Assembly (NCBI GenBank): GCA_035532135.1 | Contig: DATKRQ010000041.1 | Coordinates: 1-28,846, forward strand | Origin: Candidatus Tyrphobacter sp. | GTDB lineage: Bacteria > Patescibacteriota > Minisyncoccia > UBA6257 > Colwellbacteraceae | Direction of reading: 5' to 3' | Length of the DNA stretch: 28,846 bases | Shown here: positions 1-28,846 of the stretch, in pieces | Numbering within the stretch: position 1 is the first letter of the stretch | Layout of the letters: each line of letters begins with the position of its first letter | Program-made: the position numbers and the translations under genes | The notes under the pieces: model-generated | What the model was told of the DNA's origin: nothing | Databases searched by the model: none | The model's input: the letters and a program-made list of their open reading frames with translations, nothing else

Positions 1-1104
1 TGGGGACTACATCACGCTGCCGAACGCGTGCTGGCTGGATCAGCTGGTCCTAATGCCGGCGGCCCGAGAGTTTTACCAACAGAAAAACCGGGCGGCGCTC
101 CGCCGTTTACCGAACAGCCATCAGTCGGATCTAATCTGGAAAATAATATCCCGTCTGGTGGCTGGCCCACTGGAGTGGACAGTCACTTTTTCGAGGCTGT
201 CGATAAGATCCAATCCGGCGACGGCATCGAAAGAGTGGTTACAAGACATATGGAGCTTTTAGCGAAGGTGGATCCTGACACGTATGATAAAATTTCTCAG
301 AGTGTCGCCCCCGGCGAGCATCTTGATTCCGGACAAATTGCCCATCTTCTGGCCTTAAGACAGCACTTGGAAAATACCGGTTTAGCGAAGCCCGGCGGAT
401 CGATTGGCGTTTCAGCTGCTGACGGGCACATCACAATCCATAGTGAGACCTATGCTTTTCCGCCGGATAATGCTGGTTCAGTAGTTCCTTTGGATCACGC
501 TCCGGCGGCCCCGGATCACGGAGCCGTTGCTCCGGCTCCCCAGGCGCACGATGTCGCTCCTAATGCCGCCCCGACACCTCCGGCTAATAATCCTTTTGAT
601 TACACCCACATGAAACAGCCGGATCTCTTAAGAACACTTCAGGCCGAAGAGCCGGCTTTGAAAAATATCCCCGGCGGCCAAGGACTTGATAAGCGGGCCC
701 AGGATATGATCGGAGTTTTAAGCCATCAAGCTTCCGATCCGCAAATCGATTCTGCCAGAAAATTAATGGAAGACATAAATAATTTCTTTCAATCACACGG
801 CACTCACGCAAGCACGGTTAGTGTCACCTCGGAGCATATTATTACCTCAAACATTCCTGGCCTTGAAACAATTGATTTAGATAAGGCGAATCAAAGCGAT
901 CTCTTTAGGCATCTCCAGACAATAACGGAGTATTTATCCAAAAATCCCGTCGGCCATGGCAACGTAAGTCAGACCCTACTAGATAACGCGAGAGGGATAA
1001 TCAATGTTTTGAGTCAGCCGGCTGGCACGAGAATTGATCCGGCGGCTCTGGACTCGGCGAGAAATTTGATTGTTACCCTTACTGGTTTTTTGGGTAAGAA
1101 GTAA
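1..1104 (+). CDS. Hypothetical protein, C-terminal part (5' end outside the window); Pro/Ala-rich linker plus two similar C-terminal helical domains
   Basis: Frame is open from position 1 (TGG GGA CTA...) to TAA 1102-1104. No recognisable family motif. Confidence 0.7.
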   Translation, partial: WGLHHAAERVLAGSAGPNAGGPRVLPTEKPGGAPPFTEQPSVGSNLENNIPSGGWPTGVDSHFFEAVDKIQSGDGIERVVTRHMELLAKVDPDTYDKISQSVAPGEHLDSGQIAHLLALRQHLENTGLAKPGGSIGVSAADGHITIHSETYAFPPDNAGSVVPLDHAPAAPDHGAVAPAPQAHDVAPNAAPTPPANNPFDYTHMKQPDLLRTLQAEEPALKNIPGGQGLDKRAQDMIGVLSHQASDPQIDSARKLMEDINNFFQSHGTHASTVSVTSEHIITSNIPGLETIDLDKANQSDLFRHLQTITEYLSKNPVGHGNVSQTLLDNARGIINVLSQPAGTRIDPAALDSARNLIVTLTGFLGKK

Positions 1105-1140
1105 TAACAAACCAAGGTCGAGATAGAAGGTGAATCATAA

Positions 1141-1461
1141 ATGAACGAAGAATTAAAACAAAACGTAATCAAAGGGTTGGGACTGGAATTATTAACGCCC
1201 GATCAACAGGAAGATGCCCTGGATAAAATAGGCCGCCTGATCTACCAGGGGACGCTTGAGCGAGCGCTCGAAAGATTGAGTGATTCTGACTTGGATGAAT
1301 TCGAAAAGAATTTTTCCGGCGATAACGCTGATCCGGAGGCTGTTATGAGATTCCTTAAAGACAAGATTCCCGACCTTGACCGGCTTACGGAAGAAGAAGT
1401 CAAAGACTTTCGCGACAAAACTGCTGATTTTCTCTCTAAAATTAGCAACACCGCTCAATAA
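1141..1461 (+). CDS. Small acidic helical hypothetical protein (resembles the DUF5663-type proteins of CPR)
   Basis: ATG-started 106-aa ORF with pattern LGLELLTPDQQEDALDKIGRLIYQGTLERALERL. The family name is from memory and was not checked. Confidence 0.6.
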   Translation: MNEELKQNVIKGLGLELLTPDQQEDALDKIGRLIYQGTLERALERLSDSDLDEFEKNFSGDNADPEAVMRFLKDKIPDLDRLTEEEVKDFRDKTADFLSKISNTAQ

Positions 1462-1464
1462 TTT

Positions 1465-2055
1465 TTGAACGTGCCTGACGAAATCGAGCTTCTTAAAAAG
1501 GAAATCGAGCGGTTGAGGAAGCTGGCTTACAAAGACCCGCTCACTGGTTCTTTCAACCGGCGGGCCCTGATTGAGGAGGCGAACCGGATAGTCAAGGCGG
1601 TGGAGAAGTCGGAGATAGTTCATCATCGCCGCCGAAAATTCTATTTGAGCGCCTTGAGCGTCATTTTCTTGGACATCGACGATTTTAAGAAGCTTAACGA
1701 TGAATACGGCCACGAGGCGGGCGACGCGGTATTAAAGAAAGTAACCAGGCTTCTCGAGAACCACCTGAGGCAAAGCGACATTGTGGCTCGTTGGGGCGGC
1801 GAGGAATTCGCCATCGTCCTTTTGGGCGCCAACGTCGACGACGCGATGAAGGTGGCCGAACACTTACGGAGCGAAATCGAGAAAGCATCGATTACTTTCC
1901 GGGGAAAAAAATTAAAGATTACCGCCAGCTTAGGCGCGGCGGAAATCGAGCCAGGCGACGATTTGGGATCGCTCCTCAAGAAAAGCGATCAGGCGATGTA
2001 TGCCGCGAAAAAAAGCGGGAAGAATCGGGTTGTCAAATTCCCTCATTTGGACTAA
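1465..2055 (+). CDS. Diguanylate cyclase (stand-alone GGDEF domain)
   Basis: Motifs DPLTGSFNRR, DIDDFKKLNDEYGHEAGD and ARWGGEEF, with I-site RQSD. Start is TTG 1465 or GTG 1471. Confidence 0.95.
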   Translation: MNVPDEIELLKKEIERLRKLAYKDPLTGSFNRRALIEEANRIVKAVEKSEIVHHRRRKFYLSALSVIFLDIDDFKKLNDEYGHEAGDAVLKKVTRLLENHLRQSDIVARWGGEEFAIVLLGANVDDAMKVAEHLRSEIEKASITFRGKKLKITASLGAAEIEPGDDLGSLLKKSDQAMYAAKKSGKNRVVKFPHLD

Positions 2056-2086
2056 GTTGGAGAGGTTGATTTGTCTGAATTTCTTG

Positions 2087-2122
2087 GGAGGGGTCGCATA
2101 GCGGCCTAGTGCGCGCGCTTGG
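2087..2122 (+). repeat. Exact 36-bp duplicate of the tRNA-Ser(GGA) 5' half (to anticodon position 35)
   Basis: ggaggggtcgcatagcggcctagtgcgcgcgcttgg is identical at 2087-2122 and 2408-2443. Confidence 0.97.
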
Positions 2123-2156
2123 CCACCGCTGAAGCGGGGTTCCGCCGGAGGCGGAA
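2123..2156 (+). repeat. Two tandem GC-rich hairpins (REP/MITE-like)
   Basis: cc-a-ccgc-tgaa-gcgg-gg (2123-2139) and perfect ttccgcc-gga-ggcggaa (2140-2156). Confidence 0.8.
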
Positions 2157-2167
2157 AAAGCGAGATT

Positions 2168-2422
2168 ATGGCGTATTATGTTTATATAATTCAGAGCAAG
2201 AAGACGGGCCGCTATTACATCGGGCTGACGTCTGACATAGAAGAAAGATTACGGCACCATAATAGCGGCGCGAATAAATCGACTAAAGGTCGCGGCCCGT
2301 GGGTTCTGATTCACAAGGAATTATATAAGACCAAGAGAGAGGCTTGGGAGCGCGAACGTCAGATAAAAAGCTATAAGGGCGGCGAAGCATTTAAAAAATT
2401 AATCGATGGAGGGGTCGCATAG
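2168..2422 (+). CDS. Small GIY-YIG nuclease (UPF0213/YhbQ-like)
   Basis: YVYIIQS...YYIGLTSDIEERL..HNSG...WVLIHKE...EAWERERQIK carries both GIY-YIG halves and the conserved Arg and Glu. The last 15 nt overlap tRNA-Ser. Confidence 0.92.
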   Translation: MAYYVYIIQSKKTGRYYIGLTSDIEERLRHHNSGANKSTKGRGPWVLIHKELYKTKREAWERERQIKSYKGGEAFKKLIDGGVA

Positions 2423-2492
2423 CGGCCTAGTGCGCGCGCTTGGAAAGCGCGTATACCGAAAGGTATCGAGGGTTCGAATCCCTCCCCCTCCG
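2408..2492 (+). tRNA. tRNA-Ser(GGA)
   Basis: Acceptor ggagggg/cccctcc, anticodon arm cgcgc-ttGGAaa-gcgcg, long variable arm tatacc-gaaa-ggtat, T-loop ttcgaat, discriminator G. CCA not encoded. Confidence 0.97.
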
Positions 2493-2867
2493 CATATAGA
2501 AACTTCACGATTTTTCAGAGCCGCGCCGCTTCGCGGCGTTAGTGTGGGGGGAGCCGCAAATAAAAATGATAGGAAATTTTTGGGTTTTGCCCCGCGCGAG
2601 TTTGTCGAGTGCGGCCGAGGCGCAAGTGTCATTCGTCAAAATCCTGCGGATTTTGTCCGAAATACATTCGAACTTCGTCCAATACACACCGCACTTCGGT
2701 AAGCTCAGTGCGAGCACTTTGGAAAATTAGCATAAGCACTTTGGTTCGTAGTAGCCGACCTTCGCTAAATTCAGCCACTTTTTCGGTTCAAACTTCAGGG
2801 TGTCGTTCCTGTCAATCGGAGAAAATGATAGAATTGAGAGGAGAATTCTATCGAATTAACTAAATTT

Positions 2868-3873
2868 ATGAGACGCACGACAAATGTGTTTCTTGCTATT
2901 CCAATCATCATTGGGTTGTTGTATTTTCAAGCGTGGCCGACGCTGGCAGTTTCATTGAACTGCCTTACGCCAACTCAGGTTAAACAAGAGATCCAATCTA
3001 TCGAAGATGAGACTAATAATCAAGTAAGCCAAATCAAAAGCGAGTATGCGGCCATTGCTCAACAAGAGCAATCTAACACCAACGCCAACCTTTGGGCGTC
3101 TGGAATAGCTGGGAGTGGGACTGCGGCTTCGCAGATGTCAAATACGGAAACCGGAGTCATTTCCCAAGAGAGCGCTGCGATAGCAGATGCGTATTCTAAC
3201 GAACTCAATCAAGAAAACGAGATACGCAATAAAGTGTGTGGCGTCGAACAAAATGTGCAGGTGCAAGATAATTATTTATGTTCGAACGGAGAGGTGTCTT
3301 ATAACAACACGTGTATGGCTAAGTCGCTTTATGATATCGCATATTGTCGGCAAAAATATGGGCCAAGTTATACTTACTACGCAACAACTAATGTTTGTGT
3401 ACTAGCCTACTGTCCACCAAATTCCACAATGTATCAGTCTGGTTGTTGGTGTGACAAGGGATACGTGTGGAATAGTAGTTAGCCTTGCCTGTATAGGACC
3501 ACAGCGGGCGCCAGCTTCTATATTTAGCACTACAACGAGTGGAAGATCGGACAATGTGTATCAATCGAATATTCAGAAAACTTACCTCCCAACAACACCA
3601 ATAGCAACGCCTAAAACACAAATTACTACCCAAATAGGTAGGTGGGGTAAGAATGATCAATTCAAAAATGGAGTTAAACAAACAACCATCGGTGGAGTAA
3701 TGTCTAAGGGTTCGCTATCAAGTCAAGTAAATAAAATTGGAATAATTTCTGAGATACCAATTAATACTAATGTCAATATATCGCGTCCTGTATCGGATAA
3801 GTCACTAAGTATAATATCAGAAGCAAACGCTTTCGTTAGCGGACTTATGAGTAAGTTAGCTAGCCTTCTCTAG
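2868..3873 (+). pseudogene. Secreted Cys-rich (EGF-like repeats) protein split by a frameshift near 3480 (ORFs 2868-3482 and 3451-3873)
   Basis: N-terminal signal-like segment. GCWCDKGYVWNSS stops at TAG, but removing one base gives ...WNSSSLACIGPQ in the second ORF, completing the Cys motif. Visibly AT-richer than core genes. Confidence 0.65.
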
Positions 3874-3928
3874 GTTGAGGTTTGTTTTGTGTAGGGAAAC
3901 AAATTAGAAACTCAAGAAAGATCTTTAA

Positions 3929-6067
3929 TTATTCCAAGTGAAGTTCCTTTTCGAAGCTTGAGATTCTTTCCCGAAGAGCCGGATATAATTCAAGCTCCGG
4001 ATCGCTTTTCAGGATTTCCTCGGCGGCTTCGCGGGTCGATTTCACGAGAGCCGCGTCTTTCAAGGCTCGCATAGCGACATCGGGCAGGCCGGCTTGGGTT
4101 TCGCCCAGGAACTCCCCCGGGCCTCTCGTGGCTAGGTCTTTCTCGGCAAGCTCGAAACCGTTTTTGGCGGTTATAAGATGATGAAGCCGGAGCTTGGCGC
4201 CCTTCGATTCGGAGTCGGTAAAGAGAAGACAGTAGGACTGATATTCGCCTCGACCGACCCGGCCTTTGAATTGATAAAGCTGGGCTAGGCCGAAGCGGTC
4301 GGCTGATTCGATCATCATCACGGTGGCGTTCGGCACGTCGACGCCCACCTCAACAACCGATGTTGAAACCAGGATATCGATTTTCCCGTCTTTGAAGTCC
4401 CTCATTATTTTTTCTTTCTCGGCGCCTTTCATCCGGCCGTGAAGCATAGCGACTTTGAGATCGGGGAAAGTTTTCTCTCTAAGCTTCTCGTATTCCTCTT
4501 TGACTGTTTTAGTTTCGAGACTCCTTAGCTCGTCCGGCGTCCGGTAAACTTGGTTTCCTTCGGTTTCGGCTATTTCGATTCGGGGACAGATGACGAAAAC
4601 CTGTCGGCCGGATTTAACTTCGCTTCGGATGAATTCATAGGCTTTGACTCGAGATTCCGGCGGAACGATCCGGCTTATAATCGGCTTCCGGCCGTGGGGC
4701 AGTTCTTTGATAATCGAGACATCGAGATCGCCGAAAATGGCCATCATAAGCGTCCGGGGGATGGGCGTGGCTGACATGCTTAAGAAGTGAGGCACCAGCC
4801 CCGCGCGGCTACCCGAAAGAGCGGCTCGTTGCTTAACGCCGAAGCGGTGTTGTTCGTCGATAATGACGAGTCCCGGATTTTTGAATTTGACGCTCTCCTG
4901 AATCAAGGCATGGGTGCCGACGATGATTTTTATCTTATCCAGGGAAATGCCTCTTATAAGCTCTTCTTTTCTGATATCGGTCTCGAGCCCCTCGCCGTAG
5001 AAAGCCCTGGCTTCTTTGGAGACCAAAAGTCCCAGGCCGAGTTCGAAATCGCCGAAAAATTTCTTGAGCGTCTGGTAATGCTGGCGGGCCAGAATTTCGG
5101 TCGGAGCCATCAAGGCCACCTGAAAACCCGCCTCAGCTGCGATAACGGAAGCGATACCGGCCACGATGGTTTTGCCGGAGCCCACGTCGCCCTGAAGAAG
5201 CCGGTTCATCGGATGGCCCGATTCGAGATCCTGCAGAATTTCCCAAAGAGACTTTTTTTGAGAGAGGGTAAGCTCGAAGGGTAGGCGAGAAAGAATTTCC
5301 TTTGTTTTTTCGGCTTGGAATTTTATGATCGGCGCCAATTTTTTCGCCAAAGCCAGCTTCGATTTGATATTGGTGAGTTGGAGGAGAAACAGTTCCTCGA
5401 AGGCGAATCTTTTCCGAGAAGCCGCGGCCTCGGCCGGGGTTTTGGGGAAGTGGATGGCTTTGAAAGCCCTGTTTAGCTCGGGCAATTTTTCCCGGCGAAG
5501 GATTTTGGGCGGGATAAACTCGATGAGAGGCGAGAGATTTTCCAGGATCATCTCGGCGAAATATCTGATTCCCCTGGAAGTCAGGCCTCTGGTTTCGGGA
5601 TAAATCGGAACGAGCCGGCCGGTGTGTTTGGTTTTAGTCGGCCCCGCGGCGTTACTTACTTTTTCGTAAGTCGGATTGGAGAGATAGAGCTCGTTATCCC
5701 TTAAGGCGGTTTTCCCGGAAAAATTGGCGATCGCGCCTGCCTGGAGGACTTTCTTGATATAGGGCTGGTTGAACCAGACGGCCTTAATTGGTCCGGAGGC
5801 GTCTTCGAGAATGGCTTCGACGATGAACATCCGCCGCCGCCAGGTTTTTTTCACGTCAATCTCCTTTACTTCCGCCTGGATGGTTTTGGCGTCGCCCGGT
5901 TTCAAATCGGCGATTGGGGCTATTTCGCTCCAATCCTCATAGCGGCCGGGGAAGTGTTTTATAAGATCGCCGGCCGTTTCGATTCCCAGGCGTTTGAATT
6001 TAGAAAGGAATCCCGGCCCGATTTTGGGGAGATCGGAGAGGGGAGTGTCGACTGGAATCTTGGGCAT
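3929..6067 (-). CDS. recG: ATP-dependent DNA helicase RecG
   Basis: LLQGDVGSGKT, DEQHRFG, SATPIPRT, QFKGRVGRG and N-terminal wedge/OB domain. Start moved to ATG 6067 because the longer ORF begins inside tRNA-Lys. Confidence 0.97.
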   Translation of the reverse strand: MPKIPVDTPLSDLPKIGPGFLSKFKRLGIETAGDLIKHFPGRYEDWSEIAPIADLKPGDAKTIQAEVKEIDVKKTWRRRMFIVEAILEDASGPIKAVWFNQPYIKKVLQAGAIANFSGKTALRDNELYLSNPTYEKVSNAAGPTKTKHTGRLVPIYPETRGLTSRGIRYFAEMILENLSPLIEFIPPKILRREKLPELNRAFKAIHFPKTPAEAAASRKRFAFEELFLLQLTNIKSKLALAKKLAPIIKFQAEKTKEILSRLPFELTLSQKKSLWEILQDLESGHPMNRLLQGDVGSGKTIVAGIASVIAAEAGFQVALMAPTEILARQHYQTLKKFFGDFELGLGLLVSKEARAFYGEGLETDIRKEELIRGISLDKIKIIVGTHALIQESVKFKNPGLVIIDEQHRFGVKQRAALSGSRAGLVPHFLSMSATPIPRTLMMAIFGDLDVSIIKELPHGRKPIISRIVPPESRVKAYEFIRSEVKSGRQVFVICPRIEIAETEGNQVYRTPDELRSLETKTVKEEYEKLREKTFPDLKVAMLHGRMKGAEKEKIMRDFKDGKIDILVSTSVVEVGVDVPNATVMMIESADRFGLAQLYQFKGRVGRGEYQSYCLLFTDSESKGAKLRLHHLITAKNGFELAEKDLATRGPGEFLGETQAGLPDVAMRALKDAALVKSTREAAEEILKSDPELELYPALRERISSFEKELHLE

Positions 6068-6124
6068 ATCGGATATCTTACACCAAAAAGCACCCGGAAG
6101 ACGATCGGGCGCAAGTTTATTTTG

Positions 6125-6197
6125 TCCACCCACCAGGGCTCGAACCTGGGACCGTTTGCTTAAGAGGCAACTGCTCTACCAACTGAGCTATGGGTGG
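6125..6197 (-). tRNA. tRNA-Lys(CTT)
   Basis: Minus strand ccaccca-tagctcagttggtagagca-gttgc-ctCTTaa-gcaaa...ccagg-ttcgagc-cctgg-tgggtgg-a. Confidence 0.95.
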
Positions 6198-6206
6198 TTG
6201 GGTGGA

Positions 6207-6235
6207 AGTATATCAAAGTGAAAAAGAGTCCGCAA
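6207..6235 (-). promoter_or_regulatory. Sigma70-type promoter for tRNA-Lys
   Basis: TTGCGG-17 nt-TATACT with TGn extension, about 10 nt upstream of the tRNA. Confidence 0.65.
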
Positions 6236-6241
6236 TTGAGT

Positions 6242-6826
6242 TTAGCCGATAATCTTTAGGAGGGAACTCAAGGCCACTGGCAGTTCAAGTAGTTTATCGT
6301 CGCTCGTGCTGAAGTGACCCATTTGGTGTTCGGCGATGATTTCCGAACCGAGTTTTTCTTTAAAGTCTTCTTGATTTTCAAGGGGAACGAAGGGGTCGTT
6401 ATCGGAAAAAACAGCGATGCTCTTTTTAAGATGTGATTTAACCTTGCTTAGATCGATCGGGGTATCAAGCCATTCACGCTCTACTTCTTTTTCTTCGGCG
6501 CCTTCTCCGATATTAGTCAGCTCCTTGAAGAAACCAGCCACAAAAACGGCGCCGCCGACCATTGCTCCGTCTGGCGGGGCTTCGAGGTAGCGGGCGATTG
6601 CTTGGCAGCCCATACTATGTCCCAGAAAATATGTTCGTTCGTCTGGCGATCCGACGGCTTCCGAGATTTTCGAAATCCACTTATCAATCTCGGGCTTTTC
6701 CGGCTGTGGGAGTTGGGGAACATAAACCTCGAAGCCCTTGCCTTCCAGCTCTCTTTTTAGCCAAGGAAACCAGTCGTCTTCGGGATGACCGCCCCAGCCG
6801 TGAATTATAAAGATCCGTTTGTTCAT
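6242..6826 (-). CDS. Alpha/beta hydrolase, RBBP9/YdeN family
   Basis: IIHGWGG..DWFPWL, GHSMG nucleophile elbow, SDNDPFV, GHF. Confidence 0.92.
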   Translation of the reverse strand: MNKRIFIIHGWGGHPEDDWFPWLKRELEGKGFEVYVPQLPQPEKPEIDKWISKISEAVGSPDERTYFLGHSMGCQAIARYLEAPPDGAMVGGAVFVAGFFKELTNIGEGAEEKEVEREWLDTPIDLSKVKSHLKKSIAVFSDNDPFVPLENQEDFKEKLGSEIIAEHQMGHFSTSDDKLLELPVALSSLLKIIG

Positions 6827-7335
6827 AATTCTAGAATCTTGTTGAAAAATTCCAGCTTCTTTTTAGTATATTCTCGCTGCGACAAGCCATCAGACTTAAT
6901 CTTAAGTTGTTCATATTCGTTTTTAAGATTCGGATTACTTTCTAATAAAATCTGTGTATTCATTTGCATCTGAATTTCTGGAGTAAGACTAGAGGTTAGA
7001 TATATGTCTATCAGAAAATCTTTGTATATAAATTCCCATCTAGCCATCTTTTTCTCGGGTTCGATTTTGGTTGTATCCCCAAAAAGATGTTTAATGATTA
7101 GAACAGAATTCTCAAATTGATCACCCACCAACACACCCAAATCAATATCGTTTTCGCCAGCTATGCCTAATTTCGATGACCCAAGATAAATAATCCTTGC
7201 TTTAGGAATAGCATTATTAATTTTATTAATTACCTCATCGGCAATGTTTAGAACGTTTGGATCAAATGGAACTATTTTAACCGTTTTTTCTTGCGGGATT
7301 GTGTTTATATATTTTTCTTGATTTTTAGTAAGCAT
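6823..7335 (-). CDS. GrpB-like nucleotidyltransferase (Pol-beta superfamily fold)
   Basis: YLGSSKLGIAGENDIDLGV motif and C-terminal YEQLK...YTKKKLEF. Very AT-rich. ATGA overlap with the downstream hydrolase. Start set at ATG 7335, 12 nt after the tRNA 3' half. Confidence 0.75.
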   Translation of the reverse strand: MLTKNQEKYINTIPQEKTVKIVPFDPNVLNIADEVINKINNAIPKARIIYLGSSKLGIAGENDIDLGVLVGDQFENSVLIIKHLFGDTTKIEPEKKMARWEFIYKDFLIDIYLTSSLTPEIQMQMNTQILLESNPNLKNEYEQLKIKSDGLSQREYTKKKLEFFNKILEL

Positions 7336-7346
7336 GGCTTGGTTTG

Positions 7347-7525
7347 TGTCCCCGGCAGGAATCGAACCCGCAACCTCTTGGTTCCCCGCCTGCCTTTGCC
7401 GTGCCCCCGGAGGGACTCGAACCCCCAATGATTGCTTCGAAGGCAACTATGATATCCATTTCACCACGGGGGCAAATTACGGCGGGCAGGGAAGCCAAGC
7501 GCTCTATCCGTTGAGCTACGGGGAC
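7347..7525 (-). tRNA. Interrupted tRNA-Arg (joined anticodon most simply TCG): 5' half 7491-7525, 3' half 7347-7384, 106-nt insert at 35/36
   Basis: Halves gtccccgtagctcaacggatagagcgcttggcttc and gaaccaagaggttgcgggttcgattcctgccggggaca join to a 73-nt cloverleaf with A20, C35 and A73 (Arg identity). The exact junction is slightly ambiguous because of C/G runs. Confidence 0.88.
7402..7473 (-). tRNA. tRNA-Arg(TCG), intact, nested inside the interrupted tRNA-Arg
   Basis: gcccccg-tg-gtgaaatggatatcat-a-gttgc-ctTCGaa-gcaat-catt-ggggg-ttcgagt-ccctc-cgggggc-a (72 nt). Confidence 0.95.
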
Positions 7526-7577
7526 ATTGAGGCGACAATTCGAAAATCTTTATAAATTTAGGTTATAATGCCCTTAA

Positions 7578-9035
7578 ATGCAATTGACTTTCCCGAAGGA
7601 AATCAGGGCAATCATCGAGCTTTTAAAGAAGGAGGGGTTCGCTACTTTTTTGGTTGGCGGCTGCGTCCGCGATCTTCTAATCGGCCGCGAGCCCCAGGAT
7701 TGGGACGTGGCGACCGACGCTAAGCCGGCCGAAATCCAGAAGGTGTTTCCGGAAAGCGTTTACGAGAACCAGTTCGGCACGGTGGCGGTCAAAACGGGAA
7801 GCGAAGAAGAAAAACTTAAGCTCATTGAAGTAACTACCTTTCGGGAAGAAGGAAAGTACAGCGACCGGCGGCACCCCGACGAAATTAAATTCACCAAAAC
7901 CATCGAGGAAGATCTTTCGCGGCGGGATTTCACGATCAACGCCATCGCGCTTGGCGGATCGGATTCCGAAATCATCGACCCCTATGGCGGCCAATCTGAT
8001 TTAAAAAAGAAGGTTATTAAAGCGGTCGGCAATCCAGACGAGAGATTTGGCGAAGATGCCTTGCGGATGATGCGGGCGGTCAGACTTTCGGCGGAATTGG
8101 GATTTGAAATCGAAGCGGGGACGGCCGAGGCGATAAAGAAGAATTCGGCTCTCCTGAAATTTATGGCCGAGGAAAGGGTGAGAGACGAGCTTGTTAAAAT
8201 TGTCCTCTCGCCTCGGGCCAAGGAGGCCATCGAGGAACTGGAACGGATCAGTCTCCTTAAATATATTATTCCCGAACTGCGCGAGGGCCTGGGGATGAGC
8301 CAGAATCTCCATCACATCTATACCGTCTGGGAGCATAATCTGCGGGCCCTGGATTACGCGGTGGGCAAGAACTATGATTTAGTAGTCAGGCTTGCCGCTC
8401 TGCTTCACGATGTGGGAAAGCCCCGCACTAAAAGAGGCGAAGGGCCCCACGCCACTTTCTATAATCACGAGGTAGCGGGGGCGAGGATGACCCAGAAAAT
8501 AATGGAGCGGCTTAAATTCCCGAAGGATGTTTCCGAACGGGTAGTTCATTTGGTGCGCTTTCATCTTTTTTATTATAACGTGGGCGAGGTGACCGAAGCT
8601 GGCGTTCGGCGCTTCCTCCAGCGAGTGGGGGTGGAGAACGTGGACGACTTGATGAGAATTCGGGAAGCCGACCGGATCGGTTCGGGCGTGCCCAAGGCCG
8701 TGCCTTATAAATTGAGACACCTAAGGTTCATGATCGACAAGGTGCGGCAGGATCCCATTTCACCGAAGATGCTTAAAGTGAACGGAACGGACGTGATGGA
8801 GATTCTTCGCCTTGAGCCGAGCCCCAAAGTGGGGTATATTTTAGCCGCCCTCCTTGAGGAAGTCTTGGACAAGCCTGAGAGGAATGAAAAGGATTATCTT
8901 GTTTCGAGAATGAAAGAACTCGATAAGATGAGCGAGGGCGAGTTGAAGAGGCTTTTCGAATCGGCCAGGAAAAAGAAGGAAGAATTTGAAGGCGAAGCCG
9001 AAAGAGAAATAAAGGAAAAGTATTATGTGAAGTAA
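7578..9035 (+). CDS. cca: CCA tRNA nucleotidyltransferase with HD domain
   Basis: VGGCVRDLL, DWDVATD, FREEGKY loop, DLSRRDFTINA, EDALRMMRA, LLHDVGK. Confidence 0.9.
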   Translation: MQLTFPKEIRAIIELLKKEGFATFLVGGCVRDLLIGREPQDWDVATDAKPAEIQKVFPESVYENQFGTVAVKTGSEEEKLKLIEVTTFREEGKYSDRRHPDEIKFTKTIEEDLSRRDFTINAIALGGSDSEIIDPYGGQSDLKKKVIKAVGNPDERFGEDALRMMRAVRLSAELGFEIEAGTAEAIKKNSALLKFMAEERVRDELVKIVLSPRAKEAIEELERISLLKYIIPELREGLGMSQNLHHIYTVWEHNLRALDYAVGKNYDLVVRLAALLHDVGKPRTKRGEGPHATFYNHEVAGARMTQKIMERLKFPKDVSERVVHLVRFHLFYYNVGEVTEAGVRRFLQRVGVENVDDLMRIREADRIGSGVPKAVPYKLRHLRFMIDKVRQDPISPKMLKVNGTDVMEILRLEPSPKVGYILAALLEEVLDKPERNEKDYLVSRMKELDKMSEGELKRLFESARKKKEEFEGEAEREIKEKYYVK

Positions 9036-9036
9036 T

Positions 9037-9107
9037 CGGGGTGTCGTATACCGGCAGTACGCACGCTTCGGGTGCGTGTAGACTGGGTTCGATTCCCAGC
9101 ACCCCGA
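9037..9107 (+). tRNA. tRNA-Pro(CGG)
   Basis: cggggtg/caccccg acceptor, cacgc-ttCGGgt-gcgtg anticodon arm, ctggg-ttcgatt-cccag T arm. Confidence 0.95.
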
Positions 9108-9140
9108 CACTTATGTGCCGCCCTCGACCGGAGTTTTCGG

Positions 9141-9169
9141 TTGCCGTGATCGGTTCGATTTGCTAAATT
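9141..9169 (+). promoter_or_regulatory. Sigma70-type promoter, probably giving a leaderless mRNA for the HD protein
   Basis: TTGCCG-17 nt-TAAATT with TGn, 6 nt before the ATG. Confidence 0.55.
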
Positions 9170-9175
9170 TTAAGT

Positions 9176-9745
9176 ATGGAAGACTTTAGGAAAAGAGCTT
9201 TGATACTTCTTGAGGAAAACATTAAGAACCGAAATCTTATAAAGCATAATCTGGCGGCCGGGGCCTTGATGAAGGCGTTAGCGATTCATCTTCACGAAGA
9301 GAATAATGCTGATTTATGGGAATTAGCCGGACTGGTTCACGACTTGGATTGGGAGCTCACTCAGAACGAACCCCAAAAACACACCGAGCCGGCGGCCGAA
9401 ATTTTAAGAAAAGAGAATTTTCCTCCGGAGGTGATTGAGGCGGTCTATCGGCATAATTTCCACGCCAATCACCTGGCGCCGGAAACATTGATGGAAAAAG
9501 CGCTTTATTACACCGAGGAGGCAACGGGCTTGATTGTGGCGGCTGCTCTCATTTTGCCCTCGAAGAAGTTGGCCGATTTAACGGTTGAGAGCGTTATGAA
9601 GAGATTCGGAGAAAAATCATTCGCCCGCGGGGTGGATCGAAACTTAATTCTTGAGATGGAAGGAAAACTGGGGCTTAGGGTGGAGGAACTGATGCGAATT
9701 GCTCTTCCGGCGCTTCAGGCGATCCACGGGGATTTGGGACTTTGA
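9176..9745 (+). CDS. HD/HDIG-domain metal-dependent phosphohydrolase
   Basis: LIKHNLA...WELAGLVHDLD...H...AVYRH...FARGVDR pattern. Confidence 0.88.
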   Translation: MEDFRKRALILLEENIKNRNLIKHNLAAGALMKALAIHLHEENNADLWELAGLVHDLDWELTQNEPQKHTEPAAEILRKENFPPEVIEAVYRHNFHANHLAPETLMEKALYYTEEATGLIVAAALILPSKKLADLTVESVMKRFGEKSFARGVDRNLILEMEGKLGLRVEELMRIALPALQAIHGDLGL

Positions 9746-9775
9746 AATCAGAATCCTATAGAGTATATTGGGACT

Positions 9776-9973
9776 ATGTTCGATCAACTCAAGGCGGCTC
9801 AGGGACTTTTAAAAAATATGAATCCCGGCGATCTTAAAGAGCTTGTGGGCCAGGCCAAGGAGGCGCAACAGATGATGGCGCAAGAAATCAAAAAAGCCGT
9901 TGAGGAGGAAATAAGAAGGCGAGACCTCATAAGCCGCGACGAGGTTTTGCGGCTCATTAAGGAAAACAAATAG
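9776..9973 (+). CDS. Small hypothetical helical protein
   Basis: 65-aa ATG ORF filling the gap between the HD gene and tRNA-Ala, with TATATT 6 nt upstream. Confidence 0.7.
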   Translation: MFDQLKAAQGLLKNMNPGDLKELVGQAKEAQQMMAQEIKKAVEEEIRRRDLISRDEVLRLIKENK

Positions 9974-9977
9974 TTTC

Positions 9978-10051
9978 GGGCCTATAGTAAAACGGCATTA
10001 CGCAGCATTCGCATTGCTGAGGTCGGGGTTCAATTCCCCGTAGGTCCACCA
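9978..10051 (+). tRNA. tRNA-Ala(CGC), CCA encoded
   Basis: gggccta/taggtcc with G3:U70, anticodon arm cagca-ttCGCat-tgctg, ends acca. Confidence 0.95.
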
Positions 10052-10139
10052 AGGCCACCGGAACATTGCCGGCGTTCAAGCACTCGACTTTCCTTTGATT
10101 AAACAAGGCTTCCCGGCTCTCGTTTTGTATAATTAACTC

Positions 10140-11300
10140 ATGATTGAGCGGGGAATAGCGACTTTTACGCTTGACGACGGGAAGTGCCCGAAGTGGCTTT
10201 TCGAGCGGATGGTTAAGCTTGGGCGCGAGATGATTCGGGCGATCGTGGCTGAGGAGGGAGCGGACGAATTTGTGAGGCGCCTCGGGGATCCGGTCTGGTT
10301 CCAGTCCTTGGGCACGGTCTTGGCTTTCGACTGGAACGCTTCGGGCCTCACGACCATTTTGACGGCCGCCTTGAAGGAAGCCATCCGGCGGGAAGAAAAT
10401 GATCTGGGAATCTTCATCTGCGGCGGCAAGGGGAAGACTTCGAGAAAGACGCCAGAGGAAATTTTGCGCTGGGGCGAGGCGGCTAATTTTTCCGAATCAA
10501 AGGTCAATTCTTTGATATATAACTCCCGGATGGCGGCCAAGGTGGATAGTGCCCTCGTTCAGGACGGATTCCAGATTTATCATCACGCTTTTTTCTTCAG
10601 CCGGAACGGAGCCTGGACAGTGGTCCAGCAGGGGATGAATACCAGGAATCAAACGGCCCGGCGTTATCACTGGCATTCGAAGAACCTGACGGATCTCATT
10701 AAGGAACCTCATTCGGGCATCGCGAGCCAGACAAAAATAAAAAAGGTTCTCAATCTCACGGCCGGAGAAAGCGGAAAGACCCGCGAGATAAGCGTCGAAC
10801 TTGTTTCCCAGAATTTTCCGACCTTGTTCAAAGATATAAAAATCCTGAGGAAATATTCGACGCCGGTTTCTCAGATGGCCAAGCTCGCGACCCAACGGGG
10901 CCAGCTCACCTTGCTCAATCTGGAAGACGCCGAGTTTTCCCGTCATCCGGTGGTGAATGAAAATTTCAGCCAAAGCAAATATCTCGAGAAAATTCTCTGG
11001 AAGCTCTGCGACGAGAAACCGAAAAATTACGAAGAGTTGGTAAGCAAGGCGGGGGTGGGGCCGAAAACCGTTCGGGCGCTGGCGCTGGTGGCTGAAATAA
11101 TCTACGGAGCGAAACCTTCTTACGAAGACCCGGCCCGCTATAGCTTCGCTCACGGCGGGAAAGACGGCACGCCCTATCCCGTCGACCGAGTAACCTACGA
11201 TCGGACGATTGAGTCGATTAAAAGATACGTTTCCCGCTCAAGGCCCGAATCTCGAAATTCCGAGTTATCCACACTCGGAGAAGCGTCGGGCGTGGTATAA
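10140..11300 (+). CDS. DUF763-family protein
   Basis: DPVWFQSLGTVLAFDWNASGLTT, VQQGMN, RRYHW, SFAHGGKDG.PYPVD, and HhH-like GVGPKT. Confidence 0.85.
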   Translation: MIERGIATFTLDDGKCPKWLFERMVKLGREMIRAIVAEEGADEFVRRLGDPVWFQSLGTVLAFDWNASGLTTILTAALKEAIRREENDLGIFICGGKGKTSRKTPEEILRWGEAANFSESKVNSLIYNSRMAAKVDSALVQDGFQIYHHAFFFSRNGAWTVVQQGMNTRNQTARRYHWHSKNLTDLIKEPHSGIASQTKIKKVLNLTAGESGKTREISVELVSQNFPTLFKDIKILRKYSTPVSQMAKLATQRGQLTLLNLEDAEFSRHPVVNENFSQSKYLEKILWKLCDEKPKNYEELVSKAGVGPKTVRALALVAEIIYGAKPSYEDPARYSFAHGGKDGTPYPVDRVTYDRTIESIKRYVSRSRPESRNSELSTLGEASGVV

Positions 11301-11388
11301 TATTTGAGACAGAAGGAAACCTGCGGCCGCCTAAAAAGAGTGGCGCGGGCAAAGGTCGAGTTAAAATTGAAATAAATAAAAACGGAAA

Positions 11389-12078
11389 ATGGTAACTCAG
11401 AGTTTGATTGACGCCATTGTCTCTCCGCTTAACCAGGTTTGGAATGAGTTTGTCGCGCTTTTGCCGGCGGCGGTTGGCGCTTTGGTCGCCTTCATCGTCG
11501 GCATTTTCGTTTCGGCCATTCTTGGATCGGCGGTGGAAAAGGGATTGAGGTCCGTCAAGGTTGATACCGTTTTGGAGAATACCGAATTCGATAAAGACCT
11601 GAAGCGAGCCGGAATTAATACGACCGTTTCTCGTTTCCTCGGCCGGCTGGTCTATTGGTTTTTCCTGATCGCGACCTTGGTTTTGGTGATTGGCATCCTG
11701 TTCGGTTCGCCGGCCAGCGCTTTCGCCATCATCCAACCGATCTTGTCTTATATACCTCAGGTGGTCGTGGCCGTCATTATCCTTTTGGGAGCGATTATCT
11801 TGGCCAACTTCTTGCGTGGGGTGATTAAAACCGCCGCCGCCGGGGCCAAGGTCCATTCGACCAAGTTTTTGGGCGCCATCGCTTGGTGGTCCGTCTTGGT
11901 CTTTGGCGTGATTGCCGCGTTAACGCAATTGGAAATCGCTTCGCAATTCCTTTACGCTATCTTTGTGGCCTTAATCGGCATGCTCGCTTTGGCTGGAGGT
12001 TTGGCCTTCGGTCTGGGGGGCAGGGAATTCGCCGCTTCTCTTTTAGAGAAGTTCAGGGAGCAGGTGGAAGAAAAATAG
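11389..12078 (+). CDS. Conserved TM-helix repeat membrane protein (MscS/CmpX-type N-terminal)
   Basis: Two repeats of the P.vv.A.iillG...a..l....k pattern, FG.GG at the C-terminus, about 5 TM segments. Confidence 0.75.
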   Translation: MVTQSLIDAIVSPLNQVWNEFVALLPAAVGALVAFIVGIFVSAILGSAVEKGLRSVKVDTVLENTEFDKDLKRAGINTTVSRFLGRLVYWFFLIATLVLVIGILFGSPASAFAIIQPILSYIPQVVVAVIILLGAIILANFLRGVIKTAAAGAKVHSTKFLGAIAWWSVLVFGVIAALTQLEIASQFLYAIFVALIGMLALAGGLAFGLGGREFAASLLEKFREQVEEK

Positions 12079-12099
12079 ATTCGGACGCCTGTTTTCAGT

Positions 12100-12136
12100 A
12101 ACTAAAAAACCGCTTGTGAGGAGCGGTTTTTTAGTT
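12100..12136. terminator. Bidirectional intrinsic terminator
   Basis: aactaaaaaaccgct-tgtgagg-agcggttttttagtt is a perfect 15-bp inverted repeat. Confidence 0.85.
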
Positions 12137-12147
12137 CTTTTCCGCTA

Positions 12148-12175
12148 TTGACAAGGGTTTCGCCTCGGCTATAAT
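12148..12175 (+). promoter_or_regulatory. rRNA promoter for the 23S-5S unit
   Basis: Consensus TTGACA-16 nt-TATAAT about 195 nt upstream of the 23S. Confidence 0.85.
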
Positions 12176-12943
12176 TCCCTTCGTGAAGATGAGTCGAAAG
12201 AGAGCAAGCATGAACGGCTGAAGAGGTCTCAGGTTTAGAGTGTCTCAGCGGCCGCTTCAAAGCGGCTTTTTCTTTCCTGCCGAGACGGCAAACGACTCGA
12301 CTGAAGTTTGACAATCAAATAGAGAAATAGAAACAAGGTGAGCATTTAAATGACCGTTTCTCGAAAATTTGAGGGTTATTAAGAGCGTATGGTGGATGCC
12401 TTGACGCAAAGTAGCGATGAAGGACGCGGCGTAGCGGCGATACGCCTCGGGGAGGTGCGTAGCAACCTTTGATCCGGGGATTTCCGAATGGGAAAACCTA
12501 ATCTGGCAAACCCAGATTGTTTCGAGCTTAAAAACTCGAATCGCACACCCGCTGAAGTGAAACATCTCAGTAAGCGGAGGAAAAGAAATCAAGTCTGTCC
12601 CTTGAGGGGCAGAAATATTCCCTAAGTAGCGGCGAGCGAAATGGGAAGAGCCCAAACCTCGATTTTTTGGCGCAAGTCAGAAAAACGGGGGGTTGTAAGA
12701 CTGGAAAATTTTAGTTGTTAACTATTGGTCCTAATTAATTTTAGTTATCAATAGTTAACGACTAAGGCTGGTTACAAATTGCTTTGTTAGTTGAAGGGAT
12801 TGGAAAGTCCCGCCAAAGAGAGTGAAAGCCTCGTAAACGAAAACAACAGCAACCAGTTTTTCTTGATCTTGAGTACTTCGAAGAATGAAAACTTTGAAGG
12901 AATCATCCTGAACTATCAGGAAAGGCTAAATATACTTTGTGAT

Positions 12944-12980
<37 letters not shown>

Positions 12981-15133
12981 CAGCCCTGTTAGGGCGGTGA
13001 AATAGACCTGAAACCGTACGCTTACAAAGAGTCGGAGCCCGGTCGCGTCGCTTGCGACGCGATGGGTGACGGCGTGCCTATTGAAGAATGAACCAACGAG
13101 TTTATCTTATTCCTTTGTCTAAGTTCCACGGAACGGAGGCGGAGGGAAACCGAGTCTTAATAGGGCGTCCCGCCGCAAGGCGGGGGAGGGATGAGATAAG
13201 ACCCGAAGCCAAGCGAGCTTGCCCCGGCCAGGGTGAACCCCGCCGAAAGGTGGGGGGAGGCCCGAACCGGTTGATCGTGCAACATCTTCGGATGAGCTGG
13301 GGTAAGAAGTGAAAAGCTAATCGAGCTTGGGAATAGCTGGTTCTCTCCGAAACAGTTTTAGGACTGGCGTCACGTGTTTCCTTCTGGGGGTAGAGCACTG
13401 GAAGGGCTTGAAAGGGCGAAAGCTCGCGAGCCCTATCAAACTCCGAATACCAGAAGATTAAAACGTGGCAGTTAGACTACGGGGGCTAAGCTCCGTGGTC
13501 GAGAGGGAAAAAGCCCTGATCGCCGTCTAAGGTCCCTAAATTTCTGCTAAGTGTTAAAGGTGGTCGCAAACCAGAGACAGGTAGGAGGTTGGCTTAGAGG
13601 TAGCCATCCTTTAAAGAGTGTGTAACAACTCACTACTCGATGGTTTACGGCGCCGAAAATTTACCGGGGCTAAAGCAGAATACCGAAGACGCGAATCCCG
13701 CCGCAAGGCGGGGTGGTAGGAGAGCATTCCTAACGCAGTGAAGCTCCAGCCGCGAGGCGGAGTGGAGCGTTGGGAAGAGAGAATGTTGGTATGAGTAACC
13801 TCAAAGTCAGTGAGAAACTGGCTCCCCGAAAATCCAAGGTTTCCGTGGCACTGGCAATCATCCACGGGTTAGGCGATCCTAAGGCAATGGCGAAAGCCGC
13901 AGCTAAATGGGAAGCTGGTTAATATTCCAGCCCTTCCGTATTTTTCGATGGAGTGACGGAAGACAGTAGACGAGGCACCTTATTGGTTTGGTGTCCTTGA
14001 TCGAGGACGATATCCAGGCAAATCCGGATATCTGCTTTTAATGGCGCGTCTCAGTTAAAAGGCGAGTCGGGGTTTTTGCCTCGGCAAGTTCGTCGAGCGT
14101 CTTTCCCAGAAAAACTTCTAAGGTTAGGAATATGGAAATCGTACCGGAAACCGACACAGGTGGATAGGGCGAGAAGCCCAAGGGGAACGAGTGATTCTCC
14201 GTTAAGGAACTCGGCAAAAAAGCGGCCGTAAGTTAGCAATAAGGCCTTCCCGCCAACGATATAGAAATATAAAGAAAGCGGGACGCAGCGAAAGTATCTC
14301 TGGCGACTGTTTATCAAAAACACAGCTCCCTGCGAACTCGTAAGAGGATGTATAGGGGGTGACGCCTGACCGATGCGAGAAGGTTAAGACTGGCGGTGGC
14401 GTGTAGCAATATGCGCTGCTGACTGGTTAAAGCCCTCGTCAATGTCAGCGGTAACTATAACCGTTCTAAGGTAGCGCATTTCCTTTTCGGGTAAGTTCCG
14501 AAGCGCACGAATGGCGTAACGACTGGAGAACTGTCTCAACGGAGAGCTCGGTGAAAATGCGATTCCCGTGAAGACGCGGGATACCTGCAGCGGGACGAAA
14601 AGACCCCGGGAGCTTTACTGTAGTCTGGTATTGGCTCTAGGGTTTGGCTGCGTAGTGTAGCGGGTAGGCTTTGAAGCTCCGATTTCGGTTGGAGTGGAGC
14701 CAACAATGAAACACCCGCCTTCCAAACTTTAGAATCTAACCAATGCGGCAAAAACGCATCGGGACAGTGCTTGATGGGCAGTTTTTCTGGGGCGGAATCC
14801 TCCTAAAGAGTAACGGAGGAGTTTATCAAGGTCAGCTAGGGTCGGATGGAAATCGACCTGGTCGCGTAAAGGCAGAAGCTGGCTTGACTGCAAGACTTAC
14901 AAGTCGCGCAGGTGCGAAAGCAGAACTTAGCGACCCGACGGCTCTTTATAGAAAGGCCGAAGATATCGGACAAAAGCTACCCCGGGGATAACAGGCTGGT
15001 TTCGTCCGAGCGTCCACAGCGACGACGAAGCTCGGCACCTCGATGTCGGCTCGCCCTAGCTCGGGGCTGAAGAAGGTCCCAAGAGTTTGGCTGTTCGCCA
15101 ATTAAAAGGGCACGCGAGCTGGGTTCAAACCGT

Positions 15134-15454
15134 CAAAAGAACCATATTACATCGATAATCACACGGCGGCGCAGAAGAGTAATCTTCTGCTGAGAAGTTG
15201 ACTCATATCGGTGAAGTCCTAACAATACGTTGCGACATCAACCTGTCGTATGTTGGGATAATACCGAGGGAAGTCGTACGTGCCTCTCTTCTTAAAGAGA
15301 GACGTGTATTGACCCCGTAGAGACTTGATCCGAATGGATCAGATTCGCCAATCGGCGGATAACACGTCAACCTCCTTTGATGCGTTCAGGATTTATTCTG
15401 AGCCTGTCGAAGGATGATGGTATAGTCCATACAATTAGTAATAATTGATTCATG
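15134..15454 (+). mobile_element. Group I intron (IA-like) at 23S position L2593, no ORF, 321 nt
   Basis: Exon aaaccgU|...uucaUG|cgtgagacag. Guide cacg+gcgg (15163-15170) pairs with the 3' exon cgtg (P10) and 5' exon ccgt (P1). P3 gttgac/gtcaac, P7 gact/agtc, P7.1 and P7.2 hairpins. Confidence 0.92.
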
Positions 15455-15517
15455 CGTGAGACAGGTTGGTCTCTATCTGCTGCAGGCGTTTAACATCTGA
15501 AGGAAGTCAACCCTAGT

Positions 15518-16268
15518 AAGCAATTTGCTACTTCGCGAAGTAATTCGCGATGACAATTCGGCTAATAACGGTGAAGTCTTGTAATGTTTGTTTCCGTTGA
15601 TAACAAAATTTACTTGCGGTCCAATAAATTTTGTACTTGAGGACCAAAATATTGTAAGATAATACCGTGGGAAGTCGGTCTAAAACTAATTTTGCTTATA
15701 TAGCCGGTTTTCTGGATGGCGATGGTAGCCTAATGCTTCAATTGAAAAAACGTAAGGATGGTAATAAGTCTCGGAACAGATTTATGGCGACCATCTGTTT
15801 TTATCAAGACATTCGGCACGCAAAACCATTGATTTGGATTCGTAATATTCTCGAAATTGGATATATATCCAAGAGAAAAGACAATATTGCCGAATTAAGA
15901 ATCAATGGCTATCGTCAGATTGAAGGATTGATAAAAGAATTGCTTCCTTTTATCAAATTTAAAAAGGTTCAGGCGAAATCTCTCTTGAAGTCAATAAAAA
16001 TTCTTCAAAAAAAGAAATTGCCGGAATCAGACTTGAGAAAACTGGTAGATAATATTCTTCTTATTCAGGAAGAGAATTATCGGACAAGAAGAAAGAAAAA
16101 TAAGCGAGAATTACTTAAGGTTTTAGGCTTGACCCCGTAACGACTGGATCCTCGCCGATGGCGGGGTGAAGATAGCGTTCGAACGCTATAACACGCCGAT
16201 CTCCCACCAGGCGGAAGCCTGAGGAGAAAGATATAGTCTACGCACATAGTGATATGTGATTTTACGTG
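15518..16268 (+). mobile_element. Group I intron (IA-like) in the sarcin-ricin loop (after U2656), 751 nt, with homing endonuclease
   Basis: Exon ccctagU|...acgtG|acgagaggacc restores CUAGUACGAGAGGAC. P1 tagt/gcta with U.G pair, P3 cggc/gccg, P7 gact/agtc with aagatatagtc, P7.1, P7.2 and P8 present. Confidence 0.92.
15667..16140 (+). CDS. Single-motif LAGLIDADG homing endonuclease (I-CreI-like)
   Basis: AYIAGFLDGDGS motif, F.Q motif, LLPFIKFKK.QA. AT-rich and located in the intron P6 loop. Confidence 0.93.
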   Translation: MGSRSKTNFAYIAGFLDGDGSLMLQLKKRKDGNKSRNRFMATICFYQDIRHAKPLIWIRNILEIGYISKRKDNIAELRINGYRQIEGLIKELLPFIKFKKVQAKSLLKSIKILQKKKLPESDLRKLVDNILLIQEENYRTRRKKNKRELLKVLGLTP

Positions 16269-16616
16269 ACGAGAGGACCGGGTTGAACGAACCTCTGGTG
16301 TACCGGCTTTGGTACCAACTGAATTGCCGGGTAGCTAAGTTCGGCCGGGATAAGCGCTGAAAGCATCTAAGTGCGAAGCCCACCCTAAGATTAGATGTAG
16401 GTCCCTGGAAGATGACCAGGTTGATAGGCTTTAGGTATAAGCTCCGTAAGGAGTGTTTATCTTTGATTTTGAAAGATCGACGGACGAGCTTTCTTCGGAA
16501 AGCGAAGCTGAAGGTTTGGAAGATGAAAGGATTTAGCCAAGAAGTACTAATAGACCGAAAAACCTTCAATTTTCGAAGCGGTCATTTAAATGTCCATCTT
16601 GTTTTCTTTAGTGATT

Positions 16617-16725
16617 TCCCGGTGATCTAGTCGGAAGTGTCCCACCTCTTCCCTTTCCGAACAGAGAAGTGAAAGCTTCCGACACCGATGATAGTTCGTT
16701 AGAGCAAAAGTAGGTTTCGCCGGGA
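16617..16725 (+). rRNA. rrf: 5S rRNA (ends approximate)
   Basis: tcccggtg...ccacctcttccctttccgaacagagaagtgaa...agtagg...ccggga, with terminal helix pairing. Confidence 0.92.
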
Positions 16726-16776
16726 TATCACTCAAGAAAACTTGGTTTTCTCGCCGACTTGTTGGATTATATTAAA

Positions 16777-17532
16777 GTGAATATAAGGATTCTGAAGCAG
16801 ACGGGCTATGGGATTTTTTTTCTCCTTTTTTGGCTCGCGGTAGGGTTTGCCGTTTATCGGCTTTATCCCCGGCCGGTGCCGAGCTGTTTTGACGGACTTA
16901 AAAACGGAGCCGAAACCGGCGTCGATTGCGGAGGCGGTTGCCCGCCTTGCGAGCTTAAGTCAGCCCGATTAAAGACTGGGGAAGTCCTTGTTTTCAAAGC
17001 CGGCCCGACGGCGTCGGTTTTGGCCGTCCGGGTTACGAACCCGGTCAAGGATTACGGGGCGAGATTCAATTATCAACTTGATGTTCTCGGCAGTTTCGGA
17101 GTGAGGGCAAAATCGGAAAATGGCTCGGCTTTGATTCTGCCCGGGGGAGAGGAAGCGTTTGTTTTTCCGCCCGTCGCTCTGGCTTCGGATCAGATTACCG
17201 GCGCTTCTTTTAAAGTTTCGAACCTGCGTTGGCTCGGCTCAAAGGACACGCCTCATTATAAAATAGATATCACTCCCGGCGTCTTGAGTCCCTCGGCCTC
17301 GCCGCCTTATCTCGAGATCAACTTCGCGAACCCCCTGGCCGTGGCCGTCCCGCCCTTTTATCTCTCCGCTCTTGTTTCTGACGCTTCGGGCCGTCCGGTG
17401 GCCGCTTCGGAAAAAGAAATAATCGGTCTGTCCGCCGGGGCGACCGGCAAGGCCGTTCTCTTTTTCCCGCCGGGGTCTTTATTTTCAATCAAGAATTGGC
17501 AAACCGAAATTTATTGGCGCCCGGCTCAATGA
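16777..17532 (+). CDS. Hypothetical membrane-anchored protein with CxDGxxNxxExGxDCGGxCxxC motif
   Basis: N-terminal TM helix then SCFDGLKNGAETGVDCGGGCPPC. Start GTG 16777 is preferred over TTG 16759 but uncertain. Confidence 0.75.
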   Translation: MNIRILKQTGYGIFFLLFWLAVGFAVYRLYPRPVPSCFDGLKNGAETGVDCGGGCPPCELKSARLKTGEVLVFKAGPTASVLAVRVTNPVKDYGARFNYQLDVLGSFGVRAKSENGSALILPGGEEAFVFPPVALASDQITGASFKVSNLRWLGSKDTPHYKIDITPGVLSPSASPPYLEINFANPLAVAVPPFYLSALVSDASGRPVAASEKEIIGLSAGATGKAVLFFPPGSLFSIKNWQTEIYWRPAQ

Positions 17533-18611
17533 GAAATCTGATTCTCGGCTATAAATACGATTGGTATCTTTTGGGAGCGGCGGCTCTGCTTATGTCGGCC
17601 GGGCTTCTGGTTTTGGCTCCGTTCCATGATTCTTCCTTTACCCATCAGCTTGTCTGGGTTTCGCTCGCTCTCTTGATTATCATCGCGACGCCGGCCTTGG
17701 GTTTAAGGACAACGCTTAACTATCGCTGGGTGGTGGTGGGGATTTACCTCCTGATTCTCGCTTTCCTTGCCGTTACGCTTGTTGTCGCGCCGGTCATTCA
17801 CGGATCGCGGAGCTGGATTAAACTCGGCTTTTTTGAGGTTCAGCCTTCGGAATTCATGGAGGGAGCTTTGGTAATTCTCTTTTCCTCGTTTTTCGCCGTT
17901 CGCCACGTGGCCATCGCCCATTACCGGACAATCGCCGTCTCCTTCGTTTATTTTCTGCTACCGGCCTTGCTTGTCATGCTTCAGCCGAACCTGGGGACGG
18001 TTCTGATTATTTTCAGTCTCTGGTTTTCCTATCTCTTAGTGAGCGAGTTGCCGGTTCGTTACGTTCTCTCGGCTCTCGTCGCTTTTTCCCTGGTCGGGAT
18101 TTTTATGTGGCACTTCGGTTTCGCCTCTTATCAAAAGCAAAGAATTGTCGGCTTGTTTCATCCCTCAAACGATCCCTTGGGCATAAATTACAATGTCATT
18201 CAGTCCAAAATCGCCTTGGGCTCCGGCGGTTTTTGGGGAATGGGCTACGGCCGGGGGACTCAGGTCCGGCTGGGATTTTTGCCGGCGCCGACCAACGATT
18301 TTATTTTTTCTTCTTTCATCGAGGAGTGGGGAGTGGCGGGGGGCGTGGCTCTGATAAGCCTGTTTTTGTTTTTGATTTACCGGATTCTGAAGATCGGTTT
18401 CGAATCGGATAATAATTTTTCCCGTTTTCTTTGTTTGGGGACGGCCATTCTTTTGGGCATCCATCTTTTCATCAATCTCGGCTCGGATATGGGATTATTG
18501 CCGGTTATCGGGATAAATTTGCCCCTCGTAAGCTACGGCGGATCCAATTTATTGACAATCGCTTTCCTTTTGGGTATAGTAGAAGATATTCGTTGGAGAT
18601 CGGCGGTATGA
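17529..18611 (+). CDS. rodA: SEDS peptidoglycan glycosyltransferase RodA/FtsW
   Basis: GSRSWIKLG..EVQPSEF, QPNLG, QSKIALGSGG, DFIFS..EEWG, LPLVSYGGS. ATGA overlap with the upstream gene. RodA versus FtsW is not fully resolved. Confidence 0.85.
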   Translation: MRNLILGYKYDWYLLGAAALLMSAGLLVLAPFHDSSFTHQLVWVSLALLIIIATPALGLRTTLNYRWVVVGIYLLILAFLAVTLVVAPVIHGSRSWIKLGFFEVQPSEFMEGALVILFSSFFAVRHVAIAHYRTIAVSFVYFLLPALLVMLQPNLGTVLIIFSLWFSYLLVSELPVRYVLSALVAFSLVGIFMWHFGFASYQKQRIVGLFHPSNDPLGINYNVIQSKIALGSGGFWGMGYGRGTQVRLGFLPAPTNDFIFSSFIEEWGVAGGVALISLFLFLIYRILKIGFESDNNFSRFLCLGTAILLGIHLFINLGSDMGLLPVIGINLPLVSYGGSNLLTIAFLLGIVEDIRWRSAV

Positions 18612-19312
18612 AGCGGCAGAAGATACTGGTTTTAATCTTGCTCGGAGCGGTTGCCGCTTCTTTGTTCTTTTGGAAAAAAAGTAAGGAGGAACCGAAGGTG
18701 GTAACCGTGGTGATTCCGGAGGGCTCGACGGTGGCTGAGGTAAACGGTCGGTTGGAGCAAAGCGGGGTTCTCTCGGGGACGGCGGTCTTGCCGCAATCCG
18801 AAGAGGGCTATCTCTTCCCCGACACTTATCAATTTTATGCCCCCTCGACGATAGCCGCGGTGGAAAAAAAGTTCGAGGCCAATTTTAAGAATAAGACGGC
18901 GGCCGTTATTCCCAAGAATGAGGATATCAAAAAAACGCTTATCATCGCCTCGCTCATCGAAAAGGAAGCGGCCACCGGAAAAGACCAAGGGCTTGTCTCG
19001 GGCATTATTGAGAAAAGATTGCAGGCCGGGATTCCTCTTCAAATTGATTCGACTATCTGCTATATCAAACCGGCGCCCTGTCTGCCGATTCGATCAGCCG
19101 ATTTGCGGATCGATTCTCCTTACAACACTTACGAACACAAGGGACTGCCCCTGGGTCCGATTGATAATCCCGGCTTGGCCTCGATTGAGGCGGCGCTAAA
19201 TCCCCAATCCTCCCCTTATTGGTATTATCTTTCTAATCGGGCGGGAAAGGTGGTTTATGCCCGGACTCTTGACGAACAGGAGAGAAATGTTGTTAAATAT
19301 CTAACGAATTAA
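18608..19312 (+). CDS. mltG: Endolytic transglycosylase MltG
   Basis: EGYLFPDTY, ASLIEKE (catalytic Glu), LQID.T, SPYNTY..GLP.GPI.NPG. Start ATG 18608 via ATGA overlap. Confidence 0.93.
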   Translation: MKRQKILVLILLGAVAASLFFWKKSKEEPKVVTVVIPEGSTVAEVNGRLEQSGVLSGTAVLPQSEEGYLFPDTYQFYAPSTIAAVEKKFEANFKNKTAAVIPKNEDIKKTLIIASLIEKEAATGKDQGLVSGIIEKRLQAGIPLQIDSTICYIKPAPCLPIRSADLRIDSPYNTYEHKGLPLGPIDNPGLASIEAALNPQSSPYWYYLSNRAGKVVYARTLDEQERNVVKYLTN

Positions 19313-19391
19313 TATAACTTTCCCTTATGGGTTCCCCAAGAACAGAGGGTTTTTGCGTGCTCGATAATTAGCGACTTCTTAAATTCACTAA

Positions 19392-22300
19392 ATGCCTAAA
19401 TTACCAACCAAGACATTTGCTTCTTTTTTTAAGGTCCCCATTGAACAGCCGCCGCTTACGGCTATTCAGCTTGACTCTTATCGCTGGTTCAGGGAGAAGG
19501 GATTAAAGGAGATTTTCAGCGAGTTTTCTCCGATCGAAGACTACTCCAGCCATAATTTAGAGATTTCCTTTTCAGATTACTATTTTGGCGAGCCGAAGTA
19601 TACCGAGATCGAAGCCCAAACCAAAAGCATCACCTACAGCGCCCCCTTAAGGGCCAGCGTTAAGTTAACCCACGCCTCGACCGGAAGAAACAAGGAACAG
19701 GAAGTTTATCTCGGCGAATTTCCGATGATGACCGACCGGGGCACCTTTATTATCAACGGGGTGGAGCGGGTGGTGATTTCCCAACTTTCCCGTTCGCCCG
19801 GCGTTTATTTCGTGATTAATGAAGTTCGCGGCCGAAAATTATTCGGCAGCAAAATCATTCCCAATCGCGGAGCCTGGCTTGAATTCGAAACCGACCTGGA
19901 CGGCTCGGTCTGGGTTAAGATTGACCGGCGCCGAAAATTAGCCGTCACTTCTCTCCTCAGGATTTTTGGTCTTCCGACCGACGAAGAAATCGTGAAGCGC
20001 TTGGGCGAAATAATCGGGCCGACTCTGAAGAAGGATTCGGCTCATTCAATCGACGAGTCTTTCCTCGAAATTTATAAGCGTCTCAGGCCGGGAGATTTGG
20101 CCCGGGCCGAGGATGCCAGGCGGCTGGTGGAAGCGATGTTTACCGATCCCAATCGATATGATTTGGGCTCGGTCGGCCGGTTTAAGGTCAATCAGCGGCT
20201 GGCTCAGAAAGAGGAATCAAATCTCATCGTTTTGGACGATCTAATAGCCATCATCAAAGAGCTTGTCAGGCTCAACAAGGACAATCACGCCCAGCCAGAC
20301 GACATTGATCACTTGGGAAATCGCCGGGTAAAATCGGTGGGCGAACTGCTTCAGGCCAGAGTGAGAATCGGCTTTATGCGCTTGCGGCGGCACATCCAGG
20401 ACAAGATGGCGGCTGGCGAATTCGAAGATCTGGAACCGGCCTCGCTTACCAATTCCCGACTGATTTCATCGGTGGTCGAAGAGTTCTTTTCTTCTTCTCA
20501 GCTTTCTCAGTTCGCCGATCAGGAAAATCCCCTTTCGGAAATCGAACACCGCCGGCGGCTCACTGTTTTGGGACCGGGCGGCTTGGTGCGGGAACGAGCG
20601 GGCATCGAAGTCCGCGACGTCCACCATTCCTCTTACGGCCGCATTTGCCCGATTGAAACGCCCGAGGGCCATAATATCGGCTTGGTTAACCACTTAACGA
20701 TGTACGCTCGGCTCGACGAGCATGGTTTTTTAATCACCCCTTATTACGAAGTTAAAAAGAGCCGGGTGACGGATAAGGTTTTCTGGCTTAATGCGATTGA
20801 AGATGAGGATCACAAGATCGCGAGCGCCAATACCCGCTTGGATAAGGAAGGCAATATTTTGGACGAAAAGGTGGAAGCTCGGATTAAAGGCGAGCCGGGA
20901 ATTTGCGCGCGGGAAGAAGTCGATTTGATTGAAGTGGCGCCTAACCAGTTAATCAGTCTCTCCACCTCGCTGATTCCTTTTTTGGAGCACGATGATGCCA
21001 ACCGGTCTCTGATGGCTTCGAATATGCAGCGCCAAGCCGTGCCGTCGCTCAATCCGGAAGCGCCTTATGTGGGAACGGGAGTGGAAGAGACTGCGGCTAT
21101 GGGTTCGGGCGCCGTAACGACAGCGAAGCGCGCCGGTCTGGTCACGGAAGTCGACGCCGCCCATGTCGTGATTAAAACGGACGACGGCGAAAAAGACGAA
21201 TACCACTTGAAGAAATTCAAGATGAGTAACCAGAACACGACGATTACGGAACGGCCGGTCGTTTTTAAGGGTGATAAAATAAAGAAGGGGGAAATCATCG
21301 CCGAAAGCGCCTCAAGCGATCACGGTGCTTTGGCTTTGGGCCAAAATTTACTGGTGGCCTTTATGCCGTTTGACGGAGGAAACTTTGAAGACGCCGTTAT
21401 TCTTTCCGAAAGGGTTCAGATGGAGAATCGGTTCACGTCAATCCATACCGAGGATTTTCCGGTGGACGTCCGGGACACCAAGCTTGGTCCGGAAATCACG
21501 ACGCCCGACATCCCGAACGTAGCTGAAACGAAACTCAAAAATTTGGATGAAGAGGGGATTATCAGAATCGGAGCCGAAGTAAGAGGCGGGGATATTTTGG
21601 TCGGCAAAATTTCACCAAAGGGCGAGAGCGAACTGATGCCGGAAGAAAAGTTGCTCCAGGCCATTTTCGGCGAGAAAGCCCGGGACGTGAAAGACACTTC
21701 GCTTTATCTGCCGAGCGGAAAATCCGGCCGGGTGGTGGGAATTAAAATCTTAAGCCGCGAGCGCGGGGATAAATTGGATCCGGGAGTGATTTCGCGCATC
21801 CAGGTTCAGGTGGCGGAACTTCGGAACATTCAGGCCGGAGACAAGGTAGCCGTTCGACATGGAAACAAGGGAGTCATTTCTCAGGTTAGACCGATGGAAG
21901 ATATGCCTCATTTGGCCGACGGGACGCCGGTGGACGTCATTTTGAATCCCTTGGGCGTGCCTTCAAGGATGAACTTGGGCCAGATTCTCGAGACCCATCT
22001 TGGCTGGGCGGCCAAGAGTCTTGGTTATCGGGCGGTGACGCCGGCCTTCGCCGGAGCGAAAGAAGAAGAGATTAAGCAGGAGCTCAAGGCGGCCGGTCTG
22101 CCGGAAGACGGCCAGATCGCCCTCTACGACGGTCGGACGGGCGTGGAGTTCAAGAGAAAAGTGACGGTCGGCATTATTTACATGATGAAACTGAATCATA
22201 TGGTGGTGGATAAAGTCCATATGCGCTCGGTCGGCCCTTATTCCCTGATTACCCAGCAGCCCCTTAGGGGCAAGGCTCAGCTCGGCGGTCAGCGTTTCGG

Positions 22301-22553
22301 CGAAATGGAAGTCTGGGCTCTGGAGGGTCATGGCGCGCCTCACACGCTTCAGGAGATGCTCACAATTAAGTCGGATGACGTGCCCGGCCGGGGAGCGGCT
22401 TACGAAGCCATTATCCGAGGCGAAGAAATTAAAAAGCCCAACGTGCCGGCCTCGTTCAACGTTTTGGTGTCCGAACTCAAGGCTCTGGGTTTGGCGGTAA
22501 CGCCCTTGGCCGAGGGGGAAGAAATAAATTTTAATCCTGAAGAAGATGAATAA
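19392..22553 (+). CDS. rpoB: RNA polymerase beta subunit
   Basis: GTFIINGVERV, SQLSQF.DQ.NPLSE, RHGNKG, GGQRFGEMEVWALE. Confidence 0.99.
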   Translation: MPKLPTKTFASFFKVPIEQPPLTAIQLDSYRWFREKGLKEIFSEFSPIEDYSSHNLEISFSDYYFGEPKYTEIEAQTKSITYSAPLRASVKLTHASTGRNKEQEVYLGEFPMMTDRGTFIINGVERVVISQLSRSPGVYFVINEVRGRKLFGSKIIPNRGAWLEFETDLDGSVWVKIDRRRKLAVTSLLRIFGLPTDEEIVKRLGEIIGPTLKKDSAHSIDESFLEIYKRLRPGDLARAEDARRLVEAMFTDPNRYDLGSVGRFKVNQRLAQKEESNLIVLDDLIAIIKELVRLNKDNHAQPDDIDHLGNRRVKSVGELLQARVRIGFMRLRRHIQDKMAAGEFEDLEPASLTNSRLISSVVEEFFSSSQLSQFADQENPLSEIEHRRRLTVLGPGGLVRERAGIEVRDVHHSSYGRICPIETPEGHNIGLVNHLTMYARLDEHGFLITPYYEVKKSRVTDKVFWLNAIEDEDHKIASANTRLDKEGNILDEKVEARIKGEPGICAREEVDLIEVAPNQLISLSTSLIPFLEHDDANRSLMASNMQRQAVPSLNPEAPYVGTGVEETAAMGSGAVTTAKRAGLVTEVDAAHVVIKTDDGEKDEYHLKKFKMSNQNTTITERPVVFKGDKIKKGEIIAESASSDHGALALGQNLLVAFMPFDGGNFEDAVILSERVQMENRFTSIHTEDFPVDVRDTKLGPEITTPDIPNVAETKLKNLDEEGIIRIGAEVRGGDILVGKISPKGESELMPEEKLLQAIFGEKARDVKDTSLYLPSGKSGRVVGIKILSRERGDKLDPGVISRIQVQVAELRNIQAGDKVAVRHGNKGVISQVRPMEDMPHLADGTPVDVILNPLGVPSRMNLGQILETHLGWAAKSLGYRAVTPAFAGAKEEEIKQELKAAGLPEDGQIALYDGRTGVEFKRKVTVGIIYMMKLNHMVVDKVHMRSVGPYSLITQQPLRGKAQLGGQRFGEMEVWALEGHGAPHTLQEMLTIKSDDVPGRGAAYEAIIRGEEIKKPNVPASFNVLVSELKALGLAVTPLAEGEEINFNPEEDE

Positions 22554-25500
22554 TCTTGATTTTAAATCCTTAAAAATAAGCGTCGCTTCGCCGGAGGAGA
22601 TTTTGGCTTGGTCTCACGGAGAAGTGACCAAGCCGGAGACGATTAATTATCGGACCCAGCGGCCGGAGAAAGACGGTCTTTTTTCGGAACGGATTTTTGG
22701 TCCGACCAAGGACTGGGAATGTTATTGCGGCAAATATAAAAAGGTAAGGTACAAGGGAGTGGTTTGCGATAAGTGCGGCGTTGAAGTAACCCGATCGGTG
22801 GTGCGGCGGGAATGGATGGGACACATCAGTCTGGCCACGCCGGTAGTTCATCCCTGGTTTCTCAAGAGCGCTCCCTCCAAAATCAGCCTGCTTTTGGACG
22901 AATCGCTCTCCAAGCTCGAGCGGGTGGTTTATTATGCCGCCCATATTATTGTTTCGGTGGAAGAAGAGAAACGCAAAGAGGTGCTTCAGGAAATCAAAAG
23001 CGAGCTGAAGCGGCGTAAAGGTGAAGGCGGGGGAGGCAATTATGATGAAGTCAAGGAAGAAACCGATAAAACCGTCGATCTCCTGGAAAGCTTGAGGCCC
23101 GGTCTCGTGATTGACGAAGCCGATCTCTCTCGGCTTCAGAAGTTCAGTCACGCTTTCACCGTTTCAAGCGGCGGCGAAGGAATCCGCCAGGCTTTGATTA
23201 ACTTTAACTGGACCGAAGAGGCTCGGCGCATCGAAAAGGAGGTGGAATCGATTAGAGAGGTCACTAAGCGCAACAAATCCCTGCGCCGCTTGGCCGTCAT
23301 CAGATCAATGCTTCAGTCGAAAATCAAGCCGGAATGGATGGTGTTTACCGTGCTGCCGATTTTGCCTCCGGACTTGAGGCCGATGGTCGCTTTGGACGGC
23401 GGTCGCTATGCCACTTCCGATTTAAACGATCTTTATCGCCGCGTTATCAACCGAAACAACCGCTTGAAAAAACTTTTAGAACTCAAGGCGCCTTCGGTTA
23501 TCGTGGTCAATGAGAAAAGAATGCTCCAGGAAGCGGTGGACGCTTTAATTGATTCCTCGGTTCATCTTACGGCCAGCCGGCCGGCTGCTCCGTCCAGACG
23601 ACCGTTGCGTTCTTTGGCCGACATGCTTAAGGGCAAACAAGGTCGTTTTCGTCAGAACCTTTTGGGCAAGCGGGTCGACTATTCGGGCCGATCGGTGATT
23701 GTCGTCGGTCCCCACCTGAAGCATGACGAATGCGGCCTGCCGAAAAAAATGGCTTTGGAAATTTTCCGGCCATTCGTCATCGGCCAGATTTTAGACAGAG
23801 GCCTGGCTCACAACGTGAAAACGGCCAATCGTTTGATTGAGCAGGAAGGGCCGGAGGTTTGGGAAATTTTAGAAGAAGTGATTGCCGACCGGAAAGTTCT
23901 TTTGAACCGGGCGCCGACGCTTCACCGCTTGAGCGTCCAAGCTTTTAAGCCGATTTTAGTCGAGGGCTCGGCTATTCAGATTCCGCCGCTCGTTTGTACG
24001 GCTTTTAACGCCGACTTTGATGGCGATCAAATGGCCGTTCACCTGCCCCTGGGTCGGGAAGCCCAGGCCGAAGCTTCGCAAATCATGCTTTCGAGCCAAA
24101 ACTTCCTGAGTCCGGCGTCGGGCGAGTCAATCGTTTATCCGACCCAGGACGTGGTTTTGGGTTGTTATTATCTGACCAGGGTTTTTGAAGAGGCCAAGGG
24201 GAAGGGTGGGGTTTTCGCCGACGGTCGCGAGGCCAAACTGGCTTACGAAAACGGTTATATCGAAGTTGGAGCTCCGATTAAAGTGGGAGACTTGGAGACG
24301 ACTTGCGGACGGATTATTTTTAACGAAGCCCTGCCTGACGATTTTGGATACATCAACGAAAATCTCAATCGCCGGAAGCTTCAAAAGCTGATGAGCGATC
24401 TCATTTACCGCTACGATCATGAAACGATTCGCCGGGTGATAGACGACATCAAATCTCTCGGCTTTGATTACGCTACGGGCTCCGGTTTGAGCTGGGGCAT
24501 GGACGACCTCTCCATTCCCAAGGAAAAGAAAGCGATTCTTGAAGAGGCCGACAAAGCGGACAGCCTGATTAACGAGCAATACGAAATGGGTTTCTTGACC
24601 GAAGAAGAGCGCCGGGATAAAACCATCGAGCTTTGGAGTCAGGTGATCGTAAAGATCGGAAAAGTAATTCCGGAAGCCCTAAACAAGAAAAGCTCCGTTT
24701 ATATGATGATTGATTCGGGTGCCCGGGGCTCCTGGCAGCAGCCGACCCAGCTGATGGGAATGAAGGGTCTCGTAACAAACCCCAAGGGCGACATAATCGA
24801 ATTGCCGATTAAAACTTCTCTTAAGGAAGGACACAGCGGCCTGGCTTATTTCATTACCACCCACGGCTCACGGAAGGGGCTGGCCGATACCGCCCTTAAA
24901 ACCGCCGAGGCCGGATATCTTACCCGCCGCCTTATTGACGTGTCCCAGGACGTGGTGATTCGAGAAAAGGATTGCCGAACCAAGGAGGGAATCATTCTTT
25001 ACCGCGGAGACGGCGAAGATTTCGGCCATCAGTTCTCCGATCGGGTTTTCTCCCGCACTGCTTTGACTGAAATAAAAATTGGCCGAAAAGTTGTGGTTAA
25101 GGCCGGCGAAATAATCGATCGGAAGGCGGCGGAAGAGATTCAGGCTTCCGATTTTAAGGAAATCGAAGTTCGTTCGCCCATCGCTTGTAAAACGCTTTAC
25201 GGACTTTGTGCCACCTGCTACGGAAGCGATTTGGGGAATAATAATTTGGTTCGGGTGGGCACCGCGGTCGGGATTATCGCCGCCCAGTCAATCGGCGAGC
25301 CCGGCACTCAGCTTACCCTGAGAACGAAACACGCCGGCGGCGTGGCCGGCCGGGACATCACGACCGGCTTGCCTCGGGTGGAAGAAATCTTCGAAGTTCA
25401 TACTCCGAAGGGCGAAGCTGTTTTGGCGCCAGCCCACGGTCACGTTTCAAAAATTGAGGAAAGCGGACACTATAAGACGCTCACCTTGACCGTTCCAAAG

Positions 25501-26139
25501 GGGAAGGGAACAAAGCAGGAAGAGTTTTCTGTTTTGCGCGACACGGCTCTGCTTGTGAAAGAAGGCGATTCAGTGGAGGCGGGCGACGCTTTAACCGAGG
25601 GCAGTCTTAATCTAAGGAGTCTTTTGGAATTGAAGGGCAAGGAAGCGACCTACCGTTATATTATCAGCGAGATTCAGCGCATCTATGTGGCTGAGGGAAA
25701 CGTCATAAACAACAAGCACTTGGAAATAATCGTGAGGCAGATGTTCGGCCGGGTGAGGATAGTCTCGGCCGGAGACACGGAATTCACGCCGGGGGAGATT
25801 GTCGACAAATCTTATTTCAAGGAAATAAACAAGGAAATGAAGGCCGAAGACAAAGAACCGGCCCGGGCCGAAGAAATCCTCTTGGGCACCACCAAGTCGG
25901 CGCTCGCGGCGGACGGCTGGCTTTCGGCCGCTTCTTTCCAGGAGACTTCCCGGGTTCTCACCTCGGCCGCGACCGGAGGCCGGATCGACTATCTCCGCGG
26001 TCTCAAGGAAAACGTGATTATCGGACGGCTCCTCCCCATCGGCAGTCAGTTGGAGGACGACGGCCGGCTGATTGATCAGATCGAGCGTCGAAGGGAGGCT
26101 TACGCCTCGGCGGGCGAAGGGGAAGAGGCCGGAGAATAA
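22546..26139 (+). CDS. rpoC: RNA polymerase beta' subunit
   Basis: Zn finger CYCGKY..CDKC, NADFDGD, LLGKRVDYSGRSVI, SAASFQET. Confidence 0.99.
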   Translation: MNNLDFKSLKISVASPEEILAWSHGEVTKPETINYRTQRPEKDGLFSERIFGPTKDWECYCGKYKKVRYKGVVCDKCGVEVTRSVVRREWMGHISLATPVVHPWFLKSAPSKISLLLDESLSKLERVVYYAAHIIVSVEEEKRKEVLQEIKSELKRRKGEGGGGNYDEVKEETDKTVDLLESLRPGLVIDEADLSRLQKFSHAFTVSSGGEGIRQALINFNWTEEARRIEKEVESIREVTKRNKSLRRLAVIRSMLQSKIKPEWMVFTVLPILPPDLRPMVALDGGRYATSDLNDLYRRVINRNNRLKKLLELKAPSVIVVNEKRMLQEAVDALIDSSVHLTASRPAAPSRRPLRSLADMLKGKQGRFRQNLLGKRVDYSGRSVIVVGPHLKHDECGLPKKMALEIFRPFVIGQILDRGLAHNVKTANRLIEQEGPEVWEILEEVIADRKVLLNRAPTLHRLSVQAFKPILVEGSAIQIPPLVCTAFNADFDGDQMAVHLPLGREAQAEASQIMLSSQNFLSPASGESIVYPTQDVVLGCYYLTRVFEEAKGKGGVFADGREAKLAYENGYIEVGAPIKVGDLETTCGRIIFNEALPDDFGYINENLNRRKLQKLMSDLIYRYDHETIRRVIDDIKSLGFDYATGSGLSWGMDDLSIPKEKKAILEEADKADSLINEQYEMGFLTEEERRDKTIELWSQVIVKIGKVIPEALNKKSSVYMMIDSGARGSWQQPTQLMGMKGLVTNPKGDIIELPIKTSLKEGHSGLAYFITTHGSRKGLADTALKTAEAGYLTRRLIDVSQDVVIREKDCRTKEGIILYRGDGEDFGHQFSDRVFSRTALTEIKIGRKVVVKAGEIIDRKAAEEIQASDFKEIEVRSPIACKTLYGLCATCYGSDLGNNNLVRVGTAVGIIAAQSIGEPGTQLTLRTKHAGGVAGRDITTGLPRVEEIFEVHTPKGEAVLAPAHGHVSKIEESGHYKTLTLTVPKGKGTKQEEFSVLRDTALLVKEGDSVEAGDALTEGSLNLRSLLELKGKEATYRYIISEIQRIYVAEGNVINNKHLEIIVRQMFGRVRIVSAGDTEFTPGEIVDKSYFKEINKEMKAEDKEPARAEEILLGTTKSALAADGWLSAASFQETSRVLTSAATGGRIDYLRGLKENVIIGRLLPIGSQLEDDGRLIDQIERRREAYASAGEGEEAGE

Positions 26140-26142
26140 TTT

Positions 26143-26171
26143 TTGACCTTCCCGGCTCCCCGTGATAGGAT
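26143..26171 (+). promoter_or_regulatory. Sigma70-type promoter for rpsF-ssb-rpsR
   Basis: TTGACC-17 nt-TAGGAT with TGn, 10 nt before the ATG. Confidence 0.6.
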
Positions 26172-26181
26172 AATTTGACTT

Positions 26182-26610
26182 ATGGAAGAAACCGATAAAA
26201 AGGGATACGAAATATCATTTTTGCTTCGTCGGGAGGAAGACGTCGAGGCAATTTTAAAGCCGCTGGCCGAAGGCTTGGGAGAAGTTCTCTCCGAAGGCCA
26301 GCTTACAATGATTAAACTGGCTTATCCGGTTCAAAAAGAAACCTCGGCTTATTTCGGCTGGATTCATTTTTCAATGGCTCCGGAAAACGTCAAAAAGATG
26401 AGCGGGACCCTGAAGCTGGATGCTCGGGTTCTGCGTTATTTAATCATCACTCCGCCCATTTCCCGAGCGGAGCGTCGGCCGAGAATTCGGCCCTCGGAAT
26501 CGACGCCCGCGGCGGTTACCGAGCCGGTTTCAGAATCTCGACCGAAAGAGAAAGAAACAGAGATCTCGAATGAGGCTCTGGAAAAAAGACTGGAAGAAAT
26601 CTTGAAATAA
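26182..26610 (+). CDS. rpsF: 30S ribosomal protein S6
   Basis: YEISFLL...KLAYPVQKETSAYF..LKL..RVLRYLI, in the rpsF-ssb-rpsR order. Confidence 0.93.
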   Translation: MEETDKKGYEISFLLRREEDVEAILKPLAEGLGEVLSEGQLTMIKLAYPVQKETSAYFGWIHFSMAPENVKKMSGTLKLDARVLRYLIITPPISRAERRPRIRPSESTPAAVTEPVSESRPKEKETEISNEALEKRLEEILK

Positions 26611-26611
26611 A

Positions 26612-27067
26612 ATGAATCTGAACAAGGTTTTTATTTTAGGCAATCTGACCCGCGATCCGGAATTGCGCCAGACGCCCTCCGGTCAAGCGGTGGCCACCCT
26701 GGGAATCGCCACCAATTCTTTTTTTACCGACCGGTCCGGCAATCGCCAATCGAGAGCCGAATTTCACACGGTCGTTTTGTGGGGCAAGCAGGCCGAGTTG
26801 GCCAACCAGTTTCTGACTAAGGGCGGCATTGTCTTGGTTGAGGGACGGCTCCAGACAAGGAGTTGGGAAGGCAAAGACGGCCAGCCGAGGAAAGTGACGG
26901 AAATCGTGGGCGAGCGGGTGCAGTTCGGACCGCGGCCGTCGGGCGGCGGCCAGGGAAAAGCTCCTTCCGCCTCGCCGGAGCCCACGGAGAGCCGGAGTCC
27001 GGAAGAAGAAATGCCGGTCATTGACATCGAAAAAGAAGAAATCAATCCCGAAGATTTGCCGTTTTAA
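26612..27067 (+). CDS. ssb: Single-stranded DNA-binding protein
   Basis: NKVFILGNLTRDPELR, VEGRLQTRSW, acidic tail EDLPF. Confidence 0.98.
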   Translation: MNLNKVFILGNLTRDPELRQTPSGQAVATLGIATNSFFTDRSGNRQSRAEFHTVVLWGKQAELANQFLTKGGIVLVEGRLQTRSWEGKDGQPRKVTEIVGERVQFGPRPSGGGQGKAPSASPEPTESRSPEEEMPVIDIEKEEINPEDLPF

Positions 27068-27073
27068 ACATCA

Positions 27074-27286
27074 ATGAGAATCAAAAGCAAGCAGTGTTTT
27101 TTCTGTTCCCAGGGCTCGAGACAGATAGATTACAAGGAAACGGAGCTTTTACGCCGATTCGTTTCCAATCAGGCCAAAATCATCGATCCGATTCACACCA
27201 ATATTTGCGCCAAGCATCAGCGAATGCTTTCTCAGGCGATCAAACGGGCCCGGTTCATGAGCCTACTGCCTTATTTGAGAAAATAG
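27074..27286 (+). CDS. rpsR: 30S ribosomal protein S18 (Zn-ligand type)
   Basis: CFFC...IDYK...LLRRF...KI...ICAKHQR.L..AIKRARF..LLPY. Confidence 0.96.
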   Translation: MRIKSKQCFFCSQGSRQIDYKETELLRRFVSNQAKIIDPIHTNICAKHQRMLSQAIKRARFMSLLPYLRK

Positions 27287-27307
27287 CGCCTATTGTTTAG
27301 TTAGAGT

Positions 27308-27835
27308 ATGTCCTTCGATCTTTCCCTTTTCAACGCCTTTTACTCTTTAGCCTTAAACCTGCCCTATCTCGACTGGCTTTTCGTCTTTTTGGCCGATTAT
27401 CTTATTTTCGCGGCCGTTTTCATTCTCGCTTACGCGATTGTTTTGGAGAAAAACCGGAAGGAAAGGTTTTATCATTTTTTTCTCGGTCTACTTTCGGTTA
27501 TTTTTTCCTGGGGCGTCATCACCCAGACCATCGGTTTCTTTTATCATCGGGTGCGGCCATTCGCGGCTTTGAATATTCATTCCTTAATCAGTCACCCGCC
27601 GACCGCTTCTTTTCCCTCGGGCCATCTGGCTTTTTTCACTCCGCTTGTCGCGCTTGCCTTTTTAATCAATAAGAAACTGGGCGTTTGGTTCACGGTTTTT
27701 GCCGTTTTGATCGGCTTCGCCCGGATAGCGGTGGGCGTCCATTGGCCGACGGATATCCTGGGCGGAGCGGTCATTGGTCTCATCGGCTTCTATTTGGCTA
27801 AGGCGATTATCCCCAAGCCCGCTTTGGAAAAATAG
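27308..27835 (+). CDS. PAP2-family phosphatase (BcrC/undecaprenyl-pyrophosphate phosphatase-like)
   Basis: RVRPF, SFPSGH, ARIAVGVHWPTDILGG. Confidence 0.92.
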   Translation: MSFDLSLFNAFYSLALNLPYLDWLFVFLADYLIFAAVFILAYAIVLEKNRKERFYHFFLGLLSVIFSWGVITQTIGFFYHRVRPFAALNIHSLISHPPTASFPSGHLAFFTPLVALAFLINKKLGVWFTVFAVLIGFARIAVGVHWPTDILGGAVIGLIGFYLAKAIIPKPALEK

Positions 27836-27866
27836 GAAATTATTGGTATCGAGATCCTCGGTGCGA

Positions 27867-27895
27867 TTGACGATTTAGTCTATTAGTGGTAGGGT
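27867..27895 (+). promoter_or_regulatory. Sigma70-type promoter upstream of the SLH-motif gene
   Basis: TTGACG-17 nt-TAGGGT with TGn. Confidence 0.5.
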
Positions 27896-27972
27896 CTTTC
27901 CGTGTTCTTTCCGAGGTAAGCGGGCTTCTAAGCTCGTTTGCCCAATATAGATTCGATGGAGGTGCGAGAGAA

Positions 27973-28390
27973 ATGACGCGTCCGCGATGGATTCTGCCCA
28001 TGATTCTGGTTGTCGTGGTGGGGGTCGTGCTGGCTTTGATCAGCCAGCCGCTCCCCGACGTTCATGCCGGAGCGTGGTACGCCGGGCTCGTGGGCATAGC
28101 CCATTGGCTCCGGCTGATGGTGGGCTACCCGGACGGGAAGTTCCGTCCGGACGCCTTCGCCACCCGCGCCGAGGTAGCGGTCATTGTTATCCGGACGATG
28201 GCCGAGGTGCTTCTGCTCGTGTTCGTACTCGCTTGGATCGCCTGGGCGATCTGGCGAGATTGTCTCGATGCTCGTGTGCCTCGGGAACCAGCGGCTGGTC
28301 GCGGCGGTGATGACGGCGGTAACGACGCTCGTCATTGCCGTCGGCGTCGTTGTGTCGACGAAGCTTGCTCATGCCCCGGGCCCGGGGTGA
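27973..28390 (+). pseudogene. Small membrane protein with an SLH-like motif, apparently frameshifted near 28250
   Basis: GGAGGTG SD then ATG 27973. VGYPDGKFRPDAFATRAEVA is SLH-like. High GC3 coding signal moves from frame A to the frame ending TGA 28390 at ...atc-t-ggc gag att gtc. Confidence 0.6.
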
Positions 28391-28506
28391 TTTATCTCAC
28401 TGCCGGTGGAGCGGAGCAGATTCGGATGGCCCAGCGGCGGGCACTGGCCAACGAGGGCTTCCCACCCCGTCGTTGCCGACGCTAACACTACCCCCGTCGG
28501 CCAAAC

Positions 28507-28540
28507 CCCCAGCGCAAGGATGCGCTGGGGCTTCTTTTTT
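28507..28540 (+). terminator. Intrinsic terminator
   Basis: ccccagcgca-agga-tgcgctgggg followed by cttctttttt. Confidence 0.85.
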
Positions 28541-28582
28541 TAATCGATGCAAACTATTTAAGGACCATATTAGTTAATGAAT

Positions 28583-28607
28583 AAAAAGGAGCCCCGTTAA
28601 GGGCCCC
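28583..28607 (-). terminator. Intrinsic terminator (minus strand)
   Basis: Minus strand ggggccc-ttaac-ggggctcc-ttttt. The stop codon of the small ORF lies in the loop. Confidence 0.6.
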
Positions 28608-28737
28608 GTTTCCGCGATTCTTGCGGTCGCTCCAGAACATCTTCCGAAAGGAACCGAACCGCCAGCGGCCGGTTGATTCCACCTTTTGCCGGTAGCGGCC
28701 AAATCAGGACGATTAGGGCGAGTAAGATAATTCGCAC
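28597..28737 (-). CDS. Short hypothetical protein with a signal-peptide-like N-terminus (46 aa)
   Basis: GGAGG 6 nt before GTG, sequence MRIILLALIVLIWPLPAKG..., followed by a terminator. Confidence 0.4.
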   Translation of the reverse strand: MRIILLALIVLIWPLPAKGGINRPLAVRFLSEDVLERPQESRKRGP

Positions 28738-28738
28738 C

Positions 28739-28846
28739 TTAATCCTCCCTTCCTCCGAATCGCTCTCGCCTTGATCTGGTTTCGTGCCGGAGCAGGACGA
28801 GCGAAGTATAGAGGGCGACTGCGATTGGGGCCGAAGCAAGAATGAT
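28739..28846 (-). CDS. C-terminal fragment of a membrane protein (starts outside the window)
   Basis: Open frame IILASAPIAVALYTSLVLLRHETRSRRERFGGRED* (hydrophobic helix then charged tail). Confidence 0.4.
   Translation of the reverse strand: MILASAPIAVALYTSLVLLRHETRSRRERFGGRED

Follow-up and report, generated by a model that had tools for sequence, protein, structure and literature searches.

The Ssn family (cd10448) has as its reference protein SsnA of N. meningitidis (NMV_0044). SsnA is a 94-aa single-domain GIY-YIG nuclease which acts on single-stranded DNA only, binds a hairpin and cuts a few nucleotides upstream of it (Chenal et al. 2025, PMC11893778). Ssn systems have an IS-like layout of hairpin, gene and hairpin, and the Ssn-related motif (SRM) was given as HGTCWYN0-2YYVSBRHN0-5WNVSBRGN0-2RNCYNB (PMC11893778). 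Another set of small GIY-YIG proteins, the minimal Slx1-like/UPF0213 group, comprises stand-alone domains of about 80-100 aa, nearest to 1zg2/1ywl and Slx1 (Dunin-Horkawicz 2006, PMC1564403). GIY-YIG genes among tRNA genes are known from phage T4, where the free-standing homing endonuclease SegB is encoded in the tRNA gene cluster; SegB is preferentially inherited, as the gene-less allele is cleaved and then repaired from the gene-bearing allele (PMC2330249).

Here we describe a 321-bp cassette, made up solely of the gene for a tiny nuclease and of a GC-rich double hairpin, which looks like an apparently undescribed selfish element riding a tRNA-Ser gene. It has this appearance because the cassette is present in some cells and absent from others, and because the same layout recurs at the tRNA genes of many ultra-small bacteria. 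Our search of the literature found no paper describing such a cassette of nuclease and hairpin in a tRNA gene. We favor the explanation, to which we assign a probability of about 0.6, that the locus is one copy of a minimal selfish cassette whose large family lives in tRNA genes.

Anatomy of the tRNA-Ser locus

The window, that is, the whole stretch of 28,846 nucleotides analyzed here from Candidatus Tyrphobacter sp., belongs to a fragmented metagenome-assembled genome (MAG) of 68 contigs, and the features of the locus are collected in Table 1. Direct repeats of 36 nt, exact and spaced 321 nt apart, frame the cassette (2087-2122 and 2408-2443). As the register is ambiguous inside this repeat, the unit can equally be given as 2123-2443. 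The 491-kb assembly has 39 tRNAs, and a single one of them is tRNA-Ser(GGA). We confirmed the identical repeats 321 nt apart, the 84-aa GIY-YIG gene and the 34-nt double hairpin of the original prediction; its picture of a minimal cassette which lacks a recombinase and leaves one tRNA intact was borne out by the content of the 321 bp, in which neither an integrase nor a transposase is encoded. An Rfam scan of 1900-3000 gave tRNA as the sole match; an sX4 RNA hit overlapping the tRNA scored 40.6 bits, where the gathering score is 70, and was rejected as below threshold.

Table 1. Features of the cassette locus in the window
Feature	Positions	Strand	Remarks
GGDEF diguanylate-cyclase gene	1465..2055	+	PF00990, E 1e-42; left flank, outside the element
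Spare (dead) tRNA-Ser copy, nt 1-36	2087..2122	+	100% identity to 2408-2443
GC-rich double hairpin, 34 nt	2123..2156	+	clean insertion in the anticodon loop of the spare tRNA-Ser
Spare tRNA-Ser copy resumed, nt 37-42, AAAGCG	2157..2162	+	closes the anticodon-stem remnant
GIY-YIG nuclease gene, 84 aa, single-domain	2168..2422	+	PF01541, E 1.2e-17
Intact tRNA-Ser(GGA)	2408..2493	+	ARAGORN; Rfam tRNA 53.9 bits
Polymorphic 321-bp unit	2087..2407	+	joint 2086 to 2408 in contigs of runs X1, X2 and X3

The GIY-YIG domain (PF01541) of the encoded protein scored 64 bits against a cut-off of 22.6, and zero NCBIfam families exceeded their cut-off for this protein. Residues invariant across 35 homologs include Y6, Y17, R27, H31, N32, and E63, in keeping with the Tyr pair, Arg and metal-binding Glu conserved in the GIY-YIG superfamily, and an AF2 model (pLDDT 88) shows a beta-beta-alpha-beta-alpha-alpha topology. 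When compared with the PDB by phmmer, the protein matched 1zg2 (4.9e-10), 1ywl (6e-07), and weakly Slx1; Foldseek likewise placed 1zg2 on top, with a TMq of 0.67-0.72 for Slx1 and about 0.5 for I-TevI/UvrC. By its sequence and predicted fold, the protein is a member of the bacterial minimal Slx1-like/UPF0213 group. The closest ORFs were 73% identical in an index of 5.8 billion proteins, 70% in JGI metagenomes, and 74% among genome loci, and a near-identical donor cassette was found in none of these three collections. In a plasmid collection, distant GIY-YIG matches alone were detected (34-41% identity), and these were uninformative.

The last five codons and the TAG stop of the ORF are encoded by nt 1-15 of the tRNA, so that the stop (2420-2422) lies within the D-loop region of the intact tRNA. 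A sigma-70 promoter scan of 1950-2750 returned zero sites, and a convincing terminator was likewise absent from this region. Since no promoter was detected for the ORF itself and its stop is supplied by the tRNA, the ORF is probably expressed from the promoter of the tRNA gene through the spare 5' fragment.

The second base of the anticodon (canonical position 35) is the last before the break in the spare copy, and hairpin 1 (CCA-CCGC-TGAA-GCGG-GG) and hairpin 2 (TTCCGCC-GGA-GGCGGAA) follow. When folded as DNA, the module reaches -13.8 kcal/mol (z -2.8) and forms a three-way junction with the anticodon-stem remnant. From 19 further copies at 17 loci the consensus YTGG|CCA-CCGCC-N3-GGCGG-GG|TYCCGCC-N3-GGCGGRA was obtained; the two-hairpin parse succeeded for 18 of the 19, with variable loops and one base pair that covaries. 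The insertion is clean, without target duplication, and an identical breakpoint was observed in the exact 35-36-nt copies of 11 other loci, one of them a tRNA-Pro(GGG). In its own genome the motif occurs once, beside the nuclease gene, and this single copy ruled out a high-copy MITE in this genome.

It had been suggested that the AAAGCG behind the hairpin might match the tRNA by chance, and this was not the case. In 18 other anticodon-class copies, found at 17 other loci, the bases behind the hairpin follow the locus's own tRNA from nt 37, resuming with AAAGCG, AAAGGC or, at tRNA-Pro, GGGGCGT, and at some loci the match extends to nt 47 or about nt 66. Because these bases track the local tRNA, the upstream piece is to be read as a copy of tRNA nt 1-42 that carries a 34-nt insert between positions 35 and 36. 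Of the proposed insertion at position 35 by an element carrying the 5' half, the anticodon-loop breakpoint and the 5' duplication held; the hairpin, however, proved to be a discrete insert behind which the spare copy continues, through nt 37-42 here and up to about nt 66 elsewhere, and the simple unit of hairpin, gene and 5' half had to be given up.

Presence and absence of the 321-bp unit

Logan contigs from three soil metagenomes (X1, X2, and X3) join 2086 directly to 2408 and skip the 321 bp. One X1 contig (record 4; 889 nt, depth 6.3) covers 1879-2086 and 2408-3088 with 0 mismatches, and a second, SNP-bearing strain is likewise empty (records 9 and 16 of X2 and X3). These empty-allele contigs extend through the GGDEF gene. 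By word index, the cassette interior was present among the runs in X2 only, where a 151-nt contig of depth 2.6 spans 2275-2425 with 0 mismatches and crosses the junction from ORF to tRNA. As the interior is confined to one run and the flanks are joined in three, empty and filled alleles coexist. The evidence for the empty allele consists of k=31 de Bruijn contigs spanning a 36-nt repeat; an artefact at the joint is made less likely, though not excluded, by the interior being at zero or low depth. These results show that exactly the 321-bp unit was recently gained or lost in one population.

An empty allele had been sought in relatives as well as in reads, and besides the population contigs with identical flanks, we found one in a relative of the same family (G013, locus L005). 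In this genome, the GGDEF gene directly precedes an uninterrupted tRNA-Ser(GGA), and this syntenic empty site shows the ancestral state. Among the tRNA-Ser(GGA) loci inspected in relatives, 8 of 9 were unoccupied, and the remaining one (G021) holds a D-loop variant. Presence/absence polymorphism at an otherwise identical site, a criterion applied to homing genes, was thus observed for the cassette. Empty and filled alleles have identical tRNAs, so import is not provable by a co-conversion tract.

Recurrence across genomes and rival explanations

As had been predicted, homologous GIY-YIG genes were enriched beside duplicated tRNA parts with hairpins. An adjacent tRNA was present at 71 of 80 genome-derived homolog loci and at 34 of 65 metagenome loci, including all 22 metagenome loci at which the nuclease shares 49% identity or more with the window's. 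All these adjacent tRNAs, from genomes and metagenomes alike, are co-oriented with the ORF. Given that a genome of roughly 0.5 Mb has only about 39 tRNAs, the adjacency far exceeds chance. The stop codon lies inside the tRNA at 36 loci. The hairpin occupies two fixed breakpoints, in the D-loop after nt 14 and in the anticodon loop after nt 36; double hairpins are conserved at both, with the tRNA sequence resuming behind them. The anticodon loop, therefore, is the place of insertion in the window, as proposed, but not the only one used by the family.

Other arrangements were also seen. At some loci the spare copy lies downstream or three tRNA copies are present, the junction between spare copy and ORF differs from locus to locus, and in Bacteroidota and at other loci a single-hairpin variant takes the place of the spare copy's D-arm or anticodon arm. 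The nuclease tree groups by hairpin and site class, and in 0 of 500 label shuffles was the anticodon class as clustered. Of 301 genomes sampled from the phylum, 212 had a family match, and as many as 14 copies were present in a genome of roughly 1 Mb. Within CPR/Patescibacteria the cassette family is very common, and other phyla, Bacteroidota among them, have variants of it. Most spare fragments match the working tRNA perfectly (100% identity), and ORFs differ by 30-40% between loci; this identity in spite of ORF divergence implies turnover or gene conversion.

Solo double-hairpin-like palindromes exist away from GIY-YIG genes and tRNAs, at some 12 of the roughly 22 sites sampled across the 301 genomes, and since such palindromes also stand alone, the hairpin may move independently. 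A rival explanation is built on this: the double hairpin would be a tiny, autonomous-looking mobile insertion into hairpin loops of single-stranded DNA, its targets being tRNA D-loops, anticodon loops and even its own loops, so that the spare tRNA copy was merely hit, and the GIY-YIG gene would spread separately by homing or tandem duplication, or act only in trans. The clean insertion without target duplication would fit such behavior, as would tRNA remnants that hold a hairpin with no ORF directly attached (L032, L019, L092, L030), a hairpin nested in a hairpin at L019, and a single copy hit at both sites at L021. Yet at about half of the 80 GIY-YIG loci a hairpin stands some 10-40 nt 5' of the start codon, and its orientation never varies; nuclease clades correlate with hairpin and site class; and the one hairpin of the window's own genome sits at the nuclease gene. 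The nuclease family was also present in 18 of 19 other hairpin-positive genomes, a co-occurrence that is uninformative because 70% of genomes have the nuclease anyway. We regard an independently mobile hairpin, with the targets listed, as unlikely. Somewhat less probable still is a domesticated, tRNA-linked housekeeping nuclease, serving for example DNA repair or tRNA-gene maintenance, that is co-transcribed with the tRNA and whose neighboring partial tRNAs are decaying tandem duplications. Strict co-orientation, tight packing with the tRNA, the shared stop codon, the lack of an own promoter, the occurrence in 70% of sampled genomes of the phylum, the intact state of most ORFs, and the full tandem tRNA-Pro copies that flank the ORF in Bacteroidota are all in keeping with this proposal. 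It is opposed by the presence/absence polymorphism inside one haplotype, by the empty sites of most relatives, one further relative having another variant at this tRNA, and by copy numbers of 1 to 14 per genome, spread over many different tRNAs. Moreover, simple tandem duplication cannot yield a conserved hairpin at fixed loop positions, and a frameshifted, more distant GIY-YIG gene adjoins tRNA-Gln in the same genome.

Two further explanations were rejected, both being highly improbable. As tRNA genes are classic integration sites and tRNA direct repeats flank genomic islands, the locus could be imagined as the remnant of an integrase-type island or prophage whose attachment-site duplication outlived the rest; here, however, the 5' rather than the 3' part of the tRNA is duplicated, the polymorphic unit is merely 321 bp and holds no recombinase, the same minimal unit recurs at about 100 loci, and a conserved hairpin marks the breakpoint. 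A repeat-induced mis-join would be conceivable in a fragmented MAG of 68 contigs, the more so as, in the runs holding the flanks, depth over the interior is low or zero, but the independent X2 contig crosses the junction from ORF to tRNA without mismatch, and an identical architecture occurs in dozens of independent assemblies, some with complete contigs of more than 500 kb.

Proposed mechanism and comparison with known systems

In the favored reading of a selfish cassette family, a nuclease of about 80 aa with a single GIY-YIG domain of the Slx1/UPF0213 lineage is combined with a short conserved GC-rich hairpin module, and the cassette always lies between two same-strand copies of one tRNA gene. 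The intact copy is the working gene, and the spare, usually truncated, holds the hairpin module in its D-loop or anticodon loop. By analogy with the Ssn nucleases, we infer that the hairpin may be the recognition module of the nuclease. Host recombination would mend breaks in the DNA of tRNA genes, with the flanking tRNA pieces as homology arms, and this repair would copy hairpin, gene and the 5' part of the tRNA into the cognate tRNA gene, while one tRNA would stay intact. Since tRNA sequences are highly conserved, the arms could serve in many genomes, for example after DNA uptake. In the reverse direction, the 36-nt repeats would recombine with each other, so that the cassette would be lost and the site left empty again. 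At the filled allele we found no immunity feature, and if the nuclease cuts naive tRNA genes, the intact downstream tRNA should remain a target.

We further put forward, tentatively and as a reading that may well not hold, that the cassettes form a new minimal class of mobile element, in which an Slx1/Ssn-like nuclease of about 80 aa and its cognate double hairpin would recognize tRNA loops in folded single-stranded DNA and use the tRNA sequence, which is universally conserved, as portable homology arms. Such a cassette may enter cognate tRNA genes of unrelated genomes, for instance by natural DNA uptake, on which CPR bacteria depend, and the essential tRNA would never be lost because part of the target gets duplicated.

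If these proposals are true, one of the smallest known self-propagating DNA elements, of about 320 bp and one 84-residue protein, resides in tRNA genes of ultra-small bacteria and would be present in most genomes of a huge phylum, up to 14 times per megabase. This would account for many genes annotated as 'GIY-YIG nuclease family protein' and many broken tRNA halves in CPR annotations, give minimal Slx1/UPF0213/Ssn-like nucleases a natural function and substrates, and supply new pairs of enzyme and hairpin for the emerging toolbox of site-specific single-strand DNA cutters. The window locus is a good test case, as the same haplotype with and without the cassette is found in public soil samples.

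IS200/IS605 and REP/RAYT elements, also taken up in PMC11893778, are moved by HUH tyrosine transposases, which cut and rejoin DNA. The cassette resembles them in its small hairpins, which would be read in single-stranded DNA as theirs are, its strand-specific clean insertion without target-site duplication and its minimal size. These elements, however, make no tRNA duplication, and the cassette would need host repair because a GIY-YIG hydrolase, unlike HUH transposases, cannot rejoin DNA. Fungal mitochondrial mORFs (Allomyces atp6 type) are mobile endonuclease ORFs that bring a replacement gene end. Here too an endonuclease ORF enters an essential gene and supplies or duplicates the displaced part, leaving one functional copy and a dead remnant; in contrast to the cassette, mORFs target protein genes of organelles, have enzymes of other classes or sizes, and lack a hairpin module.

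With SegB, the cassette shares a stand-alone GIY-YIG gene among tRNA genes and a presence/absence polymorphism between close relatives. Seg enzymes, however, are larger, possess separate DNA-binding domains, cut double-stranded DNA and are phage-encoded, and their genes come with neither a tRNA half-duplication nor a hairpin module; the fold of the cassette protein is also closer to Slx1/UPF0213 than to I-TevI (TMq about 0.7 vs about 0.5). Likeness to Ssn systems, drawn from their published description, lies in the tiny single-domain GIY-YIG protein (94 aa in SsnA, 84 aa here), in the near-identical positions of the catalytic Tyr/Tyr/Glu (Y6, Y17, and E64 in SsnA; Y6, Y17, and E63 here), and in the coupling of the gene to short directional GC-rich hairpin repeats in an IS-like order of hairpin, gene and, in part, hairpin. 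A search for the SRM gave 0 matches in the 500 nt to each side of the window's ORF and likewise 0 across the 80 homolog loci; the cassette has another GC-rich hairpin in its place. This hairpin is low-copy (one per genome), whereas Ssn hairpins number hundreds, and it is embedded in the loops of duplicated tRNA genes, tRNA being unmentioned in the Ssn work (PMC11893778). The hairpins of the cassette had been thought to protect it from its own nuclease; since Ssn enzymes use hairpins as binding sites, the comparison suggests the opposite role.

Anatomy of the cassette

The 321-bp unit (2087-2407) sits immediately upstream of tRNA-Ser(GGA) and consists of a spare piece of that gene, a double hairpin and a GIY-YIG nuclease gene. 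As claimed in the original prediction, the repeat of the tRNA 5' end is exact over 36 nt at a distance of 321 nt, and no integrase or transposase accompanies it: a gene and domain search of the unit and its surroundings found no recombinase. The last five codons of the nuclease ORF, G-G-V-A-stop, are nt 1-15 of the intact tRNA. This downstream copy is the working gene, because it is the only tRNA-Ser(GGA) among the 39 tRNAs of the genome (assembly of 491 kb in 68 contigs, about 95% complete). When folded as single-stranded DNA, 2117-2166 was predicted to form a three-way junction closed by the remnant of the anticodon stem (-13.8 kcal/mol, z -2.8). The other four tRNA genes of the window carry no cassette; tRNA-Pro(CGG) and tRNA-Lys(CTT) are partners of related cassettes at loci outside it.

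Features of the cassette and other tRNA genes of the window
Feature	Position	Strand	Details
Spare tRNA-Ser copy, nt 1-36	2087-2122	+	exact repeat of 2408-2443, 321 nt upstream
Double hairpin, 34 nt, GC-rich	2123-2156	+	CCGC-TGAA-GCGG, then TTCCGCC-GGA-GGCGGAA
AAAGCG	2157-2162	+	followed by five bases before the ORF
GIY-YIG ORF, 84 codons	2168-2422	+	PF01541, E 1.2e-17
tRNA-Ser(GGA)	2408-2493	+	ARAGORN; Rfam concurs
tRNA-Lys(CTT)	6124-6197
tRNA-Arg(TCG)	7401-7473
tRNA-Pro(CGG)	9037-9108
tRNA-Ala(CGC)	9978-10051

Occupied and empty alleles

Empty alleles, which the original prediction had proposed looking for, were found both in a relative and in public samples. In G013, a relative of the same family, the syntenic locus (L005) has the same GGDEF gene and, right behind it, a tRNA-Ser(GGA) without interruption. 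Among 40 relatives searched, eight of the nine tRNA-Ser(GGA) loci inspected were unoccupied, and the ninth, in G021, carries the D-loop rather than the anticodon variant of the cassette. We aligned Logan contigs of three soil-metagenome runs (X1, X2 and X3) to 1400-3200. The joint 2086->2408, which skips the 321 bp, was present in contigs of all three. An 889-nt contig of X1 (depth 6.3) spans 1879-2086 and 2408-3088 with 0 mismatches; a strain in X2 and X3 that differs slightly, by 5-9 SNPs within the GGDEF gene, is likewise empty. Depth of the cassette interior was 0 in X1 and X3. In X2, one 151-nt contig (2275-2425, 0 mismatches) had a depth of 2.6, versus 8.0 for the empty form, and a separate index search with the interior as sole query matched X2 alone. 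Hence, a single haplotype occurs in two forms that differ by exactly the 321-bp unit. The joint could conceivably be an assembler shortcut, as k=31 graph contigs meet a 36-nt repeat here, but the absent or low interior depth argues against it. Both the more distant strain and G013 lack the cassette, which makes the filled state the derived one: the unit was inserted recently, with or without recurrent deletion between the 36-nt repeats afterwards. The window contributes two things: this polymorphism within one haplotype, in public samples, and the syntenic site that is empty in G013.

Directly abutting the 3' end of the tRNA is a second indel: a non-coding 199-bp segment (2490-2688), flanked by 5-nt CCGCA repeats, single-copy in the genome and with no match in Rfam. 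A contig of one strain (X3 record 16) lacks it and has the joint 2489->2689, and mine-drainage contigs cover it at depths of up to 58. Across its core (2526-2695), it shares 95% identity with two inverted copies in the relative G037, with partial copies in G003, G004, G024 and G035. The G037 copies of this ~170-bp element (L186:434-601 and L186:7095-7265, on G037:C11) flank a 6.4-kb block encoding a DNA methylase (PF01555), a type III restriction Res subunit (PF04851) and two unknown ORFs. The block may be a mobile restriction-modification island that has the element as its terminal inverted repeat; the window would then have a solo copy of the element.

Recurrence beside tRNA genes

We collected 80 homologous loci from species-representative genomes and 65 from metagenomes, each encoding a relative of the nuclease. 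A tRNA lies within 60 nt of the ORF at 71 of the 80 genome loci (56 downstream, 15 upstream); with ~39 tRNAs per 0.5 Mb, adjacency is expected by chance at well below 1%. In the independent metagenome set, a neighbouring tRNA is present at all 22 loci where identity to the nuclease of the window is 49% or more. Across both sets, the adjacent tRNAs (71 + 34) are without exception on the strand of the ORF. The stop codon falls inside the tRNA at 36 loci, 22 showing the offset seen in the window, and tRNA-Ser(GGA) is the commonest partner (31 loci). These counts, together with the shared modules described below, bear out the predicted association of homologous genes with hairpin-bearing tRNA duplications. 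The family is widespread, with matches in 212 of 301 evenly sampled genomes of the phylum (E<=1e-8) and up to 14 copies per genome. The window's own genome holds a second, more distant GIY-YIG gene outside the window (L002:1399-1647, minus strand; G000:C20:8990-9238). It is frameshifted and has 26% identity to the nuclease of the window; tRNA-Gln(CTG), co-oriented with it, lies ~40 nt upstream of its start.

The break after the second anticodon base recurs at 17 other loci, of which 11 carry exact 35-36-nt spare copies (L016, L017, L026, L027, L041, L044, L046, L064, L066, L074 and L090). There follows the module CCA-CCGCC-N3-GGCGG-GG, then TYCCGCC-N3-GGCGGRA, its stems conserved and its loops variable; one pair of hairpin 2 covaries, being T-A in the window and 4 other loci and C-G in 12. 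Downstream of the module the local tRNA restarts at nt 37, as AAAGCG, AAAGGC or, in a tRNA-Pro(GGG), GGGGCGT. In most loci the resumed sequence continues for 5-8 nt; in L064 and L090 it reaches nt 47, in L027 and L044 ~nt 66. AAAGCG in the window, formerly thought a possible chance match, is thus genuine tRNA sequence. The upstream piece, previously described as a tRNA 5' half, does match nt 1-36 exactly, but is more than a half: an interrupted copy that resumes past the hairpin. The module is a clean insertion without target duplication. Spare fragments are mostly 100% identical to the working tRNA, though ORFs diverge by 30-40% between loci, which indicates rapid turnover or gene conversion.

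At ten further loci the break follows nt 14, in the D-loop, and the tRNA restarts at nt 15 after a related module, YCACCGCC-N-GGCGGGR-CCCCGC-N-GCGGTGG; these spare copies derive from Ser and Tyr tRNAs, and one of the loci, L029, is the same place as the tRNA-Ser(GGA) locus of G021 (L006). In L021 (1378-1500), a single spare copy bears two different double hairpins, in D-loop and anticodon loop, and in L019 (1845-1940) one module appears nested inside the loop of another. Both layouts suggest that modules target hairpin loops generally. A third, hairpin-bearing copy lies 3' of the intact tRNA in L019, L030, L032 and L092, while in L022 the intact tRNA is upstream of the ORF. Bacteroidota (tRNA-Pro) and some other loci have a single hairpin, CCCCGCC-N4-GGCGGGG, in place of the D-arm or anticodon arm of the spare copy. 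All these layouts have in common that a small nuclease gene is lodged between copies of one tRNA gene on the same strand, and that a characteristic hairpin within a cloverleaf loop inactivates every copy except one.

Of the 301 genomes, 20 had double-hairpin-like patterns, each at 1-4 sites, and roughly half of these sites are away from tRNAs and GIY-YIG genes; a reversed control pattern gave 0 matches. Solo CCA-CCGCC...GCGG-TGG double palindromes without a nearby tRNA or GIY-YIG gene were seen at ~position 1500 of L164, L167, L173, L175, L178 and L180, loci from other members of the phylum.

The nuclease, a proposed mechanism and known systems

Y6, Y17, R27, H31, N32 and E63 are invariant in thirty-five relatives, and many C-termini read G-[GRE]-[VIF]-A, the translated start of a tRNA. 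The AF2 model is a bare GIY-YIG domain (pLDDT 88). Its nearest solved structures are the UPF0213 protein BH0048 (1zg2) and Slx1 nuclease domains (TMq 0.67-0.72), with I-TevI and UvrC farther away (~0.5); 1zg2 and 1ywl have been assigned to a minimal bacterial Slx1-like group (Dunin-Horkawicz et al., PMC1564403). In a quick maximum-likelihood tree, poorly resolved on only 82 columns, 13 of 19 anticodon-class loci fell in one clade, 5 of 10 D-loop-class loci in another, and the Bacteroidota tRNA-Pro loci in a third. Class labels were more clustered than in shuffled data (0 of 500 shuffles as low for the anticodon class, 20 for the D-loop class), which fits co-evolution of enzyme and site, although relatedness alone inflates such counts.

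We infer a mechanism by analogy. The double hairpin would be the recognition module of the nuclease, as in the Ssn enzymes, and breaks would be made at loop positions in folded, single-stranded tRNA-gene DNA. With the tRNA pieces on either side serving as homology arms, host recombination would then copy hairpin, gene and tRNA 5' part into a cognate tRNA gene and leave one intact tRNA. Near-universal conservation of tRNA sequences would make such arms portable between genomes. A sigma-70 scan of 1950-2750 found no promoter of the gene's own; because of this, the strict orientation and the shared stop codon, the nuclease is probably expressed from the tRNA promoter via the spare 5' fragment.

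Taken together, our results confirm the cassette and bear out its original interpretation in part. It belongs to a widespread family of minimal nuclease cassettes resident in tRNA genes. A full-text literature search returned no description of bacterial GIY-YIG cassettes with duplicated tRNA parts, and the family is apparently unpublished. Among characterised enzymes, the Ssn nucleases come closest. These GIY-YIG proteins, 94 aa long and with a single domain, bind a directional hairpin, doing so only when the DNA is single-stranded, and cleave a few nt upstream of it; in an IS-like arrangement, the hairpins lie on either side of the nuclease genes (PMC11893778). We did not assign the cassette to the Ssn family: SRM, the published Ssn hairpin search motif, had 0 matches in the window and the 80 loci. 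Whereas tRNA is unmentioned in PMC11893778, the hairpin here lies within a duplicated tRNA, and the cassette would work like an Ssn/hairpin pair joined to a homing- or mORF-type strategy of carrying one's own replacement.

Follow-up and report, generated by a model that had tools for sequence, protein, structure and literature searches.

Small cassettes that bring replacement tRNA parts probably interrupt two tRNA genes of an ultra-small soil bacterium

Two tRNA genes in the window (the whole stretch of DNA analysed, 28,846 nucleotides) are broken between positions 35 and 36 of the anticodon loop, as the first-pass annotation had recognized; the exact end of a repeat in the tRNA-Ser gene and the cloverleaf formed by the joined halves of a tRNA-Arg gene bear this out. 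We propose, with a probability of about 0.6, that both features are DNA-level insertions made by small cassettes from two related families that colonize the tRNA genes of Patescibacteria (CPR), and that such cassettes survive because a replacement for the broken part comes along with them. The host is an ultra-small soil bacterium with a genome of 491 kb. In genomes this small, every tRNA gene exists once and is essential; all the same, DNA equipped with spare parts of its own splits such genes again and again.

Table 1. Positions of the two cassettes and their parts in the window.
Feature	Position	Strand	Basis
Segment missing from the empty-site allele, 321 bp	2087..2407	+	joint 2086->2408 in three soil metagenomes (X1-X3)
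Left-over tRNA-Ser(GGA) copy, positions 1-35, 36 nt	2087..2122	+	100% identity to start of working gene; direct repeat, blastn of tRNAs against genome
Double hairpin, 34 nt, at 35/36 of left-over Ser copy	2123..2156	+	DNA fold, homologous hairpins
Hairpin H1, CCACCGC-tgaa-GCGGGG	2123-2139	+	
Hairpin H2, TTCCGCC-gga-GGCGGAA	2140-2156	+	
aaagcg, resumed left-over tRNA-Ser, positions 36-41	2157..2162	+	sequence reading
GIY-YIG nuclease gene, single-domain, 84 aa	2168..2422	+	Pfam, PDB, ORF list
Working tRNA-Ser(GGA) gene	2408..2493	+	ARAGORN; Rfam tRNA, 53.9 bits
Outer tRNA-Arg(TCG), positions 36-73	7347..7384	-	fold of joined halves, blastn
Right end of insert, GGCAGGCGGG	7385..7394	-	conserved ends
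Inner working tRNA-Arg(TCG)	7401..7473	-	ARAGORN; Rfam, 62.2 bits; comparison with 28 relatives
Left end of insert, CCTGCCCGCC	7481..7490	-	conserved ends
Outer tRNA-Arg(TCG), positions 1-35	7491..7525	-	fold of joined halves

At the serine locus the start of the working gene is present twice, as an exact 36-nt direct repeat (2087-2122 and 2408-2443) with a spacing of 321 nt. In the full gene (2408-2493), ARAGORN assigns index 35-37 to the anticodon GGA, and the 36-nt copy therefore ends past the second anticodon base, at canonical 35/36. The earlier claim that the copy terminates after position 35 is correct as regards the break, but the tRNA sequence resumes with aaagcg beyond the 34-nt double hairpin, and this hexamer pairs with the anticodon-stem strand of the remnant in the DNA fold. 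Homologous cassettes resume in the same way (tRNA index 37-45 in L123 and L132, 37-43 in L133), which identifies the hairpins as an insert at 35/36. Most of the 3′ half is missing from the stub, and neither hairpin is followed by a T-run. The family consensus is CCACCGCC-N3-GGCGGGG for H1 and TCCCGCC-N3-GGCGGGA for H2, with conserved stems and variable loops in L002, L122-L125, L127, L132 and L133. Downstream, the final five codons and the stop of the nuclease gene overlap the working tRNA-Ser gene. A fresh copy of tRNA-Ser positions 1-35, carried by the cassette, would have combined with the resident rear half to a working gene and left the resident front half as a dead stub. Because the repeat is still 100% identical, the cassette is young; the hairpins are nonetheless already in place.

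Three soil metagenomes carry this locus minus exactly 321 bp, and the Ser cassette is thus a presence/absence polymorphism, the boundaries of the segment being free to slide inside the 36-nt repeat. The depth of the empty-site contigs (~6) equals that of their flanks, the flanks contain 0 differences, and the depth of the cassette interior is 0 in X1 and X3. That exactly 321 bp are either present or absent between identical flanks suggests that the cassette is mobile or was so recently, although a deletion between the 36-nt repeats could equally yield the empty allele. The Logan contigs stem from a k=31 graph, to be set against a repeat of 36 nt; zero interior depth argues against an assembly artefact, without excluding one. 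For the Arg insert, an empty-site allele was not seen in the metagenome runs examined. The Ser cassette thus has filled and empty alleles at one precise site, as known for homing endonucleases. The filled allele, however, keeps an intact target: the working tRNA-Ser restores an uninterrupted 35/36, and a homing enzyme of the classical kind, if it recognized the tRNA sequence, would again cut the allele that encodes it. This absence of self-immunity presupposes a target that consists of the tRNA sequence itself.

Judged by its sequence, the 84-aa protein is a member of the GIY-YIG nuclease superfamily (Pfam PF01541, 64.4 bits at a cut-off of 22.6, E=1.2e-17, profile positions 2-70 of 78). Residues 1-69 match UPF0213 proteins in the PDB (1zg2, E=4.9e-10; 1ywl, E=6.2e-7), and like the UPF0213/YhbQ group (~80-110 aa, similar to BH0048 and EF2693) it consists of the domain alone. 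The PDB match to SLX1 is weak (E=0.22), and a search of NCBIfam returned a group I intron endonuclease as a sub-threshold match only. Small GIY genes occur in 46/61 relatives and in 330/401 genomes of the class, and a single ~1 Mb genome has as many as 13 matches. At 30 + 20 loci inspected, the gene mostly adjoins a co-oriented tRNA gene and has a hairpin-interrupted 5′ stub upstream, and the combination of double hairpin and gene recurs at several tRNA species and in more than one bacterial family. The nearest relatives of the protein (59-68% identity) are mostly encoded at tRNA-Ser genes, one at tRNA-Tyr; the H1 stem CCACCGC(C)..GGCGGGG is common to three of these loci (L122, L123 and L124) and lies at 35/36 in L122 and L123. 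Frameshifted GIY copies exist. The present genome holds one intact GIY gene only, plus a second GIY cassette that duplicates tRNA-Gln from the T-loop to the 3′ end; in a blastn search of all tRNAs against the 491-kb genome, the sole partial copy besides those in the window was a 3′ fragment of tRNA-Gln on another contig.

The arginine locus is organized differently. On the minus strand, 7525-7491 and 7384-7347 join to a perfect 73-nt cloverleaf of tRNA-Arg(TCG), and the split follows C32-T33-T34-C35, in agreement with the simplest division first read from the letters. Reading the outer gene as tRNA-Gly(TCC) by a 36/37 split is disfavoured by A20, by A73 and by its likeness to the ordinary tRNA-Arg(TCG) of a relative (L054). 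The insert (7385-7490, 106 nt) is non-coding and encloses one complete, cognate tRNA-Arg(TCG), so that its description as a non-coding cassette with tRNA cargo stands. As in MITEs, it has terminal inverted repeats (CCTGCCCGCC and GGCAGGCGGG), which in the predicted fold prolong the anticodon stem into a long, near-continuous helix (z = -4.0). Palindromic sequence was said to abut both breaks directly, and it does. Excision of 7385-7490 restores the outer tRNA exactly, and a target-site duplication is absent here as well as from the tRNA-carrying inserts read in relatives. The inner gene is the only working tRNA-Arg(TCG) of the genome and has the D-arm usual for this bacterial family (28 relatives compared); it differs so strongly from the outer gene, in D-arm type, that it is not a local duplicate. 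The resident outer tRNA-Arg is a split pseudogene, and the cargo supplies the tRNA-Arg(TCG) of the cell.

The two ends of the Arg insert match the halves of one 20-nt palindrome, which is found (<=2 mismatches) in 219/401 genomes of the class, compared with 0 for the reversed control; its intact form was not found in the genome studied here. Split, with both of these ends, it occurs in 37/401 genomes (reversed control 0), and the left end recurs in 36 further genomes, in inserts that carry cargo. In 15 cases the anticodon of the cargo tRNA equals that of the split gene, the cargo being cognate in every case read. Outer genes are decayed beyond recognition in 5/15 cases, indicating that they are not under selection. 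In a homologous nested tRNA-Arg from another family (L034), the inner tRNA displays compensatory stem changes, and the cargo thus evolves as a working tRNA.

Both families use the same target positions. Insertion at 35/36 is seen in 7 Ser cassettes belonging to this GIY clade and in 6-7/15 tRNA-carrying inserts with the ends of the Arg insert, while insertions into the D-loop/D-stem and the T-loop are about as common among relatives in both families. Targeting of the anticodon loop, which the first-pass annotation had put forward together with a survey of sister genomes, is borne out insofar as 35/36 recurs, but it is too narrow with regard to the D-arm and T-loop sites; from the sequences compared, the target looks like the loop rather than the anticodon as such.

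The small nuclease may act on hairpin or loop DNA, by analogy with its structure-specific SLX1/UPF0213-type and ssDNA-hairpin-specific Ssn-type relatives. Such an enzyme would open tRNA genes at loop apexes, repair would then copy the cassette into the opened gene, and Arg-type cassettes might be mobilized in trans by GIY nucleases of this kind. Whether one hairpin-directed 84-aa GIY-YIG system moves both kinds of cassette into loop apexes, without transposase or integrase, is a tentative extension that we hold to be possible but rather doubtful. Here, the coding cassette would comprise the double hairpin, the nuclease gene and a tRNA front, and the non-coding one a split palindrome and a whole cognate tRNA; as the cargo sits at the palindrome apex, a rule 'insert at the hairpin tip, replace what breaks' would explain the nesting.

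The notion of one mechanism with an autonomous and a non-autonomous form is partly supported: the exact 20-nt palindrome lies inside two GIY cassettes (L071 and L083), within their tRNA stubs, and palindrome and nuclease co-occur (205/330 genomes with a small GIY gene versus 14/71 without; odds ratio 6.7, p=6e-11, for 401 genomes with relatedness ignored), the association that had been suggested as a check; in addition, a GIY gene is present in 36/37 genomes with split-palindrome cassettes. On the other side, none of 30 Arg-type cassettes has a GIY gene at a distance of up to 1.5 kb, and the Ser hairpins and Arg ends are different conserved sequences that have only a short GC stem, CCGCC/GGCGG, in common. 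This ccgcc...ggcgg core, formerly taken as a signature, is not diagnostic, since 27 such hairpins occur in the genome, including rRNA, terminators and one tRNA variable arm. Two unrelated elements could accordingly have reached the same position by coincidence or selection, the Ser insert being a GIY-YIG endonuclease cassette and the Arg insert a MITE-like element moved by another enzyme or by recombination, with survival of inserts confined to tRNA loops and dependent on a replacement being brought along. Besides the missing linkage, the dissimilar ends and the generic core, this reading draws on the many split-palindrome copies that hold ~80-nt non-tRNA cargo and resemble ordinary miniature elements, and on the location of most 20-nt palindromes away from tRNAs and GIY genes. 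We nevertheless regard it as unlikely in view of the common small target set (35/36, D-arm and T-loop), the palindromes within GIY cassettes and the genome-level co-occurrence. Moreover, no transposase-like candidate is evident, and target-site duplications are missing, unlike in most transposase-driven miniature elements. Neither insert (Arg 106 nt, mostly tRNA; Ser 321 nt, mostly ORF) encodes a tyrosine or serine recombinase, the 84-aa GIY-YIG gene being the sole ORF within either.

Explanations that dispense with insertion fare worse. Local duplication or replication slippage, with a resident housekeeping GIY-YIG nuclease using tRNA promoters and hairpins serving as terminators or processing signals, would fit the wide occurrence of chromosomal genes for UPF0213-type proteins among bacteria (PDB matches), the frequency of GC hairpins in the genome and an empty allele formed by simple deletion between repeats. 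It is improbable, as the conserved double hairpin and gene recur across tRNA species and bacterial families, single genomes reach 13 matches, frameshifted copies exist, the two tRNA-Arg genes are too different for a local duplicate and the hairpins lack T-runs. Removal of the inserts as RNA-level introns, for instance with RNase P and RNase Z freeing the inner tRNA before ligation of the outer halves to a working tRNA-Arg, would account for the perfect outer cloverleaf and the long helix extending its anticodon stem. We consider this very improbable: throughout the window, all Rfam intron families stay below their gathering scores, and a bulge-helix-bulge (two 3-nt bulges, 4-bp helix) is absent from the predicted junction fold, which confirms the initial reading that a group I core and a clear bulge-helix-bulge are lacking. 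Furthermore, outer genes are decayed in a third of the relatives' cases (5/15), the Ser stub is truncated and the anticodon is supplied by the inner tRNA alone.

Both cassettes belong to widespread selfish elements of tRNA genes that are apparently undescribed, and no published description of such cassettes was found in the literature. If the small nuclease drives insertion, ~300 bp without transposase or integrase would constitute a minimal self-propagating unit, and hairpin-specific GIY-YIG nucleases (Ssn) would extend from single-stranded DNA restriction to gene mobility; a single system serving both cassettes would amount to a new class among the mobile elements of bacteria. Programs that search for tRNAs overlook the outer genes and annotate the stubs wrongly, and tRNA sequences in such genomes may reflect horizontal replacement rather than inheritance. 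The 20-nt palindrome and the double hairpin provide searchable markers and ready biochemical substrates.

Elements with partial resemblance are known from several sources. Paquin, Laforest and Lang reportedly described mobile endonuclease ORFs and double-hairpin elements (DHEs) in fungal/chytrid mitochondria, among them the hybrid atp6 gene of Allomyces. There, an endonuclease ORF enters a gene carrying a replacement for the displaced gene end, and the same genomes harbour small, mobile GC-rich double hairpins. Those elements are organellar, target protein-coding genes and replace the 3′ end, whereas here tRNA genes of a bacterial chromosome are hit and the 5′ part is replaced; we know of no whole-tRNA cargo nested in a cognate gene among them. 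Integrase-driven islands and prophages are said to integrate within the anticodon loop or the T-loop of tRNA genes (Williams, Nucleic Acids Res, 2002). They match the present cassettes in these sublocations and in carrying a replacement tRNA part that keeps the gene functional, but the cassettes lack an integrase, measure 106 and 321 bp instead of kilobases, and supply either a complete tRNA or its 5′ part, where those elements supply the 3′ part. REP/REPIN palindromes with their RAYT transposases are short, GC-rich and present in tens of copies per genome. They and MITEs resemble our system in dispersed palindromes tied to one small trans-acting nuclease-like gene and in a non-coding cassette with inverted-repeat ends (Arg), and differ in that GIY-YIG is not an HUH/Y1 transposase, target-site duplications are absent, and tRNA loops are the sites and cognate tRNAs the cargo.

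Among GIY-YIG enzymes, SegB from the T4 tRNA gene cluster is a free-standing homing endonuclease of T-even phages; by cleaving the DNA of tRNA genes it favours its own transmission and that of the flanking sequence (PMC2330249; PMC13096335). Like the Ser cassette, it is a GIY-YIG gene lodged among tRNA genes, and both show presence/absence polymorphism. Seg proteins have roughly >=200 aa and a separate DNA-binding domain, compared with 84 aa here, and their genes are intergenic and are not known to show the tRNA splitting, stub, replacement part or conserved hairpins of the Ser cassette. The Ssn family comprises single-domain, site-specific GIY-YIG ssDNA nucleases with flanking hairpin repeats (NTS/SRM), which cleave single-stranded DNA beside the hairpin (Chenal et al. 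2025, PMC11893778). Its authors liken the gene layout to a mobile element and mention in their discussion the IS200/IS605-type transposases linked to REP palindromes (PMC11893778). Ssn is defined by CDD family cd10448. The nearest solved relatives of the 84-aa protein are UPF0213 proteins; the Ssn paper contains 0 occurrences of tRNA and neither gene-part duplication nor cargo-carrying split hairpins (PMC11893778). What the two have in common is a tiny GIY-YIG protein made of one domain and, next to its gene, GC-rich hairpin repeats with further copies scattered over the genome; the 20-50 nt repeats flanking Ssn genes have their counterpart in the double hairpin directly upstream, on one side only, of the gene described here.

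The tRNA-Ser(GGA) gene of the window is preceded by a partial copy of itself, two hairpins and a small open reading frame (ORF) whose 3' end overlaps the working gene by 15 nt. Since the anticodon starts at index 35, the stub copy ends after the second anticodon base, at the canonical position 35/36. The stub is 100% identical to the working copy and the hairpins are nonetheless present, which indicates that they arrived with the unit and not through later decay. The encoded 84-residue protein consists of a GIY-YIG domain alone (Pfam E=1.2e-17), and the closest proteins of solved structure are the UPF0213 members 1zg2 and 1ywl. ARAGORN and Rfam together place five tRNA genes in the window, which is contig C41 of a genome of 491 kb in 68 contigs (completeness estimate 95%), a size typical for Patescibacteria (CPR). 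The 23S and 5S rRNA genes are ~1.4 kb apart, with 5S on the downstream side.

Features of the Ser and Arg loci and neighbouring genes in the window
Feature	Position	Strand	Remark
Exact repeat of the first 36 nt of tRNA-Ser(GGA)	2087-2122		321 nt upstream of the start of the working gene
Two adjacent hairpins	2123-2139 and 2140-2156		between the tRNA-Ser copies
aaagcg	2157-2162		tRNA positions 36-41, after the hairpins
84-aa ORF	2168-2422		downstream of aaagcg
Working tRNA-Ser(GGA)	2408-2493
Outer tRNA-Arg(TCG) halves	7525-7491 and 7384-7347	minus	join to a flawless 73-nt tRNA
Arg insert	7385-7490		106 nt; contains tRNA-Arg(TCG) 7401-7473, called by programs
CCA-adding enzyme gene	7578-9035
23S rRNA gene	12369-15191
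5S rRNA gene	16618-16725

The three best-matching public runs are all soil metagenomes, and their Logan contigs were placed on window positions 2000-7600. In every one of them a contig passes straight from 2086 to 2408, with a depth of ~6 that equals the flank depth and without a single difference over 87 + 681 flanking bases; inside the cassette the depth is 0 in two of the runs and 1.4 in the remaining one. A joined contig at flank-equal depth means that the dominant allele in those runs is one in which an intact tRNA-Ser comes directly after the GGDEF gene. These data show that exactly the cassette is gained or lost at the Ser locus, although deletion between the 36-nt repeats would yield the same product. 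Other joints in the metagenome contigs were rejected as alleles; their sides are short (20-39 nt) and foreign letters lie between them, and they were therefore taken as cross-matches of other organisms' tRNAs. Exact-protein look-ups yielded no strain variants, as no record exists for the GGDEF protein, and the match to the contig of the CCA-adding enzyme is 100% identical and offers no variation to compare. In a hot-spring metagenome, a relative ~92% identical over window positions 2002-2122 diverges after the 36-nt tRNA front; it may have this locus too, with a tRNA-Ser that differs or is uninterrupted.

The outer tRNA-Arg(TCG) is split directly after C35 by an insert that starts with CCTGCCCGCC, finishes with GGCAGGCGGG and carries a complete inner tRNA-Arg(TCG). 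As RNA, these ends would lengthen the outer anticodon stem, and no bulge-helix-bulge is predicted. Even with introns allowed, ARAGORN did not call the outer tRNA, which was found only once the insert had been removed by hand. The D-arm of the inner tRNA is of the type usual for the bacterial family of the host, and the outer tRNA is similar to the tRNA-Arg(TCG) found in one relative (L054; L-numbers denote loci read in other genomes). The two are thus of different types and not recent duplicates. In another genome (L060; genome G049, contig C5), an outer-type tRNA-Arg(TCG) is followed in tandem by a degenerate inner-type copy, so that both types stand side by side. A search of 28 relatives for a nested tRNA-Arg(TCG) returned none beyond L034, a truncated homologue at a contig end in a different family, whose left end is the same as that in the window. 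The inner anticodon stem of L034 differs from that in the window by fully compensated changes, so the cargo is evolving as a functional tRNA. The gene of the CCA-adding enzyme directly adjoins the nested tRNA-Arg, and a 3' CCA is encoded neither in tRNA-Ser nor in the inner tRNA-Arg.

Small GIY-YIG genes are widespread among relatives (46/61) and in the sampled class genomes (330/401), with up to 13 matches per genome. In a first set of 30 relatives' loci, the copies mostly adjoin a co-oriented tRNA of one of many species (Ser, Gln, Asn, Glu, Lys, Tyr), and a partial 5' tRNA copy lies upstream of the ORF. In a second set, comprising the 20 further loci of the closest homologues of the 84-residue protein (46-68% identity), the gene is found mostly at tRNA-Ser (GGA, TGA, CGA) and tRNA-Tyr. 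Here the double hairpin of the stub is conserved in sequence (H1, CCACCGCC-N3-GGCGGGG; H2, TCCCGCC-N3-GGCGGGA), with conserved stems and loops free to vary. It interrupts the tRNA at 35/36 in the window and in L122, L123, L132, L133 and L138, and at 34/35 or 35/36 in L135; the stub demonstrably resumes past it in L123, L132 and L133. Elsewhere it sits in the D-loop at index 14/15 or 16/17 (L002, L124, L125, L127, L128 and L136) or at index 18/19 of tRNA-Gln (L021 and L141), and tRNA-Tyr cassettes have a hairpin in place of the anticodon arm. At L127 (G104:C25), the same stub with double hairpin flanks the GIY-YIG gene on both sides. A second cassette of the host genome, outside the window on contig C20 (about 8900-9354), mirrors the Ser layout: after tRNA-Gln(CTG) come a small GIY-YIG gene with a frameshift and then 16-23 nt copied from that tRNA, spanning the T-loop to the 3' end.

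A perfect palindrome, CCTGCCTGCCGGCAGGCAGG, adjoins tRNA-Arg in a relative (L045). With up to 2 mismatches, this 20-mer occurs in 219/401 class genomes in as many as 41 copies, compared with 0 for the reversed control. The host genome holds no intact copy, and lone 10-nt half-sites, which occur there at chance frequency, were discarded as a signal. The split form (CCYGCCYGCC, 75-105 nt, GGCRGGCRGG) was found in 37 of the 401 genomes (control, 0), and its ends are nearly always exactly those of the insert in the window. Of 30 split-form loci read, about half contain a tRNA and the others ~80 nt of non-tRNA sequence. In all 15 tRNA-carrying cases read, the anticodon of the cargo equals that of the split gene. 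Six or seven of these cases have the junction at 35/36 (Arg-TCG, Arg-TCT twice, Gly-TCC, Thr-TGT twice, perhaps Gln-TTG), seven have it within the D-arm and one has it in the T-loop at 56/57; the junctions have no sequence in common. ARAGORN fails to recognise five outer genes because of their decay, which argues against splicing. At L113 (G197:C29), where a cargo cassette splits the D-arm of an outer tRNA-Thr, the anticodon loop of that tRNA contains a hairpin, TCCGCC-aaa-GGCGGA, resembling H2 of the window.

The first-pass annotation had placed both tRNA breaks at 35/36, which is confirmed, and had suggested for them one mechanism with an autonomous GIY-YIG form and a non-autonomous Arg form, which is supported in part. 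In favour of a single system, Ser-type and Arg-type cassettes share the same few target positions. At L071, a tRNA-Thr stub follows a GIY-YIG gene; the exact 20-nt palindrome interrupts this stub between ggta and gagc, and a working tRNA-Thr comes next. At L083, a GIY-YIG gene precedes a broken tRNA-Trp whose D-loop contains the palindrome. Palindrome and gene also co-occur (205/330 genomes with the gene versus 14/71 without; odds ratio 6.7, p=6e-11), and 36 of the 37 genomes with split-palindrome cassettes possess the gene, both counts being uncontrolled for relatedness. Against a single system, a profile built from 50 GIY-YIG homologues detected no gene within 1.5 kb of any of 30 Arg-type cassettes, compared with 2/30 for palindromes and 1/29 for control tRNA-Arg loci. 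Most palindromes lie away from tRNAs, yet 5/30 are within 100 nt of one versus ~2% expected (p=2e-4). Nor does the ccgcc..ggcgg motif, put forward as common to both inserts, hold as a marker: it is over-represented in the host genome (27 copies versus ~2 in shuffles), but its copies are located in rRNA and terminators, in the variable arm of a tRNA and in a dispersed repeat. A dispersed repeat outside the window (C18:167, C18:4293, C25:942, C63:191 and C19:30-55) combines 'gagatttgag' runs with a hairpin slot. Four copies have gCCGCC-N3-GGCGGc in this slot, and the C19 copy has a shortened CCTGCC..GGCAGG palindrome there; two of the copies are close to tRNA genes and adjoin a T-arm-like segment.

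Insertion targets share a position in loops and not a sequence. As an intact 35/36 site is restored in the filled allele, a classical homing model is a poor fit. The relatives of the 84-residue enzyme (SLX1/UPF0213; Ssn) are structure- or hairpin-specific, and Ssn cuts single-stranded DNA next to its hairpin repeat (PMC11893778). On the basis of the loop-position targets, these enzyme relatives and the location of the cargo at the centre of a palindrome, we propose a loop-tip cutting model. The enzyme would cut tRNA gene DNA while it is transiently single-stranded, at the tips of hairpins or loops, repair would copy the cassette in, and selection would keep only those insertions that restore an essential single-copy tRNA. 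A literature search returned no account of the association with tRNAs, of the palindrome or of nested tRNAs in bacteria. The known kinds are gene-end-duplicating endonuclease cassettes and palindromic mini-elements, and the Ser and Arg inserts are a variant of these.

Follow-up and report, generated by a model that had tools for sequence, protein, structure and literature searches.

Integrative elements such as prophages, genomic islands and ICEs target tRNA genes, often in the anticodon or T loop, and bring with them sequence that replaces what their insertion displaces, and the host keeps a working tRNA. The locus described here is alike in these respects. It lies in a window of 28,846 nt (the whole stretch of DNA that was analysed), where the anticodon loop of one tRNA-Arg gene is occupied by a cassette with a complete tRNA-Arg of its own, an arrangement that we call the nest. 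Integrative elements, however, span kilobases and have an integrase gene, and what they restore is limited to the displaced 3' part of their target, as a direct repeat, whereas the cassette measures 106 nt and carries a whole tRNA alone. It is bounded by inverted repeats, and both halves of the broken gene persist on either side of it, as complementary parts of one gene rather than as repeats. Moreover, no match to the Phage_integrase family (tyrosine recombinases of the XerC/D type) was found in the 95%-complete host genome.

In archaea, GC-rich complementary sequences flank the tRNA break in introns and in the split and tri-split tRNAs of Nanoarchaeum and Caldivirga, as they do here, and the archaeal introns interrupt tRNA genes at anticodon-, D- and T-loop positions. 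The mobile tRNA introns of Thermoproteales are cited in PMC10714607 as behaving as mobile elements. Archaeal introns need a bulge-helix-bulge, EndA and RtcB, none of which is present at the nest or in its host genome; the host, unlike the organisms of the archaeal systems, is a bacterium, and its genome has a bacterial 23S rRNA and RNase P RNA. To our knowledge, no archaeal intron has been reported that contains a whole tRNA with the anticodon of its target.

Group I introns interrupt the anticodon loop of bacterial tRNA genes, including those for Arg (bioRxiv 10.1101/2020.01.27.920355), and the break in the nest likewise falls inside the anticodon loop. The nest differs from them in that the base before the cut is C rather than the usual U and in that its content is a tRNA. 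The group I catalytic core (Intron_gpI) had no match in the nest at the gathering threshold or at E <= 10, and no other intron or ribozyme family of Rfam matched it, even at E <= 10. The insert, at 106 nt, is also shorter than group I introns, which in general measure some 200 nt or more.

Finally, MITEs, REP/BIME sequences, Rickettsia palindromic elements and rRNA intervening sequences are noncoding elements of about 100 nt with a terminal inverted repeat, present in many copies across genomes, and the palindromic repeats and intervening sequences insert into loops of structured RNA genes. Insertions in the rRNA of the CPR are described in PMC11270868. The cassette is likewise a short element with a terminal inverted repeat and without coding capacity. 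Intervening sequences of the RNase III type have an extended stem in place of a loop, which the enzyme cuts and which is not religated; at the nest an extended stem is present. Unlike the MITE- and REP-like repeats, the cassette has no target-site duplication. It is present in a single copy, no further copies of its arms being found in the host genome. We know of no MITE, REP or intervening sequence family with a functional gene at its centre that is matched to the target.

The nest lacks defining features of the integrative elements, the archaeal systems, the group I introns and the MITE- and REP-like repeats. The reading we prefer, to which we give a probability of roughly 70%, is that a small non-autonomous cassette broke a resident tRNA-Arg(UCG) gene and supplies its replacement, which is freed by ordinary tRNA processing. 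We found no description of tRNA cassettes nested in cognate tRNAs in the literature, and both the element type and its cognate targeting appear to be undescribed.

A tRNA gene inside a tRNA gene

The host is an ultra-small soil bacterium of the Patescibacteria (CPR), with a genome of 491 kb in 68 contigs, 95% complete and with 50% G+C. On the minus strand, positions 7525 to 7347 of the window consist of five parts, namely a 5' tRNA half, an arm with its linker, a complete tRNA-Arg(TCG), a second linker with its arm, and a 3' tRNA half (Table 1). An earlier note, made by reading the DNA letters, had described a tRNA nested in the anticodon loop of another, and sequence, ARAGORN and Rfam agree that it placed all of the parts correctly. 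Two of its measurements have been refined. The arms, given as 17 nt, are in the right position, but they resolve into a conserved arm of 10 nt (CCTGCCCGCC / GGCAGGCGGG) and, at either side, a linker of 7 nt, the 3' stretch coming to 16-17 nt; and the inner tRNA, given as 72 nt, is indeed a complete tRNA-Arg(TCG), for which ARAGORN gives 73 nt, counting position 7401 in the tRNA and not in the arm.

Exactly 106 nt (7490-7385) separate anticodon base 35 of the outer tRNA-Arg(UCG) gene from base 36. Its 5' half holds the acceptor strand, the D arm, the 5' anticodon stem and loop bases 32-35, ending CTTC, and its 3' half holds loop bases 36-38 (GAA), the 3' anticodon stem, the variable loop, the T arm, the acceptor strand and the discriminator. 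Joined at CUUGGCUUC/GAACCAAG, the halves give a 73-nt tRNA-Arg(TCG) cloverleaf with all stems paired and one G.U in the T stem (ARAGORN), which bears out the claim that they are intact in every arm. When 15 x 15 junction offsets around the arm ends were compared, the anticodon TCG was restored only by exact excision of the 106 nt. The inner and outer tRNAs have the same anticodon, TCG, and are just 69% identical, so that the strong difference between them noted previously also holds. CCA is not encoded in the inner gene. The TTT of the 5' linker, together with the first GCC of the inner tRNA, is able to pair with the GGCAAA of the 3' linker, and a short second helix equivalent to TTTGCC/GGCAAA is present in other members of the arm family described below. 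As had been anticipated for standard tRNA finders, ARAGORN reports only the inner gene and not the interrupted outer one, and so does Rfam.

Table 1. Features of the nest, of the rest of the window and of related loci (positions are those of the window unless a locus or contig is named).
Feature	Position or locus	Strand	Basis
Outer tRNA-Arg(UCG), 3' half, 38 nt	7347..7384	-	sequence; ARAGORN cloverleaf; X4 contig joint 7384>7491
Insert (arms, linkers and inner tRNA), 106 nt	7385-7490	-	sequence
3' arm GGCAGGCGGG	7385..7394	-	fold pairing; arm-pattern scans
3' linker GGCAAA	7395..7400	-	sequence
Inner (cargo) tRNA-Arg(UCG), 73 nt	7401..7473	-	ARAGORN; Rfam tRNA, 62.2 bits
5' linker GTAATTT, from arm to inner tRNA	7474..7480	-	sequence
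5' arm CCTGCCCGCC, terminal inverted repeat defining the family	7481..7490	-	pairs with 7385-7394 in the fold; identical arm bounds other cassettes
Outer tRNA-Arg(UCG), 5' half, 35 nt	7491..7525	-	sequence; ARAGORN cloverleaf of joined halves
CCA-adding enzyme gene, outside the element, divergent from the nest	7578..9035	+	Pfam; tblastn synteny in relatives
DUF763 ORF	10140-11297	+	
tRNA-Lys(ttt) call with 406-nt intron, probably false	10778-11279	-	ARAGORN (introns allowed)
rRNA genes	12369-16725		
23S rRNA gene	12369-15191		
5S rRNA gene	16618-16725		
Orphan T-arm (locus L311)	G000:C7:515-531	-	
Non-tRNA elements with the same arms	L151, L153, L156, L158, L159, L163, L166, L169, L172, L174, L176, L183, L186, L189, L196, L198, L206, L207, L213, L216, L222, L225, L227-L229		
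Mini hairpins	L303 (G125:C26), L015, L160, L199; L289, L304, L173		

In the minimum free energy fold of the 179 nt, the outer cloverleaf is kept and its anticodon stem is lengthened by the arm helix, as the earlier reading had it. The extension consists of a 1-nt bulge followed by 9 + 3 arm pairs with one mismatch, the 10-nt arms themselves pairing with one wobble and one mismatch. With z = -3.55, a value equalled by none of 200 shuffles, the fold is strongly stable. Such stability, along with the conservation of the arms across very distant genomes, would suit a composite RNA that is functional in itself, either as a tRNA-like scaffold for the processing or stability of the inner tRNA or as a regulatory RNA. 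We consider this very improbable, since in other genomes the decay of the outer halves is unhindered, the same tRNA type is expressed without them in most relatives, and Rfam matches tRNA only.

The nest is not a misassembly. The junctions, for which the earlier note had advised confirmation from reads, are both covered by per-run contigs that match the window without a difference, at 7360-7736 in run X1 and at 7355-7520 in run X2. Because these two soil runs are possibly the source samples of the genome, the stronger argument for the reality of the nest is that its architecture recurs across dozens of independent assemblies. tRNA genes are repeats able to mislead assemblers, and the copy of a relative (G058, L005/L095) stops at a contig edge; but with both junctions spanned and the same architecture in so many assemblies, the chance that two tRNA-Arg genes were wrongly joined is close to nil.

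The nest lies beside genes for GrpB, a hydrolase and the CCA-adding enzyme. In the family, Pfam matches and tblastn synteny define a conserved locus with the order RecG, tRNA-Lys(CUU), tRNA-Arg(UCG), CCA-adding enzyme and tRNA-Pro(CGG). The inner gene is the sole contiguous UCG isoacceptor gene in the host genome. Other Arg isoacceptors, whose presence had been raised as a point to check, do exist, though as CCG and UCU genes only, and a second contiguous UCG gene does not.

Relatives and the arm-defined family

The outer gene is the normal resident gene at the conserved locus. Uninterrupted copies, a search for which the earlier note had suggested, were found in two relatives: beside the CCA-enzyme gene in G005, 88% identical to the joined halves (94% for the host's 5' half against the corresponding 5' part), and at the syntenic locus in G014, 81% identical. 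In read-derived contigs an uninterrupted copy nearly identical to the outer gene of the host was recovered as well. There, a 562-nt contig of another organism, from the mine-drainage run X4, joins 7384 straight to 7491 and skips exactly 106 nt, as does a weaker contig in X2. The filled site thus reads CTTC, 106 nt, GAA and the empty site CTTCGAA, with a difference of exactly 106 nt and no target-site duplication.

The inner type stands alone at the CCA-enzyme locus in most relatives, in either orientation, and the inner gene is 79-89% identical to these stand-alone Arg(UCG) genes. In addition, a metagenome contig (L203) has the nest reversed: a gene of the inner type is interrupted by one of the outer type, with identical arms and again at 35/36. 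It follows from the stand-alone genes and the reversed nest that the two Arg(UCG) types replace each other. A first wide scan of genome contigs, in which the 5' anchor was just ATAGAR, gave 80 loci, mostly stand-alone Arg genes or chance matches, with five nests among them. Arg-in-Arg nests were seen in L088 (same arms, same 35/36 site), L064 (same arms, 33/34 split), L081 (different arms, 33/34 split), G058 (at a contig end) and G052, where additional hairpins lie in the outer gene and its acceptor stem is mismatched. In every Arg nest examined, the outer halves still total a 7-nt loop with UCG, although the split point varies. If the preferred reading is true, it would explain why a single conserved locus holds now one, now the other of two unrelated tRNA-Arg(UCG) types in the family.

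The arms provide a ready search handle for further cassettes. The exact-arm pattern, with a gap of 75-105 nt, was scanned against metagenomes and 401 genomes sampled across the phylum. The arm pair was found in 16 of the 401 genomes and the backwards control pattern in none, and for this reason the pair is not attributed to chance. It reaches up to 3 copies in other genomes and many copies across metagenomes. Given that many of the metagenome and viral arm matches were chance matches on GC-rich contigs, only low-GC contigs with an extended end motif were kept. After this removal, at least 34 distinct exact-arm cassettes with a tRNA inside remained, covering 17 anticodons, so that the same arms do occur with other cargo, as the earlier note had proposed to check. 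Cargo among the cassettes listed comprises tRNAs for Thr, Arg, Val, Gly, Ala, Lys, Leu, Gln, Pro, Trp and Cys.

All 34 cassettes among the matches listed are flanked by tRNA remains, with the outer anticodon equal to that of the cargo wherever it is readable, and none of the 34 lies outside a cognate tRNA. The family inserts in the D loop, in the anticodon loop (35/36 or 37/38) and in the T loop, and the arms are oriented forward relative to the tRNA in 27 of the cassettes listed and in reverse in 7. The outer gene could be restored by simple excision in 18/34 of those listed; in the other 16 it is further damaged by hairpins, truncations or mismatches. One contig, L214, has three nested layers. 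The arms define a family of tRNA cassettes in Patescibacteria, and the nest would be one instance of a tRNA gene turnover that is widespread in these bacteria and apparently undescribed. Of the two outcomes envisaged in the earlier note, these data support the mobile palindrome, by which the outer gene was disabled and a substitute tRNA brought in: the same arms carry other tRNAs into their cognates, the uninterrupted locus exists in relatives, and outer genes decay. Decay of the outer halves is thus seen in 16 of the 34 cassettes listed, and not at the nest of the host, where the outer gene is intact.

Possible fates of the outer halves and routes of entry of the cassette

On the preferred reading, the 106-nt cassette entered the resident gene between anticodon bases 35 and 36, with no duplication of the target, and the nest would be transcribed as a single precursor from the promoter of the outer gene; a consensus scan found no promoter-like site on the strand of the nest. 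RNase P, the RNA of which is present in the host genome, would cut the 5' end of the inner tRNA, and a 3' nuclease together with the CCA-adding enzyme would finish its 3' end. A clear RNase Z ortholog was not found in the host genome, though the inner tRNA has no encoded CCA. The outer halves, which the GC-rich helix of the arms would clamp and which are deprived of an anticodon loop, would be waste. Their degradation may be preceded by cleavage with RNase III, for which there is a gene fragment at the edge of a contig. Since the inner gene would now be the only tRNA-Arg(UCG) of the cell, the cassette would be impossible to lose. The outer halves would then be relics, pristine here and in all stages of decay elsewhere; the intactness of the outer gene in this host is explained equally well by selection on it and by a recent insertion.

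The other outcome proposed earlier was a split-tRNA-like route as in Nanoarchaeum, in which the arms hold the outer halves together after release of the inner tRNA, the halves are trimmed and religated, and both tRNAs function. It would agree with an outer gene intact in all stems, with the full 7-nt UCG loop kept in the Arg nests examined (whether split at 35/36, as here and in L088, or at 33/34, as in L064 and L081), with the 18 of 34 listed cassettes whose outer gene is restorable, and with the RNase III gene fragment. However, a bulge-helix-bulge (3-nt bulge, 4-bp helix, 3-nt bulge) is absent at the junctions of the 179-nt fold, and there is no ribozyme signature. RtcB (PF01139) and EndA (PF01974), which the earlier note had named as enzymes to look for, both had no match in the 95%-complete host genome, in a search whose controls were positive in archaea and, for RtcB, also in bacteria; nor was a Rnl-type RNA ligase (PF09414) found there. 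Moreover, outer genes seem dispensable, because 16 of the 34 listed carry further insertions or truncations, and the same anticodon is already supplied by the inner gene. Arms in both orientations also fit a role at the DNA level better than an RNA signal. In view of this, we give the split route little credence. It is likewise highly doubtful that enzymes of a kind other than EndA and RtcB trim the outer halves and join them again under the guidance of the arm helix. Were it true, one bacterial locus would give two different tRNA-Arg(UCG) molecules, and there would be a protein-dependent bacterial tRNA splicing in which the intron is itself a tRNA.

As to how the cassette entered, the candidates are a trans-acting enzyme that would recognise the hairpin and recombination after DNA uptake, with a crossover in the outer halves or in the arms. 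As all 34 of the listed tRNA cassettes lie within cognate tRNAs, the data point to entry that was guided by homology (homing) or took place in situ (exchange at the arms), and not to random transposition filtered by selection. No Y1 transposase was found in the host genome and no nuclease gene beside the nest, and no transposase was identified anywhere. A phage vector for the cassette was considered and is not supported, and several template-switch and duplication schemes for its mobilisation failed to reproduce the architecture of the nest.

It could also be that the cassette never moved as a unit, the arms being recombination sites or a resident hairpin, and the inner tRNA being captured or swapped in situ after DNA uptake. 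An exchange between tRNA alleles of this kind would agree with the strictly cognate placement (0/34 of the cassettes listed outside a cognate tRNA) and with the same arms, similar linkers and 35/36 site enclosing either Arg(UCG) type, the roles being reversed in L203. The cargo resembles the stand-alone type of the family itself, arms-only mini hairpins occur, and the host genome has no transposase, which also suit it. Still, no mechanism is known by which a hairpin loop is filled with a tRNA gene, a cell in which the hairpin alone had entered an essential tRNA gene present once would die before it could be rescued, and the arms are too short for efficient homologous exchange. We hold such an in-situ origin to be unlikely.

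If the replacement reading is true, tRNA genes across a large part of the bacterial tree have been replaced by a self-perpetuating trick, in which a tiny element breaks an essential single-copy gene and gives the only working copy, and hence is not losable. This would explain the tRNA relics that litter Patescibacteria genomes, and also why tRNA finders, reporting the inner gene alone, miss the evidence of tRNA gene replacement. The strict match of cargo and target points to a targeting or exchange mechanism, which is possibly useful as a tool and bears on the origin of fragmented and intron-containing tRNA genes.

Related hairpins and relics

Several observations were made beside those on the nest. 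ARAGORN, with introns allowed, also called a tRNA-Lys(ttt) inside the DUF763 ORF (Table 1). Elsewhere in the window, the rRNA genes appear to be unlinked, because no 16S gene was found in the 28.8 kb, and hence none upstream of the 23S gene. Broken tRNAs other than the nest were not found in the host genome, with the exception of one orphan T-arm on contig C7 that has an acceptor-like 3' end, lacks a 5' partner and an Rfam match, and may be a tRNA relic.

In relatives, at five loci (L055, L067, L083, L085 and L105), a stand-alone Arg(TCG) gene is followed just downstream by an inverted relic of its own 3' part, made up of the acceptor strand and a T arm and split by a hairpin, which suggests that the gene had been replaced before, in rounds that ran the other way round. 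G043 (L030 = G043:C89, and other contigs) contains many copies of the 3' half of tRNA-Arg(TCT) together with some 60 nt of flanking sequence, in the manner of attachment sites or of another tRNA-linked repeat.

Among the matches listed, some 30 elements, each about 102 nt in length, are bounded by the arms of the cassettes, have unrelated non-tRNA centres and are intergenic on low-GC contigs, with the end motifs arm + AWTGCC ... GGCGWT + arm. The idea that they break protein genes, and hence are spliced, was rejected, as the best case (L175) sits between two complete genes. Also rejected were the ideas that their interiors are copies of their own flanks, on testing, and that their conserved flanks are orthologous sites, these being conserved element ends, none of which lies within an Rfam RNA.

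Smaller hairpins occur as well. A 36-nt arms-only mini hairpin adjoins a Cys cassette, 20-nt CCTGCCTGCC/GGCAGGCAGG palindromes are likewise arms-only mini hairpins, and dead outer Thr genes hold small TCCGCC-AAA-GGCGGA hairpins at their anticodon. Invasion of tRNA loops seems to be common to several families of hairpins.

Follow-up and report, generated by a model that had tools for sequence, protein, structure and literature searches.

A predicted group I intron with a LAGLIDADG endonuclease gene in the sarcin-ricin loop of a CPR 23S rRNA gene and its removal in environmental RNA

The 23S rRNA gene in the DNA analysed here (28,846 nucleotides from Candidatus Tyrphobacter sp., referred to as the window) is interrupted in the sarcin-ricin loop (SRL) by an insert that is best explained as a mobile group I intron of the CPR 23IS14 class, spliced in vivo and with an I-CreI-family enzyme encoded in P6. 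A probability of roughly 0.85 was assigned to this reading. The intron is well formed and adds a new member to a known and common class; it carries little weight as a discovery. What is new is that environmental RNA supports the removal and rejoining of a CPR SRL intron, which was only assumed in a 2024 survey (PMC11270868), and that a helix-by-helix model with covariation could be built in which P6 and the endonuclease gene are fused and both the start and the stop codon fall within the core. In addition, the enzymes of the L2656 clade have a predicted target among the most conserved DNA sequences known.

The host is a Parcubacteria-group (CPR/Patescibacteria) soil bacterium. Its assembly is 491 kb at 95% completeness, in keeping with CPR/Patescibacteria membership. 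A same-family genome (G021) shows no difference from a Candidatus Colwellbacteria MAG over the locus compared, and G050, which belongs to the same order, nearly matches a Candidatus Harrisonbacteria MAG (14 of 17 sampled 200-mers). Soil metagenomes are the best sources of the locus in both DNA and RNA.

The insertion site and removal of the insert from RNA

Local alignment placed positions 2435-2912 of the Rfam bacterial LSU model on 14950-16557 of the window with three gaps, of about 325 nt after GGGUUCAAACCGUC, of 759 nt (aligned as CCCUAGUA-[759]-GG) and of 81 nt near the 3' end of the 23S gene. This 3' part of the gene holds at least two group I introns. At the second gap the exon reads ...CAACCCTAGT (also read ...CCCTAGT) up to its final base at 15517, the 751-nt insert begins with AAGCAA at 15518 and ends with TTACGTG at 16268, and the exon resumes with ACGAGAGGACCGG at 16269. 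Excision of 15518-16268 makes the SRL sequence intact again, with U2656 on the 5' side of the intron and a terminal G, and the ligated-exon junction is CCCUAGU/ACGAGAGG (a slash marks the insertion point here and below). The original prediction had described the same restored loop and the same splice-site bases, and both the sequence and the LSU alignment agree with it. The boundary is ambiguous by one base (A15518 = A16269), and 15517/15518 was chosen because it is the only option with an exon-terminal U and an intron-terminal G. E. coli numbering is our own count from the anchors A2602, G2655 and A2660, and places the insert between U2656 and A2657.

Only one SRL copy is present in the 491-kb, 95% complete assembly, thus every ribosome needs the insert removed and splicing is obligatory, as had been proposed. 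DNA contigs from an independent soil run cross both junctions unbroken. These contigs, together with at least 127 other distinct introns with the same junctions, exclude a chance insert.

The spliced rRNA junction, which the original prediction had named as the thing to look for, was found in contigs from three metatranscriptomes. Part of the region was present in 18 public runs, of which these three are soil metatranscriptomes. The sequences mapped on 12300-16800 were assembled contigs rather than raw reads; they came from the three RNA runs, which may share one sampling campaign, and from one soil DNA run, and exon contigs were assigned to the window organism at 0-3 differences. The depth of the exon contigs was 660-1056, 630-1003 and 1003-1973 in RNA runs X4, X5 and X6 respectively, that of the intron was 3.6-5, 4-4.5 and 3-7, and the joint from 15517 to 16269 had a depth of 569, 668 and 1132. 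This joint skips exactly 751 bases, with one base fitting both sides. The DNA run (X1) gave 5.6-9 for the exons and 5.7-6.5 for the intron; the joint was absent from it, and a single contig ran continuously from 14969 to 15804. The intron is therefore about 100-300 times less abundant than the exons in RNA and equal to them in DNA.

The shorter flank of the joint is 21 nt, which is less than the 30 nt taken as safe in metagenomes. Among 60 relatives, all ten intron-less alleles within three mismatches of this flank differ from it by at least two bases, and 133 other intron-bearing loci differ by at least three, while the mapping threshold of 95% permits at most one mismatch in 21 nt. Given these mismatches in the relatives, the joint most likely comes from the window species' own RNA. 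We conclude that the intron was removed and the exons were ligated in vivo in the window species or a very near relative. Joints seen elsewhere in the 23S gene in the RNA runs (for example 13931-34 to 14140 and 12658 to 12956) were taken to be those of other organisms, since the window organism's own RNA contigs were continuous there or the joint was also found in DNA.

The same soil DNA run and one RNA run also gave contigs with the intron flanks in which a loop of 26 nt or 12 nt replaces the ORF body (15677-16129). The form with the 26-nt loop had a depth of 25.9 in the DNA run compared to 6-9 for the ORF-bearing form. Versions of the L2656 intron with no ORF therefore coexist in the soil community, in a strain or in a close relative.

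The first gap in the LSU alignment is a second, ORF-less group I intron at L2593, separated from the SRL intron by only 63 nt of exon. The two introns have core blocks in common and about 51% identity overall. The depth of the L2593 intron in the RNA runs was 4.5-7, whereas the flanking bins, where many organisms are mixed, reached tens of thousands, and no L2593 splice joint was among the joints listed for these runs.

Other observations concern the surroundings of the intron. The 81 nt that have no counterpart in the Rfam bacterial LSU model occupy 16448-16528. RNA-run contigs have a depth of zero from 16528 onwards, including the 5S gene (16618-16725), and the DNA run covers this region. 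Upstream of the 23S-5S unit (11389-12369) there is no 16S gene in the window, and the 23S start lies about 290 nt beyond the last base (12078) of a protein-coding ORF. The rRNA genes appear to be unlinked.

The ribozyme core

As originally predicted, a group I intron occupies L2656; the assignment draws on the U.G pair in P1, covariation and Rfam E-values. The helices assigned to it are given in Table 1 together with the other features of the locus.

Table 1. Features of the interrupted 23S rRNA gene, in window coordinates. MFE, minimum free energy fold; double changes are compensatory.
Feature	Position	Strand	Basis
23S rRNA gene (host)	12369..16557	+	Rfam LSU_rRNA_bacteria, 2106 bits over 5' part
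Second group I intron, L2593, 321 nt, no ORF	15134-15454	+	Exon ...AAACCGU / CGUGAGACAG; Rfam Intron_gpI 37 bits, E 5e-7
End of 5' exon (ACCCUAGU), last base U2656	15510..15517	+	Sequence and LSU alignment
P1	15514..15530	+	U15514-A15530, A15515-U15529, G15516-C15528, U15517.G15527, A15518-U15526, A15519-U15525; read from sequence
Predicted group I intron at L2656, 751 nt	15518..16268	+	Rfam, covariation, RNA contigs
P2 hairpin, 7 bp, GUAA loop	15533..15550 (15533-39/15544-50)	+	MFE fold; many double changes in 6 of 7 pairs
P3 5' strand	15558..15562, partner 16195-16199	+	At most 11 double changes per pair; MFE fold
P4 5' strand	15568..15573, partner 15663-15668	+	Alignment and MFE fold; nearly invariant
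P5 and extension	15576..15660	+	P5 pairs 15577-80/15656-59 in consensus structure
ORF, 157 aa, GTG start, single-motif LAGLIDADG (I-CreI family)	15667..16140	+	Pfam and PDB matches
P6/P6a 5' strand	15669..15683, partner 16123-16136	+	At most 13 double changes per pair; MFE fold
P7 5' strand (GACU)	16142..16145, partner AGUC 16235-16238	+	P3/P7 pseudoknot; invariant ACGACU and AUAGUC blocks
Hairpin pair separating P7 from P3', interpreted as P7.1 and P7.2	16150..16189 (16150-66, 16172-89)	+	MFE fold; both 7 bp; segment energy -19 kcal/mol
P3 3' strand	16195..16199	+	Covariation and MFE fold
P8 and inner hairpin, GGAA loop	16200..16227 (16200-04/16223-27)	+	Covariation and MFE fold
P7 3' strand, inside GAUAUAGUC	16235..16238	+	Invariant block; matches Rfam consensus GAUAUAGUC
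P9 hairpin, 6 bp, GUGA loop	16243..16258 (16243-48/16253-58)	+	At most 10 double changes per pair; MFE fold
Terminal G (omega-G)	16268	+	Sequence
Start of 3' exon, ACGAGAGGACCGGG, A2657 onward	16269..16282	+	Sequence and LSU alignment

The internal guide sequence GCUA (15527-15530) pairs with exon UAGU to give U.G at the splice site, and the GCTAC block following the short hairpin loop is conserved in the same-site introns. The P1 extension varies in length and sequence with its pairing kept (L006, L022 and L120). RNAalifold on 21 ORF-less same-site introns found compensatory double changes in 30 of 51 consensus pairs, and the helices supported in this way are P2, P3, P4, P5, P6/P6a, P8 and P9. 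P1 and P7 are invariant, thus neither has covariation behind it, and P7 is consistent with the core. The unconstrained fold of the window intron with its ORF deleted recovered P2, P3, P4, P5, P6, P8 and P9 and the two hairpins between P7 and P3'. These hairpins suggest a subgroup IA-like core. In P5 the base alone is firm; its inner helix (GGUCC 15618-22 with GGACC 15641-45) was read from conserved blocks and the MFE fold pairs the inner part otherwise. No P10 pairing was evident in the window intron. The 3' end is G in all 129 introns extracted, though the search pattern demanded a G at this position.

Two products of the folding programs were set aside. RNAalifold paired the guide GCUA with the UAGU of a P7 strand, which is an artefact as the 5' exon is absent from the alignment and P7' shares the four bases of the exon. 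The MFE fold placed P1 off by one register and missed P7, being unable to predict a pseudoknot.

The Rfam Intron_gpI model (RF00028) gave 20.5 bits (E 0.018) for the window intron with its ORF in place, and 41 bits (E 3.6e-9) and 22.4 bits for ORF-less relatives. These scores are significant by E-value, yet all are below the gathering score of 50 bits that defines membership of the family. The single Rfam group I model fits the L2656-intron subgroup poorly.

On this model the transcript would fold into a P1-P9 core resembling subgroup IA in which exon and guide would pair with U2656 in the U.G wobble, and the chemistry would presumably be two guanosine-initiated transesterifications. Removal of the intron and joining of the exons, both of which are shown by the RNA contigs, would rebuild the SRL.

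The ORF body lies in the P6 loop. Its GTG start lies in the 3' strand of P4 and the first base of P6, and its TAA stop (16138-40) lies in J6/7. Owing to this placement the first and last four codons double as ribozyme core. An in-frame TAA at 15655-57 leaves the GTG at 15667 as the sole start upstream of the LAGLIDADG motif. The layout is common to 51 of 61 intact same-site relatives. Translation and ribozyme folding would be mutually exclusive given that the start and stop codons belong to P4/P6 and J6/7. For the L2656 site no description of start and stop codons inside the core was found in the literature.

Distribution among CPR bacteria

The site had been thought unusual among LSU insertion sites, which turned out to be mistaken. 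Tsurumaki, Sato, Saito & Kanai (2024, J Bacteriol) surveyed 348 CPR 23S genes and catalogued position 2657 (23IS14) as a hot spot, a frequent site of LAGLIDADG_1-encoding group I introns in CPR that was stated to be previously unreported in other bacteria (PMC11270868). The insertion point, host clade, intron type, protein family and mixture of ORF-bearing and ORF-less forms are all the same as for the window intron, which shows no essential difference from this class and is one more member of it. The survey contains no RNA evidence for splicing (a transcriptome or RNA-seq is not mentioned), no helix-by-helix model of site 2657 and no assay of a 2657-site enzyme (PMC11270868). Literature searches found no paper in which an intron bears the label L2656; the labels L2654-L2660 led to unrelated papers alone, and the SRL combined with group I introns in 23S led to nothing relevant.

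A scan of species representatives with a pattern running from P7 to the 3' junction matched at least 120 contigs. The same pattern matched 20 of 401 genomes in an even sample of the phylum compared to none for a reversed-pattern control, this 5% being a lower bound as the denominator is all genomes whether or not their SRL was assembled. The original prediction had also expected a wide potential homing range, but no such range was seen. Among the matches listed, the 80 titles are mostly CPR taxa and some are 'bacterium' alone, and the remainder belong to genomes of CPR size. Six contigs carrying the SRL intron are titled Pseudomonadales, Gammaproteobacteria, Mycoplasmatales or Nanoarchaeota (L046, L060, L079, L088, L094 and L097). 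Spread outside the CPR was rejected as an explanation of these, since the five of these genomes that were checked measure 0.2-1.3 Mb and have an SRL of bacterial type; mislabelling or misbinning probably accounts for the titles.

Seven orthologues with 58-73% identity were found when the proteins of 60 related genomes were searched. Six of the seven sit in inserts of 779-839 nt with exactly the same junctions, and in two more relatives this site holds inserts of 339 and 365 nt that lack the ORF. The window intron could be aligned end to end with eight relatives. The scan and the relatives together provided at least 127 distinct same-site introns, with L092 and L096 left out as wrongly delimited. 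Of these introns 78 are long (61 with the ORF intact from the core GTG, 8 broken from the core GTG and 9 without the exact core string), 17 are of intermediate length and 32 are ORF-less. The intact, decayed and ORF-less classes match the expectation for a cycle of gain, decay and loss of a homing endonuclease. In five of the ORF-less introns (L013:2110-2448, L010:2061-2425, L050, L057 and L122) the GTG and TAA are still in frame and form mini-ORFs of 11-24 codons. Five out of 32 is below the chance expectation of one in three, and no sign of frame-keeping selection was seen in the ORF-less introns.

The host family comprises 36 genomes. Five have a close orthologue of the enzyme (58-73%) and three more have a match at just 31-34%, these probably being enzymes of other sites; one of these three genomes has an ORF-less intron at the L2656 site. 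An uninterrupted SRL was found in nine genomes of the family, and the intron is patchy within it. One genome of the family (G005) has both an intron-borne orthologue with 73% identity at a contig end (C16:9-479) and an uninterrupted SRL near the end of another contig (C14:66-97), which is either a presence/absence polymorphism breaking the assembly or contamination of the bin (about 3%).

The endonuclease and its predicted target

As had been predicted, a single-motif LAGLIDADG gene lies within the intron. The Pfam LAGLIDADG_1 model (PF00961) scored 35.8 bits compared to a cut-off of 23.1, and the motif IAGFLDGDGS occupies residues 12-21 of the 157 amino acids and aligns with the motifs of I-CreI-derived and I-MsoI proteins. 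The matches in the PDB were I-CvuI (1.9e-16), I-MsoI (1e-11) and I-CreI (1e-10). Alignment to these solved homodimers showed that the DGDG motif is kept, together with the active-site Gln and Lys, which align with Q47 and K98 of I-CreI. Identity to 60 orthologues is 45-72%. Across 61 orthologues conservation is strong in the N-terminal half, which fits one common DNA target.

In a tree of these enzymes, clustering was by site rather than by host. Those encoded in L2656 introns cluster together (SH-aLRT 94) inside a clade with 99% support that also contains the L2593 enzymes, as a separate group, and the enzymes of a site between about 2500 and 2580. The enzymes from sites around 1900 form a separate clade. 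One CPR enzyme of known activity is I-ShaI from the rRNA intron at 23IS7, which resembles I-CeuI (42% identity), cuts its own insertion site and dimerises as judged by cross-linking (PMC11270868). I-ShaI is also a single-domain protein encoded by a CPR rRNA intron and is a direct precedent for the mechanism proposed here, although its site differs from that of the window enzyme.

The intron could be real and spliced but no longer mobile, with vertical inheritance only and with a protein that is either an inactive remnant or a maturase. We consider this unlikely, although it is the alternative that survives best. Decay is common, as roughly one in five long same-site introns has a broken ORF and many introns are ORF-less. 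The start codon of the window gene is paired within P4 with no Shine-Dalgarno-like sequence seen before it, and the residue at the active-site position that aligns with R51 of I-CreI is His. However, the ORF is of full length with DGDG and the active-site Gln and Lys kept, the strong conservation among the 61 orthologues falls in the DNA-contacting half of the protein, and the intron is present patchily inside one host family. With regard to a maturase, no I-CreI-type homodimer is known to act as one.

A second possibility is that the endonuclease serves the L2593 site, where the window gene has an ORF-less intron 64 bases upstream. The best solved relatives, I-CreI, I-MsoI and I-CvuI, are all known as L2593 enzymes, and the core blocks of the window gene's own L2593 intron match those of the L2656 intron. 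The introns of these three enzymes, in green-algal chloroplast 23S genes, are IA3-type with the ORF in P6. The window enzyme is likewise single-motif, of about 160 amino acids and of the same fold family, and its ORF is also in the P6 loop. In contrast, the insertion site of the window intron is 63 nt downstream, making a different DNA target, and the hosts are CPR bacteria rather than organelles. As the L2656-intron enzymes stand apart in the tree from the L2593 enzymes of the same bacteria, several relatives hold both enzymes side by side and the identity to I-CreI-type enzymes is low, this possibility is very improbable. Least probable of all is an intervening sequence excised without ligation to leave a fragmented 23S rRNA, as known in bacterial 23S genes and probably in CPR too (PMC11270868), or an assembly artefact, given that RNA contigs bridge the exons directly, that covariation accompanies the conserved group I core, and that independent DNA contigs cover both junctions of an intron existing in at least 127 distinct forms.

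In the preferred reading of a mobile intron, the 157-aa protein would act as a homodimer, as suggested by its homology to the solved homodimers and by the cross-linking of I-ShaI. By the same homology, this homodimer would be expected to cut intron-less SRL DNA at a site of roughly 22 bp centred on the insertion point, and the intron would then spread as the cut is repaired from a copy that carries it. The rebuilt target CCCTAGT/ACGAGAG is symmetric at 5 of 7 positions about the insertion point, and among the centres of the spliced 23S it ranks in the top 1.6%. The symmetry score peaks exactly at the insertion point and is poor beyond +/-7 (5 of 11). Mobility is supported by this symmetry together with the intact, decayed and ORF-less length classes, the patchiness in the host family and the grouping of the enzymes by site.

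The inner site CCTAGT/ACGAGAGGACCGG was identical in every bacterial sequence examined, and is the same in E. coli. We give even odds to the proposal that the enzymes of L2656 introns make up a LAGLIDADG specificity class of their own, which cuts SRL-encoding DNA and could cut the rDNA of nearly any bacterium. The new endonuclease specificity of the original prediction stands only in a narrow sense, in that the literature searched contained no assay of any L2656-site enzyme, the assayed I-ShaI being a 23IS7 enzyme. If the proposal is true, these introns would be confined to the CPR by obstacles to DNA exchange or splicing and not by a shortage of targets.
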